Shown piece by piece: positions 1-62,460 of a stretch of DNA of 62,460 bases. The stretch is from Salinivirgaceae bacterium (GTDB taxonomy: Bacteria > Bacteroidota > Bacteroidia > Bacteroidales > SZUA-534), in the NCBI GenBank assembly GCA_024405635.1, contig JAKSOL010000016.1:1-62460 (forward strand), in the 5' to 3' direction. The translations under genes were made by a program, and so were the position numbers. The stretch's first letter is position 1. Each line of letters starts with the position of its first letter. The notes beneath the pieces were generated by a model. It saw only the letters and a program-made list of their open reading frames with translations, had not been told where the DNA came from and did not search any database.

Positions 1-182
1 ATACAAAATCAAATTATAGAAGAAAAGGTATTTCTAAGCGAATGGTTGAAATGCTTATTGATGAAGCAAAAGAAAAAGGTGTTACCGAGATTAGTTTGGA
101 TGCAACAGAAATGGGGAGACCATTATATGAGGCATTAGGTTTTGAGAAAAATTGTGCTGGGATGGTACTAGAATTAAGATAG
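1..182 (+). CDS. GNAT family N-acetyltransferase, C-terminal part (5' end outside window)
   Basis: Frame 3 reads ...NYRRKGISKRMVEMLIDEAKEKGVTEISLDATEMGRPLYEALGF...*: acetyl-CoA motif R-x-x-G and 'LY..LGF'. Not in the ORF track. Confidence 0.8.
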   Translation, partial: TKSNYRRKGISKRMVEMLIDEAKEKGVTEISLDATEMGRPLYEALGFEKNCAGMVLELR

Positions 183-220
183 GAAACTCCTATTTTTAGT
201 GTTAGAAGGGAAATTGTAAA

Positions 221-625
221 ATGAGTATAGAATATAAAGAAATTCACGAATTTGAAGCTGAACAATTGAAGGACTTATTTCTTTCTGTTGAATGGTCATC
301 AGGTCATTATCCAGATAAGTTAGTAGTAGCAATGAAAAATTTCCAGACTGTGTATTCTGCATGGGAAGGGGAAAAACTTGTAGGAATGATTTGTGCTATG
401 GATGATGGAATTATGAATGCATATGTTCATTATTTGTTAGTAAATCCACAATATCATGGAAACACGATAGGAAGAACATTGGTAGCTATGATGAAAGAAC
501 ATTATAAAGATTATCTGAGAGTAGCAGTTATTGCATATGATAACGAATTACATTTTTATGAACAATGTGGATTTGTAAAAAGTAATGATGCATCACCAAT
601 GTTTATTACATCATTATGGACATAA
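221..625 (+). CDS. GNAT family N-acetyltransferase
   Basis: LLVNPQYHGNTIGRTL and FYEQCGF motifs; SD-like AGAAGGGA at 204-211. Confidence 0.85.
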   Translation: MSIEYKEIHEFEAEQLKDLFLSVEWSSGHYPDKLVVAMKNFQTVYSAWEGEKLVGMICAMDDGIMNAYVHYLLVNPQYHGNTIGRTLVAMMKEHYKDYLRVAVIAYDNELHFYEQCGFVKSNDASPMFITSLWT

Positions 626-889
626 ATTCAGATTTTGCTGTTTTAGTTTTACATAATGCTCAAACTCAGACAAGCAAAACGACTATGCGCTAATTTGCTG
701 ATTCAATGCATATTACCATTGATTTGCAATTAAAAAAATTTAATCAAATCGGGAATTTTTAGCAAAATTTCTTCATTTTTTCGTTTCTGTTTACGTCCAT
801 AACAAAAGTCAAATTATGTTTGTTTTAAACTATCAATTACTCAAACCTCACTTCAACAAATAACATCATAAAACTTTCAGTTCAAAAGC

Positions 890-897
890 TACCTTTG
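890..897 (+). promoter_or_regulatory. Bacteroidetes -7 promoter element (TACCTTTG)
   Basis: Matches TAnnTTTG, 4 nt before the ATG at 902. Confidence 0.55.
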
Positions 898-901
898 CTA
901 T

Positions 902-1444
902 ATGCAAATCACCATAAAACCAATAGTACCAAACGACCAATTGTGGCAGCCTTTCATCGGTTTATACTGCTCTGCTTTTCCCGAAAATGAGCGCCGCGAC
1001 ATAAATCGCCTTGCCGAAATGACAAATTCTACAAATTTGATGCATGTAAATGCCATAATGCAAAACCAATTATTTGTAGGATTATTGGTTTATTGGACGT
1101 TTGACTCGTTCAACTATCTTGAACATTTTGCCATATTGCCCACCCATAGAGGTAAGGGCTTAGGCACAGCCGCTATTAAGGAACTAACTACCGAAAAACA
1201 GTTTTGGCTACTTGAAGTAGAACCCGACGAAACAGAACTTACACATCGCCGTATTCAGTTTTACAACAGAAATGGGTTTCAGGTACTTGACCGTACATAT
1301 ATACAACCAACTTATAACGGCAACCCTAACAACCAAGTTCCGCTATGGATAATGGGAAATAAACAAGCCCACGACGTTAGCAAAGAGATTGAAACAATAA
1401 AAAGCAATGTTTACGGCATACAATCAGCAATTGCTGTTTTGTAG
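902..1444 (+). CDS. GNAT family N-acetyltransferase
   Basis: YLEHFAILPTHRGKGLG, LLEVE and RRIQFYNRNGF motifs. Confidence 0.85.
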   Translation: MQITIKPIVPNDQLWQPFIGLYCSAFPENERRDINRLAEMTNSTNLMHVNAIMQNQLFVGLLVYWTFDSFNYLEHFAILPTHRGKGLGTAAIKELTTEKQFWLLEVEPDETELTHRRIQFYNRNGFQVLDRTYIQPTYNGNPNNQVPLWIMGNKQAHDVSKEIETIKSNVYGIQSAIAVL

Positions 1445-2055
1445 AATTTACGGCGTTGTTCAATCGACACATCAAATTTTCGGAACGAATGGTTGCGCAA
1501 GTCGCAGGCAAAGAACTCGTTGCTTTGCGATATGTAAAGATACTTATACACCATTTTGTTGGTTGATTGCAACTCAGCAGTATATTCTATAGCTCGCCAA
1601 ATGTCGTCGTGTGACAATTGCTCTTTTGAGAACACAAACAAGCCAAACTCCTTCATCTGACCATAAAAGCCATCGCCTACTTTACGCACTTTGCTCTCAA
1701 TAATACGTTGAAGTGGCAATGCCAAAGCCCAATAATCGTACTCAAACCGGCCAACAAACCTATTATCCAAGCCATAGTTGTAACCATAGGTTATTATGTC
1801 GTTTCGGTCTGAAAACGAAACCTCAACAACTGCGTCGCCAGCCATGTCGTTAATCATAGCATTAGCCACTTTTTTGCTCTCGTGCATAGCGCGAGTAACT
1901 TCTATACCCAAACCAAGAGCATCGTCTTGCAAGTCGGGCCTATCGCGGTTAACCAAATTAGCATAGCGAGGACCGAGAAACTCCACAAGTTCGGCTTTAG
2001 CATAACGCTCAAAGAAACATGTATCGAATTTTGGTTTTTCGTGTTGGGTTGTCAT
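1411..2055 (-). CDS. hypothetical protein, possible PD-(D/E)xK nuclease-like fold
   Basis: 214-aa ORF with DRPDL...GLGIEVT motif; 3' end overlaps the convergent GNAT gene. Confidence 0.6.
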   Translation of the reverse strand: MTTQHEKPKFDTCFFERYAKAELVEFLGPRYANLVNRDRPDLQDDALGLGIEVTRAMHESKKVANAMINDMAGDAVVEVSFSDRNDIITYGYNYGLDNRFVGRFEYDYWALALPLQRIIESKVRKVGDGFYGQMKEFGLFVFSKEQLSHDDIWRAIEYTAELQSTNKMVYKYLYISQSNEFFACDLRNHSFRKFDVSIEQRRKFYKTAIADCMP

Positions 2056-2291
2056 TGTTAATATAGTGAGTTGAATGCTAAACTATAAAAAATCAACAAT
2101 TAAGCGTCATAAAACGCAAAACCTTTAAATAACGCAGTTAAAAGCGGCATCGGCCTAGTTTTTTGACCTTTCAGTTCTACCTTTTTTTAGTATTTTCGCA
2201 CGTTTAGTGTAGTATTAACAATCACACAGGAAACACAACTCAACACACTGATTAACAGTTAAATGAAACCACAAAACGCAACCAATATACA

Positions 2292-4304
2292 ATGAAACGA
2301 CCAATAACACTGCTTGCTTTTTTTGCACTTGTATTAAGCACTTTTGCGCAGCAAAACATCGGCAACGTATTGTTTACCATTGATAACGAGCCAGTAACAA
2401 CCGACGAATTTAAACGCATCTACTCAAAAAACACTACTGATGTAGCCTACGATTCTGCATCGGTTTACCAATACCTTGACTTATTTGTGAACTACAAACT
2501 TAAGGTAGCCGAAGCTAAAAAATTAAAATACGATACCCTACCCGATTTTCTTCATGAATTAGCGGGCTACCGTGCCCAACTATCAAAGCCATATTTTACC
2601 GACCCAACTGTTGACGATTCGCTTTACTACGAAGCTTACGACCATATGCACTGGGACGTTGAAGCATCGCACATTCTTATAGCATGCAACGAAGACGCAG
2701 CTCCAGCCGACACGCTAAAAGCATACCAAAAAGCACTTAAAGTTCGCAAAGAAGCTATGGCCAAAGGGGCCGACTTTAACAAATTGGCTCGCAAGTATTC
2801 CGACGATCCATCGGTTGAAATAAATGGTGGATATTTGGGATACTTCACCGCCTTTTCAATGGTATATCCGTTTGAAAAAACAGCCTATGCTACTCAACCG
2901 GGGCAAGTATCAGACATTTGTCGTACCGCATTTGGCTATCACGTTATAAAAGTAACAGGTAAACGTCCAAATCCTGGCAAGTTCAAAGTAGCACATATTC
3001 TTGTACGCGTATCGTCATCGGCAGCAGAAAATGTTCAAAAAGCCAAACTTGACCGTGCCCAAATGATATACGACTCACTTGTCAGCGGAGCATCATGGAA
3101 TAATATGGTACTTAATTATACCGACGATCGTTCATCGGTAAACACCAACGGCGTTATTGATAGCTATTTTACCACAGGCCGAATGGTTCCAGAATTTGAG
3201 CAAGCTGCATTTAAACTTCAAAACAGAGGCGATTTTTCGCGACCAATCCGTACCAATTATGGTTGGCACATTGTTCGCCTTGAGGACAAAAAACAAAATG
3301 GTGCATTTGAACAAGAACTACCTAGCATTAAGAAACTCATGTCGAAAGATGCTAGAAAAGATATGGCACAAAGTCGTGTAATTAGCAAACTTAAGAAGGA
3401 ATATAATTTTACTGAAGACCGACAAACAATGCTTGAATTCACCAAATTGGTTGACTCGACCGTATTTGATGGCGCATGGGATATTGCTAAAGCAACTGGC
3501 AAGAACAAGGTGATTTTTAGTTTCGATACCGTTAAATACACACAAAGCCAATTTGCTCAACATTTTGCAAACCGCAAAGCACAGCGTAACAATGTAAATG
3601 TTCCAATAGCAGTGTTTGTTGAACGCGAATACAACCAGATAGTCAACAACGCCATTATTCAATTTGAAAATTTGCATCTTGAAGAAAAATACACCGATTT
3701 TAAAAACCTATTCACCGAGTATTACGACGGTATTTTGCTATTCAACATAACCGATAAAAATGTGTGGAGTCGCGCCAATACCGATAGTGTGGGGCTTAAC
3801 AAATTTTATCAAGCCAACAAAGACCGATACATGTGGCCCGAACGAGTTAACGTATTATGCTACCGCATTGACAAAAACAAACTACAAGGTAGCAACATAA
3901 CAAACGACAAAGCGGTACAAACAATAACAAAAGCCATAGCAAAAGCTGCAAAAAAGAACAATGATTTTAACGCTGCTATTTCAAATGCTACCGCTAAATG
4001 GAAACTAAGCCAACCATTGACAGAAAAAATGAACATTAGCAAATATCGCAAAGGCGAAAACGTTGAGATTGACGATATAAAATGGATTGCAGGATCCTCA
4101 AAAATTGTAGAGCATGCCAATAGCACATATATATATTATGTGCTTGATAATATAGCTCCAGAAACAAAAAAACTAAACGAATGTCGCGGCTTAGTTGTAG
4201 CTGACTATCAAGAATATCTTGAAAAAGAATGGCTTGCAGAACTGCATAGCAAACACAATATACAAATAAACGACAGCGTTGTTAAATCGCTTATAACAAA
4301 ATGA
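2292..4304 (+). CDS. periplasmic peptidyl-prolyl isomerase (SurA/PpiD-like, two parvulin domains)
   Basis: Signal peptide; ASHILI, LARKYSDD, GGYLG, FGYHVIK and a second VAHIL...YGWHIVRL rotamase domain. Confidence 0.9.
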   Translation: MKRPITLLAFFALVLSTFAQQNIGNVLFTIDNEPVTTDEFKRIYSKNTTDVAYDSASVYQYLDLFVNYKLKVAEAKKLKYDTLPDFLHELAGYRAQLSKPYFTDPTVDDSLYYEAYDHMHWDVEASHILIACNEDAAPADTLKAYQKALKVRKEAMAKGADFNKLARKYSDDPSVEINGGYLGYFTAFSMVYPFEKTAYATQPGQVSDICRTAFGYHVIKVTGKRPNPGKFKVAHILVRVSSSAAENVQKAKLDRAQMIYDSLVSGASWNNMVLNYTDDRSSVNTNGVIDSYFTTGRMVPEFEQAAFKLQNRGDFSRPIRTNYGWHIVRLEDKKQNGAFEQELPSIKKLMSKDARKDMAQSRVISKLKKEYNFTEDRQTMLEFTKLVDSTVFDGAWDIAKATGKNKVIFSFDTVKYTQSQFAQHFANRKAQRNNVNVPIAVFVEREYNQIVNNAIIQFENLHLEEKYTDFKNLFTEYYDGILLFNITDKNVWSRANTDSVGLNKFYQANKDRYMWPERVNVLCYRIDKNKLQGSNITNDKAVQTITKAIAKAAKKNNDFNAAISNATAKWKLSQPLTEKMNISKYRKGENVEIDDIKWIAGSSKIVEHANSTYIYYVLDNIAPETKKLNECRGLVVADYQEYLEKEWLAELHSKHNIQINDSVVKSLITK

Positions 4305-5158
4305 TAATGAACAAGTTGATATATATATCCACAATCTACTTGCTTTTAACTTTAACTAGTTGCACACAGCAAAACACCCAAGGTATAGTGCTTGCCGAAT
4401 CAAGCGGAAAAGCACTATATTTAAACGATGTTGACATACCCGAACAACTATCGGGCAACGATAGCATATTATACATTCAAAACTACGTTGACAACTGGAT
4501 TCATCGCCAAGTTGTTCTTGAAAAAGCCGAAGAAAACATTGACAAGCAAAGTTTGCACGCTATGGACAAAATGGTTGACGACTACCGTCGATCGCTTATG
4601 GTGTACAAATACTACCAAATGTACATAACTCAAAAGCTTGATACTTTTATTCTCGACTCTGAAATAACAAACCACTATAACCGATACGGCAACAACTTTA
4701 TACTAAACAACAATGCCATACGAGCTATATTTGTTCAAGTGCCCAAGAGTTTACCAGACGGCGACAAATTACGCCAACTTATTCGCAGCGACCGCGAAAA
4801 AGACATGATTGAACTTGAAGAAATATGCTACAAAAGTGCACGCACATTCAACGCTGGTAATAATTGGGAATATGCCGACGAGTCGATAAAACAACTTCCA
4901 GAAGGCACAATAACCAACACCGAAAAATTTCTGCAATCGTCAAAAAAATATGTTGAAGCACAAGACTCAATATACAACTACCTATATCGCATAATTGAAG
5001 TACGATTTATTGGCGAGCAATCGCCACTAGAACTATCACGCAACAAAGTGAAAGAGATAATACTCAACCACCGCAAAAACAAACTAATAAAAGAACTTGA
5101 CAACCAAATATATATTGATGCAGTTAACAAAAATAAGTTCACAAACTATGTTAAATAG
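4301..5158 (+). CDS. PPIase-associated lipoprotein
   Basis: Lipobox LTSC; lies between two PPIase genes as in the conserved Bacteroidetes arrangement. Confidence 0.7.
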   Translation: MIMNKLIYISTIYLLLTLTSCTQQNTQGIVLAESSGKALYLNDVDIPEQLSGNDSILYIQNYVDNWIHRQVVLEKAEENIDKQSLHAMDKMVDDYRRSLMVYKYYQMYITQKLDTFILDSEITNHYNRYGNNFILNNNAIRAIFVQVPKSLPDGDKLRQLIRSDREKDMIELEEICYKSARTFNAGNNWEYADESIKQLPEGTITNTEKFLQSSKKYVEAQDSIYNYLYRIIEVRFIGEQSPLELSRNKVKEIILNHRKNKLIKELDNQIYIDAVNKNKFTNYVK

Positions 5159-5168
5159 ACAAGCATAT

Positions 5169-6521
5169 ATGAAAAAACACATTGTGGCCCTAATAATTGC
5201 CGCCACATCAGCAATAAGCACATCGGCACAAAACGACAGCATAATACTCGACAAGATTATGGCAGTAATTGGCCGCCAAGCAGTAATGTATAGCGACATT
5301 GAAAACCAATTTGCTCAAATGAAACAGCAAGGTTACTATGTAACCAATGATGCACGTTGCGAAATACTAGAGCAAGCCATGTACACCAAACTGCTAGTAC
5401 ACAAAGCATGGGTTGATACTGTTGAAGTATCGGATGCCGAAGTAAATAACGAACTTGAATACCGAATTAACTACTACGCTAACCAAATTGGCAGCATTGA
5501 AAAACTTGAAGAGTACTACGGCAAAAGCATAAGCGAAATTCGCGAAGAATATAGCGAGACCATTAGAGAGCAAAAAACCGCCGAGCGCATGCAACAAACC
5601 ATTGGAGCTGATGTTTCAGTTACACCACAAGATGTACGCAACTATTACAAATCGATACCAAGCGATAGCCTTCCAATTATAAACACCGAATTTGAACTAG
5701 AGCAACTTGCCATTTTTCCAAAAGTGCAAGAGTCTGAAGTTCTTCGCATAAAAGACCGTTTACGTGAATTTAAAAATCGAGTAGCAAACGGCGAGAGTTT
5801 TGCAACATTAGCTGTACTCTACTCCGAAGACCGAGGTTCGGCAATGCGAGGTGGCGAGCTTGGCTTTATGAGCCGCGGAGACTTAGTTGCCGAATTTTCA
5901 GCAGTAGCATTCAGCCTAGAACCAAACGAAGTTTCAAAGGTTGTAAAAACCGAATATGGATACCACATCATTCAAATGATTGAAAAGAAAGGCGAACGAA
6001 TGAACTGCCGCCACATTTTAATGAAACCACAAATAAGCTACACCGAGCGACAAAATACAATGAACTTGCTCGACTCAATCAAAAACCTTATTGACACAAA
6101 AGAAGTAACATTTAAGGAAGCTTGTTGGAAATTCTCTGACGACGAAGACACACGACTAAACGGTGGTGTTATGGTAAACAACGCAACCGGAACTTCACGT
6201 TTTGAGGCCGAACAACTCGACCCTAAAGTAGCAACCGCCATTCGCAACCTTGAAGTTGGGCAAGTATCAAAACCATTTGAAACCGAAGACGAACAAGGTC
6301 GCACAGTTTGCAAAATAGTGTTACTGCGCAACAAAACAGCACCACACAAAGCATCACTAGGCATTGACTACCAACGCTTACAAGACATGGCTTTGGCTAA
6401 AAAACGCGAGGACTATATGAAAGAATGGATTGAGCAAACCATTAACGAAACATACATTCGCATCGATCCCGAATACAAAAACTGCAACTTCAGCATCAAA
6501 GCTTGGAAATACGTTGAATAA
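5169..6521 (+). CDS. surA: SurA peptidyl-prolyl isomerase / outer-membrane protein chaperone
   Basis: Signal peptide from MKKHIVALII; N-domain LDKIMAVIG; FATLAVLYSED..SA.RGGELG and YGYHIIQ parvulin motifs. Confidence 0.85.
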   Translation: MKKHIVALIIAATSAISTSAQNDSIILDKIMAVIGRQAVMYSDIENQFAQMKQQGYYVTNDARCEILEQAMYTKLLVHKAWVDTVEVSDAEVNNELEYRINYYANQIGSIEKLEEYYGKSISEIREEYSETIREQKTAERMQQTIGADVSVTPQDVRNYYKSIPSDSLPIINTEFELEQLAIFPKVQESEVLRIKDRLREFKNRVANGESFATLAVLYSEDRGSAMRGGELGFMSRGDLVAEFSAVAFSLEPNEVSKVVKTEYGYHIIQMIEKKGERMNCRHILMKPQISYTERQNTMNLLDSIKNLIDTKEVTFKEACWKFSDDEDTRLNGGVMVNNATGTSRFEAEQLDPKVATAIRNLEVGQVSKPFETEDEQGRTVCKIVLLRNKTAPHKASLGIDYQRLQDMALAKKREDYMKEWIEQTINETYIRIDPEYKNCNFSIKAWKYVE

Positions 6522-7504
6522 TGATACATTTTGCTACCGATACCGAAGCTGCTGACGCACTGCACAGTTCATATAACAAGGTGCTTGCCGAAGTTAAAAA
6601 AGTGATTATTGGACAAGACTCAGTAATCAGCAACACCCTTATCTCCATTATAAGCGGTGGCCATTGTTTGCTAGTAGGAGTCCCCGGATTAGCTAAAACC
6701 CTGTTAGTTAATACAATATCCGATGCTCTAGGATTACAATATAGCCGCATTCAATTTACGCCAGACTTGATGCCATCGGACATAATAGGCAGCGAAATAC
6801 TTAACGAACAACGCGATTTTAAGTTCATAAAAGGACCTGTGTTTGCAAACATTGTGTTAGCCGATGAGATTAACCGCACTCCGCCCAAAACACAATCGGC
6901 TTTGCTTGAGGCCATGCAAGAAAAAATAGTAACAGCATCGGGCATCAGCTACAAACTACCCGACCCGTTTTTTGTTCTTGCAACACAAAACCCAATTGAG
7001 CAAGAAGGAACATACCCGTTACCAGAAGCTCAGTTAGACCGATTTATGTTTATGATTCAGTTGAACTACCCATCGTTCAACGATGAGATAGACATCGTTA
7101 GTCAAACCACATCAAACATAACACAAAAGGCAACAGCTGTTTTATCTGCCGAGGAGTTAACTTATTTTCAGCAACTTGTGCGCCGTGTCCCCGCAAACCA
7201 CAATGTGGTAAAATATGCAGTAAGCATTGTATCGGCCACACGCCCCGACAACGAATTAGCTACAGAACAAACCAAACAATATATTACTTGGGGAGCAGGA
7301 CCAAGAGCATCACAATACCTGATTTTGGGAGCAAAAGCCCACGCATTAGTCAACGGAAAATACTCGCCCGATATTGAAGACGTGCAAGCAGTGGCAGTAA
7401 ACGTACTGCGCCACCGCATTGTACGCAACTACAAAGCAGAAGCAAATGGCATAAGCGAGCAAGACATTATAAACCAAATAGTAAAGGACACAAAATGGTT
7501 CTAA
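6521..7504 (+). CDS. moxR: MoxR family AAA+ ATPase
   Basis: GVPGLAKT Walker A, RIQFTPDLMPSDI, LADEINR, ATQNPIEQEGTYPLPEAQLDRF. Confidence 0.95.
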   Translation: MIHFATDTEAADALHSSYNKVLAEVKKVIIGQDSVISNTLISIISGGHCLLVGVPGLAKTLLVNTISDALGLQYSRIQFTPDLMPSDIIGSEILNEQRDFKFIKGPVFANIVLADEINRTPPKTQSALLEAMQEKIVTASGISYKLPDPFFVLATQNPIEQEGTYPLPEAQLDRFMFMIQLNYPSFNDEIDIVSQTTSNITQKATAVLSAEELTYFQQLVRRVPANHNVVKYAVSIVSATRPDNELATEQTKQYITWGAGPRASQYLILGAKAHALVNGKYSPDIEDVQAVAVNVLRHRIVRNYKAEANGISEQDIINQIVKDTKWF

Positions 7505-9069
7505 ACCGCATAAAACTATTTTTCAGCACATTAGCACTATTACTTGCCACAGCAAACATAGCTTTAGCACAACAAAAGGTGACCAAAGTAGAATTGTTGC
7601 GAGCAAAAACCATTAAGTCAAACTCAAACATTGCCAATGGCGCTCGCCGATTGATTGGCAACGTTGCTTTCCGCCAAGAAACTGCCATAATGGAGTGCGA
7701 CAGCGCATACTTTTATGCTGACCGCAACGCATTTGACGCATTTGGACATGTTCATCTATATAAAGAAAACGACAACAATGTAGAGGTAAAAGCCGACTAC
7801 CTACATCACGATGGTAACAAAAAAATAGCACAATTTCGAAACCACGTTGTGCTACGCGATAGCCAAATTGTGATGACAACCGACTCGCTTGACTATGACA
7901 CTTTTAACGACATTGGCTACTACGACCATTCTGCCACTATTGTTGATAGCGCCACCACACTAAAGAGCATCAAAGGATACTACTATAACAAGCGCAACGA
8001 GGTTTATTTTTGGAACAAAGTTGAAATTGACCACAATTTGGGCGAATACCAAATGTTTACCGACACACTGCTTTACAACACCGAAAGCAAAATCGCAACC
8101 TTTTTTGGCCCTACCCACTTCTACAACGATACAAACTACATGTATGCTCGCTACGGGTGGTATAATACCGACAACGAAACAGCCATGTTCAAACACGATG
8201 CATTGTTCCGAAACCCACACCAAACAGTAACCTGCGACAGTATGGGATTTAATCGTACCGACGAAAGTGGCCGCGCCATGTCAAATGTTGTTGCAGTTGA
8301 CTCGTCGCAAAATGTAAAAATAACAGGACACTACGTTGAAATGCACAAAGAGCCTGAGCTATTAATAGTTACCGATAGCGCCTTAGTAATTTACATTATG
8401 GAGGGCGATTCACTATTTATACACGCCGATACGCTCCAAATGGAAAAAGACACAAACGATATTCGTTCAGTACGAGCCTTTAACCACGTTAGAGCCTTCA
8501 AATCGGATTTACAATTCCAAACCGACTCAATATTTTTCTCACTTCGCGATAGTATTGCCCAATTCCACGGCTCTCCCATTTTTTGGGTACAAGGCAACCA
8601 AGTATCGGCAACATACATTGAAGCATACATAAAAAACAACGAACTTGAAAATTTCAAATTATTCCGAATGGGTTTTATGGTTTCGCCACAAGACGAAACT
8701 CACTATAACCAAATAAAAGGAAGGGAAATGACAGGATATATGCGCAACAATGCGTTATATAAACTTGAAGTTCACCAAGACAGTCGAACACTATATTTCC
8801 CAACCGACCAAGGCGAAATAGTGGGTATGAACAAAGGCGAAAGTTCAAGTATGACAATAAACCTACGCAACAACAAAATATCGCGCATAACATACAAGAG
8901 CGACCCTGTATCAAACACCTATCCATTAGAAAAGGTTAAAGAAAATGAGATGAAATTACAGGGATTTCGTTGGCTTGACGAGCATCGTCCCAAAAAGCCA
9001 ACCGATGTATTTGTTTGGCCCAACATTGAACCTATGCCAACCTCAACACGCAGAAATAGCAACTACTAA
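7495..9069 (+). CDS. OstA/LptA-like beta-jellyroll LPS transport protein
   Basis: Signal peptide; repeated 'CDSAYFY/TDSLDY/TDTLLY/DSIFF' strands; usual surA-moxR neighbourhood. Confidence 0.8.
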   Translation: MVLNRIKLFFSTLALLLATANIALAQQKVTKVELLRAKTIKSNSNIANGARRLIGNVAFRQETAIMECDSAYFYADRNAFDAFGHVHLYKENDNNVEVKADYLHHDGNKKIAQFRNHVVLRDSQIVMTTDSLDYDTFNDIGYYDHSATIVDSATTLKSIKGYYYNKRNEVYFWNKVEIDHNLGEYQMFTDTLLYNTESKIATFFGPTHFYNDTNYMYARYGWYNTDNETAMFKHDALFRNPHQTVTCDSMGFNRTDESGRAMSNVVAVDSSQNVKITGHYVEMHKEPELLIVTDSALVIYIMEGDSLFIHADTLQMEKDTNDIRSVRAFNHVRAFKSDLQFQTDSIFFSLRDSIAQFHGSPIFWVQGNQVSATYIEAYIKNNELENFKLFRMGFMVSPQDETHYNQIKGREMTGYMRNNALYKLEVHQDSRTLYFPTDQGEIVGMNKGESSSMTINLRNNKISRITYKSDPVSNTYPLEKVKENEMKLQGFRWLDEHRPKKPTDVFVWPNIEPMPTSTRRNSNY

Positions 9070-10103
9070 TTGGCAAAATCAATCATACGCGAACGCTTTT
9101 GCCATTTATCTTTTGCCAATTGACGCATATCGATTTGGGTATCAGACTCGTCGGTAATTTCAAGGCCAAGCATTGTTTCAACCACATCTTCCATGGTTAC
9201 AATGCCTTCCATTCCTCCATATTCATCAATCACAACAGCAATTTGCTCCTTTTTGGTGATAAGTAGGTTATAGAACCGCAAAACTGTAGCATTCTCGTAA
9301 CAATTCACAATTGGACGACGAATGTTTTTCAATCGCAAATGGCTCTTATCGTTTGCAAGATTGAGCAAGATATCGCTCTTTAACACAAAACCAGTAATAT
9401 CGTCAATCGAATCTTTGTAAACAGGAATGCGCGAATACTTCAAAAAATCTTTGTTTTTGAAAAAAGCCTCAAGCGTCATATTCTCTGGAGCAGCAAGCAC
9501 AACTGTTCTTGGTGTCATTATTCGCTTAACCTTAACCGAATTCATTTTAACCAAATTGTTGATAATCAAACCCTCGCTCGATTCAAACACACCTTCTTTT
9601 TCACCAATATTGGCTAAAGCAACAAACTCTTCGCGACTAACGGTTTGTGTTTGCTTACGCGAAAATAGTTTAGTTAAACCTTCGGCCATAATCACAAGCG
9701 GATACAACACATAAACCAAACCTTGAATTGCGTAAGCCATTGGTACACACAAATTTCGCCAATAATTTGCTCCAATTGTTTTGGGAATTATCTCCGAGAA
9801 AATAAGAATCAATATTGTAAGCAAAGCCGAAGCCAAGCCAAAGTACTCGTTGCCAAACACCTCAACAACTTGAGCGCCCACACCAGCTGCACCTGCCGTA
9901 TTTGCAATAGTATTGAGCGACAAAATTGCACCCAACGGACGATCAACATTTTCTTTCAACCTTTTAAGTATTTGTCCACCACGACTTTTTGGGGCTATAG
10001 ATTCAATATACGAAATGGTTGACGAAAGGATAACCGACTCAGATATTGAGCAGAAAAAAGAAACAAAGAGTGCAAGAAAAAGATAAAAGAAAAGTGTAGC
10101 CAT
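9066..10103 (-). CDS. CNNM (DUF21)-CBS domain hemolysin/CorC-family protein
   Basis: SFFCSISES, ILSLNTIAN, SEIIPKT, IMTPR, YSRIPVY, VIDEYGG..GIVTMED. Confidence 0.9.
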   Translation of the reverse strand: MATLFFYLFLALFVSFFCSISESVILSSTISYIESIAPKSRGGQILKRLKENVDRPLGAILSLNTIANTAGAAGVGAQVVEVFGNEYFGLASALLTILILIFSEIIPKTIGANYWRNLCVPMAYAIQGLVYVLYPLVIMAEGLTKLFSRKQTQTVSREEFVALANIGEKEGVFESSEGLIINNLVKMNSVKVKRIMTPRTVVLAAPENMTLEAFFKNKDFLKYSRIPVYKDSIDDITGFVLKSDILLNLANDKSHLRLKNIRRPIVNCYENATVLRFYNLLITKKEQIAVVIDEYGGMEGIVTMEDVVETMLGLEITDESDTQIDMRQLAKDKWQKRSRMIDFAN

Positions 10104-11888
10104 TTATTGCAATTTAAAACCAATAACAAGCACGTCATCGGTAGGTTGATACCTATTACCTTGCCACGCAGTCAATCGAGCATTCAAAATTCTTGATTGC
10201 TCTAACATTGGCATTTGATGTATTTCGGTAAGGCTGCGGATAAAGTTTTTTGAGTAATATTTTTTACCATCAAGGCCTCCAAATTGATCAGCATAGCCAT
10301 CGGAAAACATATAGCAATAAGTTGGGCCTTTAATATCAAGCACAACTTGTCGGAACGGCATATGGTCAGGACGGATGTAACCTCCAATACCAAAATTATC
10401 GAGTTTCAGTTTTTCAGCTTTACCGTCAACTATATAAACAAACTGGCTAGCAGTTCCGGCAACCGTCAGTTTTTTCACATCAGGATCATAGGCACAAATA
10501 ACCAAATCCATACCATCGTTGTTTCCTGTTTGCTCTTGATTCAATCTTTCGCGAATATGAATGTGCATGCGTTCAACTATATCACAAGGCTCATATCGTC
10601 GCTCTTTTTGAACAATCTCGTCAAGCAAACTAATTCCTAACATACTCATCATAGCACCTGGCACACCGTGTCCTGTGCAATCGACCACTGCCATAATAAA
10701 ACGATTGCGCCCTGATTGGGGTTTCACCACATTACCAAACCAATAAAAATCGCCACTAACCACACTACATGGCTTAAAAAACACGAACGATTCGGACAGA
10801 TTTCGTTTCAGCACATCGATAGGCGACAGCAGTGCTCGTTGTATGTTACTTGCATACATGATACTGTTTTGCAAATCGTGGTGAGTTTTTTCAATAATTT
10901 TGTTTCGATGTTCAATTTCAATGTTGCGATATTTGAGCATTGTGTTATACCTATGGCGCATAATAAATTCAAGAGCCATAAACACCAATGCAAGAAAACA
11001 AATAGCAGAAACGGCTATCCAAATCAAACTATTCCGTTGTTTTTCGCGCAATTTCATTTTAACACGCAACTCTTCCATGCGAGCATGTTCAGCCACATCT
11101 TCAAGCGAATCTTGCACATATTTCAACGAATCGTTATTAACTTGAACCAACGACAATGCGCTTGTAGCAAAGTCGAAAGCCAAATCGCTAGCGGCTTCGG
11201 CAACCTCCATGCGGGCTTTTTCAATGTCGTTCTTAGTTTTTTCATAACGTTCGGCTACACGAGCCGAATCGGCTTTGATTTTTGTTTTGAAAATTTTCTC
11301 GTGTAGAACAACAAAATCCTCATACAACTCAACTACTCGCGACATATTATCTAACCTTTTGTTAAGGTCAATCAAATAATGATAACACGAAAGTTCAGTG
11401 TTTTGGTCGTTGAAATGACGCGAAAGTGTTATCAGTTTTTCAAAAAGAGCTATTGATTCTTCGTTTCGATTAACCTTAAAAAGTAAAACCGCCATTTTTT
11501 GGCTCACCGACATTTCAAGTCGCTCATTTCCAGTTTGGTCAGATAATTTCAACGATTTGCGATACGACATTAACGAAGGTTCATATTGACCCATTTCGTT
11601 ATAAATGTCGCCCATTTCGGAATAAACTTGTTGCAATAGTTTGTTTTCGTTTGCCTTTTTGTAAATAGACACACGTTGTTCACAATAACTTATTGCTTTT
11701 GAAAACTGATTTGCTTTTACATATAAATCAGATAGTTCCTTGTAAGCATGAGCAAGAGCTTTATTATTTGCCTCGCTGCGATACTTAACCACTTCTCGAA
11801 GCAATTCAGCTTCGCTTTTTTGCGCTAACGATGCGTTGCTGACAAACAAAGCAACTAACAAGAATGCTATATACAGCGGCCGCACCAT
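10104..11888 (-). CDS. membrane sensor with TPR ectodomain and SpoIIE/PP2C phosphatase
   Basis: Signal peptide, TPR-like helices, one TM segment, then VSGDFY, DCTGHGVPGA, DGMD, SDGYADQFGG, DDVLVIG. Confidence 0.9.
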   Translation of the reverse strand: MVRPLYIAFLLVALFVSNASLAQKSEAELLREVVKYRSEANNKALAHAYKELSDLYVKANQFSKAISYCEQRVSIYKKANENKLLQQVYSEMGDIYNEMGQYEPSLMSYRKSLKLSDQTGNERLEMSVSQKMAVLLFKVNRNEESIALFEKLITLSRHFNDQNTELSCYHYLIDLNKRLDNMSRVVELYEDFVVLHEKIFKTKIKADSARVAERYEKTKNDIEKARMEVAEAASDLAFDFATSALSLVQVNNDSLKYVQDSLEDVAEHARMEELRVKMKLREKQRNSLIWIAVSAICFLALVFMALEFIMRHRYNTMLKYRNIEIEHRNKIIEKTHHDLQNSIMYASNIQRALLSPIDVLKRNLSESFVFFKPCSVVSGDFYWFGNVVKPQSGRNRFIMAVVDCTGHGVPGAMMSMLGISLLDEIVQKERRYEPCDIVERMHIHIRERLNQEQTGNNDGMDLVICAYDPDVKKLTVAGTASQFVYIVDGKAEKLKLDNFGIGGYIRPDHMPFRQVVLDIKGPTYCYMFSDGYADQFGGLDGKKYYSKNFIRSLTEIHQMPMLEQSRILNARLTAWQGNRYQPTDDVLVIGFKLQ

Positions 11889-11899
11889 TAAAAAAAACG

Positions 11900-12286
11900 C
11901 TATTCGTCTAATTTTTTAAATACAAACGGCATACTTACCAAGTTTTGATAGTCAACACCAAGTTCTTCCATGTCCTCATCGGACGAATACCAAACCACAG
12001 TAACATCAGCGCCACCTTTGTACAAGAACTCCAATTGCTCAAAAATACCGAGCAAACATTTTGATGTACTAGTGTTAAAATAAATGAACTTTACGTGCAA
12101 TTCGGTATGGTTTGCAGGGCACATATCATAGTTCTCAAACCATTGAATAATAGGCTCATAGAACTGCGCTGTGTTTTCCAAAATGGAGTAACCTGACATT
12201 TCAAGAACACCTGTTTTTGCATTTAACGAAATGGAAGGACGACTGCTAGTTCCTTCAATATTTATGTCTTCTAATTTACCAATCAT
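11900..12286 (-). CDS. DUF1987 / SiaC-family phosphoswitch protein
   Basis: G.S..EN...FY.PI..W and YFNTSTSK signature. Confidence 0.85.
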   Translation of the reverse strand: MIGKLEDINIEGTSSRPSISLNAKTGVLEMSGYSILENTAQFYEPIIQWFENYDMCPANHTELHVKFIYFNTSTSKCLLGIFEQLEFLYKGGADVTVVWYSSDEDMEELGVDYQNLVSMPFVFKKLDE

Positions 12287-12672
12287 AATAATATGTTTAT
12301 TTGGCTTTGAATATAGGTTATTTTTCGTTTGAAGCGCTTATTCATTTGTCAAAAAGCAAGCTTTAGAATATATTTTTTTATTGAGCCAAAAATTGGCATT
12401 TTGAAACACTTTCAAGCAAGCGAAAAAGCAAATTAAACTCTTAAAAACAATATTAATTACGTTTAATTCATGTGCAAATTCGTTGCCAAACTACATTCAG
12501 CATCAAACTATTTGACATTTTTCTGACGTAAAAAAACGAGACATTAAAGTGTCAATTGCACATTTGCGAGCGTAGCCTCAAAACAACACGCTGTAATCCA
12601 ACACATTAGCAGCACAACAATAAATTTTACATCATTTTTTACGTTTGTGTTTTTGAATAAATCAAAAAACTC

Positions 12673-12680
12673 TATATTTG
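12673..12680 (+). promoter_or_regulatory. -7 promoter element of tRNA-Met
   Basis: TATATTTG with a TTTG about 20 nt upstream. Confidence 0.75.
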
Positions 12681-12697
12681 CACCCGCTTAACGGCAT

Positions 12698-12771
12698 GGC
12701 GAGGTAGCTCAGCTGGTTAGAGCGTCGGATTCATAATCCGGAGGTCGTGGGATCATGCCCCACTCTCGCTA
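12698..12771 (+). tRNA. tRNA-Met(CAT), elongator type, CCA not encoded
   Basis: Cloverleaf: acceptor GGCGAGG/TCTCGCT+A, D arm AGCTCAGCTGGTTAGAGC, anticodon loop TTCATAA. T loop is atypical (ATCATGC). Confidence 0.9.
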
Positions 12772-12777
12772 CACAAT

Positions 12778-12812
12778 AAACCCTGATTCATCAACTGATG
12801 ATTCAGGGTTTT
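12778..12812. terminator. hairpin terminator between tRNA-Met and the convergent dus gene
   Basis: AAACCCTGA.TCATCA / TGATGA.TCAGGGTTT followed by T run. Confidence 0.65.
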
Positions 12813-12895
12813 GTTCTTGTACTATGCGCTAAAAAAAACAGCACACAAATGGCTTTAATATTTATTCGCAACAACGCTCGTTTTATGCGTTTTAA

Positions 12896-13840
12896 TTAAG
12901 CATTTAGCAGTTGACTCACATAACTCTCGTAGCTAGACAACGAGCGAGTTTTGCCTATTTTTTTCTTCAATTTAGCATCAGCATCAGGCAACAGATATTG
13001 CCAAAAATTCTGCATGTGTAGTAAAACTTGCATTGGTCCTTCAAGAACTTGCTTGTTATGAGCAAATAATTCAGCATGTAGTTGGCCTACCTTTTTGTAA
13101 AGTTCAGTTTTGCTCAACATTGCCCCTTTTACATACTCGCTGGCCAATGCTGGATTTGCAAGCAAACCTCTACCAATCATCACTCCAGCCAAATTGGGAA
13201 ATTGATTTTCTATTTGCTGAATTTGTTCAATAGTAGTAAGGTTACCATTATAAATCAATTGATGTTTGCAAGTCTTATAAAATTCGCCAAACGCGGTCAT
13301 ATTGCAATCGCCATCATATTGTTGCGATGCAATACGCGCATGAACAGTTACATGATGTAAGGGATATTGATTAAGCAATGGAGCAATTTGCAAGCATTCG
13401 TCGGCCGATGCAAAGCCCAAACGCATTTTTACTGACATTTGAACACCATTAGCAACACAAGCAGCATCTAACACCTGGCGCAAATTATCGGCATTTGCAA
13501 GCAATGCAGCACCTCGTCCCTTACCTGTTTGCATTGGGTATGGGCAACCAAGGTTAATATCGATTTGTTGATAACCCAATTGAGAAACAGCTTCAACAAG
13601 TTGTTTTGTTTCAACCACATCAGCAACAATAATCTGAGGCAACTGATTCAAATTAGGATTTGGACACATGTCGCGCAAATCGCGAACACGCACAACGCCA
13701 TGTTCAATTCGGGCAAATGGGACACAATAAGTAGCAACATTGCCAAAAATCTGACTATGAAACAAACGGTATGCAGCACTAGTAAAACCTTGCAATGGCG
13801 CGAAATAAATAGGCAAACTCATAATGGTTTTATTGTTCAT
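12896..13840 (-). CDS. tRNA-dihydrouridine synthase family protein
   Basis: FAPLQG, IDINLGCP, SVKMRLG, VTVHAR, YNG, VMIGRG. Start may be the second Met (MSLP). Confidence 0.92.
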   Translation of the reverse strand: MNNKTIMSLPIYFAPLQGFTSAAYRLFHSQIFGNVATYCVPFARIEHGVVRVRDLRDMCPNPNLNQLPQIIVADVVETKQLVEAVSQLGYQQIDINLGCPYPMQTGKGRGAALLANADNLRQVLDAACVANGVQMSVKMRLGFASADECLQIAPLLNQYPLHHVTVHARIASQQYDGDCNMTAFGEFYKTCKHQLIYNGNLTTIEQIQQIENQFPNLAGVMIGRGLLANPALASEYVKGAMLSKTELYKKVGQLHAELFAHNKQVLEGPMQVLLHMQNFWQYLLPDADAKLKKKIGKTRSLSSYESYVSQLLNA

Positions 13841-14099
13841 GTTAACACTTAAAAGGCACGGGCTTTTTCAACCACTCAGCCAAAACAAAAGTAGATTATT
13901 TGATGCACAGATTTTACATATCGACGTATAAGCTTTTTCAACACTCACATTTTGAGACAAACACACTTTGCTAACTTTTGTTTCGAACCATAAAAACGCG
14001 TTGTTTATTTGTTGAAATCTTGTGCGTGGCAAGTCCAAAAATAAACGGCAAATACAAGCCTAAATACTATTTTTGGGGAACAAACTAAAATAGATATTT

Positions 14100-14654
14100 A
14101 TGAATCTAACATTCCGTTTTTCATCGGACGAAGAAGCCGATTTTACACTAGACATTACTATTGGCAGCGACAAGACCTTTGACGATTTGCACCAAGCTAT
14201 TCAAAAAGCGTTAGGATATAACAACCAACAACCTGCATCGTTTTTTGTATCGAACGAAGCATGGGAAAAACTAGACGAAATAACATCGATAGACATGGGC
14301 GCTGGCGAAGTTCACCTAATGGACGAAACCAAAATTGAAGAGTTTTTTGGCGAAAAAGACCAACGCATTTTGTATGTATTCGACTACTTTTCAGAGCGTT
14401 TGATTTATGGCTTTATAAACGCCGTAAAAAACACCAAATCAGTAGTTGCAAAAGTTGATAAACTTGACGGACACATTCCACCACTTGAGGCTGGCATTGA
14501 CGACGACATTAACAACCTATTTGGCGACGACGAAGGCATTGACGATGAGGATCTTGACGATTATCTTAACGGAAACTTTGACGACGAAGAAGGCGACGAA
14601 TTTGGCGGCGACTTTGGCGACGAGTTTGGCAACCCTTACGACAACGAATTTTAA
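14100..14654 (+). CDS. pRiA4b ORF-3 / TnpR-like family protein with acidic tail
   Basis: TFDDLHQAI, SFFVSNEAWEK..EIT, YVFDYF; conserved position upstream of miaA; TATTTTTG promoter at 14068-14075. Confidence 0.75.
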   Translation: MNLTFRFSSDEEADFTLDITIGSDKTFDDLHQAIQKALGYNNQQPASFFVSNEAWEKLDEITSIDMGAGEVHLMDETKIEEFFGEKDQRILYVFDYFSERLIYGFINAVKNTKSVVAKVDKLDGHIPPLEAGIDDDINNLFGDDEGIDDEDLDDYLNGNFDDEEGDEFGGDFGDEFGNPYDNEF

Positions 14655-14666
14655 TTTAAAGCCAAC

Positions 14667-15563
14667 TTGAGCAAGCAACTTATTATTCTGACTGGCCCAA
14701 CGGGCATTGGCAAAACCGACTTGAGTTTGGATTTGGCGCAAATGCTAGGCACCGAAATAATTTCGTGCGACTCTCGGCAAATGTACCATCAACTCAAGAT
14801 TGGTACAGCACCGCCATCGCACGAACAACTGCAACGCGTAAAACATCATTTTATTGGCAACTTAAATGTTACAGATTACTACAGTGCAGGCCGTTTTGAA
14901 CTTGAAGTACTTGACTTGCTCAACTCGCTTTTTGAAAAATATACCAAAGTATTAATGACAGGAGGATCAACCATGTATGTTGATGCTTTGGTTAATGGCA
15001 TTGATGACCTTCCATCGGCCGACTTGGCAATTCGCCAACAAGTGAAGTCTGAAATGGAAGAAAAGGGAGTGGCTGCAATGGTTGACCGTTTGCGAATAAT
15101 TGACCCAGAGTATTGTGAAACCGCCGATTTAAGCAACCCTCGTAGAGTAGCAAAGGCAATGGAGATATTCCTTATGACTGGTAGAAAATACTCGTCGTTT
15201 CGTACAGCCACAGCCAAGCAACGCGACTTTGAGATACACTTGATTGGACTCAACATGAACCGCGACGAACTTTATAACCGAATTGACCACAGAGTTGATT
15301 TAATGCTTGAAGCTGGACTGGAAAACGAAGCTCGTCAAATGTATCCTTATCGCGAACTAAATGCATTAAACACAGTAGGTTACAAAGAATTTTTCGACTA
15401 TTTTGACGGACAATATGACCGCGACGAAGCTGTTAGACTAATAAAACGAAACTCGCGACGATATGCCAAACGCCAATTATCGTGGTTTGGACGTTACCCT
15501 CAAATGGTTTGGTTTGACAAAAGCGAAACCGACAAACTAAAAAACTACGTGGCGCAATTATGA
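14667..15563 (+). CDS. miaA: tRNA dimethylallyltransferase
   Basis: GPTGIGKT, ISCDSRQMY..LKIGTA, GGSTMY, TVGYKE, RRYAKRQLSW; TTG start. Confidence 0.97.
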   Translation: MSKQLIILTGPTGIGKTDLSLDLAQMLGTEIISCDSRQMYHQLKIGTAPPSHEQLQRVKHHFIGNLNVTDYYSAGRFELEVLDLLNSLFEKYTKVLMTGGSTMYVDALVNGIDDLPSADLAIRQQVKSEMEEKGVAAMVDRLRIIDPEYCETADLSNPRRVAKAMEIFLMTGRKYSSFRTATAKQRDFEIHLIGLNMNRDELYNRIDHRVDLMLEAGLENEARQMYPYRELNALNTVGYKEFFDYFDGQYDRDEAVRLIKRNSRRYAKRQLSWFGRYPQMVWFDKSETDKLKNYVAQL

Positions 15564-16786
15564 TTCAGGTGCTATACATATCGTACGACGGAATGACCGA
15601 CTCGCTTGGCAGATCGCAAGTGTTGCCTTACCTTGAAGGTTTGTCGCAACGTGGATATAAAATAACACTCATAAGTGCCGAAAAGCCTCAACCTTTTGCC
15701 CAATACGGAAAATCAACAGCCAAACTCATATCAAACATAGGTATTGACTGGCACCCAATAAAATACACTAAACGCCCGCCAATAATTTCAACGCTTGTTG
15801 ATGTTTTTAAGATGCAACGTTTAGCATTGAAACTACACCACACAAAACAATTTAACATAGTTCATTGCCGCAGCTACATTTCTGCATTTATTGGCTTGCG
15901 ACTACAAAAGCAATACAACTGCCGATTTGTATTTGACATGCGAGGTTTTTATGCCGACGAACGCGTTGATGGTCAAATATGGGACACTAAAAAAACTATA
16001 TATAGGCTGGTTTACAATTTTTTCAAGAAGAAAGAAAAAGCTTTCATGTCGTGTAGCAGCGCAATAATCAGTCTAACACAAAATGCTAAAAAAGAAATAC
16101 TTACATGGAATTTACCCAACGTAAATGACGAAAAAATTACAGTGATTCCATGTTGTGCAGACCTTCAGTTATTTGATTATAACAAAACCAGCAACACCCA
16201 AACGCAGCAACTGAGAAATCAACTTAACATAAACAACAATCAATTTGTAATCAGTTATTTAGGCTCAGTTGGAACTTGGTATATGCTTCCGCAGATGTTA
16301 GATTTTTTTAAACAACTGCAAAAGCACAAACTAGATGCTATTTTTCTGCTCATAACTCGCGACAACAAACAAAGTATAATTGATGCCGCCAAAGCCAAAG
16401 GAATTGACGAGCAATTTTTACGCATTGTTCCTGCACAACGAAACGAAGTCCCACAATTGTTAGCACTTTCATCGGCATCGGTTTTCTTTATCAAACCAGC
16501 ATGGTCAAAAAAAGCATCGTCGCCAACCAAACTAGCTGAACTAATGGGAATGGGCATACCCACTATAACCAACCGAGGTGTAGGCGATGTTGACACTGTT
16601 ATGGAACAAAATCCATCGGGCTACCTAATTAACAGTTGGGACACAAACAGTTACGAAGAAATAATAGCCAAGATGCTAGGCAACACAACCGACAACCGAC
16701 AAGCCACTCGCGAATTGGCCAACAACGAATTTTCACTTATTGGTGGAATAAATAAATATGCCGCTGTTTACGAACGAATAATGTAG
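15560..16786 (+). CDS. glycosyltransferase family 4
   Basis: IVHCRS, FDMRGF, YLGS...WY, SSPTKLAELMGMGIP. Confidence 0.88.
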   Translation: MIQVLYISYDGMTDSLGRSQVLPYLEGLSQRGYKITLISAEKPQPFAQYGKSTAKLISNIGIDWHPIKYTKRPPIISTLVDVFKMQRLALKLHHTKQFNIVHCRSYISAFIGLRLQKQYNCRFVFDMRGFYADERVDGQIWDTKKTIYRLVYNFFKKKEKAFMSCSSAIISLTQNAKKEILTWNLPNVNDEKITVIPCCADLQLFDYNKTSNTQTQQLRNQLNINNNQFVISYLGSVGTWYMLPQMLDFFKQLQKHKLDAIFLLITRDNKQSIIDAAKAKGIDEQFLRIVPAQRNEVPQLLALSSASVFFIKPAWSKKASSPTKLAELMGMGIPTITNRGVGDVDTVMEQNPSGYLINSWDTNSYEEIIAKMLGNTTDNRQATRELANNEFSLIGGINKYAAVYERIM

Positions 16787-16787
16787 A

Positions 16788-17891
16788 ATGGAACGACTTA
16801 AACTTTTATACATAGCCCCACATCGCATTGACCGTTCACCAGGTCAACGATTTCGTTTTGAGCAGTATATGAGCTACCTCAATGCATGCGGATTTGATAT
16901 AACCTATGCAAACCTTGTAAGCGAGTCCGACGACAAAATACTTTATTCAAATGGCAGAACATTGCTCAAATGCCTTATTGGTATAAAAGGATTATTCATT
17001 CGTTTGCGTAACATAATACAAGCCAACAAATTTGATGTAATTCTTGTATATCGCGAAGCTCATTTTTTAGGATTCACATTGTTTGAAAAATTGCTTTCAA
17101 AATCGCATGCCGCATTGGTTTTTGATTTTGACGACGCAATTTGGCTCAACGACACATCGCTTGCAAATCAAAAATTAAGTTGGCTTAAAAGCGGAAGTAA
17201 AACTTCAAAAATTGCAGCATTAGCAAACATTGTAACTGTTGGCAACTCGTATTTAGCCGAATACGCAAAGCAAACTGCCAGCGAAGTGATGATTATTCCA
17301 ACTACCATTGACACAAACAAATACAAATACCGCAAGCCACAAGAAACCGACACATTAACTATTGGTTGGATTGGCAGCATGACCACATTAAAACACTTTA
17401 TTAGTTGCCTACCCGTTTTGCGGCAAATAAAAAGCAAATACGGTTCTAAAGTCAACTTTAAAGTTATTGTGGATGTTGACTACAAAGATGCCGAGCTTGG
17501 AATAGTAAGCACAAAATGGAGCAAAGAAACTGAGCTTGAAGAACTTAACAAAATTGACATAGGCATAATGCCCCTACCCGATGACGATTGGAGCCGCGGC
17601 AAATGCGGTTTTAAAGGCATACAATACATGTCGTTAGGCATACCAACTGTAATGTCACCAGTTGGAGTAAATGTTGATATAATTGACCACGAACAAAATG
17701 GTTTTTTAGCATCAACTACCGACGAATGGGTTGATTGTTTAAGCCAACTCATTGAATCGCAACAACTTCGCCAACGATTAGGACGCGCTGGTAGGATTAC
17801 CGTTGAACATCGTTTTTCTGTTGAATCACAAAAAGAGCAAGTACGAAAATCGTTAATTAACGCCATTATTCGCAAAAATTTAAAGCAATGA
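16788..17891 (+). CDS. glycosyltransferase family 4
   Basis: FDFDDAI, IGWIGS, DIGIMPL, GKCGFKGIQYMSLGIP. Confidence 0.88.
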   Translation: MERLKLLYIAPHRIDRSPGQRFRFEQYMSYLNACGFDITYANLVSESDDKILYSNGRTLLKCLIGIKGLFIRLRNIIQANKFDVILVYREAHFLGFTLFEKLLSKSHAALVFDFDDAIWLNDTSLANQKLSWLKSGSKTSKIAALANIVTVGNSYLAEYAKQTASEVMIIPTTIDTNKYKYRKPQETDTLTIGWIGSMTTLKHFISCLPVLRQIKSKYGSKVNFKVIVDVDYKDAELGIVSTKWSKETELEELNKIDIGIMPLPDDDWSRGKCGFKGIQYMSLGIPTVMSPVGVNVDIIDHEQNGFLASTTDEWVDCLSQLIESQQLRQRLGRAGRITVEHRFSVESQKEQVRKSLINAIIRKNLKQ

Positions 17892-18367
17892 ACAACATTG
17901 AAATAGAACGTAAATTTTTGGTTATTGGCGACTTTAAAAGCCAAGCAACAAGCCACACAACCATTTGTCAAGGTTATTTAGTTGCCGACGCAAAACGCAC
18001 TGTTAGAATACGTTTGCGCGACACAAAAGGCTACATTACCATTAAAGGAGAGTCCTCGGCCGATGGATTACAACGTTTTGAATGGGAAAAAGAAATTGAA
18101 GCCAACGAAGCAAAACAACTATTTAAACTATGCCTACCAGGTTCGTTGGAAAAAGTTCGTTGGATAGTTGAGTTTGATGGTCACACATTTGAAGTTGACG
18201 AGTTTGGTGGCGAAAACGAAGGCCTAATAATGGCCGAAGTTGAACTAAATAGTGCCAACGAAAAAGTTAATCTACCAAGCTGGATTAGCAAAGAAGTAAC
18301 AGGCGACAAACGATATTACAACTCGTACCTATCGCAAAATCCTTATAAAAACTGGAAAGATAAATAA
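17888..18367 (+). CDS. CYTH domain protein
   Basis: EIERKFLV, QGYL, VRIR, FEVDEF, AEVEL. Confidence 0.92.
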   Translation: MNNIEIERKFLVIGDFKSQATSHTTICQGYLVADAKRTVRIRLRDTKGYITIKGESSADGLQRFEWEKEIEANEAKQLFKLCLPGSLEKVRWIVEFDGHTFEVDEFGGENEGLIMAEVELNSANEKVNLPSWISKEVTGDKRYYNSYLSQNPYKNWKDK

Positions 18368-18406
18368 ACTGATATACAGCTAATTGACTATAAAAGCAAA
18401 TAAGAA

Positions 18407-20869
18407 ATGGCAAGTTATCAAACTGGCGAAATAGCCACAATACTAAAAGGCGAACTAACACGCGGCTCGGGCGGAAACGTTTCGCAACTGCTGATAGACA
18501 GCCGCAAAATATTGTTTGCAAGAGAAAGTTTGTTTTTTGCCCTTAAAGGCGAAAACAACGACGGACACAACTTTATAAGCGACCTTTACAACAACGGTGT
18601 ACGCAATTTTGTGGTGAGCCAACTACCAGAAAATTTGGCAAGTTACCCACGCGGCAACTTTATTAAAGTTGACAACACACTTACCGCATTACACACATTA
18701 GTAAGCACACACCGCCATCACTTCAACATTCCAGTTATCGGCATAACAGGTAGCAACGGCAAAACAATTGTCAAAGAATGGGCATTTCAATGTTTATCGC
18801 CCGAGCGACTTACCGTGCGCAATCCTAAAAGTTTTAACAGCCAAATTGGAGTTCCGCTATCGGTGTGGTTAATGCAACAAGAAACCGAATTGGGCATTTT
18901 TGAAGCAGGGATAAGCCAACCTGGCGAAATGCAAACTCTTGAAAAAATCATTCGCCCAACAATTGGCATCTTCACAAACATTGGCGATGCTCATCAAGAA
19001 AACTTTGAAAGCAGAGAACAAAAAATAACCGAAAAACTGAAACTATTCAGTAACTCACAAGTTTTAATTTACAACTCCGACCAACAACAAGTTTCAGAAC
19101 AAATTTCGCGCGAAGTGCCCGCCGAAGTACGCCGCTTTACTTGGGGTAGCAACCCTCAATCGGATTTACAAATTACCAACACCGAATACCACCTCAACTT
19201 TACAATTATACGTGTAAAATATTGTGGTACTGACTATTCAATTCAAATACCATTTATTGACAAAGCATCAATTGAAAATGTGATGCACGTATGGGCACTG
19301 ATGTTAGTATTTGGCTACAAACACGACGACATTGCTCGCCGTTTGTCGCAACTCGAAAAAGTTGCAATGCGACTTGAACTAAAAGACGGATTGAACAACT
19401 GCACCATTATTAACGATAGTTACAACAGCGATTTGGAATCGCTTCGTATAGCACTTGACTATCTTAACGTGCAAAAACAACACTCGCAACACATACTCAT
19501 ATTGAGCGATATTGTGCAAAGTGGCTACACAAAACCCGAGCTTTATCAGCTTGTTGCCAACATGATTCGCGACAAGAAAGTTGACCGACTAATTGGCATT
19601 GGTCCTGACATTCAAAAATTTAGCACACTGTTCGAAGTTCGTAAAGACTTTTATGCAACAACTCACGATTTTCTTTCAAGCTACGACTTCAATAAATTTC
19701 AAAACGCATCAATACTACTAAAAGGTGCGCGTATGTTTGAGTTTGAGCGCATTTCAAACGTTCTGCAAAAACAATCGCACCGCACAGTAATGACCATTGA
19801 CCTTTCGGCAATTGAATACAACATCAACTACTTCCGCAAAATGCTTAAACCCGAAACCGGGTTGGTTACCATGCTTAAAGCTTTTTCATACGGCAGCGGA
19901 ACACACGAAATTGCCAACCTATGCCAATACAAACGCGTGTCGATGCTTGCAGTAGCCTTTGCCGACGAAGGCGTTGAACTGCGCCGCGACAACATACACA
20001 TACCAATTTTGGTTCTCAATCCAGAAAAAGAGAGCTACGAGCAAATGATAGAGTATAACCTTGAACCTGAAGTTTACAACTTTGTTACACTGCGCGACTT
20101 TAATGCAGCAGTTTTGGCAGCAGGTAAGGCATCATACCCAATACACCTAAAACTCGACACCGGCATGCACCGTTCAGGTTTTATGCCCGAAGAAACTCAA
20201 GCAGTTATCAATGCACTTAAAGAGGCTCAAGGCTTACGCGTTAGTACAATTTTCTCGCACCTATCATCGGCCGACGAACCTGCACAAGACGACTACACAC
20301 TTGAACAATTATCGATTTTTGACTCGATGAGCCAAGCCATTAAAGAAGAATTGAAATATCCAATTCGTCGTCATATACTAAACTCAGCAGGCATTGAACG
20401 TTTCAGCGACAAATATCAATTTGATATGGTTCGCTTGGGCATAGGACTATACGGACTTAGCGTAACAGGCGCACAACTTGCAACTGTAGCTACGCTAACC
20501 AGCTCAATTGCACAAATAAAGAAACTTAAAGCCGGGACAACCGTAGGTTACAATCGTCGAGGAAAACTGCTTGTCGATTCAGAAATAGCCACAGTTCCAA
20601 TAGGTTATGCCGACGGCCTACGCCGAAGCCTTGGTAACGGCAACGGCCACATGTGGTTCAAAGGCAAGCTAGTGCCAATTATTGGCAATGTTTGCATGGA
20701 CCTTTGTATGATTGATGTAACTGGACTAGATGCACACGAAGGCGATCCGGTTGAAATATTTGGAAAAAATTTACCTATTACACAAGTGGCCGAATGGATG
20801 GGCACCATTCCTTACGAAGTGCTCACTGGTATTTCGCGCCGCGTTAAACGAACTTATCAATACGACTAA
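18407..20869 (+). CDS. alr: bifunctional MurF-like ligase / alanine racemase
   Basis: N-half ITGSNGKT, SFNSQIGVP, INDSYN; C-half MLKAFSYGSG, HLKLDTGMHR, IGYADG, GNVCMD, TIPYEVL. Confidence 0.95.
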   Translation: MASYQTGEIATILKGELTRGSGGNVSQLLIDSRKILFARESLFFALKGENNDGHNFISDLYNNGVRNFVVSQLPENLASYPRGNFIKVDNTLTALHTLVSTHRHHFNIPVIGITGSNGKTIVKEWAFQCLSPERLTVRNPKSFNSQIGVPLSVWLMQQETELGIFEAGISQPGEMQTLEKIIRPTIGIFTNIGDAHQENFESREQKITEKLKLFSNSQVLIYNSDQQQVSEQISREVPAEVRRFTWGSNPQSDLQITNTEYHLNFTIIRVKYCGTDYSIQIPFIDKASIENVMHVWALMLVFGYKHDDIARRLSQLEKVAMRLELKDGLNNCTIINDSYNSDLESLRIALDYLNVQKQHSQHILILSDIVQSGYTKPELYQLVANMIRDKKVDRLIGIGPDIQKFSTLFEVRKDFYATTHDFLSSYDFNKFQNASILLKGARMFEFERISNVLQKQSHRTVMTIDLSAIEYNINYFRKMLKPETGLVTMLKAFSYGSGTHEIANLCQYKRVSMLAVAFADEGVELRRDNIHIPILVLNPEKESYEQMIEYNLEPEVYNFVTLRDFNAAVLAAGKASYPIHLKLDTGMHRSGFMPEETQAVINALKEAQGLRVSTIFSHLSSADEPAQDDYTLEQLSIFDSMSQAIKEELKYPIRRHILNSAGIERFSDKYQFDMVRLGIGLYGLSVTGAQLATVATLTSSIAQIKKLKAGTTVGYNRRGKLLVDSEIATVPIGYADGLRRSLGNGNGHMWFKGKLVPIIGNVCMDLCMIDVTGLDAHEGDPVEIFGKNLPITQVAEWMGTIPYEVLTGISRRVKRTYQYD

Positions 20870-21588
20870 TGTTAGTAAACCCACAAAAAGACCCTATGGG
20901 GCAGGCCATTAGCGATTATCACAATCACAGGCCGCTAAGCAAACTCATTACCGAGACCAACATGTCGGAACCCGAAGAGTTTCCTATTGCTCATTTGTTC
21001 CGCACATTTGAAAACATGCCAGAACTTGAACAACAAGCCATGCAATTGGCTAAAGGTCGAATTTTGGACGTTGGCGCTGGTGCTGGAGCGCACTCGCTTC
21101 ACCTAAAAAACAAAGGCCTTGATGTAACCGCCATTGACACTTCGGCATTGTCGGTTGAAGTAATGAACCAACGTGGCGTAAATGCCCAACACATTGATTT
21201 TTTTGACCTTAAAGGCGAAAATCAATTTGATACTCTGCTATTTATGATGAATGGCGTAGGACTTTGCGAAACTATTGAAGGTTTGCCTCGTTTCTTTGAA
21301 CAATGCAAAAAACTATTGGCTCCAGGTGGTCAAATTTTGCTCGACTCATCAAACATAATTTACCTTTTTGTTGACGAAGACGGCCGCATTGTACTTGACC
21401 TTAATAGCGACTACTACGGACAACTCACTTACCACACCAGATACGGCAAACTACATGGCGAGCCTTTTAAATGGCTATTCATTGACTTTGATACGCTAGC
21501 CGATGCCGCATTGGACAATGGTTTTTACTGCACAATGGAAAAAGAAGGCGAACACTACGACTATCTTGCCCGATTGATTGCTATGTAA
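20869..21588 (+). CDS. class I SAM-dependent methyltransferase
   Basis: ILDVGAGAG motif I, FDTLLFMMNG. Confidence 0.88.
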   Translation: MLVNPQKDPMGQAISDYHNHRPLSKLITETNMSEPEEFPIAHLFRTFENMPELEQQAMQLAKGRILDVGAGAGAHSLHLKNKGLDVTAIDTSALSVEVMNQRGVNAQHIDFFDLKGENQFDTLLFMMNGVGLCETIEGLPRFFEQCKKLLAPGGQILLDSSNIIYLFVDEDGRIVLDLNSDYYGQLTYHTRYGKLHGEPFKWLFIDFDTLADAALDNGFYCTMEKEGEHYDYLARLIAM

Positions 21589-21655
21589 CAATGCACAACG
21601 TGAGGCTTGTTTTTTAAACAAAACAGCCTCGCGTTTTTTATATTTGCGCCATTAT

Positions 21656-22060
21656 ATGAAACGCACAATTCAACATATTGCTCTTATTATTCTTACAATA
21701 TGCATGTTACCAGCCATTTGCGGGCTATATAGCATCAGGCATTTGAGCAACCACAACCACAATACTAATGGATATGTTGAACTACTTTCGGGCCACGAAG
21801 TTTGCGAGTGCGAGCATTCTGATGTTTTAAACTGCCATAATTTTCACTTTGAAGAAAACTGCTGCAGTACCCAAACCATCGCTGCCAACATTGATAAAAC
21901 ATTACCCATTACAAAACACTTTGAGGTTTATCTTCCTGTCATTCGTTTTAACATTGCTTGTGCAATAACCATAACAACAGACTCCCCAAAGCATCTCATC
22001 GCTAACCCATATAAATTAGATTGTTGCCAACAGCAACAGCTTTGTGTATTCCAAATTTGA
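21656..22060 (+). CDS. small His/Cys-rich exported protein (HYC_CC_PP-like), metal-uptake associated
   Basis: Hydrophobic N-terminus, His-rich, CC pairs, ends LCVFQI; upstream of a TonB receptor; TATATTTG at 21639-21646. Confidence 0.6.
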   Translation: MKRTIQHIALIILTICMLPAICGLYSIRHLSNHNHNTNGYVELLSGHEVCECEHSDVLNCHNFHFEENCCSTQTIAANIDKTLPITKHFEVYLPVIRFNIACAITITTDSPKHLIANPYKLDCCQQQQLCVFQI

Positions 22061-22159
22061 TTAGTAGAAACGCTTTTTTGTTTTTAAGCATACAGTTAAA
22101 ACAAAAAAAACGCATCTCTTAAGTCGATGCTAAAAATCTATTAATCAAACACATGCACA

Positions 22160-24364
22160 ATGAACAGACTAATAATTTCATTTTTAACAACCATACTGCC
22201 CTTTACAATCAGTGCACAAATAACAGGATCAGTTTTTGGCATTGACGAACACGGCGAAGAACCATTAGTTGGCGCATACGTAATTTGGGCAGGCACAAAC
22301 TACGGCACCACAACCGATGTAAATGGCTCTTTTTCAATAACAAGACGAAACGAATGCACAAAGCTTGCAATATCGTTTGTAGGTTACAAAAGCGACACAA
22401 TTGAAGCCACAACACAACCAATGGTTATTAAACTTAAACCAGTTGAACTCGACGAAGTAGATGTTGTTGCTCGCCGTTCAGGCTCGTCACTAAGCCGCAT
22501 TTCGGCCATAACCACAGTAAACCTAACAAGCGACGAACTATGCAAAGCAGCATGCTGCAACCTTGGCGAGAGTTTTGAAACCAATGCTTCGGTTGATGTT
22601 AGCTACGCCGATGCTGCAACAGGTGCGCGCACAATACAACTTTTAGGACTATCGGGCCGATATGTGCAAATGCTAACCGAAAATGTACCAAATATGCGCG
22701 GCATATCGCAGCCATTTGGACTTAGTTATGTACCCGGTTCGTGGATGAATGGCATTCAAATTTCAAAAGGTGTTGGCACCGTAGTTAATGGATACGAAGC
22801 ATTTACTGGACAAATAAACGTTGACTACAAAAAATCGGTAACCAACGAAATTGCAGCTATTAACTTATTTGGTTCATCATCGGGACGAATGGAGGCAAAC
22901 GCCACAACGGCCTTTCACCTTGCCGAAGGTTTAAGCACCGCTTTGCTAATAAGTGCAAGCAAAGACAATATGACAATGGACGAAAACAACGACAATTTTC
23001 GCGACGAACCCGAGGTTAAACAGCTCAATTTTATGAATCGTTGGAACTATCACAAAGGTATTTGGACAAGCCAATTGATTGTAAAAACATTGAACGAGCA
23101 ACGAATGGGCGGACAAACCGACTTTAACCAAAAAACACCAGCCGCCGATAAATACGGAGTGTACATTGGCACTAACCGTGTTGAATCTTGGATAAAAAAC
23201 GGATTTGAAATAGGCGAAGAAAGAAATTTAGGATCGGCTTTTTCTTACATATACCACAATCAAACATCGGTTTATGGACAAAAACAATACGATGCTACTC
23301 AGCATAGTTACTCTGGCAACATTATTTTTCAAAACGAATGGCATCCATACCACACGCTACATGCCGGAATAAGTTCGTATGGCGACTTTGTTAACGAATC
23401 TATTCACTTTGACGACACAACCAGCAACCAATTTAAACTTACCGATTACACAATTGGTGCCTTTGCACAATACACACTCAAAATTGATGAATTGCTTACC
23501 GTAATAGCTGGTATGCGAACCGATTGGAGCAACCTTTACAACATATTTGTAACACCACGTCTGCACATTCGCTACGCACCTTCCGAGCACACAATTATAC
23601 GCGCCGCCATAGGCAAAGGCTACCGCACTGGTATGCTGTTTGCCGAAAACAACTTTATGCTATCGAGTGCCCGAAAATGGGAATATACCGATGTTTATGG
23701 GCAAGAAACAGCTTGGAACATGGGAGCCAACATTACCCAATACATTCATATTTTTGAAAAGGAATTAATGCTTAATGCAGAATTTTATCATACCGAATTT
23801 GGCTCGCAAATGATTACCGACATGGACTATTCGCCTCGTACACTACGAGCAACTTTTAGCCAAGAACGGTCGTTTGCAAACATTTTTCAAATTGAAGGAA
23901 AAATTAGTCCTTTGCGAGGACTTGAGTTAACCGGAGCTTGGCGTTGGAACGATGCACAACAAACCACAGGAGGCAATTTACAGCAACGTCCGTTGGTTAG
24001 CCGCCACAAAGGTTTAATAACCGCATCCTACTCCACTCCTCTTAACAAATGGCAATTTGATGCCAATGTTCAGTTTAACGGAGGCGGCCGAATTCCTACA
24101 ACATTGGGTAACCCTGAAGAGTATCAGCGCAACAATAAATTTGAAGCTTACCAAATGTTTAACGCTCAAATAACTAAATGGTTCCGCACATGGAGCATTT
24201 ATGCAGGTTGCGAAAACATTGGTAATTTCACTCAAAAAAATCCAATTATTGCAGCCAACAATCCTCAAAGCCAATACTTTGACGGCACAATGGTTTGGGG
24301 ACCTTTAATGAGCCGTAAATTTTATGTTGGTTTGCGTTGGAGTATGGAAAAAGATGAAGATTAA
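22160..24364 (+). CDS. TonB-dependent receptor, probably metal uptake
   Basis: Carboxypeptidase-like N-domain (EPLVGA.V...GTTTD.NG.F), plug with KAACCNLGESFETN, barrel ending FYVGLRW. Confidence 0.9.
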   Translation: MNRLIISFLTTILPFTISAQITGSVFGIDEHGEEPLVGAYVIWAGTNYGTTTDVNGSFSITRRNECTKLAISFVGYKSDTIEATTQPMVIKLKPVELDEVDVVARRSGSSLSRISAITTVNLTSDELCKAACCNLGESFETNASVDVSYADAATGARTIQLLGLSGRYVQMLTENVPNMRGISQPFGLSYVPGSWMNGIQISKGVGTVVNGYEAFTGQINVDYKKSVTNEIAAINLFGSSSGRMEANATTAFHLAEGLSTALLISASKDNMTMDENNDNFRDEPEVKQLNFMNRWNYHKGIWTSQLIVKTLNEQRMGGQTDFNQKTPAADKYGVYIGTNRVESWIKNGFEIGEERNLGSAFSYIYHNQTSVYGQKQYDATQHSYSGNIIFQNEWHPYHTLHAGISSYGDFVNESIHFDDTTSNQFKLTDYTIGAFAQYTLKIDELLTVIAGMRTDWSNLYNIFVTPRLHIRYAPSEHTIIRAAIGKGYRTGMLFAENNFMLSSARKWEYTDVYGQETAWNMGANITQYIHIFEKELMLNAEFYHTEFGSQMITDMDYSPRTLRATFSQERSFANIFQIEGKISPLRGLELTGAWRWNDAQQTTGGNLQQRPLVSRHKGLITASYSTPLNKWQFDANVQFNGGGRIPTTLGNPEEYQRNNKFEAYQMFNAQITKWFRTWSIYAGCENIGNFTQKNPIIAANNPQSQYFDGTMVWGPLMSRKFYVGLRWSMEKDED

Positions 24365-24391
24365 TAATTGAACAACAATAATCAATTTAAC

Positions 24392-24703
24392 ATGAACAAA
24401 ATTTTATCCACCTTATTGCTAATAGCAACAATGTTACTAGGCATTTCGCATCGCACACAAGCCAACGAGCCTAAAGAAAAGCAAATCAAAACAGTAGTTC
24501 TTATCTCACAAATCAACTGTCAGAATTGCAAAAACAAAATAATGAAGAACATTCCTTTTGAAAAGGGAGTAAAAGACATTGAGGTTTCGCTTGAAAATAA
24601 AACTGTAACTATAAAGTATCAGGCAAACAAAAACACTGCCGAATCGTTATGCGATGCTGTAACTAAACTTGGTTACAAATCAATAATTAAAGAAGTTAAA
24701 TAG
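24392..24703 (+). CDS. exported heavy-metal-associated (HMA) domain protein
   Basis: Signal peptide, INCQNC CxxC, GVKDIEVSL, KLGY. Confidence 0.88.
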   Translation: MNKILSTLLLIATMLLGISHRTQANEPKEKQIKTVVLISQINCQNCKNKIMKNIPFEKGVKDIEVSLENKTVTIKYQANKNTAESLCDAVTKLGYKSIIKEVK

Positions 24704-24718
24704 ATTAACCTATCAAAT

Positions 24719-24760
24719 AAAAAAAGCCAGCAATCAAGTTTTTAGATTGCTGGCTTTCTT
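24719..24760. terminator. bidirectional intrinsic terminator
   Basis: AAAGCCAGCAATC / GATTGCTGGCTTT between convergent genes. Confidence 0.85.
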
Positions 24761-24776
24761 ATTATCTATCAGTTTG

Positions 24777-25187
24777 TTACTTAACAACCATAACTGAATC
24801 GTATTTAAAATGCAAAACCGAATCTTCAATAACTAAATACTTAAAGTAATGCATTCCTAACGAATCGAGAGAAAAATAAACCTTGCTTCTATAAACCAAC
24901 GATGTTACTGGTTTGCACTCACACTTTTCAACCTCAATAAAAATACTAATTTGAGTGGTATCGCCATTGTCGCTATTAACAACATACGGACCATCAATAG
25001 CAGTCATGCAATCGTATTTAGGCACTTTATAGTCAACTGTAAACTTTTGGCTAGCCTTTACAGTATCAGGGAATTCCACAAACTCAAATTCTGACTGATA
25101 TTGCCACTCGCAAGTTGAATTGTCAAATCCGCAGTTAGCAAATAAAACAATCAAAGATGCAAGCAAGGCAAATGTTAGTTTTTTCAT
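24777..25187 (-). CDS. hypothetical lipoprotein
   Basis: MKK plus hydrophobic stretch and FANC lipobox; beta-rich, paired Cys. Confidence 0.65.
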   Translation of the reverse strand: MKKLTFALLASLIVLFANCGFDNSTCEWQYQSEFEFVEFPDTVKASQKFTVDYKVPKYDCMTAIDGPYVVNSDNGDTTQISIFIEVEKCECKPVTSLVYRSKVYFSLDSLGMHYFKYLVIEDSVLHFKYDSVMVVK

Positions 25188-25205
25188 ATTGTTAATCTTT
25201 CAATT

Positions 25206-25733
25206 TTATAATTTACCATAATGTATTTGCTCAACCTTGAGGTTTGTGTGTGGATGATGGCTCTCGTCTTTATAACCCAATGCCATAACCGACAAAACCT
25301 GATGTTGTGGATTCAAGTTAAGCAATTGGCGTAAGTTATCAGTTGCCGAAACGCCATTATCAGTACCGCGCAAACGCATTTGCACCCAACAGCACCCTAA
25401 CCCTTGGTTTTCGGCCTCAAGCATAATAAACGTTGAAGCAATTGAAGCATCCTCAACCCAAACATCGGTTTTTGAAGTGTCGGCAACTACCACTATAGCG
25501 CAAGTTGCTTTTGATAACAAAGCTGCACCATGTTGTTTTGCCACCGATAGTTGCGCTAACTGACTAGGATCATCTACAATTATAAACTCACAAGGATAAA
25601 CCGACTTGCCCGATGGGGCGCGCAATGCTGCTGCCAATATTGCGTCAACCTTTTCTTTCTCTATAGGTTGACTTGTAAACTTGCGGCAACTGCATCGGTT
25701 AACTATTATTTCAGAAAAATCACTCATTTTCAA
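25206..25733 (-). CDS. nitroreductase family protein
   Basis: RCSCRKF, LRAPS, DASIA, GLGCCWV, LGY. Confidence 0.9.
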   Translation of the reverse strand: MKMSDFSEIIVNRCSCRKFTSQPIEKEKVDAILAAALRAPSGKSVYPCEFIIVDDPSQLAQLSVAKQHGAALLSKATCAIVVVADTSKTDVWVEDASIASTFIMLEAENQGLGCCWVQMRLRGTDNGVSATDNLRQLLNLNPQHQVLSVMALGYKDESHHPHTNLKVEQIHYGKL

Positions 25734-25741
25734 TCTTTTAG

Positions 25742-27379
<1,638 letters not shown>

Positions 27380-27394
27380 TTATATACAAAACAA

Positions 27395-29938
27395 TCACTC
27401 GATTGCTTTGTTAGTTTCTTCCTGAAAAGCTGGCTCAACATTTGTTGGCTGTGATATTATTTCAGGTTCACCAATCGGCTCTTCTTTTAGTTCGCTTTGC
27501 ACTTTGCAAGTTGCACAATATGCCGATTTAACATTCTCATTTTCAAGCACTCGCAGCGAGAAAGAATTTTTACCATCAATCAAATCGTAAAATTTCTTTT
27601 CGTCAAGTTCTTTTATTCGCAACATTGCTGTTGTAAAGGCTTGGGTGTGCATCATATTTTCAAACCTACTACACAACGACACGTATGTGAGTAACATATC
27701 AATGTTGTTTGTTGCATTATTTACCCAAGGCTCAAGGAATTTTATTGCTAACTGATACTCTCCGTTATTTATAAATATCTCGGCAAACTTGATGCAATTA
27801 TCAATTGATTCTGCTTTAGGATTAGCAATCTTTTTGATGCGATCGACGCAATTCTTTTTGCTCGTTTGATTGGCTTTGTTCACCGATGAACTTTTACTTA
27901 CTGGCAACGAGTCGTATGCCGCAATAACAGCCATTTGCAATTTAAGGTTCAAACGGTCAATGGTTTCTTTTTGCAACGATGTGTAGTATAGTCTGTCCAA
28001 TTTTGACTGCAACATTTGAGCTGTTGTAACAAAGCTTTGGGTTGGATGTTCAATATTTAATAGCAAACTATTAAACATTATGTACTCGTTTTCGGGGCAA
28101 AGATCGACTAACGAATCAACTGCATTTTTCAATTGAATATCGTCAATCATTTTGTAATGATGCTTTAGCCAAAGATTGTTCATTGCAATTCCGCAAAACG
28201 AAAAATGATTTGGCACTCGCAACTCGTTTATCACCTCAGGAGAATACTGCTGATGCATTATTCGGCGCATGATGAATTTTTGTATCGACAATGCCAAAAT
28301 ATAGTCTAAACTATCGGCAGCCTTGTTGAATTGCGACACAACAAAAGGTTGTTCGTTTTTGCCTTCAATATCGTAAACTACACGCATATCAATTTGGGCG
28401 TAACGATGATTTTGCAGCATCGACTCAAGTTCGCGCGCTAGAGCTAGTTTTCTAATTGAATCTTGAATACGCTCAACACTCAACGATGCTAAATTTTTGT
28501 ATTTGGTACCTTGTATATCACGTGCAAAATCATCGCGGTTATAGTCGGTAACTATTTCAGATACAATTGAATCGGTTTGTTGAGCTGCAAGAGCATTTAC
28601 AATACTTTGGGCTCGTTGTTGTTGCAAACGTCGGTTTATTTCGTCAGTGCCTTCAACCGACGAGTATGCGGTAATTTTTGTTGTTAAAATGCGAAAAGCA
28701 GGAGCATTCAAAGTATCAAGAAATGGTCGAATGTCGGCCATATTATATGTTGATTTACGGCCCTCGAACGATATACGGAATGTAAATTCGGCAGTGTCGG
28801 GCACCGGACGATACCGGAAGTGTGTGTTTATTGTTACGGTGTCGGCCAACAAACGTGCTCGGTCAACAAAGGTTCCTTTTATTGGCACTACAAAACTCTT
28901 TGGAACACTGGCGCATACAGCTCCGTCTTGAATAATCAAAAGGTTTATTTCAGTGCCCTCTTGTTTTACATTTTCGGGCCAAAAACCCAACGAAGCCTTA
29001 AATGCTTTTGATTTATTGTTTGAAACATACAAATTGCTCTTGCTTAGCTTTTTAGCAGTAATTGGCTTTGTAATAACACCACGATTAAAACGGTTATAGT
29101 CAATAATGTTTGGCTGCCCGCATTTATATTGCTCATCTTGCAGAATATCAACAGCCAAACCATCGGTTTTGTTTCGCAAAACGCGTTGCAAAGTTTTCTC
29201 TTCAGGCAACTGAATAAAAATCTGATTATCTTCAATCACCAAGCCATCGTATAACTCATTTAAGTTGGTTGCACGATTAACTCGGCGACAATCTTCGGCA
29301 TCGTAATCTTCAAGTCCAAAGTTTTTAGTAGAGAATGGTACCGACAATTGGTCACGAATGTATGCCCCCTCGTTAAACGAACGATAGTTTCCAACTACCA
29401 CTGTGACAAAAATTCGTTTTTTGGATTCATCTAATTGGCTCGAAACTCCAATATACTGATAATTAACGCTTTCTAACAAAGCGGCATTCTTACTATTAGT
29501 CATCCAACGGAACACAATTTCGTCGGCTGCCTTAAAATAAGACAACAGTTCTTTCGATTTAACCACATTTATTTTTTGAGTCAACTCTGCAACGCTTTGC
29601 GAACCTCCGTACGATTTCATTCTATCGCCAACCGTTGTTCCAAGTTTTTCGCCGCCACTAGTCAATGCCATGTAAGTTGATTGTTCAGCAGCCACTTGAC
29701 TCAATACTCTACGCATTTCTAATGTTTCACAATCACGTTCAATAAGCAGTTCGTTAAGCCTATCAACAATCAGAGTATCAAGCAATTGAGGCAAAAAGTA
29801 ATTGGTATCGATTTGCATCGAAGCAGGAATTGCCTCGCCTTCAATGGTATATGTCTTGCGCATCAAACTGCTATTTTGGGCATACGAACCCAATGCGGCA
29901 GAAAGCAACAGTGCTATCAACAAGACTCTTTTTACCAT
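27395..29938 (-). CDS. exported multidomain protein: CAP/SCP-like + OmpA-C-like + helical repeats
   Basis: Signal peptide; AAEQSTYMA...DRM...RWMTN...YQYIGV (CAP-like); ITAYSSVEG..EIN..LQQQRAQSIV (OmpA-like); TATTTTTG promoter at 29967-29974. Confidence 0.65.
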   Translation of the reverse strand: MVKRVLLIALLLSAALGSYAQNSSLMRKTYTIEGEAIPASMQIDTNYFLPQLLDTLIVDRLNELLIERDCETLEMRRVLSQVAAEQSTYMALTSGGEKLGTTVGDRMKSYGGSQSVAELTQKINVVKSKELLSYFKAADEIVFRWMTNSKNAALLESVNYQYIGVSSQLDESKKRIFVTVVVGNYRSFNEGAYIRDQLSVPFSTKNFGLEDYDAEDCRRVNRATNLNELYDGLVIEDNQIFIQLPEEKTLQRVLRNKTDGLAVDILQDEQYKCGQPNIIDYNRFNRGVITKPITAKKLSKSNLYVSNNKSKAFKASLGFWPENVKQEGTEINLLIIQDGAVCASVPKSFVVPIKGTFVDRARLLADTVTINTHFRYRPVPDTAEFTFRISFEGRKSTYNMADIRPFLDTLNAPAFRILTTKITAYSSVEGTDEINRRLQQQRAQSIVNALAAQQTDSIVSEIVTDYNRDDFARDIQGTKYKNLASLSVERIQDSIRKLALARELESMLQNHRYAQIDMRVVYDIEGKNEQPFVVSQFNKAADSLDYILALSIQKFIMRRIMHQQYSPEVINELRVPNHFSFCGIAMNNLWLKHHYKMIDDIQLKNAVDSLVDLCPENEYIMFNSLLLNIEHPTQSFVTTAQMLQSKLDRLYYTSLQKETIDRLNLKLQMAVIAAYDSLPVSKSSSVNKANQTSKKNCVDRIKKIANPKAESIDNCIKFAEIFINNGEYQLAIKFLEPWVNNATNNIDMLLTYVSLCSRFENMMHTQAFTTAMLRIKELDEKKFYDLIDGKNSFSLRVLENENVKSAYCATCKVQSELKEEPIGEPEIISQPTNVEPAFQEETNKAIE

Positions 29939-30017
29939 ATATTATTGTGTTTTCTCAAAAAACGAGCAAAAATATACATTTATTATTGTTGGCTGAATTT
30001 TATAGCGGTTTTTCGAC

Positions 30018-30314
30018 TATTGAATTTGACAATCTTAGTTCAGACATATCGAAGTTATAGTGATTTGTTGACTTTCGTGCTAAACTAATTTCCAAAAATT
30101 CAATCTCTTTCTTACTTGCAATCAATTAACTCTCAGCTTAGAAGAAAAATCAATAGCACAAAATTGCTAATTTTGGAGATGCCTCACCATTTTGCTATTT
30201 TTTCTGTAAAGCATAATTATCAATAATTTAGAATGCTATAAACACACAAAGAAAAAAACGAGCCTTCTGCGTTTTCTTATAAAAAGTAACCTTCAAAAAT
30301 TGAGTTTTATTAAA
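30018..30314. repeat. ~295-bp diverged direct repeat, copy 1
   Basis: Colinear with 31053-31343, sharing TATTGAATTTGAC, ATTTGTTGACTTTCGTG, ATTTCCAAAAATTCAATC, CATAATTATCAA, AAAAAACGA and CTGCGTTTTC. Confidence 0.9.
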
Positions 30315-30334
30315 TAACGTTCTTTTTCTTGTTA

Positions 30335-30362
30335 TAGGTATCAAAAACAATACCTAATTTTG
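30335..30362 (+). promoter_or_regulatory. TA promoter (-7 TAATTTTG) with overlapping inverted repeat TAGGTAT-N8-ATACCTA
   Basis: Seen directly; operator role inferred from type II TA autoregulation. Confidence 0.55.
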
Positions 30363-30376
30363 CAAAAAAAACAATT

Positions 30377-30616
30377 ATGCCAGAGATATTTAGATTTTTT
30401 GGATACAGTTTTTTCTTTTATAGCAAGGAACATGAGCCTATACATATACACGTTGAAGGGGCTAGTGGATATGCCGTTTTTGATCATAACGGTGAAAAGT
30501 TTGTACTGCGAGAAAAACATGGAATAAAAGCCAACGACATAAAACGAATAGTTGCTGTTATTGAGGAAAACAAGGATATCATTATAAACCGTTGGGAGTC
30601 ATATTTCTGCAAATAA
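30377..30616 (+). CDS. DUF4160 family protein (putative TA toxin)
   Basis: MP.IFRFFG..FFFYS.EHEPIHIHV signature, 79 aa. Confidence 0.88.
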   Translation: MPEIFRFFGYSFFFYSKEHEPIHIHVEGASGYAVFDHNGEKFVLREKHGIKANDIKRIVAVIEENKDIIINRWESYFCK

Positions 30617-30629
30617 AAAAAAGATATGT

Positions 30630-31037
30630 ATGGAAACAATAAATATATGGTTTGACAAAGACTACATATACCTAAAGAATAAGAAAGGTGAAGTATTAAG
30701 GCAATCGCTTTTGTGGTACGAACGCCTTAAAAACGCTTCGAACGAAGAGCGAATGCAATATACCATAGGATTCACAGGCATTCATTGGCGCTGCCTTGAC
30801 GAGGATATAAGTTTTGAAAGTTTTGAATATTGCGATGCAGAACCTACAGAACTTCAACGCTTCTTTTTAAGCCATAAGGAGATAAACATTTCTGAGTTTG
30901 CAAAAAGAATAGGGATTAATGCCACTCTTTTAAGAAACTATATAAACGGATTTAAAACCCCATCAAAGGAACGCGAAAAAGAGATTTTTGACTCGATACA
31001 TAAACTTGGACAAGAATACTTAAATGTTTTAGCTTAA
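30630..31037 (+). CDS. DUF2442 + HTH protein (putative antitoxin)
   Basis: WYERL..AS..ER, GIHW..LDEDIS; C-terminal HTH INISEFAKRIGINATLLRNYING. Confidence 0.85.
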   Translation: METINIWFDKDYIYLKNKKGEVLRQSLLWYERLKNASNEERMQYTIGFTGIHWRCLDEDISFESFEYCDAEPTELQRFFLSHKEINISEFAKRIGINATLLRNYINGFKTPSKEREKEIFDSIHKLGQEYLNVLA

Positions 31038-31052
31038 AATGGGGAATTGTAA

Positions 31053-31343
31053 TATTGAATTTGACGAGTCGTAGTTCAGCTATATCGAAGGCATAGCAAT
31101 TTGTTGACTTTCGTGTTATACTGATTTCCAAAAATTCAATCGCTTTCTTTCTTGCAATTAATAATTCTCGGCTTTAGAAGAAACTGCAGCAGCATAAAAT
31201 TGATGATTTTGTAACAGCCATTTCGCCTATTACAGTAAAGACATAATTATCAACAATTTAGAGCACCACAAACGCACAAATAAAAAACGAACCAACTGCG
31301 TTTTCCTATAAAAACGAGCCGTTAAAAACTGCGTTTTTCTAAA
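31053..31343. repeat. ~295-bp diverged direct repeat, copy 2
   Basis: Colinear with 30018-30314. Confidence 0.9.
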
Positions 31344-31367
31344 GGGAGTTACTACAAAAAAGTACGT

Positions 31368-34300
31368 CTATTGCACTGCAACGCGTTTTACCACTGTTCC
31401 ACATTTTACAATGTAAATACCAGCGTTTTGCATTGGTATTTCTGTAGAGACGCGATTAATCGCATCTGTACGGGTAACCAAACGGCCCATTACATCAAAT
31501 ACATAAATTGGAGCATCGACATTTTCAACTACAATACTTTGCCGTTTAGAATAGACTTTTCCATTCGTGCCAACAAAAGAAATAGCATCTGGTAGTTTAT
31601 TTTCATTATCCTTATCAAATATAGCAATTAGGCTTATGTTCTCTGAAACGGTAATTGTTATCGGATTTTCATGTGAACCATTATCCCAAGATTTAAACAA
31701 ATATCCATTATTAGGTATAGCTGACAATGTTACTTGTTCTCCATATCCATATTCCCCTGAACCTTCAACCATTCCCATTGCCTCACTGTTGCTCAATACT
31801 GATATTTCAAACATATCTGGTTCAAAATATGCAGTATAAACTTTTTCTTCAACCACATTTATAACACGTGGATTATCGGTAATTCCATCACTCCAGCGAA
31901 CAAAATGATACCCATGATTAGCAGTAGCTGATATGGCTGTTGATGAACCTGAATAAAACACGCCATCACCAAGAGCTGTGCCCATCATTTGATCTGTACT
32001 AACCGTATGAATGAAAAATTTAGGATATTGAGCAAAAAATGCTTGATAGGTTACATTATCTATTATAGATACAATTCGCGGATTACTTGTACTTCCATCG
32101 CTCCAATGGCTGAAATAACAGTTTTGTGCAGCATTAGCCGATATTGTAACTTGACTTAAATAATCGTAGGTGCCTGAACCAGAAACAGTACCCAATAGGC
32201 TATCGTTGCAATTTATTTTAATATCGTATTGGTTAATTGCAAATCGGGCTACAATAGATGTATCTGAGAGTAATGTTACTTGCCTTGATATCTCTGAATC
32301 TCCATCACTCCAATCAACAAAATGATAGCCATATTTTGGTTGCGCAGTTATCTCAATAATAGAACCGAAAAGGAATTGTCCATTGCCACTTACAGTTCCC
32401 ATTACATCATTGTTTGACATCAACTCAAGATTGTATGTATTAGCCTCAAAAATAGCAGTAAACACAGTATCGTTCATTGCGGCAACTCGCCTTATTTCAT
32501 CAGCTATGCCATCTGACCATTTTACAAAATGGTATCCTTTGTTTGGTGTTGCCCTAATTTGTGTTGTTGTAGAATAATCAAATAAACCTCCACCAGAAAC
32601 ATATCCCATAGAGTTGTCATTAGCTTCAACATCAATTTTATGTTTATCAATAGCAAATTCAGCATAGAATGATGTGTCTTGTGTAAGCAAGATAGTGCGA
32701 GGATTATCAGTTATTCCATCGTTCCATTGTACAAAATGATAATGAGGAATACTTTGAGCCGTAATTGCTAATTGTGATGCGTAATTATAACTGCCACTTC
32801 CTTGCACTGAACCAACTTGAACATTGCTACTATTTGCCGATACTTTAAATTGTGTGTAATCAAATTGCGCCACGTAATTTGATTCTTTTGTAACTGTAAA
32901 TGTTCGTGGATTGTCAGTATTTCCATCATTCCATTGAATGAATGAATAGCCATAATTTGGCGTAGCCGAAATTGTAGCATAAGTATTGTATAAGTAACTT
33001 CCTGCACCATCAACCACACCCTTTGCTGAGTTGCTACTACTAACATTTATGAAGTATGAATTAATTGCAAATTGAGCAGAAAAAGAAAGATCATCGTTTA
33101 CAGAAACATACCTTGGATTATCAGAATTCCCGTCACTCCATTGAGCAAAATGGTATCCTGTATTTGGAATTGCTTCTATGGCAATTTGCGATTTATAGTC
33201 ATAGTTTCCACTTCCTGTGGTATATCCTGCTGTTGGGTTGCTACTACTTACTGATAATGAAAAACAATCAATAGCAAACTCAGCAACATAGGTTGCGTCT
33301 TTTACAACAATTACTTCTCGTGGGTTATCTGTATTTCCGTCACTCCATTGCCTAAATACATAACCATAGTATGGAATTGCAGAAATAGTTGCTTTAGAGT
33401 TGTAGGTATAACTATTAGAACCACTAGTTGTGCCATACTCCAAATTGCTACTATTAACAGATATGGCATTGTTATTTATGGCAAATTGCGCTGTGTAAGT
33501 AGCATTTTGCACAACAACTACTGTTCTAGGATTATCGGTATTTCCATCGCTCCATTGTGTAAAATGGTAACCTGTATTTGCTGTTGCAGTTAGTTGTGTA
33601 GGCGTGTTATAATTGTAACTACCGCCACCCGAAGCTGTACCTATGGCAGGATTGCTACTCTCAACAGTAAGTCTAAAATAATCAATGGCAAACTCTGCAA
33701 TGTAATTTGCCTCTTTTGACACTGTTACAATACGCGGGTTGTCGGTATTTCCATCACTCCACTGCGTAAAGTGATATCCGTATGTGGCTGTTGCTGATAT
33801 TGTTATGCTACTATTGTAATTATACATACCGCTACCATAAGCACTTCCCATTGTGGCGTCGTTTGGTTGCACATTTATTGTGTAGCGGTTGGCTGCAAAT
33901 TGAGCAGTAAATGCCGAATCTTGAGTAACAGTTATAGTACGTGGATTGTTATTATTTGCATCATTCCATTGTACAAAATGGTATCCATAAGCAGCAGTAG
34001 CCGATATTAACATTTGTGTGTTGTAGTTGTATTTTCCGCCACCACTCACACTTCCCATTGTGGTATTAACACTGCTTGCCGATATAGCATAATCGTTTAC
34101 TGCGAAATATGCTTTATATGTCTCATTGGCATTCACCTTAATTGTTCTTGGATTTGACAAGTCCCCATCTTCCCAATGATCAAAATGATAACCATACGCA
34201 GGTGTTGCAGATATTGTTATTTGGTTTTGATAGTAGAAGATTCCTCCGCCCGACACTGTTCCCATTTCTGGATTGGCATTCATTACTGTAATGGTTGATA

Positions 34301-36788
34301 CATTAGAAACAAACTCAGCGGTAAACGAAGTGTCTTGAACAGCATACAAATAACGCGGATTATCGGTACTACCATCGCTCCATTTTAGGAAGTGGTAATT
34401 GCTATTTGCCACGGCATTCAATACTACTGGTTGCATGTAACCATACAAGCCACCACCCGACACCTTGCCTGCAAGCACATCGTTAACTAGTACCTCTACG
34501 CGACTATTGTTTGGCACAAACGTTGCAACAAACGATGTATCCTTGTTCATGCTCAATTGACGAGGATTACTCTCTATATCATCATTCCATTTTAGAAAAT
34601 GATAACCTTCGTTAGCTTTTGCATAAATTTTTGCATTGTGGTTACTACATGTTGGCGATTGAGTCACATAAACACTTCCCATTCCTTCGTCGTTTGTACT
34701 CAATGAAATATTGAATGGCGACGATTCCAACAAGTTGATAAAATTCTCCCAGTAATTTGTAACGTAGTAGCGATTTATGGTACCGCATGGCACATATACA
34801 GGCGTAAACAAATCGATATTGTTGAATGTTGAGCTATAAATGGTTGGTGGAATGTTTTTTTCAACTGTTATGTCCTCAATGTTAGTACATCCAGAAAAAG
34901 CACCACCTTCGATGCTCGCTACTGACGAGCCAAGTACTATGTGCTGCAATCCCGTACAACCACTATATGCACTTTCACCTATAGTTGTAACATTATTAGG
35001 AATACTCAATGTACCAGTAAGCGTTGTTACACCTGCAAAAGCACTACCACCAATAGTTTTTAACGATTGCGGCAAGTTAAACTCCGAAAGACGTTGACAC
35101 CCAACAAACGCACCATAGCCAATAGAATCAAGTCCTCCACTTGATTTTACCCAACGCAAACGATAACAATTATTAAAAGCATTTTTACCTATACTTTTAG
35201 TGCCATTACCCAAATCTGCATCGAGCAAACGCGAATTCCCAGCAAAAGCATTATCGCCTATTGTGGTGTTGGCATTGGCAATTCGCAATGAGAGTAACCA
35301 CTCGCAGTTTTGAAATGCGCTAATTCCAATGCTTGTAACACTTTGAGGGATAAGCAACGTGTCTGTTAGTTGTGTGCAATTAGAAAATGCGTTCTCACCT
35401 ATGCTTGTTACTGAATTACCTATAATCAATTCCGTTAAACTCTTTATTCCAGAGAACGGAGAATAGCCGCAAAAACTACTAGTTTCGTAACGCAAATTCC
35501 TACCAAGATAAACTTTCTCTAATGGGCAATCATAAAAAAGTCCTTTTCCATTATGACCATAACCATAAGGAACATAATCACTATAGCCCAACGTTAGAGT
35601 TTCGCTGCCATCTTCAAATATTAATTCCTTGAGACTAGTACAACCATTGAATACATAATTGTCAATGCTAGTTACTGAGTTTGGTATGGTTATAGAAGTT
35701 AACCCACTGCAACCATTGAACACAGACGAGCCTATGCTTGTTACTGAGTTTGGAATAGTTACAGAAGTAATGCCACTACAATCATAGAAGGCAGATGCAC
35801 AAATGCTAGTAACTTCATTACCGATATTTACGGTTGCTAATTTTTCTTTGTGAGAAAAATTTGTACCTATTGCATTTGTGTTGTATGTTAAAACCCCAAT
35901 GTTATTGCAACCAGAGAACGCAGACGAACCAATACTTGTAACTGAATTGCCAATGGTAACCAAGGTTAAGCCACTACAATTATAGAACGCATAATTGTTT
36001 ATTTGGGTAATAGCCTCTGGTACTATTAGTTCAGTAACTTCTTTTTCATCTACATATAAATGTTGGGCATAATAAAGTGGATTTGAATCATAATTACTAA
36101 AACTAATACCAAGCCATCCTTCAATTGACTCTGCATTTACTTTAGTCAAGCCACTGCAACCTTTGAACGCATAAGAGCCTATACTTGTAACACTACCGCT
36201 AATTGTTATTTCATATAAACTTTCTTTTCCATAAAATGGAGAGTAGCCATACATTTCTAAATCTGATTCTGGATATAGTATTGTTCTTCCGAGATATATT
36301 TTTTCTAATGGGCAATCATAGAAAAGACCTCTATGCCAATGATAGGTTGCTCCAGAAGAATAATAATCATAATCATTTCCATAGCCTAACGTTAATGTTT
36401 CGCTTCCATCTTCAAATGTTACTTCTTTTAGAGATGTACAACCATTAAATGCATAATTGTCAATACTAGTAATAGTATTTGGAATGGTTATCGAAGTTAA
36501 GCTACTGCAACCAAAGAACGCATGTTCTTTAATACTTGTAACAGAATATATTGTTCCATTGTACGTAACTACATTAGGAATTTTAACATTACCAATCGGT
36601 TTTGTGTAGCCTGAATAATATTCATATCCACTGCCTTTTTTATAAGGATATGTAACACTAACAGAACCATTCGAAGTGATGTTGTAATACAAAGTCTGCC
36701 CAGTACTACAAACTGCAGAAAAATCATAAGCAAGCAGATTAGTGGCAATAAATAGTATTATTGATATAGTCAATAGTGTACGCTTCAT
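31368..36788 (-). CDS. BspA-type leucine-rich-repeat surface protein with 15 InlB-B-like stalk repeats and T9SS C-terminal domain
   Basis: Signal peptide; TSIG..AF.GC..L LRRs; 15 'YxF..W.DG...NPR' repeats; tail VFDVMGR...GIYIVK...KRVAVQ. Confidence 0.92.
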   Translation of the reverse strand: MKRTLLTISIILFIATNLLAYDFSAVCSTGQTLYYNITSNGSVSVTYPYKKGSGYEYYSGYTKPIGNVKIPNVVTYNGTIYSVTSIKEHAFFGCSSLTSITIPNTITSIDNYAFNGCTSLKEVTFEDGSETLTLGYGNDYDYYSSGATYHWHRGLFYDCPLEKIYLGRTILYPESDLEMYGYSPFYGKESLYEITISGSVTSIGSYAFKGCSGLTKVNAESIEGWLGISFSNYDSNPLYYAQHLYVDEKEVTELIVPEAITQINNYAFYNCSGLTLVTIGNSVTSIGSSAFSGCNNIGVLTYNTNAIGTNFSHKEKLATVNIGNEVTSICASAFYDCSGITSVTIPNSVTSIGSSVFNGCSGLTSITIPNSVTSIDNYVFNGCTSLKELIFEDGSETLTLGYSDYVPYGYGHNGKGLFYDCPLEKVYLGRNLRYETSSFCGYSPFSGIKSLTELIIGNSVTSIGENAFSNCTQLTDTLLIPQSVTSIGISAFQNCEWLLSLRIANANTTIGDNAFAGNSRLLDADLGNGTKSIGKNAFNNCYRLRWVKSSGGLDSIGYGAFVGCQRLSEFNLPQSLKTIGGSAFAGVTTLTGTLSIPNNVTTIGESAYSGCTGLQHIVLGSSVASIEGGAFSGCTNIEDITVEKNIPPTIYSSTFNNIDLFTPVYVPCGTINRYYVTNYWENFINLLESSPFNISLSTNDEGMGSVYVTQSPTCSNHNAKIYAKANEGYHFLKWNDDIESNPRQLSMNKDTSFVATFVPNNSRVEVLVNDVLAGKVSGGGLYGYMQPVVLNAVANSNYHFLKWSDGSTDNPRYLYAVQDTSFTAEFVSNVSTITVMNANPEMGTVSGGGIFYYQNQITISATPAYGYHFDHWEDGDLSNPRTIKVNANETYKAYFAVNDYAISASSVNTTMGSVSGGGKYNYNTQMLISATAAYGYHFVQWNDANNNNPRTITVTQDSAFTAQFAANRYTINVQPNDATMGSAYGSGMYNYNSSITISATATYGYHFTQWSDGNTDNPRIVTVSKEANYIAEFAIDYFRLTVESSNPAIGTASGGGSYNYNTPTQLTATANTGYHFTQWSDGNTDNPRTVVVVQNATYTAQFAINNNAISVNSSNLEYGTTSGSNSYTYNSKATISAIPYYGYVFRQWSDGNTDNPREVIVVKDATYVAEFAIDCFSLSVSSSNPTAGYTTGSGNYDYKSQIAIEAIPNTGYHFAQWSDGNSDNPRYVSVNDDLSFSAQFAINSYFINVSSSNSAKGVVDGAGSYLYNTYATISATPNYGYSFIQWNDGNTDNPRTFTVTKESNYVAQFDYTQFKVSANSSNVQVGSVQGSGSYNYASQLAITAQSIPHYHFVQWNDGITDNPRTILLTQDTSFYAEFAIDKHKIDVEANDNSMGYVSGGGLFDYSTTTQIRATPNKGYHFVKWSDGIADEIRRVAAMNDTVFTAIFEANTYNLELMSNNDVMGTVSGNGQFLFGSIIEITAQPKYGYHFVDWSDGDSEISRQVTLLSDTSIVARFAINQYDIKINCNDSLLGTVSGSGTYDYLSQVTISANAAQNCYFSHWSDGSTSNPRIVSIIDNVTYQAFFAQYPKFFIHTVSTDQMMGTALGDGVFYSGSSTAISATANHGYHFVRWSDGITDNPRVINVVEEKVYTAYFEPDMFEISVLSNSEAMGMVEGSGEYGYGEQVTLSAIPNNGYLFKSWDNGSHENPITITVSENISLIAIFDKDNENKLPDAISFVGTNGKVYSKRQSIVVENVDAPIYVFDVMGRLVTRTDAINRVSTEIPMQNAGIYIVKCGTVVKRVAVQ

Positions 36789-36806
36789 ATAGTTTCTTTA
36801 TTTAAA

Positions 36807-37583
36807 CTAATAAATCAGAACGTTATCATTATATTGCTCTTTCACAATTTTTATAATTTCTTCCCTGTTTGAGTCTTTCATATTCTTACCTAGATATATT
36901 GCTTTTACACAATCTTTCGTCAAGTAGATATTTCTTTGAAAGCCTCTAGGATTGGACTTTATTATCCTAAATTCATTTTCCCATGCATATTCTTTAAGCT
37001 TTGTGAAGTACTTTTTATTATACTCGCCCTTAAGATCATCATAACGCCCATCATAAACAGGCAATTCATTAACGTAATTCACCCATGAGCTAGCCCCTTT
37101 GATAGTTTCAAAAAGTTTATTTTGGTCATATTCAATACAAAAGCCGCTATGCATTGCACCATGTTTTTCCCAGCATTTTTCATTTCTCGGGCTACCAGAC
37201 AAACTCAATACTCCAATTTTTTGGATTCTTTCCTCATTAAGTTCTTCCCATACTTTGTCAAATCCAATTGGGTCATTCTGCATTTTTATAAAATGTTTAT
37301 TTGCCCAGTCTTTAGCATAGCTAGTATGATTTTTTCTATTATACGAGAAATAGAATTTGTTGTATTCTTGTAAATGGTATAAATAGAAATCATAGCATGT
37401 TTTAGGTATATACTCCTTATACTTACAATCTTGCTTATCTTCAAATGTATCAGGAGATGCCAAATACACATAATTCTCACGAAATGCTTCTATATGCTTA
37501 GAATTTTCTGCATCTCGATATTTATACACAAAACTTGGGGAATGCTTGCTATTGGTATTGATGTAACATTGACTATTACTCAT
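36807..37583 (-). CDS. DUF2971 family protein
   Basis: YKYR, LASPDTFED..DC, W..HG..HSGFCIEY, FTK...YAWENEFR, IYLG. Confidence 0.8.
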   Translation of the reverse strand: MSNSQCYINTNSKHSPSFVYKYRDAENSKHIEAFRENYVYLASPDTFEDKQDCKYKEYIPKTCYDFYLYHLQEYNKFYFSYNRKNHTSYAKDWANKHFIKMQNDPIGFDKVWEELNEERIQKIGVLSLSGSPRNEKCWEKHGAMHSGFCIEYDQNKLFETIKGASSWVNYVNELPVYDGRYDDLKGEYNKKYFTKLKEYAWENEFRIIKSNPRGFQRNIYLTKDCVKAIYLGKNMKDSNREEIIKIVKEQYNDNVLIY

Positions 37584-37595
37584 TACGTAGTTTTT

Positions 37596-38864
37596 TTATT
37601 CAGTTACAAAAACAACTTCTTCGCCATATTCGGTACCAATGCTATTGGTTGCATAAGCACGTACATAGTATGTAGTACCGCTAAGTAAACCAGAGAGTTG
37701 GCTTAAAAATGGGCCAGTGCCAATACCATCGGCAGTATGCGGTGCGTTGGCAATAGTTGGATTTGGAGTGGTGCTATAGCAAACGCCACGAGCAGTGCAA
37801 GCAAAACCGCCATCGCTATCAACACTACCACCCAACGAGGCTGTAGTTGTTGTTACATTTATAGCCTTGGCTGTTGCTACTACAGGCAAACCATTGGTGG
37901 TGGTAAAGGTTATTTGTTGGCCATACACCGTACCAACAGAATTTGTGGCATAAGCACGCAAATAGTAAGTTGTGTTAGCCTCAAGTCCCGTAACAGTGGC
38001 AACAAAACTGCCCGTTCCTTTTCCATTGTTAGTATGACTATTGAGTATGGTTGGCTGCATGGCTGTGCTCCAGCAAACACCATAAGCAGTTACCGAATAA
38101 CCACCATCGGTAGTAACATTACCGCCAGTTGTTGCCTCGGTAGCTTTAATGTCTTTAATTGTTGTTGTGATTATGGTTGGTAATCCATCGGTAGTGGTAA
38201 ATTGCAGTTGTTCGCCATAGGCTGTACCAACTCCGTTGGTTGCGTATGCTCGCACATAATAGGTTGTGTTTATCTTCAAATTAAAAAGGAGACTATTAAA
38301 CGAGCCTGCCCCATTACCATCGACAGAATGAGAGTCGTCAATTGTTGGATACTGCTGTGTACTCCAACATACCCCCCGTTGCTTAATTGTAGATTGCCCA
38401 TTGTCAGTAACATTGCCACCACACATGGCGGTGTTTGCTTTTACATCGGTTATTTCATATGTTGCTATTGTTGGCAATGTTGGGCCTTGCACTTCAATCA
38501 CTCCCAATTGGTAACTATAACTGCCCAACTGCATTTCTTTAATGCTAACTTGTCGGCCAACATAAAGTGAGTCAGCTTCTATCTGCAAGTAGTAATCATT
38601 TTTTATGTCTTCTGGTGTAACATCAATTCCGAAATTACCATTGGCATCGCTAACAATCACAATAGGCGACAATTCGCCATTGGTTTTGCACACTCGTAAG
38701 CCCTCAATTGGTTTACTGTTCTGGTTATTTACCAATGTCCCTTCACAAATGGTGTTTTCGTATATTCCTTCCTCCTCAAGACTTTTTATGCAAGACGAGA
38801 ACAATGATAAAATCAGAAATGACAACAATATTTTACGTAAAGTTCTTAGTATGCAAGTAGCCAT
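37596..38864 (-). CDS. lipoprotein with three tandem fibronectin-III-like repeats
   Basis: FSSC lipobox; three 'GG.V..DG....RGVC.ST...PTI...TYYVRAYATN..GT.YG' repeats. Confidence 0.82.
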   Translation of the reverse strand: MATCILRTLRKILLSFLILSLFSSCIKSLEEEGIYENTICEGTLVNNQNSKPIEGLRVCKTNGELSPIVIVSDANGNFGIDVTPEDIKNDYYLQIEADSLYVGRQVSIKEMQLGSYSYQLGVIEVQGPTLPTIATYEITDVKANTAMCGGNVTDNGQSTIKQRGVCWSTQQYPTIDDSHSVDGNGAGSFNSLLFNLKINTTYYVRAYATNGVGTAYGEQLQFTTTDGLPTIITTTIKDIKATEATTGGNVTTDGGYSVTAYGVCWSTAMQPTILNSHTNNGKGTGSFVATVTGLEANTTYYLRAYATNSVGTVYGQQITFTTTNGLPVVATAKAINVTTTTASLGGSVDSDGGFACTARGVCYSTTPNPTIANAPHTADGIGTGPFLSQLSGLLSGTTYYVRAYATNSIGTEYGEEVVFVTE

Positions 38865-38870
38865 AGTGCA

Positions 38871-39692
38871 TTAAAATTTATATGTAAGCCCCAAACCAAT
38901 AGCGGGTTTTGTATCGGGCAAAACGGTAGGATAAAGAGCTATGCCATCGGTATAGTTAGGCAACGAAAAATAGGCTCGATAAAGGTTAAATGCATAAAGT
39001 GTAGCGGCCGCTCCCCATGCAACAAAACTCGTGTTACGCAACTTGTTATAACTATTACGGGCATCAGTAAAATCAGTATAACCTACACCATGTTTTTTCA
39101 TAGTATCTAATTTGTCCTGACTCATTACATAACAAGCGGCTCCAGTTCCAACAAATGCCAACTCGCCAACAAAAGTTAATACACCTTCAGTAAAATGACG
39201 TTTTCCCCATTGACCTAATCCTGGAACGAAAATAGATTTTACCAAGGCTGTTGTATTGTTGAACTCTGCAGCCGTATTGCAATCTTTAAATGGAGCCCAT
39301 ACAACACTTATGTTACCACGCACTGCCACTTGGCAAAGTACATACACTCTATATCGGCCATCGGCAAGCCGTTCAGAATACTCACACACCTTATTTATAG
39401 GTATATTAAATGTACTTGAAATAACACTATAGTCTGTACCTCGCTGAACAGCCTTATTTATTTCTGCTGCATTAACAGGTTGCCCCAAACTGTTGCCTGT
39501 AGTTTGAAAAATACGGGCAACAGCTTGAGTCCTAGCTTCGTTTTCTGTTGATGCAATGGCGCTTTCTTTCTCATATCGGTATGTTGAGTTTGCTGCCTTT
39601 GGCATTTTATAAATCCATGTAGGCTTATTCTGTGCGCTAACACATAACGAAAAAAGAAAGAAGGTCAATATCAGTAATAACTGTTTTCTCAT
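38871..39692 (-). CDS. exported protein, LPP20-like N-domain with DUF5683-like membrane C-domain
   Basis: Signal peptide, KP.WI...P, SIFVPGLGQW, ends GLTYKF. Confidence 0.6.
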   Translation of the reverse strand: MRKQLLLILTFFLFSLCVSAQNKPTWIYKMPKAANSTYRYEKESAIASTENEARTQAVARIFQTTGNSLGQPVNAAEINKAVQRGTDYSVISSTFNIPINKVCEYSERLADGRYRVYVLCQVAVRGNISVVWAPFKDCNTAAEFNNTTALVKSIFVPGLGQWGKRHFTEGVLTFVGELAFVGTGAACYVMSQDKLDTMKKHGVGYTDFTDARNSYNKLRNTSFVAWGAAATLYAFNLYRAYFSLPNYTDGIALYPTVLPDTKPAIGLGLTYKF

Positions 39693-39694
39693 AA

Positions 39695-40234
39695 CTATTT
39701 AAAATACTCAGAGTATTTTTTCTCAAATTGTTCACGATCGTAAACAACTTTCAGCTTTTCATTTTCAGACAAGCCTTTCTCAATTTCTGAAGCCAATTTC
39801 TTTTTTGAGATTTGAATAGCTATGTGCGACTCGTAATTTCCAGCTTCTGTTCTATACATTTTCTCGCAAATTTGTTCAGCGTCGTTTAAAGTACGATTAA
39901 CTGCCATTTTAAACTCACCTTCTATAATTCGCGAGATATCCTCTTGCTGGGCATTACCTGCCAATAGTTTATTATAGTCAGTTGTTATACCTTTTACTGA
40001 GCCTCCAAGTTTTTGGTTAATCATACTTTTAGCAGCATTCAAAGCTTCTGTACGGGCATTTTGCTGATTAACATTTGTAGATGTTCCAGATGAACGGAAA
40101 TAGTTTGAATCGTCAAAAACTAGACAAGGAATATCCAAATCTACTCCTCTTCCAGAAACAATTTGTCTTTGTGTTCCACATGATACTAATAATATTGCCA
40201 CTACAACGGCAGAAAAAACACGTAAAATTCTCAT
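39695..40234 (-). CDS. LPP20-like lipoprotein
   Basis: LVSC lipobox; YFRSSG.S.....AR..A...AK pattern. Confidence 0.65.
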   Translation of the reverse strand: MRILRVFSAVVVAILLVSCGTQRQIVSGRGVDLDIPCLVFDDSNYFRSSGTSTNVNQQNARTEALNAAKSMINQKLGGSVKGITTDYNKLLAGNAQQEDISRIIEGEFKMAVNRTLNDAEQICEKMYRTEAGNYESHIAIQISKKKLASEIEKGLSENEKLKVVYDREQFEKKYSEYFK

Positions 40235-40353
40235 AATCAATTACATTTTATAATTAAACTTTTAACATTAATCAAGAGTAATACTTGCATATCATTATCA
40301 TTCGCTCGCCAATTCCCCCAAGCAAGCAGTAAAAAAAGTTAACAAAAAGGCAT

Positions 40354-40650
40354 AAAAAAAACGTGGGAATCTGTACTTGTTACTCGTCCCACATTTCGAG
40401 GCTCTCGCATTGCCCACCAAGCTAGAACGAGCAACGCAGAAGCCCACGCCGAATATGTAAACCACAAAATGCCACGTAGCATCCGTAGGAATACACCAAT
40501 CCACGCAGACATCTACCGTTGCCTTGTCTTTAGCTTGATTTTGAAATTTGCGAGATTCCGAAATGCTAAGAACAAAGCGTCAAGTAAACGCCTTTATTAT
40601 GTCCTGCCCCACCCCTAGCGTTTGCCTTGCGACAACATTCGGCGTGAGAC
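40354..40650 (-). ncRNA. candidate structured cis-regulatory leader RNA of the surface-protein operon
   Basis: Long hairpin 40362-40448 followed by U8; hairpin 40524-40575; three 7-bp complementarities between the two. Confidence 0.55.
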
Positions 40651-40655
40651 AATGG

Positions 40656-40663
40656 CAAATATA
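40656..40663 (-). promoter_or_regulatory. -7 promoter element (TATATTTG)
   Basis: CAAATATA on the + strand, at the start of the leader. Confidence 0.65.
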
Positions 40664-40777
40664 TGAATAATGATTAATGTTTAGTGATTAGAGAATAATA
40701 GGTTTTAAGTTGTACGTAGTACGTTTTAAGTTGTACGATTCAACAAATCAACGATTCAACTGTTCAACATTCTACGT

Positions 40778-40868
40778 TTCGCCCTGAAAGGGCAGTAACA
40801 CTCAGACCATGGCAACGCCCAGCGGCATGGCAAACAATCACAACTTGCGCCCTGTAAGGGCAACAGCG
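40778..40868 (+). repeat. REP-like doublet (GCCCTGAAAGGGC ... GCCCTGTAAGGGC)
   Basis: Palindromes at 40781-40793 and 40849-40861 with internal CTCAG.CCATGGCAACG. Confidence 0.8.
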
Positions 40869-40991
40869 TTAATGTTTTAATGTTTAATGATTAGTGATTA
40901 ATAGGTTTTAAGTTCTTCGTTTTACCATTCTACAACCAACGGCCAATAGCTAAAAGCCAGAAGTACGATTCAACGCATCAACAGCAGAACC

Positions 40992-41048
40992 GTGCCTTCG
41001 ACAAACTCAGGCACCGCGCGTACTGGTGGCTGAGCCTGTCGAAGCCAC
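40992..41048. repeat. inverted pair of CTTCGACA..CTCAG palindromes
   Basis: GTGCCTTCGACAAACTCAGGCAC and GGTGGCTGAGCCTGTCGAAGCCAC; third copy at 42933-42956. Confidence 0.8.
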
Positions 41049-41085
41049 ATCGCATCAACGAATCAACAAATCAACAATACATAAG

Positions 41086-41175
41086 GCTACTGCCCTTTCA
41101 GGGCGCTGCCTTTCCTTTCTCATTATTCCCAAGACGTTGCCATTGGGCTGAGAGATTATGCCCTTTCAGGGCGAG
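41086..41175 (-). repeat. REP-like doublet, inverted copy of 40778-40868
   Basis: GCCCTTTCAGGGC at 41092-41104 and 41160-41172; reverse complement has CTCAGCCCAATGGCAACG. Confidence 0.8.
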
Positions 41176-41299
41176 ATGTAAAGTTATAATATGCTCATTA
41201 TCTTTACATTAATCTTTTATCATTAATCGTTAATCATTGTTATTCATATCAACGATTCAACATTCTAACGGCCAATAGCTAACAGCCAGTAGCCTCCCA

Positions 41300-42709
41300 T
41301 TAATCATTGACAAACAAATCGTCCATAGTAACCTCGGCGGCGGCAATGGCCGAATGTTTTCCTGGCACCACTCCAAATGTTGTTACAAAAGTGGTTACCA
41401 ACGACTTACGACACGATGTTGATTCTTTAAAAATGGCCAAACGCATTCGCAGTTTCTGCTCATACTCTTTCGATATGACGTACGGTGAATCTGAAAACTT
41501 AAATTCACACAAATTAATAACCCTATCGGCTCTATCAATAAGCATATCTATCTGAGTTTCAGCATTTCGCCATGCACTTATCGATGTAGAAACCCCAAGT
41601 ATGCCAAGTTTTTTCTTAATCTGATTAGAATGCGTCATTCCAACAATCTCAAAAGCCATTCCTTGCCAAGACACAACAGCTTGAGATGTGCAGTTATGAG
41701 TCCAAAAAGCATTGTCCAACGTTCGTTTATCGTGCAAAAACCTAAAATAGAACAATGTATAAAAATCAGTTAATCTGTATGTTACATTATTTTTCTTGCA
41801 TCCAAACTTGACATACACCGTAATAAAATCACACTTTTCAAGATTGTCAAGAATCTTAGTCATATTACCACCCGAAAGCCCTGTTGCCTCAATAATTTCT
41901 TGGCGCGACATTCCGTCATGCTTCTGAGCAAGAATACTAACAACATTAATATATCGGTCGGCATTTGCAAACAAAGCGCTATAGAGTTCAGAAAACTCAC
42001 ACGACAATGGCGCATTCTTTTCAAAGAACAAATAATCGATATTTTGAGCAAGACTTTGCGTTGTGTTAATTAAACTATAGTAGTACGGAACGCCGCCAAG
42101 CACCATATACGCTTGCACGATTTGCATTCGGTCCCAATAGCAATTTTTTGACTCAAGATATTTCTCAACCTCGCCAAGCGTAAACGGCCGCAAATATATT
42201 TGGCATGTAATGCGATTGTGCATACCACCCTTATTTTCAAGCAGTTTGTCGGCCATCCATGATGTAGCTGAACCACAAGCAACAAGCACAATGTCGTCTC
42301 TTGTTGCTACCCACGAATTCCAAAAATATTCTAATGCGCTCACAAACTGAGATTTATGGGTATCAATCCATGGCATCTCATCAATAAAAATCACCTTTCG
42401 TCCAGTTGGCAACGATTCAAGATAATCGCGGAGGCAAGCAAACGCATCGTCCCAATTTTTCAATTTAGGTGCAAATGTCGATTTGCTATAGCGTTTCAGC
42501 TGATCGGCAAAGCTAGCCAACTGCACATCTTGCGACTCGTTATGACGGCCAACAAAATAAAATGCATAATCATCGTTGAAAAACTTGCGAATAAGAAAGG
42601 TCTTTCCCACCCTTCGGCGACCATAAACAATAACAAACTCTGATTTTTCAGAGTTAACACACCGACGCAATTGTTCTATTTCTTTTTCTCTACCAATAAG
42701 CTCTACCAT
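41300..42709 (-). CDS. AAA family ATPase (archaeal-ATPase type) with wHTH and C-terminal PD-(D/E)xK-like domain
   Basis: LIGREKE, YGRRRVGKT, FIDEMPW, CGSA, GGVPYY, QIDMLI...INLCEFKF. Confidence 0.88.
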   Translation of the reverse strand: MVELIGREKEIEQLRRCVNSEKSEFVIVYGRRRVGKTFLIRKFFNDDYAFYFVGRHNESQDVQLASFADQLKRYSKSTFAPKLKNWDDAFACLRDYLESLPTGRKVIFIDEMPWIDTHKSQFVSALEYFWNSWVATRDDIVLVACGSATSWMADKLLENKGGMHNRITCQIYLRPFTLGEVEKYLESKNCYWDRMQIVQAYMVLGGVPYYYSLINTTQSLAQNIDYLFFEKNAPLSCEFSELYSALFANADRYINVVSILAQKHDGMSRQEIIEATGLSGGNMTKILDNLEKCDFITVYVKFGCKKNNVTYRLTDFYTLFYFRFLHDKRTLDNAFWTHNCTSQAVVSWQGMAFEIVGMTHSNQIKKKLGILGVSTSISAWRNAETQIDMLIDRADRVINLCEFKFSDSPYVISKEYEQKLRMRLAIFKESTSCRKSLVTTFVTTFGVVPGKHSAIAAAEVTMDDLFVND

Positions 42710-42756
42710 TGCAAATATTTTTTAGACATCGATGCAATTATATAGTTTTTTGAATT

Positions 42757-42853
42757 TATTGCACGCCAAAAACCGATAAAAATTTGCGTTTTGGCGAAGA
42801 ATAAAAAATATTGCGCGCCAAAAGTTGATATTTGGGTACTATTTTGGCGAGAA
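42757..42853. promoter_or_regulatory. two tandem palindromic operator-like sites CGCCAAAA-N17/18-TTTTGGCG
   Basis: Arms at 42764/42789 and 42816/42842, 52-bp period, upstream of the ATPase. Confidence 0.6.
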
Positions 42854-42865
42854 AAAAAAGACTAT

Positions 42866-43116
42866 GACTAATGATTAATGTTTAATGGGTTCTAAGTTTT
42901 AAGTTGTTAAGTAGTAAGTTCTAAGTTTTTCCGGTGGCTGAGCTTGTCGAAGCCACACCCTTCAACAAATCAACAGATCAACGATTCAACACGTCAACAT
43001 TCTAACTGCCAACGGCTAACAGCCAATCAGCCGCCCACAATTAATCATTTATCTCTAATCATTATCATACGATTCAACATTCCAATGGCCAACGGCTAAC
43101 AGCCAATAGCTAACCA
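42866..43116. repeat. second 7/8-mer repeat mosaic with one CTTCGAC-type palindrome
   Basis: Same unit types and similar order as 40668-41294. Confidence 0.85.
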
Positions 43117-43164
43117 AAACCACCGCACCTCATTTTTGCTTACTTTCGCAAAAAAAATTATTTG

Positions 43165-43539
43165 ATGAACGAAACCCGAATTGACAAATGGCTTTGGAGC
43201 GTACGCATTTACAAAACCCGCACTTTAGCCACCGAAGCTTGCCACAAAGGACACATAAGCATTGATGGCACTGCTATAAAAGCCGCTCGCATGGTTAAGG
43301 TTGGCGAAATTGTTGAAGTTCGTAAAAACCCAATTACCTACCGTTATAAAATTATTGGGTTACCTGCTTCGCGTGTTGGTGCCAAGGTTTTAGACCAATA
43401 CATTGAAGACCAGACTCCTGAACAAGAAATAATAAAACTCGATTTGATGCGAGCCGACATAAACGGACGCCGCGACCCAGGTTCGGGGCGACCTACTAAA
43501 CGCGACCGACGACTACTTGACCAATGGATGGACAACTAA
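43165..43539 (+). CDS. hslR: ribosome-associated heat shock protein Hsp15 (S4 domain)
   Basis: RIDKWLWSVRIYKTR.LA..AC, GRPTKRDRR. Confidence 0.92.
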   Translation: MNETRIDKWLWSVRIYKTRTLATEACHKGHISIDGTAIKAARMVKVGEIVEVRKNPITYRYKIIGLPASRVGAKVLDQYIEDQTPEQEIIKLDLMRADINGRRDPGSGRPTKRDRRLLDQWMDN

Positions 43540-43852
43540 CGCTTTAAGCCGATTGATTACTTATATACGTATTATTATATGTATATTATCATAATCAAGC
43601 ATAACGTTTCGCAACTTATCAAAACACCACAATTGGCACGTTTCTTGTTTACAACAAAGTAAAAAGGTCCATGTTTCGGTAAGCCGACACCTTTACTTTT
43701 CATAAACAGCACACTTTAACTAACCAACAAAATTAAACAAGCTGTTAACTTTGAATTGTTAAGCAAACACTTACCCAAACAACAATGAGGCTTGTTTTAC
43801 CAAGACTCAAAACAAAAACTAAAAAAAACAATAATTAAAAACTAAAATAAAA

Positions 43853-45073
43853 GTGGAAAAGAGAGTAGTTATTACAGGCATGGGCATTTACTCTTGCCTA
43901 GGAAAATCGCTAGACGAAGTTCGACAATCGCTATACGATGGCAAATCGGGCATAATATTCGATCCTGTACGCAAAGAGATGGGATTCCGCTCTGCACTTA
44001 CAGCTTATCTTGAAAAACCAGACTTAAAAGGACAACTTAGCCGCAACCAACGCGCCTTTATGCCCGAAGAGGCTCAATATGCATACGCAGCAACAGTAGA
44101 GGCGCTTCGCAACGCAAAAATTGACCAAGACTACCTCGATGCTCACGAAGTTGGCTTGCTTTATGGAAACGACTCAACAGCCGATGCCGTTGTAAAAAGC
44201 GTTGACACAATGCGCGAGAAAAAAGACACCACACTTGTAGGTTCTGGTGCCATTTTTCAATCAATGAACTCAACCGTTACAATGAACCTTGGTTGCATCT
44301 TCCACCTAAAAGGCATCAACCTAACCGTATCGGGAGCTTGCGCCAGTGGCTCGCACGCAATTGGTCTAGGAGCATTGCTCATTCGCAACGGACTCCAAGA
44401 CATGGTTGTATGCGGAGGCGCACAAGAAGTTAACCCATTCTCTATTGGTAGTTTCGATGGAATTAGCGCATTTTCGACCCGCGAGAGCGACCCAACAAAG
44501 GCATCTCGTCCATTTGACCGCGACCGCGACGGCCTTGTTCCTGGCGGTGGTGCTGCAACTGTAATTATTGAAAGTTACGAATCGGCTGTAAAACGTGGTG
44601 CGCCAATTTTAGCCGAAATTTTAAGCTACGGATTCTCATCAAATGGCGACCACATTTCAACCCCAAGTGTTGAAGGTCCAGCTCGATCGCTAAAAGCCGC
44701 CATAAACAATGCTGGCATTGACATCAGACAAATTGGCTACATAAACGCACACGCCACATCAACCAAAGTTGGCGACATGAACGAAGCAAAAGCCATTATT
44801 GAAGTGTTTGGCGACCACAAACCTTTTGTTACTTCTACTAAAGGACAAACAGGACACGAAATGTGGATGGCAGGCGCAAGCGAAATAATTTACACCATGT
44901 TGATGATGAAAAACAACTTTATTGCAGGAAACCTCAACTTTGAAAACCCCGATGAAGATTCGGCAAAACTCAACATTCCTGCAAATCGCATCAATGCCCA
45001 CTTCGACACGTTCTTATCAAACTCATTCGGTTTTGGTGGAACAAACTCAACCCTTATCGTTAAAAATCTATAA
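43853..45073 (+). CDS. fabF: beta-ketoacyl-ACP synthase (FabF/FabB family)
   Basis: RVVITGMG, SGACASG catalytic Cys, SRPFDRDRDG, YINAHAT, TGH, SNSFGFGG; GTG start. Confidence 0.9.
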   Translation: MEKRVVITGMGIYSCLGKSLDEVRQSLYDGKSGIIFDPVRKEMGFRSALTAYLEKPDLKGQLSRNQRAFMPEEAQYAYAATVEALRNAKIDQDYLDAHEVGLLYGNDSTADAVVKSVDTMREKKDTTLVGSGAIFQSMNSTVTMNLGCIFHLKGINLTVSGACASGSHAIGLGALLIRNGLQDMVVCGGAQEVNPFSIGSFDGISAFSTRESDPTKASRPFDRDRDGLVPGGGAATVIIESYESAVKRGAPILAEILSYGFSSNGDHISTPSVEGPARSLKAAINNAGIDIRQIGYINAHATSTKVGDMNEAKAIIEVFGDHKPFVTSTKGQTGHEMWMAGASEIIYTMLMMKNNFIAGNLNFENPDEDSAKLNIPANRINAHFDTFLSNSFGFGGTNSTLIVKNL

Positions 45074-45109
45074 TACATTATATTACAAACATTTAAACAG
45101 CAAAAGAAA

Positions 45110-45349
45110 ATGGAAAAACAAGAACTAATCGAAAAAATCAACCAAGTGTTGGCAGAGGAATTTGAAGTAGAACAAAGCGTTATCACTCCAGATGCTGACA
45201 TTCGCGAAACATTAAGCCTCGACAGTTTGAGCCTTGTTGACATGGTTGCTTTGATTGAAGAGCAATTCGGTGTAAAAATTAAAGGCACCGAACTATCAAG
45301 CGTTAAAACATTCGGTTTGCTTTACGATTTTGTATTTGAGCGCATGTAA
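45110..45349 (+). CDS. acyl carrier protein
   Basis: 79 aa, acidic, LDSL phosphopantetheine site. Confidence 0.92.
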   Translation: MEKQELIEKINQVLAEEFEVEQSVITPDADIRETLSLDSLSLVDMVALIEEQFGVKIKGTELSSVKTFGLLYDFVFERM

Positions 45350-45366
45350 TCATTTAAAACTCAACT

Positions 45367-45410
45367 AAATAACGGCTATACATGTAAAAATGTATAGCCG
45401 TTATTTTTTT
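45367..45410 (+). terminator. intrinsic terminator
   Basis: AAATAACGGCTATACAT / ATGTATAGCCGTTATTT plus T run. Confidence 0.88.
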
Positions 45411-45557
45411 AGCCACCTAAACCATACTACACAAACACCATCGTTAAATGTTAATATTTAGTACCTTAAATAGGTACCTACAAAAAAAACACACTATTCA
45501 GTTTTGTAATATATTTGCGACCGAAAAAAGGAAAAAGTAATTTTTAATTATTTCAAA

Positions 45558-46550
45558 ATGATAAACTACAAAGAACTAGGTTTGGTAAACACTAAAGAGA
45601 TGTTTGCCAAAGCCGTTAAAGGCGGTTACGCTATCCCAGCGTTCAACTTCAACACAATGGAGCAAATGCAAGCTATTGTTATGGCTGCAGTTGAGACCAA
45701 ATCTCCAGTAATTATGCAAGTATCAAAAGGCGCTCGCAACTATGCTAATGGTACTATTCTTCGCAACCTTGCAAAAGGTGCTGTAGAGTATGCTAAAGAA
45801 CTTGGCTGCGAAAACCCACAAATCGTTCTTCACCTTGACCATGGTGACAGCTTCGAACTTTGCAAAGATTGCATCGACAACGGTTTTTCTTCAGTAATGA
45901 TTGACGGTTCTCACCTTCCATACGAAGAGAACATTGCTCTTGCTAAAAAAGTAGTTGAGTATGCTCACCAATTTGATGTAACTGTTGAGGCTGAGCTTGG
46001 TGTATTGGCAGGCGTTGAAGACGAAGTTTCTGCTGCTGAATCACACTACACAAAACCAGAAGAGGTAATCGACTTTGCTACCCGTACAGGTTGCGACTCT
46101 TTGGCTATCTCTATCGGTACTAGCCACGGTGCACACAAATTCACCCCAGCTCAATGCACATTGGTAAACGGTGTACTTGTTCCACCTCCATTGGCTTTCG
46201 ATATTTTGGCTGAAATCGAACAAAAACTTCCTGGTTTCCCAATCGTACTTCACGGTTCGTCATCAGTTCCACAAGACGAGGTTGCAACAATCAACAAATT
46301 TGGTGGTAAACTTGACGCTGCTATCGGTATTCCAGAGGAACAACTTCGCAAAGCATCTCAATCAGCAGTTTGCAAAATCAACATCGACTCTGACTCTCGC
46401 CTTGCTATGACAGCTGCTATCCGCCAATACTTGGCAGAGAACCCATCTCACTTCGACCCACGTCAATATCTAAAACCTGCACGTGAGAACATGAAGAAGA
46501 TGTACATCCACAAAATTGTGAACGTACTAGGTTCTGACAACAAACTATAA
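45558..46550 (+). CDS. fba: class II fructose-bisphosphate aldolase
   Basis: LHLDHG, SVMIDGS, VEAELG, IGTSHG, VLHGSS, KINID; TATATTTG promoter at 45510-45517. Confidence 0.97.
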   Translation: MINYKELGLVNTKEMFAKAVKGGYAIPAFNFNTMEQMQAIVMAAVETKSPVIMQVSKGARNYANGTILRNLAKGAVEYAKELGCENPQIVLHLDHGDSFELCKDCIDNGFSSVMIDGSHLPYEENIALAKKVVEYAHQFDVTVEAELGVLAGVEDEVSAAESHYTKPEEVIDFATRTGCDSLAISIGTSHGAHKFTPAQCTLVNGVLVPPPLAFDILAEIEQKLPGFPIVLHGSSSVPQDEVATINKFGGKLDAAIGIPEEQLRKASQSAVCKINIDSDSRLAMTAAIRQYLAENPSHFDPRQYLKPARENMKKMYIHKIVNVLGSDNKL

Positions 46551-46574
46551 GCCACTGCGTTTATAACTAAATAT

Positions 46575-46607
46575 AGCGCCTTGAGTTTTTCTCAAGGCGC
46601 TTTTTTT
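46575..46607 (+). terminator. intrinsic terminator
   Basis: AGCGCCTTGAG / CTCAAGGCGCT plus T run. Confidence 0.9.
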
Positions 46608-46644
46608 ATTCTCTTTTCACTCTTATCAACCAACATAGGAAGAA

Positions 46645-47121
46645 ATGGCTTCAGAATTTGACGATGGATATCGCAACATTCTTAACGAACTAATACCCAA
46701 TCTTCCATAAACAACTACAATTGTATCGCCATTTACTTGCGACCATGGGCATGGCATAAAACTTGGCCACCACGTGTTTATAAACGGAAATTGCACAATG
46801 CTTGACGGCGGACTGATAACCATCGGCAATTTCACTTTAGTTGGCCCAAACTGTAATTTTTACACACCACAGCACCCAATTAACCATATTGAACGCCGCG
46901 AACCAAAAGAACGAGCGTTACCAATAACAATAGGTGAAGACTGTTGGCTAGGCGGAAATGTAACAGTATTACCAGGAGTAACCATTGGAGACCGTTGCAT
47001 CATTGGAGCTGGCAGCGTTGTAACAAAAGACATTCAAAGCGATTGTGTAGCAGTTGGAAATCCTGCAAAGGTCATCAAAATCAACCTAGCGAATAAAAAC
47101 AAAAAAGCCAACCTCCTTTAG
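46645..47121 (+). pseudogene. maa: maltose/sugar O-acetyltransferase pseudogene
   Basis: PFTCDHG.GI.LG..VFIN and PITIGEDCWLGGNVTVLPGVTIG; in-frame TAA at 46708-46710; N-terminus missing. Confidence 0.8.
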
Positions 47122-47134
47122 GAGATTGGCTTTT
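47101..47134. terminator. bidirectional terminator downstream of rplS
   Basis: AAAAGCCAA.CTCC-TTTA-GGAG.TTGGCTTTT. Confidence 0.8.
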
Positions 47135-47155
47135 GTTTCTTTACAAAAAGAATTA

Positions 47156-47521
47156 TTAATCCTCTTTAATGTTGCCAGATTTTTTCTCTTTAATACGAGC
47201 TTTTTTACCTGTAAGGTCGCGGAAATAGTAAATACGAGCGCGACGAACAACACCTTTTTTGTTTACTTCGATGCTATCGATAGCTGGTGAGTTGAATGGG
47301 AAGATACGCTCTACACCAACGTTACCAGACATTTTACGAACAGTAAATGTTTTGCCCAAACCTGTTCCTTTAATTTGCATAACAACACCACGGAATTGTT
47401 GGATACGTGATTTGTTACCCTCAACAATTTTGTAGTTAACAGTGATGGTGTCACCTGATTTGAATTCAGGAAGAGAGTTTTCTGCAACAAACTCTTTTTC
47501 AACAACTTTCATTAAATCCAT
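47156..47521 (-). CDS. rplS: 50S ribosomal protein L19
   Basis: PEFKSGDT, EGNKSRIQQFRG, TFTVRK, GVERIFP, VRRARIYY. Confidence 0.98.
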   Translation of the reverse strand: MDLMKVVEKEFVAENSLPEFKSGDTITVNYKIVEGNKSRIQQFRGVVMQIKGTGLGKTFTVRKMSGNVGVERIFPFNSPAIDSIEVNKKGVVRRARIYYFRDLTGKKARIKEKKSGNIKED

Positions 47522-47608
47522 TGCGGTAATTTTTTAAAGTTTTTTAATCTGTTCTATGCAATGTATCAGGCACCTATGTCAACTGAAAGAGATTGCATAA
47601 AAGCGGTG

Positions 47609-47616
47609 CAAAAGTA
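47609..47616 (-). promoter_or_regulatory. rplS promoter -7 (TACTTTTG), with -33 TTTG near 47635-47638
   Basis: Consensus match and spacing. Confidence 0.7.
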
Positions 47617-47656
47617 TTGTTTTTGTTTTTATTTACAAATAGTTGCAACACAAAGT

Positions 47657-48163
47657 TTAGTTTGTTTTATAATCAAATTTAACCTCTTGCAATTTTGCAT
47701 TGGCATCAATTATCTTCTGTTTCAAACTTTCTTTATAATCAATCACTTGCGCTGTTAATTCAGCATTTTCAATAGCCAACATTTGCACTGCAAGAATGCC
47801 CGCATTTTGTGCAGCATTTACACCAACTGTTGCCACAGGAATGCCTGGAGGCATTTGTAGAATAGAAAAAATAGCATCAATTCCGTCAAGTGTTGAATTT
47901 ATTGGCACGCCAATTACAGGCACTGGAGTTGATGCAGCAATAACACCTGGCAAATGAGCAGCCATTCCCGCTGCTGCAATTATCACTTTTATGCCCCTAG
48001 CAGCTGCGCCTTTAGCAAACTCCTCAACTTTTTCAGGAGTACGATGTGCTGACAGCGCATTCATTTCAAACGGAATCTTAAAATCGTTCAAAATTTTGGC
48101 AGCCTTCTCCATAATTGGCAAATCGGAAGTACTGCCCATAATGATACTTACAATTGGTTCCAT
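47657..48163 (-). CDS. purE: N5-CAIR mutase
   Basis: IIMGSTSD, SAHRTP, AGMAAHLPG, PVIGVP, QMPPGIPVATV. Confidence 0.97.
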   Translation of the reverse strand: MEPIVSIIMGSTSDLPIMEKAAKILNDFKIPFEMNALSAHRTPEKVEEFAKGAAARGIKVIIAAAGMAAHLPGVIAASTPVPVIGVPINSTLDGIDAIFSILQMPPGIPVATVGVNAAQNAGILAVQMLAIENAELTAQVIDYKESLKQKIIDANAKLQEVKFDYKTN

Positions 48164-48166
48164 ATA

Positions 48167-49144
48167 TTACTTTATTTCAATAAGTTCATATTGTTGGCTA
48201 CCCATACCCAACTGCTCGGCATACTCAAGTGTGTGCATTCCATGACGAGAATCGATGCGCTCTATAAGGTATTTTTTGCCTTCGTCGGGCGAATTGCGAA
48301 CTGCATCTGTACACGCTTTATCAACTGCAACTGGATCAAGCGAGGCAAAAATACCCAAATCGGCCATTTTTGGATCAGCTGGATTATTGTCGCAATCGCA
48401 ATCTTCCGATAATTTGTTGGCTATGTTTATATATAAAATTTTATCTCCCCAACGGTCAACTATGGCTTTTGCTCCTTCGGCCAAACTCTCAAGCCAAATA
48501 TCTTGCTTTGGCAAATCGGCCCACATTTTTTCTGCATTATCATATTTACCTGCCGAATGTACTCGAGCTTTACCATTTGACGAAGCACAGCCTATTGACA
48601 TATTTTTAATAGCTCCGCCAAAACCTCCCATTGCATGACCTTTGAAATGCGAAAGGATTACAAGAAAATCATAATTCTCGATACTTTTTCCGGCCAAAAA
48701 CGACTTCAAGTGCTTGCCGCCCTCAACTGGTATTTCAACCTCACCTTCTGCATCCATAATATCAACTTTGGCTATTGCGGTAAAGCCATGATCGGCTGCG
48801 GCTTTCAAGTGGTCGGCAGTATTTGATCGTCCACCTCCATAAGCTGTATTGCATTCTACAATTGTAGCGCCAATACCTTGAACAAATGAGCGAATTAAAG
48901 CCGTATCGAGAAAATTATGCCCACCTGGCTCTCCTGTTGAAAGTTTAACCGCAACATTTTCACCTTTGGCTTCTCTACCTAACGCTTCATATATTTTTTG
49001 AAGACTAGCAGGTGTAATATCTTTTACAAAATAAACCTTTGGTTTTACTGATTCACCTACACTCTTTTGATTTGTAGTGTTATTGCTTGCACACGCCGAC
49101 ATTGCGACTGCAAACGCACTGATTAACAATAATTTAATTTTCAT
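48167..49144 (-). CDS. DUF362 domain lipoprotein
   Basis: AMSAC lipobox; VAVKLSTGE, ECNTAYGGGR, SHFKGH..GGFGGAIKNMSIG, CDC, SLDPVAVD. Confidence 0.85.
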   Translation of the reverse strand: MKIKLLLISAFAVAMSACASNNTTNQKSVGESVKPKVYFVKDITPASLQKIYEALGREAKGENVAVKLSTGEPGGHNFLDTALIRSFVQGIGATIVECNTAYGGGRSNTADHLKAAADHGFTAIAKVDIMDAEGEVEIPVEGGKHLKSFLAGKSIENYDFLVILSHFKGHAMGGFGGAIKNMSIGCASSNGKARVHSAGKYDNAEKMWADLPKQDIWLESLAEGAKAIVDRWGDKILYINIANKLSEDCDCDNNPADPKMADLGIFASLDPVAVDKACTDAVRNSPDEGKKYLIERIDSRHGMHTLEYAEQLGMGSQQYELIEIK

Positions 49145-49504
49145 TTTTAACTTTAAATTTAATTTTGGCAACTACTATTTTAGGACTATATTTTTAATGC
49201 AAAAATGGTTAGTGCTTTTTATTTTACCAAATTTACCTTCTCCAAAACTAATTGCAATAACAATCGCATTTGAATGTGAAGAATATTGGTATTTGCAATA
49301 GTTTCCGCCTATCAAATAACCTAAACCATATACTCAAATTATTTCTTTTGTTTGGGATACTTGATAGTCCAAATAGACAAGCTGCCGCTGTTATTGCTTC
49401 ATGTTTTTTTGTTTACTAAAAGCCTTTTAAACTCCCCAAAATTGTAAGATAAATTTATACATTTGGTTTTGTTTGACACATTAATAAATCCAAACTATAA
49501 AGTT

Positions 49505-50380
49505 ATGGCAGGCATTATTCCCGATTCAGAACTGATTCTAAACAACGACGGAAGTGTTTTTCACCTTCATCTTTTACCTACCGATGTTGCCGACAACATA
49601 ATATTAGTGGGCGACCCTGGCCGAGTTGAAATGGTTTCGAGTTTTTTTGACAAAATTGAAGTTAAACGATCGAACCGCGAATTTGTAACTCACGTTGGTA
49701 CTTACCACGGGAAACGAGTGCAAGTAACATCAACCGGAATAGGAACCGACAATATTGATATTGTTGTTAATGAGTTAGATGCAGCTGTTAACATCGATTT
49801 AAAAACACGTATGGTGAAAGACCAAAAACGAAGTTTAAACATTGTACGCATAGGAACATCGGGCGCTTTGCAAGCCGACATACTTGTTGACACTCCTGTA
49901 ATTTCGCAAATGGCAATTGGTTTTGATGGCATGCTTAATTACTATCAAGACCGAAACTTAATTGCCGACCGACAAATGGAAGCTGCATTTATAAAACACA
50001 TGAGCTGGAATCCGTTACTAACAACACCCTACTTTGTTAATTGTTCAAACTCTTTGCTCGAAAAAATAGGACACGATATGCGAAAAGGAGTAACAATATC
50101 AGCTCCAGGATTTTACGGTCCTCAAGGCCGAGTACTTCGCCTACAATTACAAGACCCAAACATAAACGACAAGATTACCGCATTTGAATACAATGGCAAA
50201 AAAATAACCAACTACGAGATGGAATGTTCTGCCATATATGGTCTTTCTGCTTTACTTGGGCACAATGCGGTAACCGTATGCAGCATTATTGCCAATCGTT
50301 TGGCAAAATCGTACAGTAGCGATTACAAAGTTGCAGTAAAACAACTAGTTGAAACAGTATTGAATCGTCTTACTGAATAA
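49505..50380 (+). CDS. nucleoside (uridine) phosphorylase
   Basis: VGDPGRV, REF, STGIG, RIGTSG, GFYGPQGR, NYEME; TACATTTG at 49458-49465. Confidence 0.92.
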   Translation: MAGIIPDSELILNNDGSVFHLHLLPTDVADNIILVGDPGRVEMVSSFFDKIEVKRSNREFVTHVGTYHGKRVQVTSTGIGTDNIDIVVNELDAAVNIDLKTRMVKDQKRSLNIVRIGTSGALQADILVDTPVISQMAIGFDGMLNYYQDRNLIADRQMEAAFIKHMSWNPLLTTPYFVNCSNSLLEKIGHDMRKGVTISAPGFYGPQGRVLRLQLQDPNINDKITAFEYNGKKITNYEMECSAIYGLSALLGHNAVTVCSIIANRLAKSYSSDYKVAVKQLVETVLNRLTE

Positions 50381-50383
50381 GCA

Positions 50384-51229
50384 ATGGATCAGTCAATTAT
50401 CAATTCGTTGATTGCTCTGCTTGACGATCCCGATCGTGAAGTGTATAAAAGCATTTCGCGCAAAATAATCAGTTATGGCGACGATGCTATACCTACACTT
50501 GAACAACTATTTGCCAGTGATAGCCAACTAGTTGCATTACGTGCAGCCGAAATTGTAGATAAAATACAATTTGAGAAAGTGGCAACACTTGCTCACAAAT
50601 GGATAGAAAAAGGCGACGACAATCTTTTGCAAGCAACATTGTTTTTCAACCAACTATTTATCCCCGATTTTGACAAAAAAAAGGTTATTAGCACCATCGA
50701 CTCGCTCAAACGTAGCATTTGGCTAAAGTTGAACGACGATATGACAGCAATAGACAAAGTGAAGGTGCTAAACAATGTGTTGTTTAACGAACAAAAATAT
50801 TGCGTAATAAAGTCTTTTGGGAAAATTCCACAATCGCACCAACTAAGCTACATTATTGACCAGAAAAAAGGCTCTCCAATGGCAATAATGCTATTGTATT
50901 TGATTACTGCACAAGAAAGTGGCATTTCAATTTATGGAGGCAATGTTCCTGGTACAAACATTTCGTGCTACGTTGATAATGATGGAAATGGTGAAATTCT
51001 GTTCTACATAAACCCTTCGCTGTCGGGCACAATGCTACCACAGATTGAGATAAGCCATTTTTTAGAATCGCTAAACATTGAATCGACACAAGAATGCTAT
51101 GTTGCATGCACAAACAAGGACACAATAATAAATTTGCTAAATTTGGCGGCTTTAGCATATATACAGAACGGCAACAACACACTTGCTAATCATTGCGAAG
51201 AACTAATTCAAATTTTAAATAATGGATAA
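50384..51229 (+). CDS. SirB1/transglutaminase-like family protein
   Basis: LIALLDDPD, KKGSP..I.LLY...A, N.PG, FYINP. Confidence 0.75.
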   Translation: MDQSIINSLIALLDDPDREVYKSISRKIISYGDDAIPTLEQLFASDSQLVALRAAEIVDKIQFEKVATLAHKWIEKGDDNLLQATLFFNQLFIPDFDKKKVISTIDSLKRSIWLKLNDDMTAIDKVKVLNNVLFNEQKYCVIKSFGKIPQSHQLSYIIDQKKGSPMAIMLLYLITAQESGISIYGGNVPGTNISCYVDNDGNGEILFYINPSLSGTMLPQIEISHFLESLNIESTQECYVACTNKDTIINLLNLAALAYIQNGNNTLANHCEELIQILNNG

Positions 51230-52178
51230 TAATACCGAAAAAAACACCGAAGGCAAGGAAATTGACCTTATCGACCTTTTTAACAACATGATGCACTGGT
51301 TTGGTCGTAAATTTTATGGTTTAATTCTATTTTTTGCCCGCAATCGTTGGAGTTATGCAATTTTAATTGTCATTGCCATTATTGGCGCAGTACTCCAAGT
51401 AACAACCTCAAAAAAAATATACAAGTGCAACATGCTTGTTCAAAGCTACAGTGTAAAGGCATCAGAAGCCATTAGTTTTGTAAACAACCTAAACTTTAAC
51501 GCTTTAGGTAACGATGCTTTCTCAAATAACGTTAAGAACATATATGCATCGTTTGTACTTGACTATAACCGCGACGAAGTGCTTGATGCTGTTGAGCAAA
51601 CCGACAAAAACAGCATAATGCAAGTGCGCGATACTGCGCTTATCAACAAACGAATGAGCAATATTGTTAGCATAAACTTTGAGTTGATTGACAACGGAGC
51701 TACCAATGTTGAACATGTTGAAGATGGTGTTTTGGATGTGCTTAACAAAAACAAAACCTTTGTTGAATACAACAACCTGTTTCTTGACCTTGAAAACGAT
51801 GTTTTAACAACCATAAACAATGAAATAATCAAACTTGATAGCATGCGTTTGGTTGAGTATTTTCAAAAAGACCAATCAGCATCATTAAATAAAAATGGTG
51901 GTTTGGTGTTTATGAGCGAAAAGGAAAAAAAGCTATATCACAAAGATATGCTTGATCTTGTAAGCAAAAAACACGATGCCGAACGTTTAATTAAATTGAG
52001 CGATGAGCCTTTTAAGATTATTCAAAACATTTCAGTTCCACAACAAGAAGCAAACAGCTTAAGCTACTATCTGAAATTATACATTATAATAGCAGTTTTG
52101 GGCGGAACATTTTTTGTTTTCTTATTCGATCGCCGCAAGCAAATAAAAGAGTTGATTAAAGAAGCTGAATCAAAATAA
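51222..52178 (+). CDS. Wzz-like chain-length determinant
   Basis: EIDLIDLF start, N- and C-terminal TM segments, coiled middle. Confidence 0.65.
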   Translation: MDNNTEKNTEGKEIDLIDLFNNMMHWFGRKFYGLILFFARNRWSYAILIVIAIIGAVLQVTTSKKIYKCNMLVQSYSVKASEAISFVNNLNFNALGNDAFSNNVKNIYASFVLDYNRDEVLDAVEQTDKNSIMQVRDTALINKRMSNIVSINFELIDNGATNVEHVEDGVLDVLNKNKTFVEYNNLFLDLENDVLTTINNEIIKLDSMRLVEYFQKDQSASLNKNGGLVFMSEKEKKLYHKDMLDLVSKKHDAERLIKLSDEPFKIIQNISVPQQEANSLSYYLKLYIIIAVLGGTFFVFLFDRRKQIKELIKEAESK

Positions 52179-52200
52179 TATCAACCTCGGAAAAAAAACG

Positions 52201-52236
52201 AAAGTCGCCCAAGAGTACTCTTGAGCGACTTTTTTA
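52201..52236. terminator. bidirectional terminator
   Basis: AAAGTCGC.CAAGAG / CTCTTG.GCGACTTT between convergent genes. Confidence 0.85.
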
Positions 52237-52259
52237 TTGCTTTGATAATAGGTTATCAG

Positions 52260-54740
52260 TTATTTGGCAGCTATTATTTTTTGTCCAAAACGTGTTTTCA
52301 AAAGCAAGACAAAAAGTGAAGGCTGAACAGTATAGGTAATTACAATGGTTGAAGTCATTCCAATCAACGTTGCAAAACCAATTGAATGTATAGCAGGATG
52401 AACTGCAAAAATCAACGATGCAACACCAATAATCATAACCATTCCCGAAAAGAAAATTGCCGTTTTGTGATACATAAGCAACTTACCACTCTCGGCATCA
52501 CTACTTTTTACTCGAGCAAGCAAACCATCCATTACAAAAATGCTATAATCAACACCTATACCGAAAATAAAGGTTGAAATAACAATATTTATCAAGTTAA
52601 ACTGAATGTCTAAAACACCCATAATGCCTAAAGTTATGTACCAGCTTGCGCCCATTGGAATAAATGCAAGAGCGGCTAGTACTACACTGCGAAACGAAAA
52701 AAGAAGCACTATAAAAACAAACACCGACGAAATTCCCAAAACGATATTAAAATCTTCGTTCATCATTTCAACCATGTTGCCAGTATAATAAAAAGGATCG
52801 ACCACAACAGCATGAGGCACTGCTGCAAAAACATCGTTATTACTTGCCACATTTGACTGTTCTGCTCTCACTGAAGTAAACACCATGTACGAATCTTCTG
52901 ACTTTTCAACCATACTAGACAAAAAGCCCTCGGGCAACACATCGGCATCGTACAAAGAATTAGGAGCATAACTTTGCTCAAGCATATCAAAAAATTGACT
53001 AAACATTTCAGGTTTAAAGCCATTTTGTTGTCCATACTTGCACACATCGTTCTTCAATTTAGCGATACGCTCATCGGTCCAATAACTTTGCCATTTATCA
53101 AAACGTGTAAGTTGTTCAGCCTCAGGCAACAATATGCTCGACGATTTGCTAAAACTTGCTATGCGGCCCTCGTTTTTCAACGAGTCGCACACCCTATACA
53201 ACTCTTTGTTGTACATTAAAGCTGAATCAAGATTTTTTGAAACAATGGCATAATAATTAGTTGACAATCCGTTTGTGGTTTTAGCTGAATATAAATTCAT
53301 TGAGCGAGAAACTTCTTTATCAAAGTAGCCTATGTTGCGCAAGTTTGAATCAAAAGTTACGCTACCCGATGTGTAAAAGCACACTAGCAATAACACTCCT
53401 ATCGCAATAGGAATCCAATGATGTTTTTCAAACTGATAATTATTGAACTTTTCGAGCCAAGCAAATGCACGTTCTGAACGGCGATTGCGCTCTGGAGCAA
53501 AAAACTGAGGCAAGAAAAGCAAGCAAAAACCTGTTGTTCCAACCATTGCTAACGAAGCAAACAAACCAAAATCGCAAAGCAAAGGAGATCCGGTAAAGAG
53601 CAACCCCATAAATGCACCAATTGTGGTAACATTGCCAAGAATAACTGGTCTTGTTTGGTCGCGAAGAACTGTTTCAGGATCGCTCACATATTTATAATGA
53701 GTAATAACATGCAAACAATAGCTCAAAGCTACACCTAGCACTATTGCTCCAATTCCTAGTGCCATTAGCGACATTCGGCCTTGCATAAGATATAGCACAC
53801 AAAGCGAAAATGCTGCGCCATACACCACTGGCATCACAAGCATAGTTAATGTTGACTTGTTGCGCATGCACAGCAATAATATTATACAAATAAGAGCCAT
53901 TGACAGCCCCATTGTTACAGCCAAATCGGTTTTAATGCGGCGCGAGTTATATACACTTTGCACTGGCGTGCCGTGAAACAGAACTTCAACATCGGTAAAC
54001 TCTTGATTAACTGCTGAAATTGATTTTTCAATTTTTTTAGCCAAACGAATTCCCGTTTTAGAGTCGAAACCAATAAAATTTGGTGCAAGAAAAATAATTG
54101 CCGTTGAACTATCCTGTGTAATAAGGTGACGGTCGTAAATTGAAAAATCGCCACCCATTCCAGCCGTTGATGTACCATTGTTTTTTCCCATCAACAAATT
54201 GCGAAAACCTAACGGATCGTACTGAACTAAATCGTAGTAAGCTGAACCATCGGCTCCCGATAATAGTTCAAGGTTAGCCTTCATTTGTTTTTCAATATTT
54301 TCCGACGAACAAATTGAGTCAATCACACCATAATAAGTGGTATCGACAAACAAAGGCACATTGCCAACAGCATAATCGACGACATTTGCAAGCATATCGT
54401 CGTCAATCTTGTACAAAATGTTACGCACATCGCCCTCGGCATCATACTCAAGAAGCGAATCAACAAACATATCGGCAGCGGCAACAACATTATCAACATC
54501 AGCCACCGAATCGTTTGCCGTAACCAAAACAAAAATGCGGTCCTTTATCTGCAACGACGAGAACACAAGACCCTCAGCTCGTTCTTCGTCAACTCCTGGC
54601 AACAATTTCGAAATATCTTCTTCATACTCCATTTTGCTACCAACAAAGGCAAACAATGCAAATGAAATTAACATAAGCACCCACATCAACAATCGGTGTT
54701 GTTGAAAATAGCGATACATAAAAATGGTGAAACGTGTCAT
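52260..54740 (-). CDS. MMPL/RND family exporter
   Basis: Two TM bundles with periplasmic loops; GVALSY..H and GIGVDYSIF. Confidence 0.88.
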   Translation of the reverse strand: MTRFTIFMYRYFQQHRLLMWVLMLISFALFAFVGSKMEYEEDISKLLPGVDEERAEGLVFSSLQIKDRIFVLVTANDSVADVDNVVAAADMFVDSLLEYDAEGDVRNILYKIDDDMLANVVDYAVGNVPLFVDTTYYGVIDSICSSENIEKQMKANLELLSGADGSAYYDLVQYDPLGFRNLLMGKNNGTSTAGMGGDFSIYDRHLITQDSSTAIIFLAPNFIGFDSKTGIRLAKKIEKSISAVNQEFTDVEVLFHGTPVQSVYNSRRIKTDLAVTMGLSMALICIILLLCMRNKSTLTMLVMPVVYGAAFSLCVLYLMQGRMSLMALGIGAIVLGVALSYCLHVITHYKYVSDPETVLRDQTRPVILGNVTTIGAFMGLLFTGSPLLCDFGLFASLAMVGTTGFCLLFLPQFFAPERNRRSERAFAWLEKFNNYQFEKHHWIPIAIGVLLLVCFYTSGSVTFDSNLRNIGYFDKEVSRSMNLYSAKTTNGLSTNYYAIVSKNLDSALMYNKELYRVCDSLKNEGRIASFSKSSSILLPEAEQLTRFDKWQSYWTDERIAKLKNDVCKYGQQNGFKPEMFSQFFDMLEQSYAPNSLYDADVLPEGFLSSMVEKSEDSYMVFTSVRAEQSNVASNNDVFAAVPHAVVVDPFYYTGNMVEMMNEDFNIVLGISSVFVFIVLLFSFRSVVLAALAFIPMGASWYITLGIMGVLDIQFNLINIVISTFIFGIGVDYSIFVMDGLLARVKSSDAESGKLLMYHKTAIFFSGMVMIIGVASLIFAVHPAIHSIGFATLIGMTSTIVITYTVQPSLFVLLLKTRFGQKIIAAK

Positions 54741-54757
54741 AATGTGTTAAAATGAGT

Positions 54758-55177
54758 TTATTGATGCCAGCGTTCTTTCCACGCTGCAAAAAATTCAGGA
54801 TTGGTAGTTTCGAAAATGCCACTGCGCGACACAAATAGTTGAATTGTAGTAGCCTCAAGTATTTGAGCACCATCACTTTTGCGACGAATATCGTAATCAA
54901 AAATCAACTTTGCAGCACGCGTTGGCTTGTAAGTTATTGCAACGGTAAGTTCATCTCCCATTCGAGCCGACATTTTGTATTTTAGATGCATATCGACTAC
55001 CGGTGCTGTATAACCACTATTGAAAATATGCAAATACTCTAACCCAAACTTTGCGCCAAAAGCCTCTCGCGCATTTTCCATATACTTTACATAATTCCCA
55101 TGCCAAACCATTTGAATTGCATCAAGGTCAAAAAACGGAACCTGTATTGTAATTGTCTCTGTTAGAGCATTTTCCAT
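54758..55177 (-). CDS. acyl-CoA/ACP thioesterase (4HBT/YbgC hot-dog fold)
   Basis: VPFFDLDAIQMVWHGNYVKYMENARE; start at MENAL. Confidence 0.9.
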   Translation of the reverse strand: MENALTETITIQVPFFDLDAIQMVWHGNYVKYMENAREAFGAKFGLEYLHIFNSGYTAPVVDMHLKYKMSARMGDELTVAITYKPTRAAKLIFDYDIRRKSDGAQILEATTIQLFVSRSGIFETTNPEFFAAWKERWHQ

Positions 55178-55322
55178 ATTATAGCAACAACATTTTGCAG
55201 TGCGAAAGTAATAAATAATAAGCAAGTACACATCGTTTGCTGCTCAAACAAGCAACTACCACTAATAACCATCAATCAACTGCATACAATTTATATATTT
55301 GCACAAAAAAAATTATTGAAAG

Positions 55323-55577
55323 ATGAAATATCAATACCGAACTCAAGGCACTTGCTCGCAACTCATCAGTTTTGAAATTGAAAATGGCAAACTGCATAAC
55401 GTTGAATTTTTTGGCGGATGCCAAGGCAATTTAAGAGGAATTAGCCGTTTGGTTGAAGGTCAAGATGCTGCAAATGTTGCCCAAATACTAAAAGGTACAC
55501 TTTGCCACGACAAAGGCACATCATGCCCCGACCAATTAAGTTGCGCCATTGATGCCGCTTTGAAGCAAGCCGAATAA
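55323..55577 (+). CDS. TIGR03905 family TSCPD domain protein
   Basis: GTCS, GGCQGN, TSCPDQL; TATATTTG at 55294-55301. Confidence 0.92.
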   Translation: MKYQYRTQGTCSQLISFEIENGKLHNVEFFGGCQGNLRGISRLVEGQDAANVAQILKGTLCHDKGTSCPDQLSCAIDAALKQAE

Positions 55578-55625
55578 TTTTTTTAAAAATTGGCATAAGA
55601 CTATTGCACATATTGAAATAGTAAC

Positions 55626-55633
55626 TACTTTTG
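55626..55633 (+). promoter_or_regulatory. -7 element (TACTTTTG) of tRNA-Glu
   Basis: Consensus match 22 nt before the tRNA. Confidence 0.7.
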
Positions 55634-55655
55634 TGCCATCAAAAAAAAGAGAACT

Positions 55656-55730
55656 GGTCGATTCGTCTAACGGTTAGGACGAGAGATTCTCAATCTCTAA
55701 ATAGGAGTTCGATTCTCCTATCGACTACCA
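55656..55730 (+). tRNA. tRNA-Glu(CTC), CCA encoded
   Basis: Acceptor GGTCGAT/ATCGACT+ACCA; anticodon arm AGAGA-TTCTCAA-TCTCT; T arm AGGAG-TTCGATT-CTCCT. Confidence 0.95.
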
Positions 55731-55757
55731 AGAGCTGCTAAAAAGGCAGCTTTTTTT
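55731..55757 (+). terminator. short terminator hairpin between tRNA-Glu and gltX
   Basis: AGCTGC / GCAGCT plus T run. Confidence 0.65.
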
Positions 55758-55778
55758 ATTTATAAACATTCAATTATT

Positions 55779-57302
55779 ATGAACAGACGCGTTAGAGTTC
55801 GTTTTGCACCTAGTCCAACTGGAGCTTTACACATTGGAGGCGTACGCACAGCCTTGTACAATTACTTGTTCGCCAAACATCATGGCGGCGATTTCATTCT
55901 TCGCATTGAGGACACCGATTCTCAACGTTTTGTACCAGGAGCTGAAGACTACATTATGGAGTCGTTGAAATGGTGTGGCATTAAGATTGACGAGGGTGTT
56001 GCCGAAGGTGGCCCTCATGCTCCTTATCGCCAAAGCGAACGCCGCGCTATTTACCTGAAATATGCTGAACAACTTGTAGCATCGGGAAATGCCTACTACG
56101 CTTTTGACTCGGCCGAAACTCTTGACAACATGCGCAAAGAGGCCGAAGCTAACGGTCAAACTTTTGCTTATAACTATCAGGTTCGCAACCAATTAGAAAC
56201 TTCGTTAAAATTGTCCGACTCTGAAGTTAAAGAACGTATTGCTCGTGGCGACCAATGGGTTATCCGTTTTAAAATGCCTGAAAACGAGAATGTTGAAATG
56301 GACGACATCATTCGTGGACACATTACCATCAACACTTCAACTCTTGACGACAAAGTATTATACAAATCGGCCGATGCACTGCCAACCTACCACTTGGCTA
56401 ACATTGTTGACGACCATTTGATGGAAATTTCGCACGTTATTCGTGGCGAAGAGTGGTTGCCATCGTTGCCTCTTCACTATTTGCTTTACCGTTCGCTTGG
56501 ATGGTCTGATAGCCAACCAGAATTTGCACATTTGCCACTTTTGCTAAAACCACAAGGTCAAGGCAAACTAAGCAAACGCGATGGCGACAAGTTTGGTTTC
56601 CCTGTTTTCCCTCTATTCTGGACTGCTCCCGACGGCTCAACTGCAATAGGTTACAGAGAAGAAGGTTATTTCCCTGAGGCATTTATTAATATGTTGGCAT
56701 TGCTTGGATGGAATCCTGGTACTGAGCAAGAAATATTCAGCATGCAAGAGCTTATTGACATTTTCTCGCTTGAAAAGGTTAGCAAGTCGGGCGCACGATT
56801 TAACCACGAAAAAGCAAAATGGTTCAATGCTCAATATCTTCGCCACAAGTCAGACCAAGAACTTGGAGCAATGTTGCTACCATTGTTAGCAAAAGCAGGC
56901 ATAAACACCACTGCCGAGCGCGCTAATAAAGCAGTATCGCTAATTAAAGAACGTGCAACTTTCCCTGCCGAATTGGTTGACTTAACAAACTATATGTTTG
57001 TGGCGCCTACTAGTTACGATGAAAAATCGGTAAACAAATTCTGGAAACCAGAAAATGTTGAGAATTTGAAACTTATGGCAAAGGAAATTGAAAAATGTGC
57101 CAAGATTGACGAGAAGGAAACCGAAACAGCAATTCACGAATGGATTGTTGCAAACTCTTTGTCGATGGGCCAACTAATGAACACTTTGCGCATCGCAATT
57201 ATTGGTATCAGCCAAGGTCCAAGCATATTTGCAATTTGCGAATTCATTGGTAAAGACGAAACCTTGAAACGCATTAACAAGGCAATTGAAACTATAGGAT
57301 AA
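55779..57302 (+). CDS. gltX: glutamate--tRNA ligase
   Basis: RFAPSPTG.LHIG, RIEDTD, PTYHLANIVDDH, IRGEEW, KLSKR. Confidence 0.98.
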   Translation: MNRRVRVRFAPSPTGALHIGGVRTALYNYLFAKHHGGDFILRIEDTDSQRFVPGAEDYIMESLKWCGIKIDEGVAEGGPHAPYRQSERRAIYLKYAEQLVASGNAYYAFDSAETLDNMRKEAEANGQTFAYNYQVRNQLETSLKLSDSEVKERIARGDQWVIRFKMPENENVEMDDIIRGHITINTSTLDDKVLYKSADALPTYHLANIVDDHLMEISHVIRGEEWLPSLPLHYLLYRSLGWSDSQPEFAHLPLLLKPQGQGKLSKRDGDKFGFPVFPLFWTAPDGSTAIGYREEGYFPEAFINMLALLGWNPGTEQEIFSMQELIDIFSLEKVSKSGARFNHEKAKWFNAQYLRHKSDQELGAMLLPLLAKAGINTTAERANKAVSLIKERATFPAELVDLTNYMFVAPTSYDEKSVNKFWKPENVENLKLMAKEIEKCAKIDEKETETAIHEWIVANSLSMGQLMNTLRIAIIGISQGPSIFAICEFIGKDETLKRINKAIETIG

Positions 57303-57340
57303 ACAAGTTAGTTGAATTAGACTTCAAAGTATTTATTGGA

Positions 57341-57410
57341 AAAGTTACGCACATCGCTGATTTTTAACACTTTAACAAAGTGTCTATCATCAAGCGATAT
57401 GCATAACTTT
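57341..57410. repeat. 70-bp imperfect palindrome at the gltX/island boundary
   Basis: AAAGTTACGCACATCGCTGA ... TCAAGCGATATGCATAACTTT with inner ACACTTT/AAAGTGT. Confidence 0.75.
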
Positions 57411-57434
57411 ATCCTAAATTTTAGAAAAAAAATA

Positions 57435-57614
57435 AATTCTGCAAGCGTATATTAGGTCTTCGACATTGTTGGAACTCTTGTAAAACGAATAGAACTGAAT
57501 GGAGAATCAGTTTATAGTGTACCTATTGACCTAACTGGCCATCAAAGTGGAATGTACGTTATTTACCTTGAGGTAAAGACACTGAATAAAGGAGCGAGAG
57601 TAATACTGAGATAA
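57435..57614 (+). pseudogene. remnant of a T9SS C-terminal sorting domain
   Basis: NSASVY*VFDIVGTLVKRIELNGESVYSVPIDLTGHQSGMYVIYLEVKTLNKGARVILR*; no start, stop 1 nt before the next ATG. Confidence 0.7.
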
Positions 57615-57615
57615 A

Positions 57616-60600
57616 ATGCTTGCAAATTTGAAAAGACATAACCTTCAGGCAATAACAATCTCCTTGCGCATTGCTTTAATACTGCTACTAACCGTAACGG
57701 TTAAAATAGCATGCGCCAAAAAATATCCCGTAACACTAACAGCAACCATTAATCCGCCATATACACTCACATTAGCCGACTTTGGAAAGTCAGATGGTCC
57801 ATTAATGCTTATGGCAAATGTAACAGACGTAACAGTAAGCAACCTGCCAGTGTATGTTCATTTAAAGATGCAGAACCTTTTATCTGGAGAGGTTTTGGAA
57901 AATACAGAAAACATGGCAGTAGAAGATCGCATACGCATCAATGGCAACACCGTTGAGACCATAGATGGCAGCATGATGCGAATGAATTTTCTGCCATCAA
58001 GTTTCACATATACAAATCTAAAATCGAGCCAATACCAAAACACACTGCACCAACTGCCAGGCGGGCAATGGAAAATAAGCGCAGAGTTGCGACACCTATA
58101 CACACACCGACGCATATCAAACATAGCCACCGTAACCATGATAGCAGCATCGGGCTCAGCACCACAACTGCAATCAATAGAGCACCGCACAGTTATAAGC
58201 AATCAAACCAAGCCTATAACCTTTGCGTGGGAGCAGTCAAAGCTACAAGGAGCAGGCGCAACGGTGCTATATAAACTTGAGATATGGCAAAACCCAACGG
58301 GCAATTGGCTATATAGTTACGATGCCATAACCCAACAACCACCTTACTACGAGTCGGAACTCACAGCTGGGAACTTTATAACCATTAATCCCGAAGTGGC
58401 AATGCTTGTGCCCGAAACCAAGTACATTTGGCGAGTAACAGCAAGCGAGCCATCAGGTAACGTAGAATTTAACAACGAAGGAAAAAGTCAGTGTAGAGAG
58501 TTTCAATACCTCAGTCCATGTGAACCTCCGTCTGATATACATACGGATATAAAAAGCAATGGTACCACAACAATCGATTGGGCACAAGGAACAAACAACA
58601 ACATGTATTGGGTCAATATGGAAGACCTAGATGGAGGTTCAGATGAAGACAACTATCATGGCGAAGTGACAGATACTCAAGTAGAGTTTTTTGAATTACC
58701 ACATGGGTCACGTTGGCAAGTTAAGGTTAGCGCGTCGTGTCCTGATGGGCAAACAACTGAATCAACAGATTGGACAATGTTCCAAGTGCCAGAACTAGTA
58801 AGTCCATTTGATAGTGTGAGTTGTCCTACATGTGGATGTGGGAAAGAGATAGAACCTCGTCAAATAACCAATCTTGAACTTAAACAAGACTTGGCGGTAG
58901 GAGATACTATTGAGAATCGTACTGGTCACACTAAATTTGTTATAAAGACAATAACAGCAGAAGGAGATGGTACATATAGAGGAACGTTCTATGCGCTATT
59001 TAGAGTATGGGGAGTAAAGTTCCTCTGTGAATACAGCAATCTGAAAGTAAACACCGATGGTGTGATGCTGGATGGGCGATGGGAAACAATAAATAATCCT
59101 GCCTTCTTGGCAGACCCAAAAGCCTTAGCCGATTATATAAGAGACCTTGAAGCCAACATAGCGCAAGCGTCATACAACAACACTATCCGCGACACCGTCA
59201 AGCTCAGCACCAACTTTGCAACCATATACATAAACGAAAAAGGACATTATATAGCAGTAGATGCCGACGGAAATGAAAAAGACATAACAGCAAATGTTGG
59301 TTCAAAAAGTCGCACACTAGTACAATCATCCAATGGCGAGCAACTAGTGATAGACAGCAAAGGGCAATTAATGGGCGTCACTGAATACAAACAAACTGGT
59401 GGCAATAAAACACTATTAGCCCAACGCAGTGCTGAAAAAGACAGCCTGATGGCTACAACGGGCAATGTGACATTCAACAAAATGGATGGCGAAGAATACG
59501 GCTTCGACAAGTGGCGAGGAGCGGACTATGACAAAGACCAGTATCCGACAATCACCAACCATAACGACTACCGACCAGCATACATCAGTCTGTTAAAAGG
59601 CAACAAAGCACAAATATTGCCAAGTGAAATTAGCGGCATCACCTTTAAAACCGAGCATGGCGTGCCAGTACTACCAAACAAAACCGACAACACACTCACC
59701 ATACAAGCAGCCACCACCAACGACAATCAAGCCATCTACGCCTATCGCGACACAACCATAGTAGGCAAACTCAACATAAAAGCATACGACTACAAAGAGG
59801 TGAAAGTGCATCTCGTTCGTATAAACAAAGACAACCGCACACTTGACCTCACCAAGATAGAAAACCAAGTAAACGACATTTGGCAACAAGCAGTAGTAAG
59901 ATACACCTTTGACGAACTCGACCCAATAACCATAACCTACGCCGATGGCGAAAAATTTGTACATGGCGGCAAAGGCACGTTTCAGAACTACAACCAAGAC
60001 CAAAAAAACGCCATACAAGCCCTACCCACAACCACCGACCCAAACGACTACTACCTGTTCTTTGTCGACTGCTATGACAGACTTGATACTGCTGGAAACA
60101 AATCAAAAGAACCCGTAAGTGGCTACATGCCAGCAGGCAGACATTACGGCTTTATTTACAATCAGTATGATAATGTTAGAACCATAGCTCATGAGTTGGG
60201 CCACGGTGTGAACGTTTTGCATCATACCTTCTCGGATGACAGCGAGTCGTTCCACACAACGGCAAAGACAGATAATCTGATGGACTACAATGGTGGTACC
60301 ACTCTCAACCACTGGCAGTGGCAGTGGAGCCATGAGAAGCACAGAAATGTGCTGGGATTCTTGGATGGGGAAGAGGAGAGTGAGGCAAAATTGGCTCTTG
60401 TGACAAAGGAAGGAAAGGCAATAACCATTGACATTCCATCTGTTGAAAAACAATATTGCTTTTTGTCTCCATCAGGAGTCCCTATTTGGCTAAAAAACGC
60501 AACAGACATAAGGTTCTTTGACAATGGAACCGTGTCTAGTTTCATAGATAATGGAATAAAGTATTCCGCCGTGCTCAGCAATGATGAATTGTATTTTGAT

Positions 60601-62421
60601 TGCTATTATGACAGTGAAGATTTTAAGGCGAAGGTTGGACAAACTATCGCGAATCTCGTATTGTCTCAGGATCTTGACAAGGCAAAAATCTATACTAATT
60701 ACAAGATAGCAGGTGTAGGCGAAAAAGTATTGGCATTTGCTGACTATTCTATGATAGGAATAGATTGCAAACAAATTGTTGCGTATGCCAATACACAGAG
60801 TTTTGATAGGCTGGCAGGTAGTATAAGTGAAAACGGTCCGCCTTCAGTCTCAAGCCCAATAAAGCAGGTTGGCAATTGCGATGTACTCAAAAAGGCCGAT
60901 GAATATGGATTGGAAGGCTTAGGCCGAGATTTCTTCCTGTTGTTCTTTGATGGCACATCTGACGATGAAAGTCTTCTGAATGAATTATTGATATTCTGCA
61001 ATGGCATAAATGACTATGAAACAGAGGTATGCAATAATACAAGACATAGACTTACTGAAAGATTTGCCAAGCGGGTTGCAGAGCAGGGAATCACCACAAT
61101 AGGTCAGTTTCTTGACCGTTATTACATTGGAACCGCAGTAGGTGCAATAGTACTTTCTGAAAATGATCTCTGGAAGAATCTTCCAGAGGAATACAATTCA
61201 CAATCAGGTCACGAATACACAGTTGGAGAATTAAGACTGCGCTACAAACTGATGGCGTCAGGTAGTGAACTTGCGACTTCCATAATGAACGCCGAAAAAG
61301 AAGGCAAGGCATTCCCGTTAACAACAAAAGCTTTTGTTGACAAGTATGGAGATGCAAGCAGTCTTGTAGCTTTCATAATGTTTGTTGAGCTGGAGTCGGA
61401 CTTGATAAACATTGAAGCAGGAACCAATGTACTGTCCAAGTCATCGAAATTCTTCAAGACATCAAAGACCGGAGCCTTTACAAAGGAAAGGTTCCAAGCT
61501 AAACGAGAGGTTAGACTTGTCGAATCGTCAGCAAAGAGATTAGACATACTTGAATCCATAACCAAGAACTTAGACGAAAAGTCAGCTAAAGAATTCAAGG
61601 CTGACTTTGCCGATGCCACAGACGACGTTCTAATGAGATTCGTTGAGGAACCTGAGATGGTGGAAAGCTGGCTCTCTTTAAAAGAGCATGGAGCAGTAAA
61701 AACTGCTCGTAAAAACACAATAGTACTTGAAAAATGGCCAAATATAGTTTCTACATTCTCTCAATCGGCTATAGAGAAGCAGATAGGATATATTGATATA
61801 ATAGAAGGTGTTGCTAAAAAGCATGGCATTACAATGGAACAATTCAAGGAATTGATACAACGACCTGTTGAAGGAATATCCAATGTTCCCGAAGGTGTAA
61901 AATATCTTACCAAGGAAGAGCAGAATTTGCTGGCTGACATAAGGCTTGAACTGATTGATGACATGGATGCCAATACTGTTTTTGAAAAAACAATTACTGA
62001 AGCCAGTGCTATTGAAAGAATGAGTAATGAGGCTTATGCCAAAACTGTTGTAGGATTTATATCAAAAAGCAATGATGTCAAACAATTAAATACATCGTCA
62101 AAAGCATATCATGGATTATCTATGAATTACAATAGTTCTACATATAATGAAACAAATACAGATTGGCTTATAAGATTCAATGCAGATGCAAATGATGTAA
62201 GGCGGAAAGTCACCTTGTCCTATCCTAATGAATATCCATATACAGGTAATGGCTTCACCAATGGTGGTAATGGTATTATGGGTGTTCCAGAATTAGGCAT
62301 AATAAAAGAGAATAACGGGCTATCAATTAAATCAGCAGCAATACTTAGAAGAACCAATAGTGGTGAATTTGAAATATATGCAATATATATTGAGTCGGAA
62401 GGTTTTATAAGAATTAAATGA
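57616..62421 (+). CDS. secreted FN3-like / zinc-metallopeptidase protein with probable polymorphic toxin C-terminus
   Basis: Signal peptide; FN3-like domains; IAHELGH.....HH and DNLMDY; C-terminal VGFISK..DV...PYTGNGFT...GVPE domain. Confidence 0.75.
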   Translation: MLANLKRHNLQAITISLRIALILLLTVTVKIACAKKYPVTLTATINPPYTLTLADFGKSDGPLMLMANVTDVTVSNLPVYVHLKMQNLLSGEVLENTENMAVEDRIRINGNTVETIDGSMMRMNFLPSSFTYTNLKSSQYQNTLHQLPGGQWKISAELRHLYTHRRISNIATVTMIAASGSAPQLQSIEHRTVISNQTKPITFAWEQSKLQGAGATVLYKLEIWQNPTGNWLYSYDAITQQPPYYESELTAGNFITINPEVAMLVPETKYIWRVTASEPSGNVEFNNEGKSQCREFQYLSPCEPPSDIHTDIKSNGTTTIDWAQGTNNNMYWVNMEDLDGGSDEDNYHGEVTDTQVEFFELPHGSRWQVKVSASCPDGQTTESTDWTMFQVPELVSPFDSVSCPTCGCGKEIEPRQITNLELKQDLAVGDTIENRTGHTKFVIKTITAEGDGTYRGTFYALFRVWGVKFLCEYSNLKVNTDGVMLDGRWETINNPAFLADPKALADYIRDLEANIAQASYNNTIRDTVKLSTNFATIYINEKGHYIAVDADGNEKDITANVGSKSRTLVQSSNGEQLVIDSKGQLMGVTEYKQTGGNKTLLAQRSAEKDSLMATTGNVTFNKMDGEEYGFDKWRGADYDKDQYPTITNHNDYRPAYISLLKGNKAQILPSEISGITFKTEHGVPVLPNKTDNTLTIQAATTNDNQAIYAYRDTTIVGKLNIKAYDYKEVKVHLVRINKDNRTLDLTKIENQVNDIWQQAVVRYTFDELDPITITYADGEKFVHGGKGTFQNYNQDQKNAIQALPTTTDPNDYYLFFVDCYDRLDTAGNKSKEPVSGYMPAGRHYGFIYNQYDNVRTIAHELGHGVNVLHHTFSDDSESFHTTAKTDNLMDYNGGTTLNHWQWQWSHEKHRNVLGFLDGEEESEAKLALVTKEGKAITIDIPSVEKQYCFLSPSGVPIWLKNATDIRFFDNGTVSSFIDNGIKYSAVLSNDELYFDCYYDSEDFKAKVGQTIANLVLSQDLDKAKIYTNYKIAGVGEKVLAFADYSMIGIDCKQIVAYANTQSFDRLAGSISENGPPSVSSPIKQVGNCDVLKKADEYGLEGLGRDFFLLFFDGTSDDESLLNELLIFCNGINDYETEVCNNTRHRLTERFAKRVAEQGITTIGQFLDRYYIGTAVGAIVLSENDLWKNLPEEYNSQSGHEYTVGELRLRYKLMASGSELATSIMNAEKEGKAFPLTTKAFVDKYGDASSLVAFIMFVELESDLINIEAGTNVLSKSSKFFKTSKTGAFTKERFQAKREVRLVESSAKRLDILESITKNLDEKSAKEFKADFADATDDVLMRFVEEPEMVESWLSLKEHGAVKTARKNTIVLEKWPNIVSTFSQSAIEKQIGYIDIIEGVAKKHGITMEQFKELIQRPVEGISNVPEGVKYLTKEEQNLLADIRLELIDDMDANTVFEKTITEASAIERMSNEAYAKTVVGFISKSNDVKQLNTSSKAYHGLSMNYNSSTYNETNTDWLIRFNADANDVRRKVTLSYPNEYPYTGNGFTNGGNGIMGVPELGIIKENNGLSIKSAAILRRTNSGEFEIYAIYIESEGFIRIK

Positions 62422-62460
62422 TTATGAATGAATTAATGACATGCATCAAAAAACTAACAA
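62418..62460 (+). CDS. start of a coupled ORF, candidate immunity protein (truncated by window end)
   Basis: ATGA overlap with the upstream stop; reads MIMNELMTCIKKLT, open to the edge. Confidence 0.45.
   Translation, partial: MIMNELMTCIKKLT

Follow-up and report, generated by a model that had tools for sequence, protein, structure and literature searches.

The locus considered here raises the question of what a strongly structured stretch of minus-strand sequence, set between a promoter box and a run of co-oriented genes, does for the bacterium that carries it. The window, by which we mean the whole 62,460-nt stretch of Salinivirgaceae DNA that was analysed (contig JAKSOL010000016.1), had been described in an earlier note as holding a leader with a kissing-loop or terminator-switch architecture ahead of a 9-kb operon. 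We find that the flagged region belongs to a family of Bacteroidales 5' leader RNAs that is widespread and uncatalogued, each RNA being about 300 nt long from its putative start to the U-tract. Judging from the sequences of this copy and its relatives, we lean towards reading it as a cis-acting transcription-attenuation switch of the antiterminator/terminator type.

The layout of the locus agrees with the claim of a structured minus-strand RNA that follows a promoter; the box, TATATTTG, is of the Bacteroidetes type and is present at 40656-40663, and a transcription start can be provisionally placed from it at about 40650. The 5'-terminal hairpin P1 varies in sequence among relatives, and on folding its segment lies more than 3 kcal/mol below the shuffled mean in 101 of 115 copies. 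Beyond P1, the segment S1 pairs with S2 in a local hairpin (P2) and is also complementary to a segment S3 at the U-tract. Across the family, the R/Y position of S1:S2 counts 69 GC, 53 AU, 20 GU and 4 AC, and that of S1:S3 61 GC, 47 AU, 29 GU and 13 AC. The run of eight U expected after hairpin B is found at 40354-40361. The coordinates of these and the other features discussed below are collected in the table.

Features of the leader RNA and of the genes behind it, in window coordinates (paired strands separated by a slash)
Feature	Coordinates	Strand	Basis or remark
-7 promoter box TATATTTG, TAnnTTTG type	40656-40663	(-)	sequence read
P1, 5'-terminal hairpin, sequence variable across family	40606-40650	(-)	centroid fold
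S1 AAAGGCGU	40588-40595	(-)	forms local hairpin P2 with S2
S2 ACGCUUU	40574-40580	(-)	partner of S1 in P2 (P2 overall 40574-40595)
State I long hairpin	40391-40566	(-)	folds and covariation
P3	40559-65/40392-98	(-)	7/7 pairs in window
P4	40549-55/40403-09	(-)	7/7 pairs in window
P5	40531-37/40418-24	(-)	7/7 pairs in window
P6	40517-22/40431-36	(-)	coordinates mapped by eye
P7	40504-10/40442-48	(-)	3 G-U in 7 pairs; mapped by eye
Variable apical domain of State I hairpin	40449-40503	(-)	
Hairpin A	40565-75/40524-34 (span 40524-40575)	(-)	10/11 standard pairs
Hairpin B, putative terminator of State II	40362-40448	(-)	
Hairpin B basal helix CGUGGG:CCCACG	40443-48/40362-67	(-)	6/6 pairs
Hairpin B middle helix	40437-40/40370-73	(-)	4/4 pairs
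Hairpin B upper helix GUUGCUCGUUCU:GGGACGAGUAAC	40424-35/40379-90	(-)	
Small hairpin T	40387-93/40362-68 (span 40362-40393)	(-)	7/7 pairs
U-tract U8, also 3' part of S3	40354-40361	(-)	sequence read
Post-terminator hairpin, stem GCUUGC/GCGAGC, loop UUGGGGGAAUUG	40304-40327	(-)	
Five co-oriented ORFs	31368-40234	(-)	first ATG at 40234
ORF 1	39695-40234	(-)	no Pfam family; lipoprotein-like N-terminus
ORF 2	38871-39692	(-)	no Pfam family
ORF 3	37596-38864	(-)	fn3
ORF 4	36807-37583	(-)	no Pfam family
ORF 5	31368-36788	(-)	BspA-type LRR_5 plus Flg_new_2, 1806 aa

The leader as a whole (40235-40655, minus strand) has a minimum free energy of -140.6 kcal/mol against -110.4 +/- 5.3 kcal/mol for 100 dinucleotide shuffles (z -5.72), and none of the 100 shuffles folds as well. 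Single-sequence minimum-free-energy folds of the window copy shift with the ends chosen, and we did not rely on them. The description of the region as richer in GC than other spacers holds for the RNA proper (40354-40650), which has 47.5% GC against 41.0% in the upstream spacer and 39.0% in the window; it does not carry over to the whole interval flagged in the earlier note, which reaches only 41.8%. Sequencing runs that share sampled words with the window touch the locus in two places. One metatranscriptome run (0.10 of the words shared) covers only 39808-39987, inside the first ORF, and a second run of unrecorded type (0.22 shared) has one contig over 40428-40741.

The genome to which the window belongs (2.66 Mb in 36 contigs) holds four paralogous copies of the element, on contigs C8 (the window), C16, C27 and C34, which align over about 330 nt with 75% mean column identity. 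BLAST placed all further copies in a single sister genus (7 of 8 genomes among relatives, 15 of 16 in the family sample). The apparent confinement to two genera, a consequence of the low sensitivity of BLAST, was overturned by a scan with a motif of 43-47 nt taken from the alignment, applied to one genome per species. This motif recovers 31 of the first 38 copies, and its matches in the own genome are the four copies only. The scan returned at least 120 stretches, all 120 of which match the family profile with E-values from 4e-13 to 3e-62. In all, 151 distinct copies were gathered from Bacteroidales genomes and two Phocaeicola plasmids, 148 of them less than 90% identical to each other. Titles among the matches listed include Bacteroides, Phocaeicola, Prevotella, Segatella copri, Paraprevotella, Parabacteroides, Alistipes and Xylanibacter, together with bins named at the family level as Muribaculaceae and Paludibacteraceae. 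Full-length copies also occur in bins labelled Oribacterium, Pseudoflavonifractor, Clostridiaceae, Firmicutes and Oscillospiraceae (loci L079, L083, L084, L099, L113 and L115); these Firmicutes-type bins are probably mis-binned Bacteroidales contigs rather than cases of real carriage.

Within the order the distribution is patchy. An even sample of 401 genomes in 236 genera has the exact motif in 20 genomes and 14 genera, and the reversed control in none. In the window's own taxonomic family it is found only in the window's genus and one other, where 14 of 16 genomes carry it; two one-mismatch matches elsewhere in that family are unlike the RNA family, and the control pattern also gave one. Copies per genome number 1 to 5 by exact motif in five named genomes, and one related genome has up to 10 motif matches when one mismatch is allowed. 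Named carriers include Phocaeicola dorei and P. vulgatus, both by plasmid copies, as well as Segatella copri and Paraprevotella clara, whose strain YIT 11840 has 5 motif copies; the two Phocaeicola plasmids, each of about 95 kb, hold one copy apiece ahead of a hypothetical gene. Two faecal phage contigs, both unannotated, hold partial matches. Copies are often found about 1 kb or less from the end of a contig (C27:177-265, C16:46164-46280 and several contigs of relatives), and the C16 and C27 copies are nearly identical along with their downstream sequence, so the element and its cargo families seem to break assemblies. Some copies stand in pairs on the same strand, at 2751 and 3292 of contig C167 in genome G046 (0.5 kb apart) and at 5570 and 9467 of contig C373 in genome G047 (3.9 kb), which indicates that cassettes can stand in series.

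The conserved core can fold in two ways. In the first, State I, helices P3 to P7 make up one long hairpin. The earlier note had seen three ordered 7-bp blocks of complementarity, and their pairs are borne out in full, 7/7 in each; the kissing-loop option that it had offered is corrected here, the blocks being helices P3, P4 and P5 of a single extended hairpin that is thermodynamically preferred. P4 alone could plausibly persist as a loop-loop contact, its strands lying in the loops of hairpins A and B. RNAalifold on 38 copies yields 48 pairs, 25 of them with compensatory changes. The alignment of all 151 copies was made with MAFFT without taking structure into account, and gappy columns were removed; on it, the gathering of homologs and the look for covariation that had been proposed give a clear result. 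At 50 consensus pairs, 91.0% of cells are paired, compared with 37-51% when partners are slid, and double changes occur at 29 consensus pairs compared with 12-21 for slid partners. In P3, all four Watson-Crick pair types are seen at nearly every position, and in the outer two pairs of P4, C-G and U-A alternate in about equal numbers. G-U cells far outnumber A.C cells in this alignment (1157 and 276 of 7375), so the structure belongs to the minus (RNA) strand. The apical part varies in length while its flanking helices covary, and the conservation of loop sequence exceeds what pairing requires. For most copies the energy of State I equals or comes close to the minimum free energy, the median difference being 0. 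As an alternative content of the core, a conserved small ORF was considered and rejected, the longest closed ATG ORF having a median length of only 26 aa.

The second fold, State II, consists of hairpins A and B, whose pairings stand as they had been drawn: 10 of 11 pairs in A, and 6/6, 4/4 and 9/9 in the basal, middle and upper parts of B (the last for 40379-87/40427-35). An A.C mismatch on the plus strand in hairpin B is, as had been pointed out, a G-U pair on the transcribed strand. Upper B can be extended to GUUGCUCGUUCU with GGGACGAGUAAC, the former being the 3' strand of P6 with the internal loop that follows it and the latter including the 5' half of stem T. In 127 of 151 copies this helix is 9 bp or longer; its mean length is 10.7, compared with 8.8 +/- 0.15 after partners have been exchanged between copies, and its pairing is kept through two-sided changes (e.g. 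GCUUAUCCU with GGGAUAAGC). The best helix of hairpin A averages 7.15 across the family against 5.86 +/- 0.12 for swapped partners. Basal B is paired in 98-100% of copies per position, and G-U pairs are frequent in P7. Hairpins A and B, exceeding their swap controls, are thus both conserved as an alternative fold. Stem T, which in State I is the sole stem ahead of the U-tract, is paired at 72-95% per position; its energy alone is -10.4 kcal/mol in the window (family median -7.7), and that of the hairpin B segment is -40.6 kcal/mol (family median -34.5). In 134 of 151 copies, the 9 nt that follow CCCACG include at least 6 U. For the whole RNA, the family medians are -89.5 kcal/mol in State I and -77.9 kcal/mol in State II; the former is favoured in 138 of 151 copies, with a median gap of 10 kcal/mol, in nearest-neighbour terms that leave loop-loop contacts uncounted.

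These two folds exclude each other. P6/P7 and hairpin B compete for the strand 40424-40448, and both of these pairings are conserved. Hairpin B takes the 3' strands of P6 and P7, and the 3' strands of P5, P4 and P3 make up its loop, where a long helix cannot hold them as well; hairpin A takes part of the 5' strands of both P3 and P5 and so cannot coexist with either. To calibrate the individual helices, we compared each helix in real partners with the same helix in partners exchanged among copies, over about 80 segment pairs and with z-scores uncorrected for phylogeny. The State I helices score highest (P3 40.8, P5 29.3, P4 13.3), and those of State II also stand out (upper B 13.8, hairpin A 11.4, basal B 7.1), as do S1:S3 (9.8), S1:S2 (7.9) and T (6.0). 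All but two of the remaining pairs fall between -5.2 and +3.8; these two, columns 36-50/236-250 (z 8.0) and 18-32/88-102 (z 7.9), also exceed the null range and lie outside the helices proposed here. The terminator-switch architecture suspected in the earlier note is therefore present in the sense that alternative helices share sequence with the terminator stem.

The genomic surroundings of the copies bear on what is read through or terminated. A common layout consists of a TAnnTTTG box, the variable 5' hairpin, the conserved core, the U-tract, often a hairpin with a GGGA loop, and a co-oriented ORF. Of 136 copies, 116 have an exact TAnnTTTG no more than 130 nt upstream of the core, the median distance being 47 nt. 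At 110 of 115 loci, the longest ORF with a start no more than 350 nt downstream is co-oriented with the RNA and begins a median of 62 nt after it; among the other five loci, four have an opposite ORF (at least two of these with a co-oriented ORF as well) and one has none. A TAnnTTTG sequence occurs in 2 of the 110 spacers between RNA and ORF. Of 89 spacers at least 25 nt long, 56 contain a hairpin with a GGG(G)A loop, against a mean of 6.9 and a maximum of 12 in shuffled spacers, and the conservation of a hairpin beyond the U-tract implies that transcripts extending past that point are of importance. The constant polarity and spacing, the box-free spacers and this hairpin together argue that the leader is read into the genes behind it.

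Those genes are of many kinds. The five co-oriented ORFs behind the window copy may form one operon, given their short gaps and common strand, so that the placement of the leader ahead of a 9-kb operon would hold for the window; across the family the leader is not peculiar to that operon and precedes very diverse genes. Among 27 downstream ORFs scanned against Pfam, LRR_5 was found in ten, Flg_new or Flg_new_2 in two, a weak RHS_repeat in two, a methyltransferase or DNA methylase in two and DUF2971 in two; a helicase-like AAA, UDG, Pkinase and Peptidase_S74 occurred once each, and five ORFs had no match. A further set of downstream ORFs, judged by eye, is as mixed as these. Upstream neighbours vary by locus, 18 being co-oriented and 15 divergent among the 33 compared, and no conserved neighbouring gene in this comparison hints at a protein partner. 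In the window the upstream gene encodes an ATPase_2/HTH protein by Pfam.

Several features of individual loci were observed alongside. The window's first ORF (39695-40234) resembles, by eye, the ORF behind the Bacteroides bouchesdurhonensis copy. Small HTH-like ORFs of 77 and 72 aa, recognized by eye, directly follow the leader at L020:311-541(-) and L088:860-1075(+); they are similar to each other and belong to different lineages, and the one at L020 has no Pfam match. At locus L066 of Prevotella ihumii, an abiF motif (RF03085) scores 47.8 bits against a gathering score of 37 at 1157-1193 (+), about 225 nt from the leader copy, which reaches to about 932, and on the opposite strand; the ORF after this leader copy has a P-loop N-terminus by eye. 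In the window, the rest of the 1.06-kb intergenic region (40664-41299) is a mosaic of short dispersed repeats, in which tandem TCAACGAWTCAAC-like units occur along with GCCCTGAAAGGGC hairpins and, at 40992-41048, an inverted repeat of 24 nt; pieces of it recur on at least 10 other contigs of the genome. A sub-threshold match to Acido-Lenti-1 at 41128-41173 (+) (22.2 bits, gathering score 37, E 0.024) falls on a CCCTTTCAGGGC hairpin there and is probably due to chance.

We propose that the balance between the two states would set the share of polymerases that read into the downstream genes. State I would tie up the strand 40424-40448, leaving only the weak hairpin T before the U-tract, and read-through would follow; in State II, hairpin A would form together with hairpin B, whose long stem right before the U-tract would act as a strong intrinsic terminator. 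P7, rich in wobble pairs and weak, may be displaceable by the terminator strand, and some factor could shift the balance, be it a small ligand, a protein, a second RNA or a cue of a kinetic or physical kind. Because hairpin A is able to form ahead of the synthesis of any 3' strand, the choice of fold may be kinetic. Two exclusive, conserved folds that share the terminator strand point to an antiterminator/terminator attenuator design. In keeping with such a design, a hairpin (B or T) with a U-tract stands upstream of and co-oriented with an ORF, and a conserved alternative structure shares nucleotides of the terminator stem. As in riboswitches, the architecture is conserved and covaries; in contrast to typical riboswitches, the 27 Pfam-scanned ORFs and the set judged by eye do not share a one-metabolite function. 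This diversity of cargo argues against a pathway-specific metabolite and fits a global signal or no signal. Two properties complicate the proposal: State I is preferred in 138 of 151 copies, so State II may be rare unless it is favoured, and some hairpin precedes the U-tract in both states, so the ON state would not be clean.

The same results can be set against other accounts of the element. A stand-alone sRNA of about 300 nt ending at the U-tract, acting in trans or in an RNA-protein particle, with incidental read-through downstream, would also have its own promoter box, hairpin and U-tract, would explain the loop conservation beyond pairing needs, and would be multi-copy in the manner of the Bacteroides FopS family (as described in the passages of PMC11697453 drawn on here). 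We nevertheless consider it unlikely, since such an RNA does not call for nearly fixed ORF orientation and spacing (110/115, median 62 nt), for a promoter box in as few as 2 of 110 spacers or for a conserved hairpin past the U-tract, and has no need of conserved alternative helices involving the terminator. A constitutive portable cassette, in which a promoter and a stable 5' structure or insulator travel with mobile cargo and the alternative helices are by-products of a quasi-repeat, draws on the patchy distribution (20 of 401 genomes, 14 of 236 genera), the Phocaeicola plasmid copies, the diverse and accessory-looking cargo, the varying upstream neighbours (18 co-oriented and 15 divergent of 33) and the frequency of copies at contig ends. 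The State II helices are, however, maintained by compensatory changes, unexpected for by-products, and a strong internal terminator would defeat the purpose of the cassette, which makes this account quite improbable.

Processive antitermination of the put or EAR kind, by which polymerase would be let past terminators over long operons, had been raised in the earlier note as well. A promoter-proximal structured RNA ahead of a long operon is what it predicts, yet many copies precede short single genes, the element has its own terminator, Rfam gave no corresponding match either in the window at E up to 10 or at gathering score in ten copies, and no result speaks specifically for it; we regard it as very improbable. 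We give even less credence to a DNA-level element, that is, a miniature-transposon palindrome or recombination site with no role as RNA. The long imperfect inverted repeat, its multiple copies and the adjoining mosaic of dispersed repeats at 40664-41299 would be natural for one. Against it stand the strand asymmetry of mismatches (1157 G-U against 276 A.C), the fixed polarity of promoter box and U-tract relative to the ORF, and the variation in apical length while the flanking helices covary.

The transcription-attenuation reading, then, concerns an RNA that appears in no catalogue we consulted. The earlier note had been unable to name a family, and this agrees with the absence of any Rfam 15 match to the element at gathering score; across the whole window, only two tRNAs pass that score. 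Over 39900-41500 with E up to 10, Rfam gave seven weak matches, none of them meaningful, and the only one inside the element on the strand of the RNA was mir-33 (15.4 bits against a gathering score of 50). Ten other copies gave only the abiF match beside one of them. The 6S RNA of Bacteroidales (RF01693, Bacteroidales-1), expected as a single housekeeping copy, has no match in the window, and the present element is multi-copy, with four in the genome. Among ANTAR, BglG/RAT, T-box and PyrR leaders, those with Rfam models are unmatched at 39900-41500. Literature searches brought up no description of the RNA family, although supplementary sRNA tables may list an unnamed copy, and 15-nt motif strings are absent from the literature text searched. 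Such an RNA is not mentioned in the portions considered of a preprint on the Segatella copri RNA landscape, of the B. thetaiotaomicron transcriptome papers PMC7366714 and PMC10994844 and of a 50-genome ncRNA survey (PMC11109978). Identity with the FopS/GibS RNAs was rejected on length: in the passages of PMC11697453 drawn on, these are multicopy Bacteroides sRNAs, and FopS RNAs are about 65-70 nt long and act in trans on susC mRNAs, compared with about 300 nt here.

By analogy with known systems, the proposed mechanism resembles TRAP-type or ON-riboswitch attenuation, and the genomic habit resembles that of GEMM riboswitches or JUMPstart/ops leaders. The adenine riboswitches of the pbuE class are ON-type transcriptional riboswitches. 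As in that class, a conserved sensor fold here would hold one strand of a longer, stronger terminator, and a weak sensor helix (here the wobble-rich P7) would be displaceable; unlike that class, the element has no gene association pointing to a ligand, matches no Rfam riboswitch model, and has a core of about 250 nt with a variable apical domain. The c-di-GMP-I (GEMM) riboswitches recur many times within a genome, preceding surface and lifestyle genes of various kinds. They share with the present family the habit of a multi-copy leader ahead of variable surface and accessory genes, but the structure here differs and has no Rfam match. JUMPstart/ops leaders are read by RfaH, and ops itself is a short stretch of DNA that forms no RNA structure. 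Like them, the element is a common leader that marks long, horizontally acquired surface-structure operons; unlike ops, it is a covarying RNA fold with a terminator, and the JUMPstart model is unmatched.

In the Bacillus subtilis trp leader, the terminator forms when TRAP blocks the antiterminator (PMC3064811). As there, the default antiterminator structure overlaps the sequence of an intrinsic terminator; in contrast to it, the RNA here is much larger, and many copies per genome precede unrelated genes rather than those of one pathway. From the passages of PMC11697453 cited above, the FopS/GibS RNAs are likewise multicopy RNAs of Bacteroidales with canonical TAnnTTTG-type promoters, and FopS differs from the present RNA, which has about 300 nt and lies directly before the gene that it presumably controls.

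A wider possibility, which we put forward only tentatively, is that the leader serves as a regulon-wide gate, whereby one signal sets the expression of dozens of unrelated accessory genes, moving among genomes as a portable promoter-leader cassette. If so, the genes under this control would include BspA-type surface proteins, candidate defence genes and lipoproteins; switch and cargo would move together between species and onto plasmids, and the signal might come from a second messenger, from an RNA-binding protein or from a physical cue. In the gut and oral microbiota Bacteroidales are dominant, and few cis-regulatory RNAs are known in this order. The family described here has more than 150 distinct members, with covariation that is clear even without specialised software, and the bistable design, which combines a weak terminator hairpin with a strong one, lends itself to direct tests in the named carriers. 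Should transcription indeed be gated in this way, the leader would provide these bacteria with a common control layer for variable surface and accessory functions, and could provide a portable regulatory part for engineering Bacteroidales.
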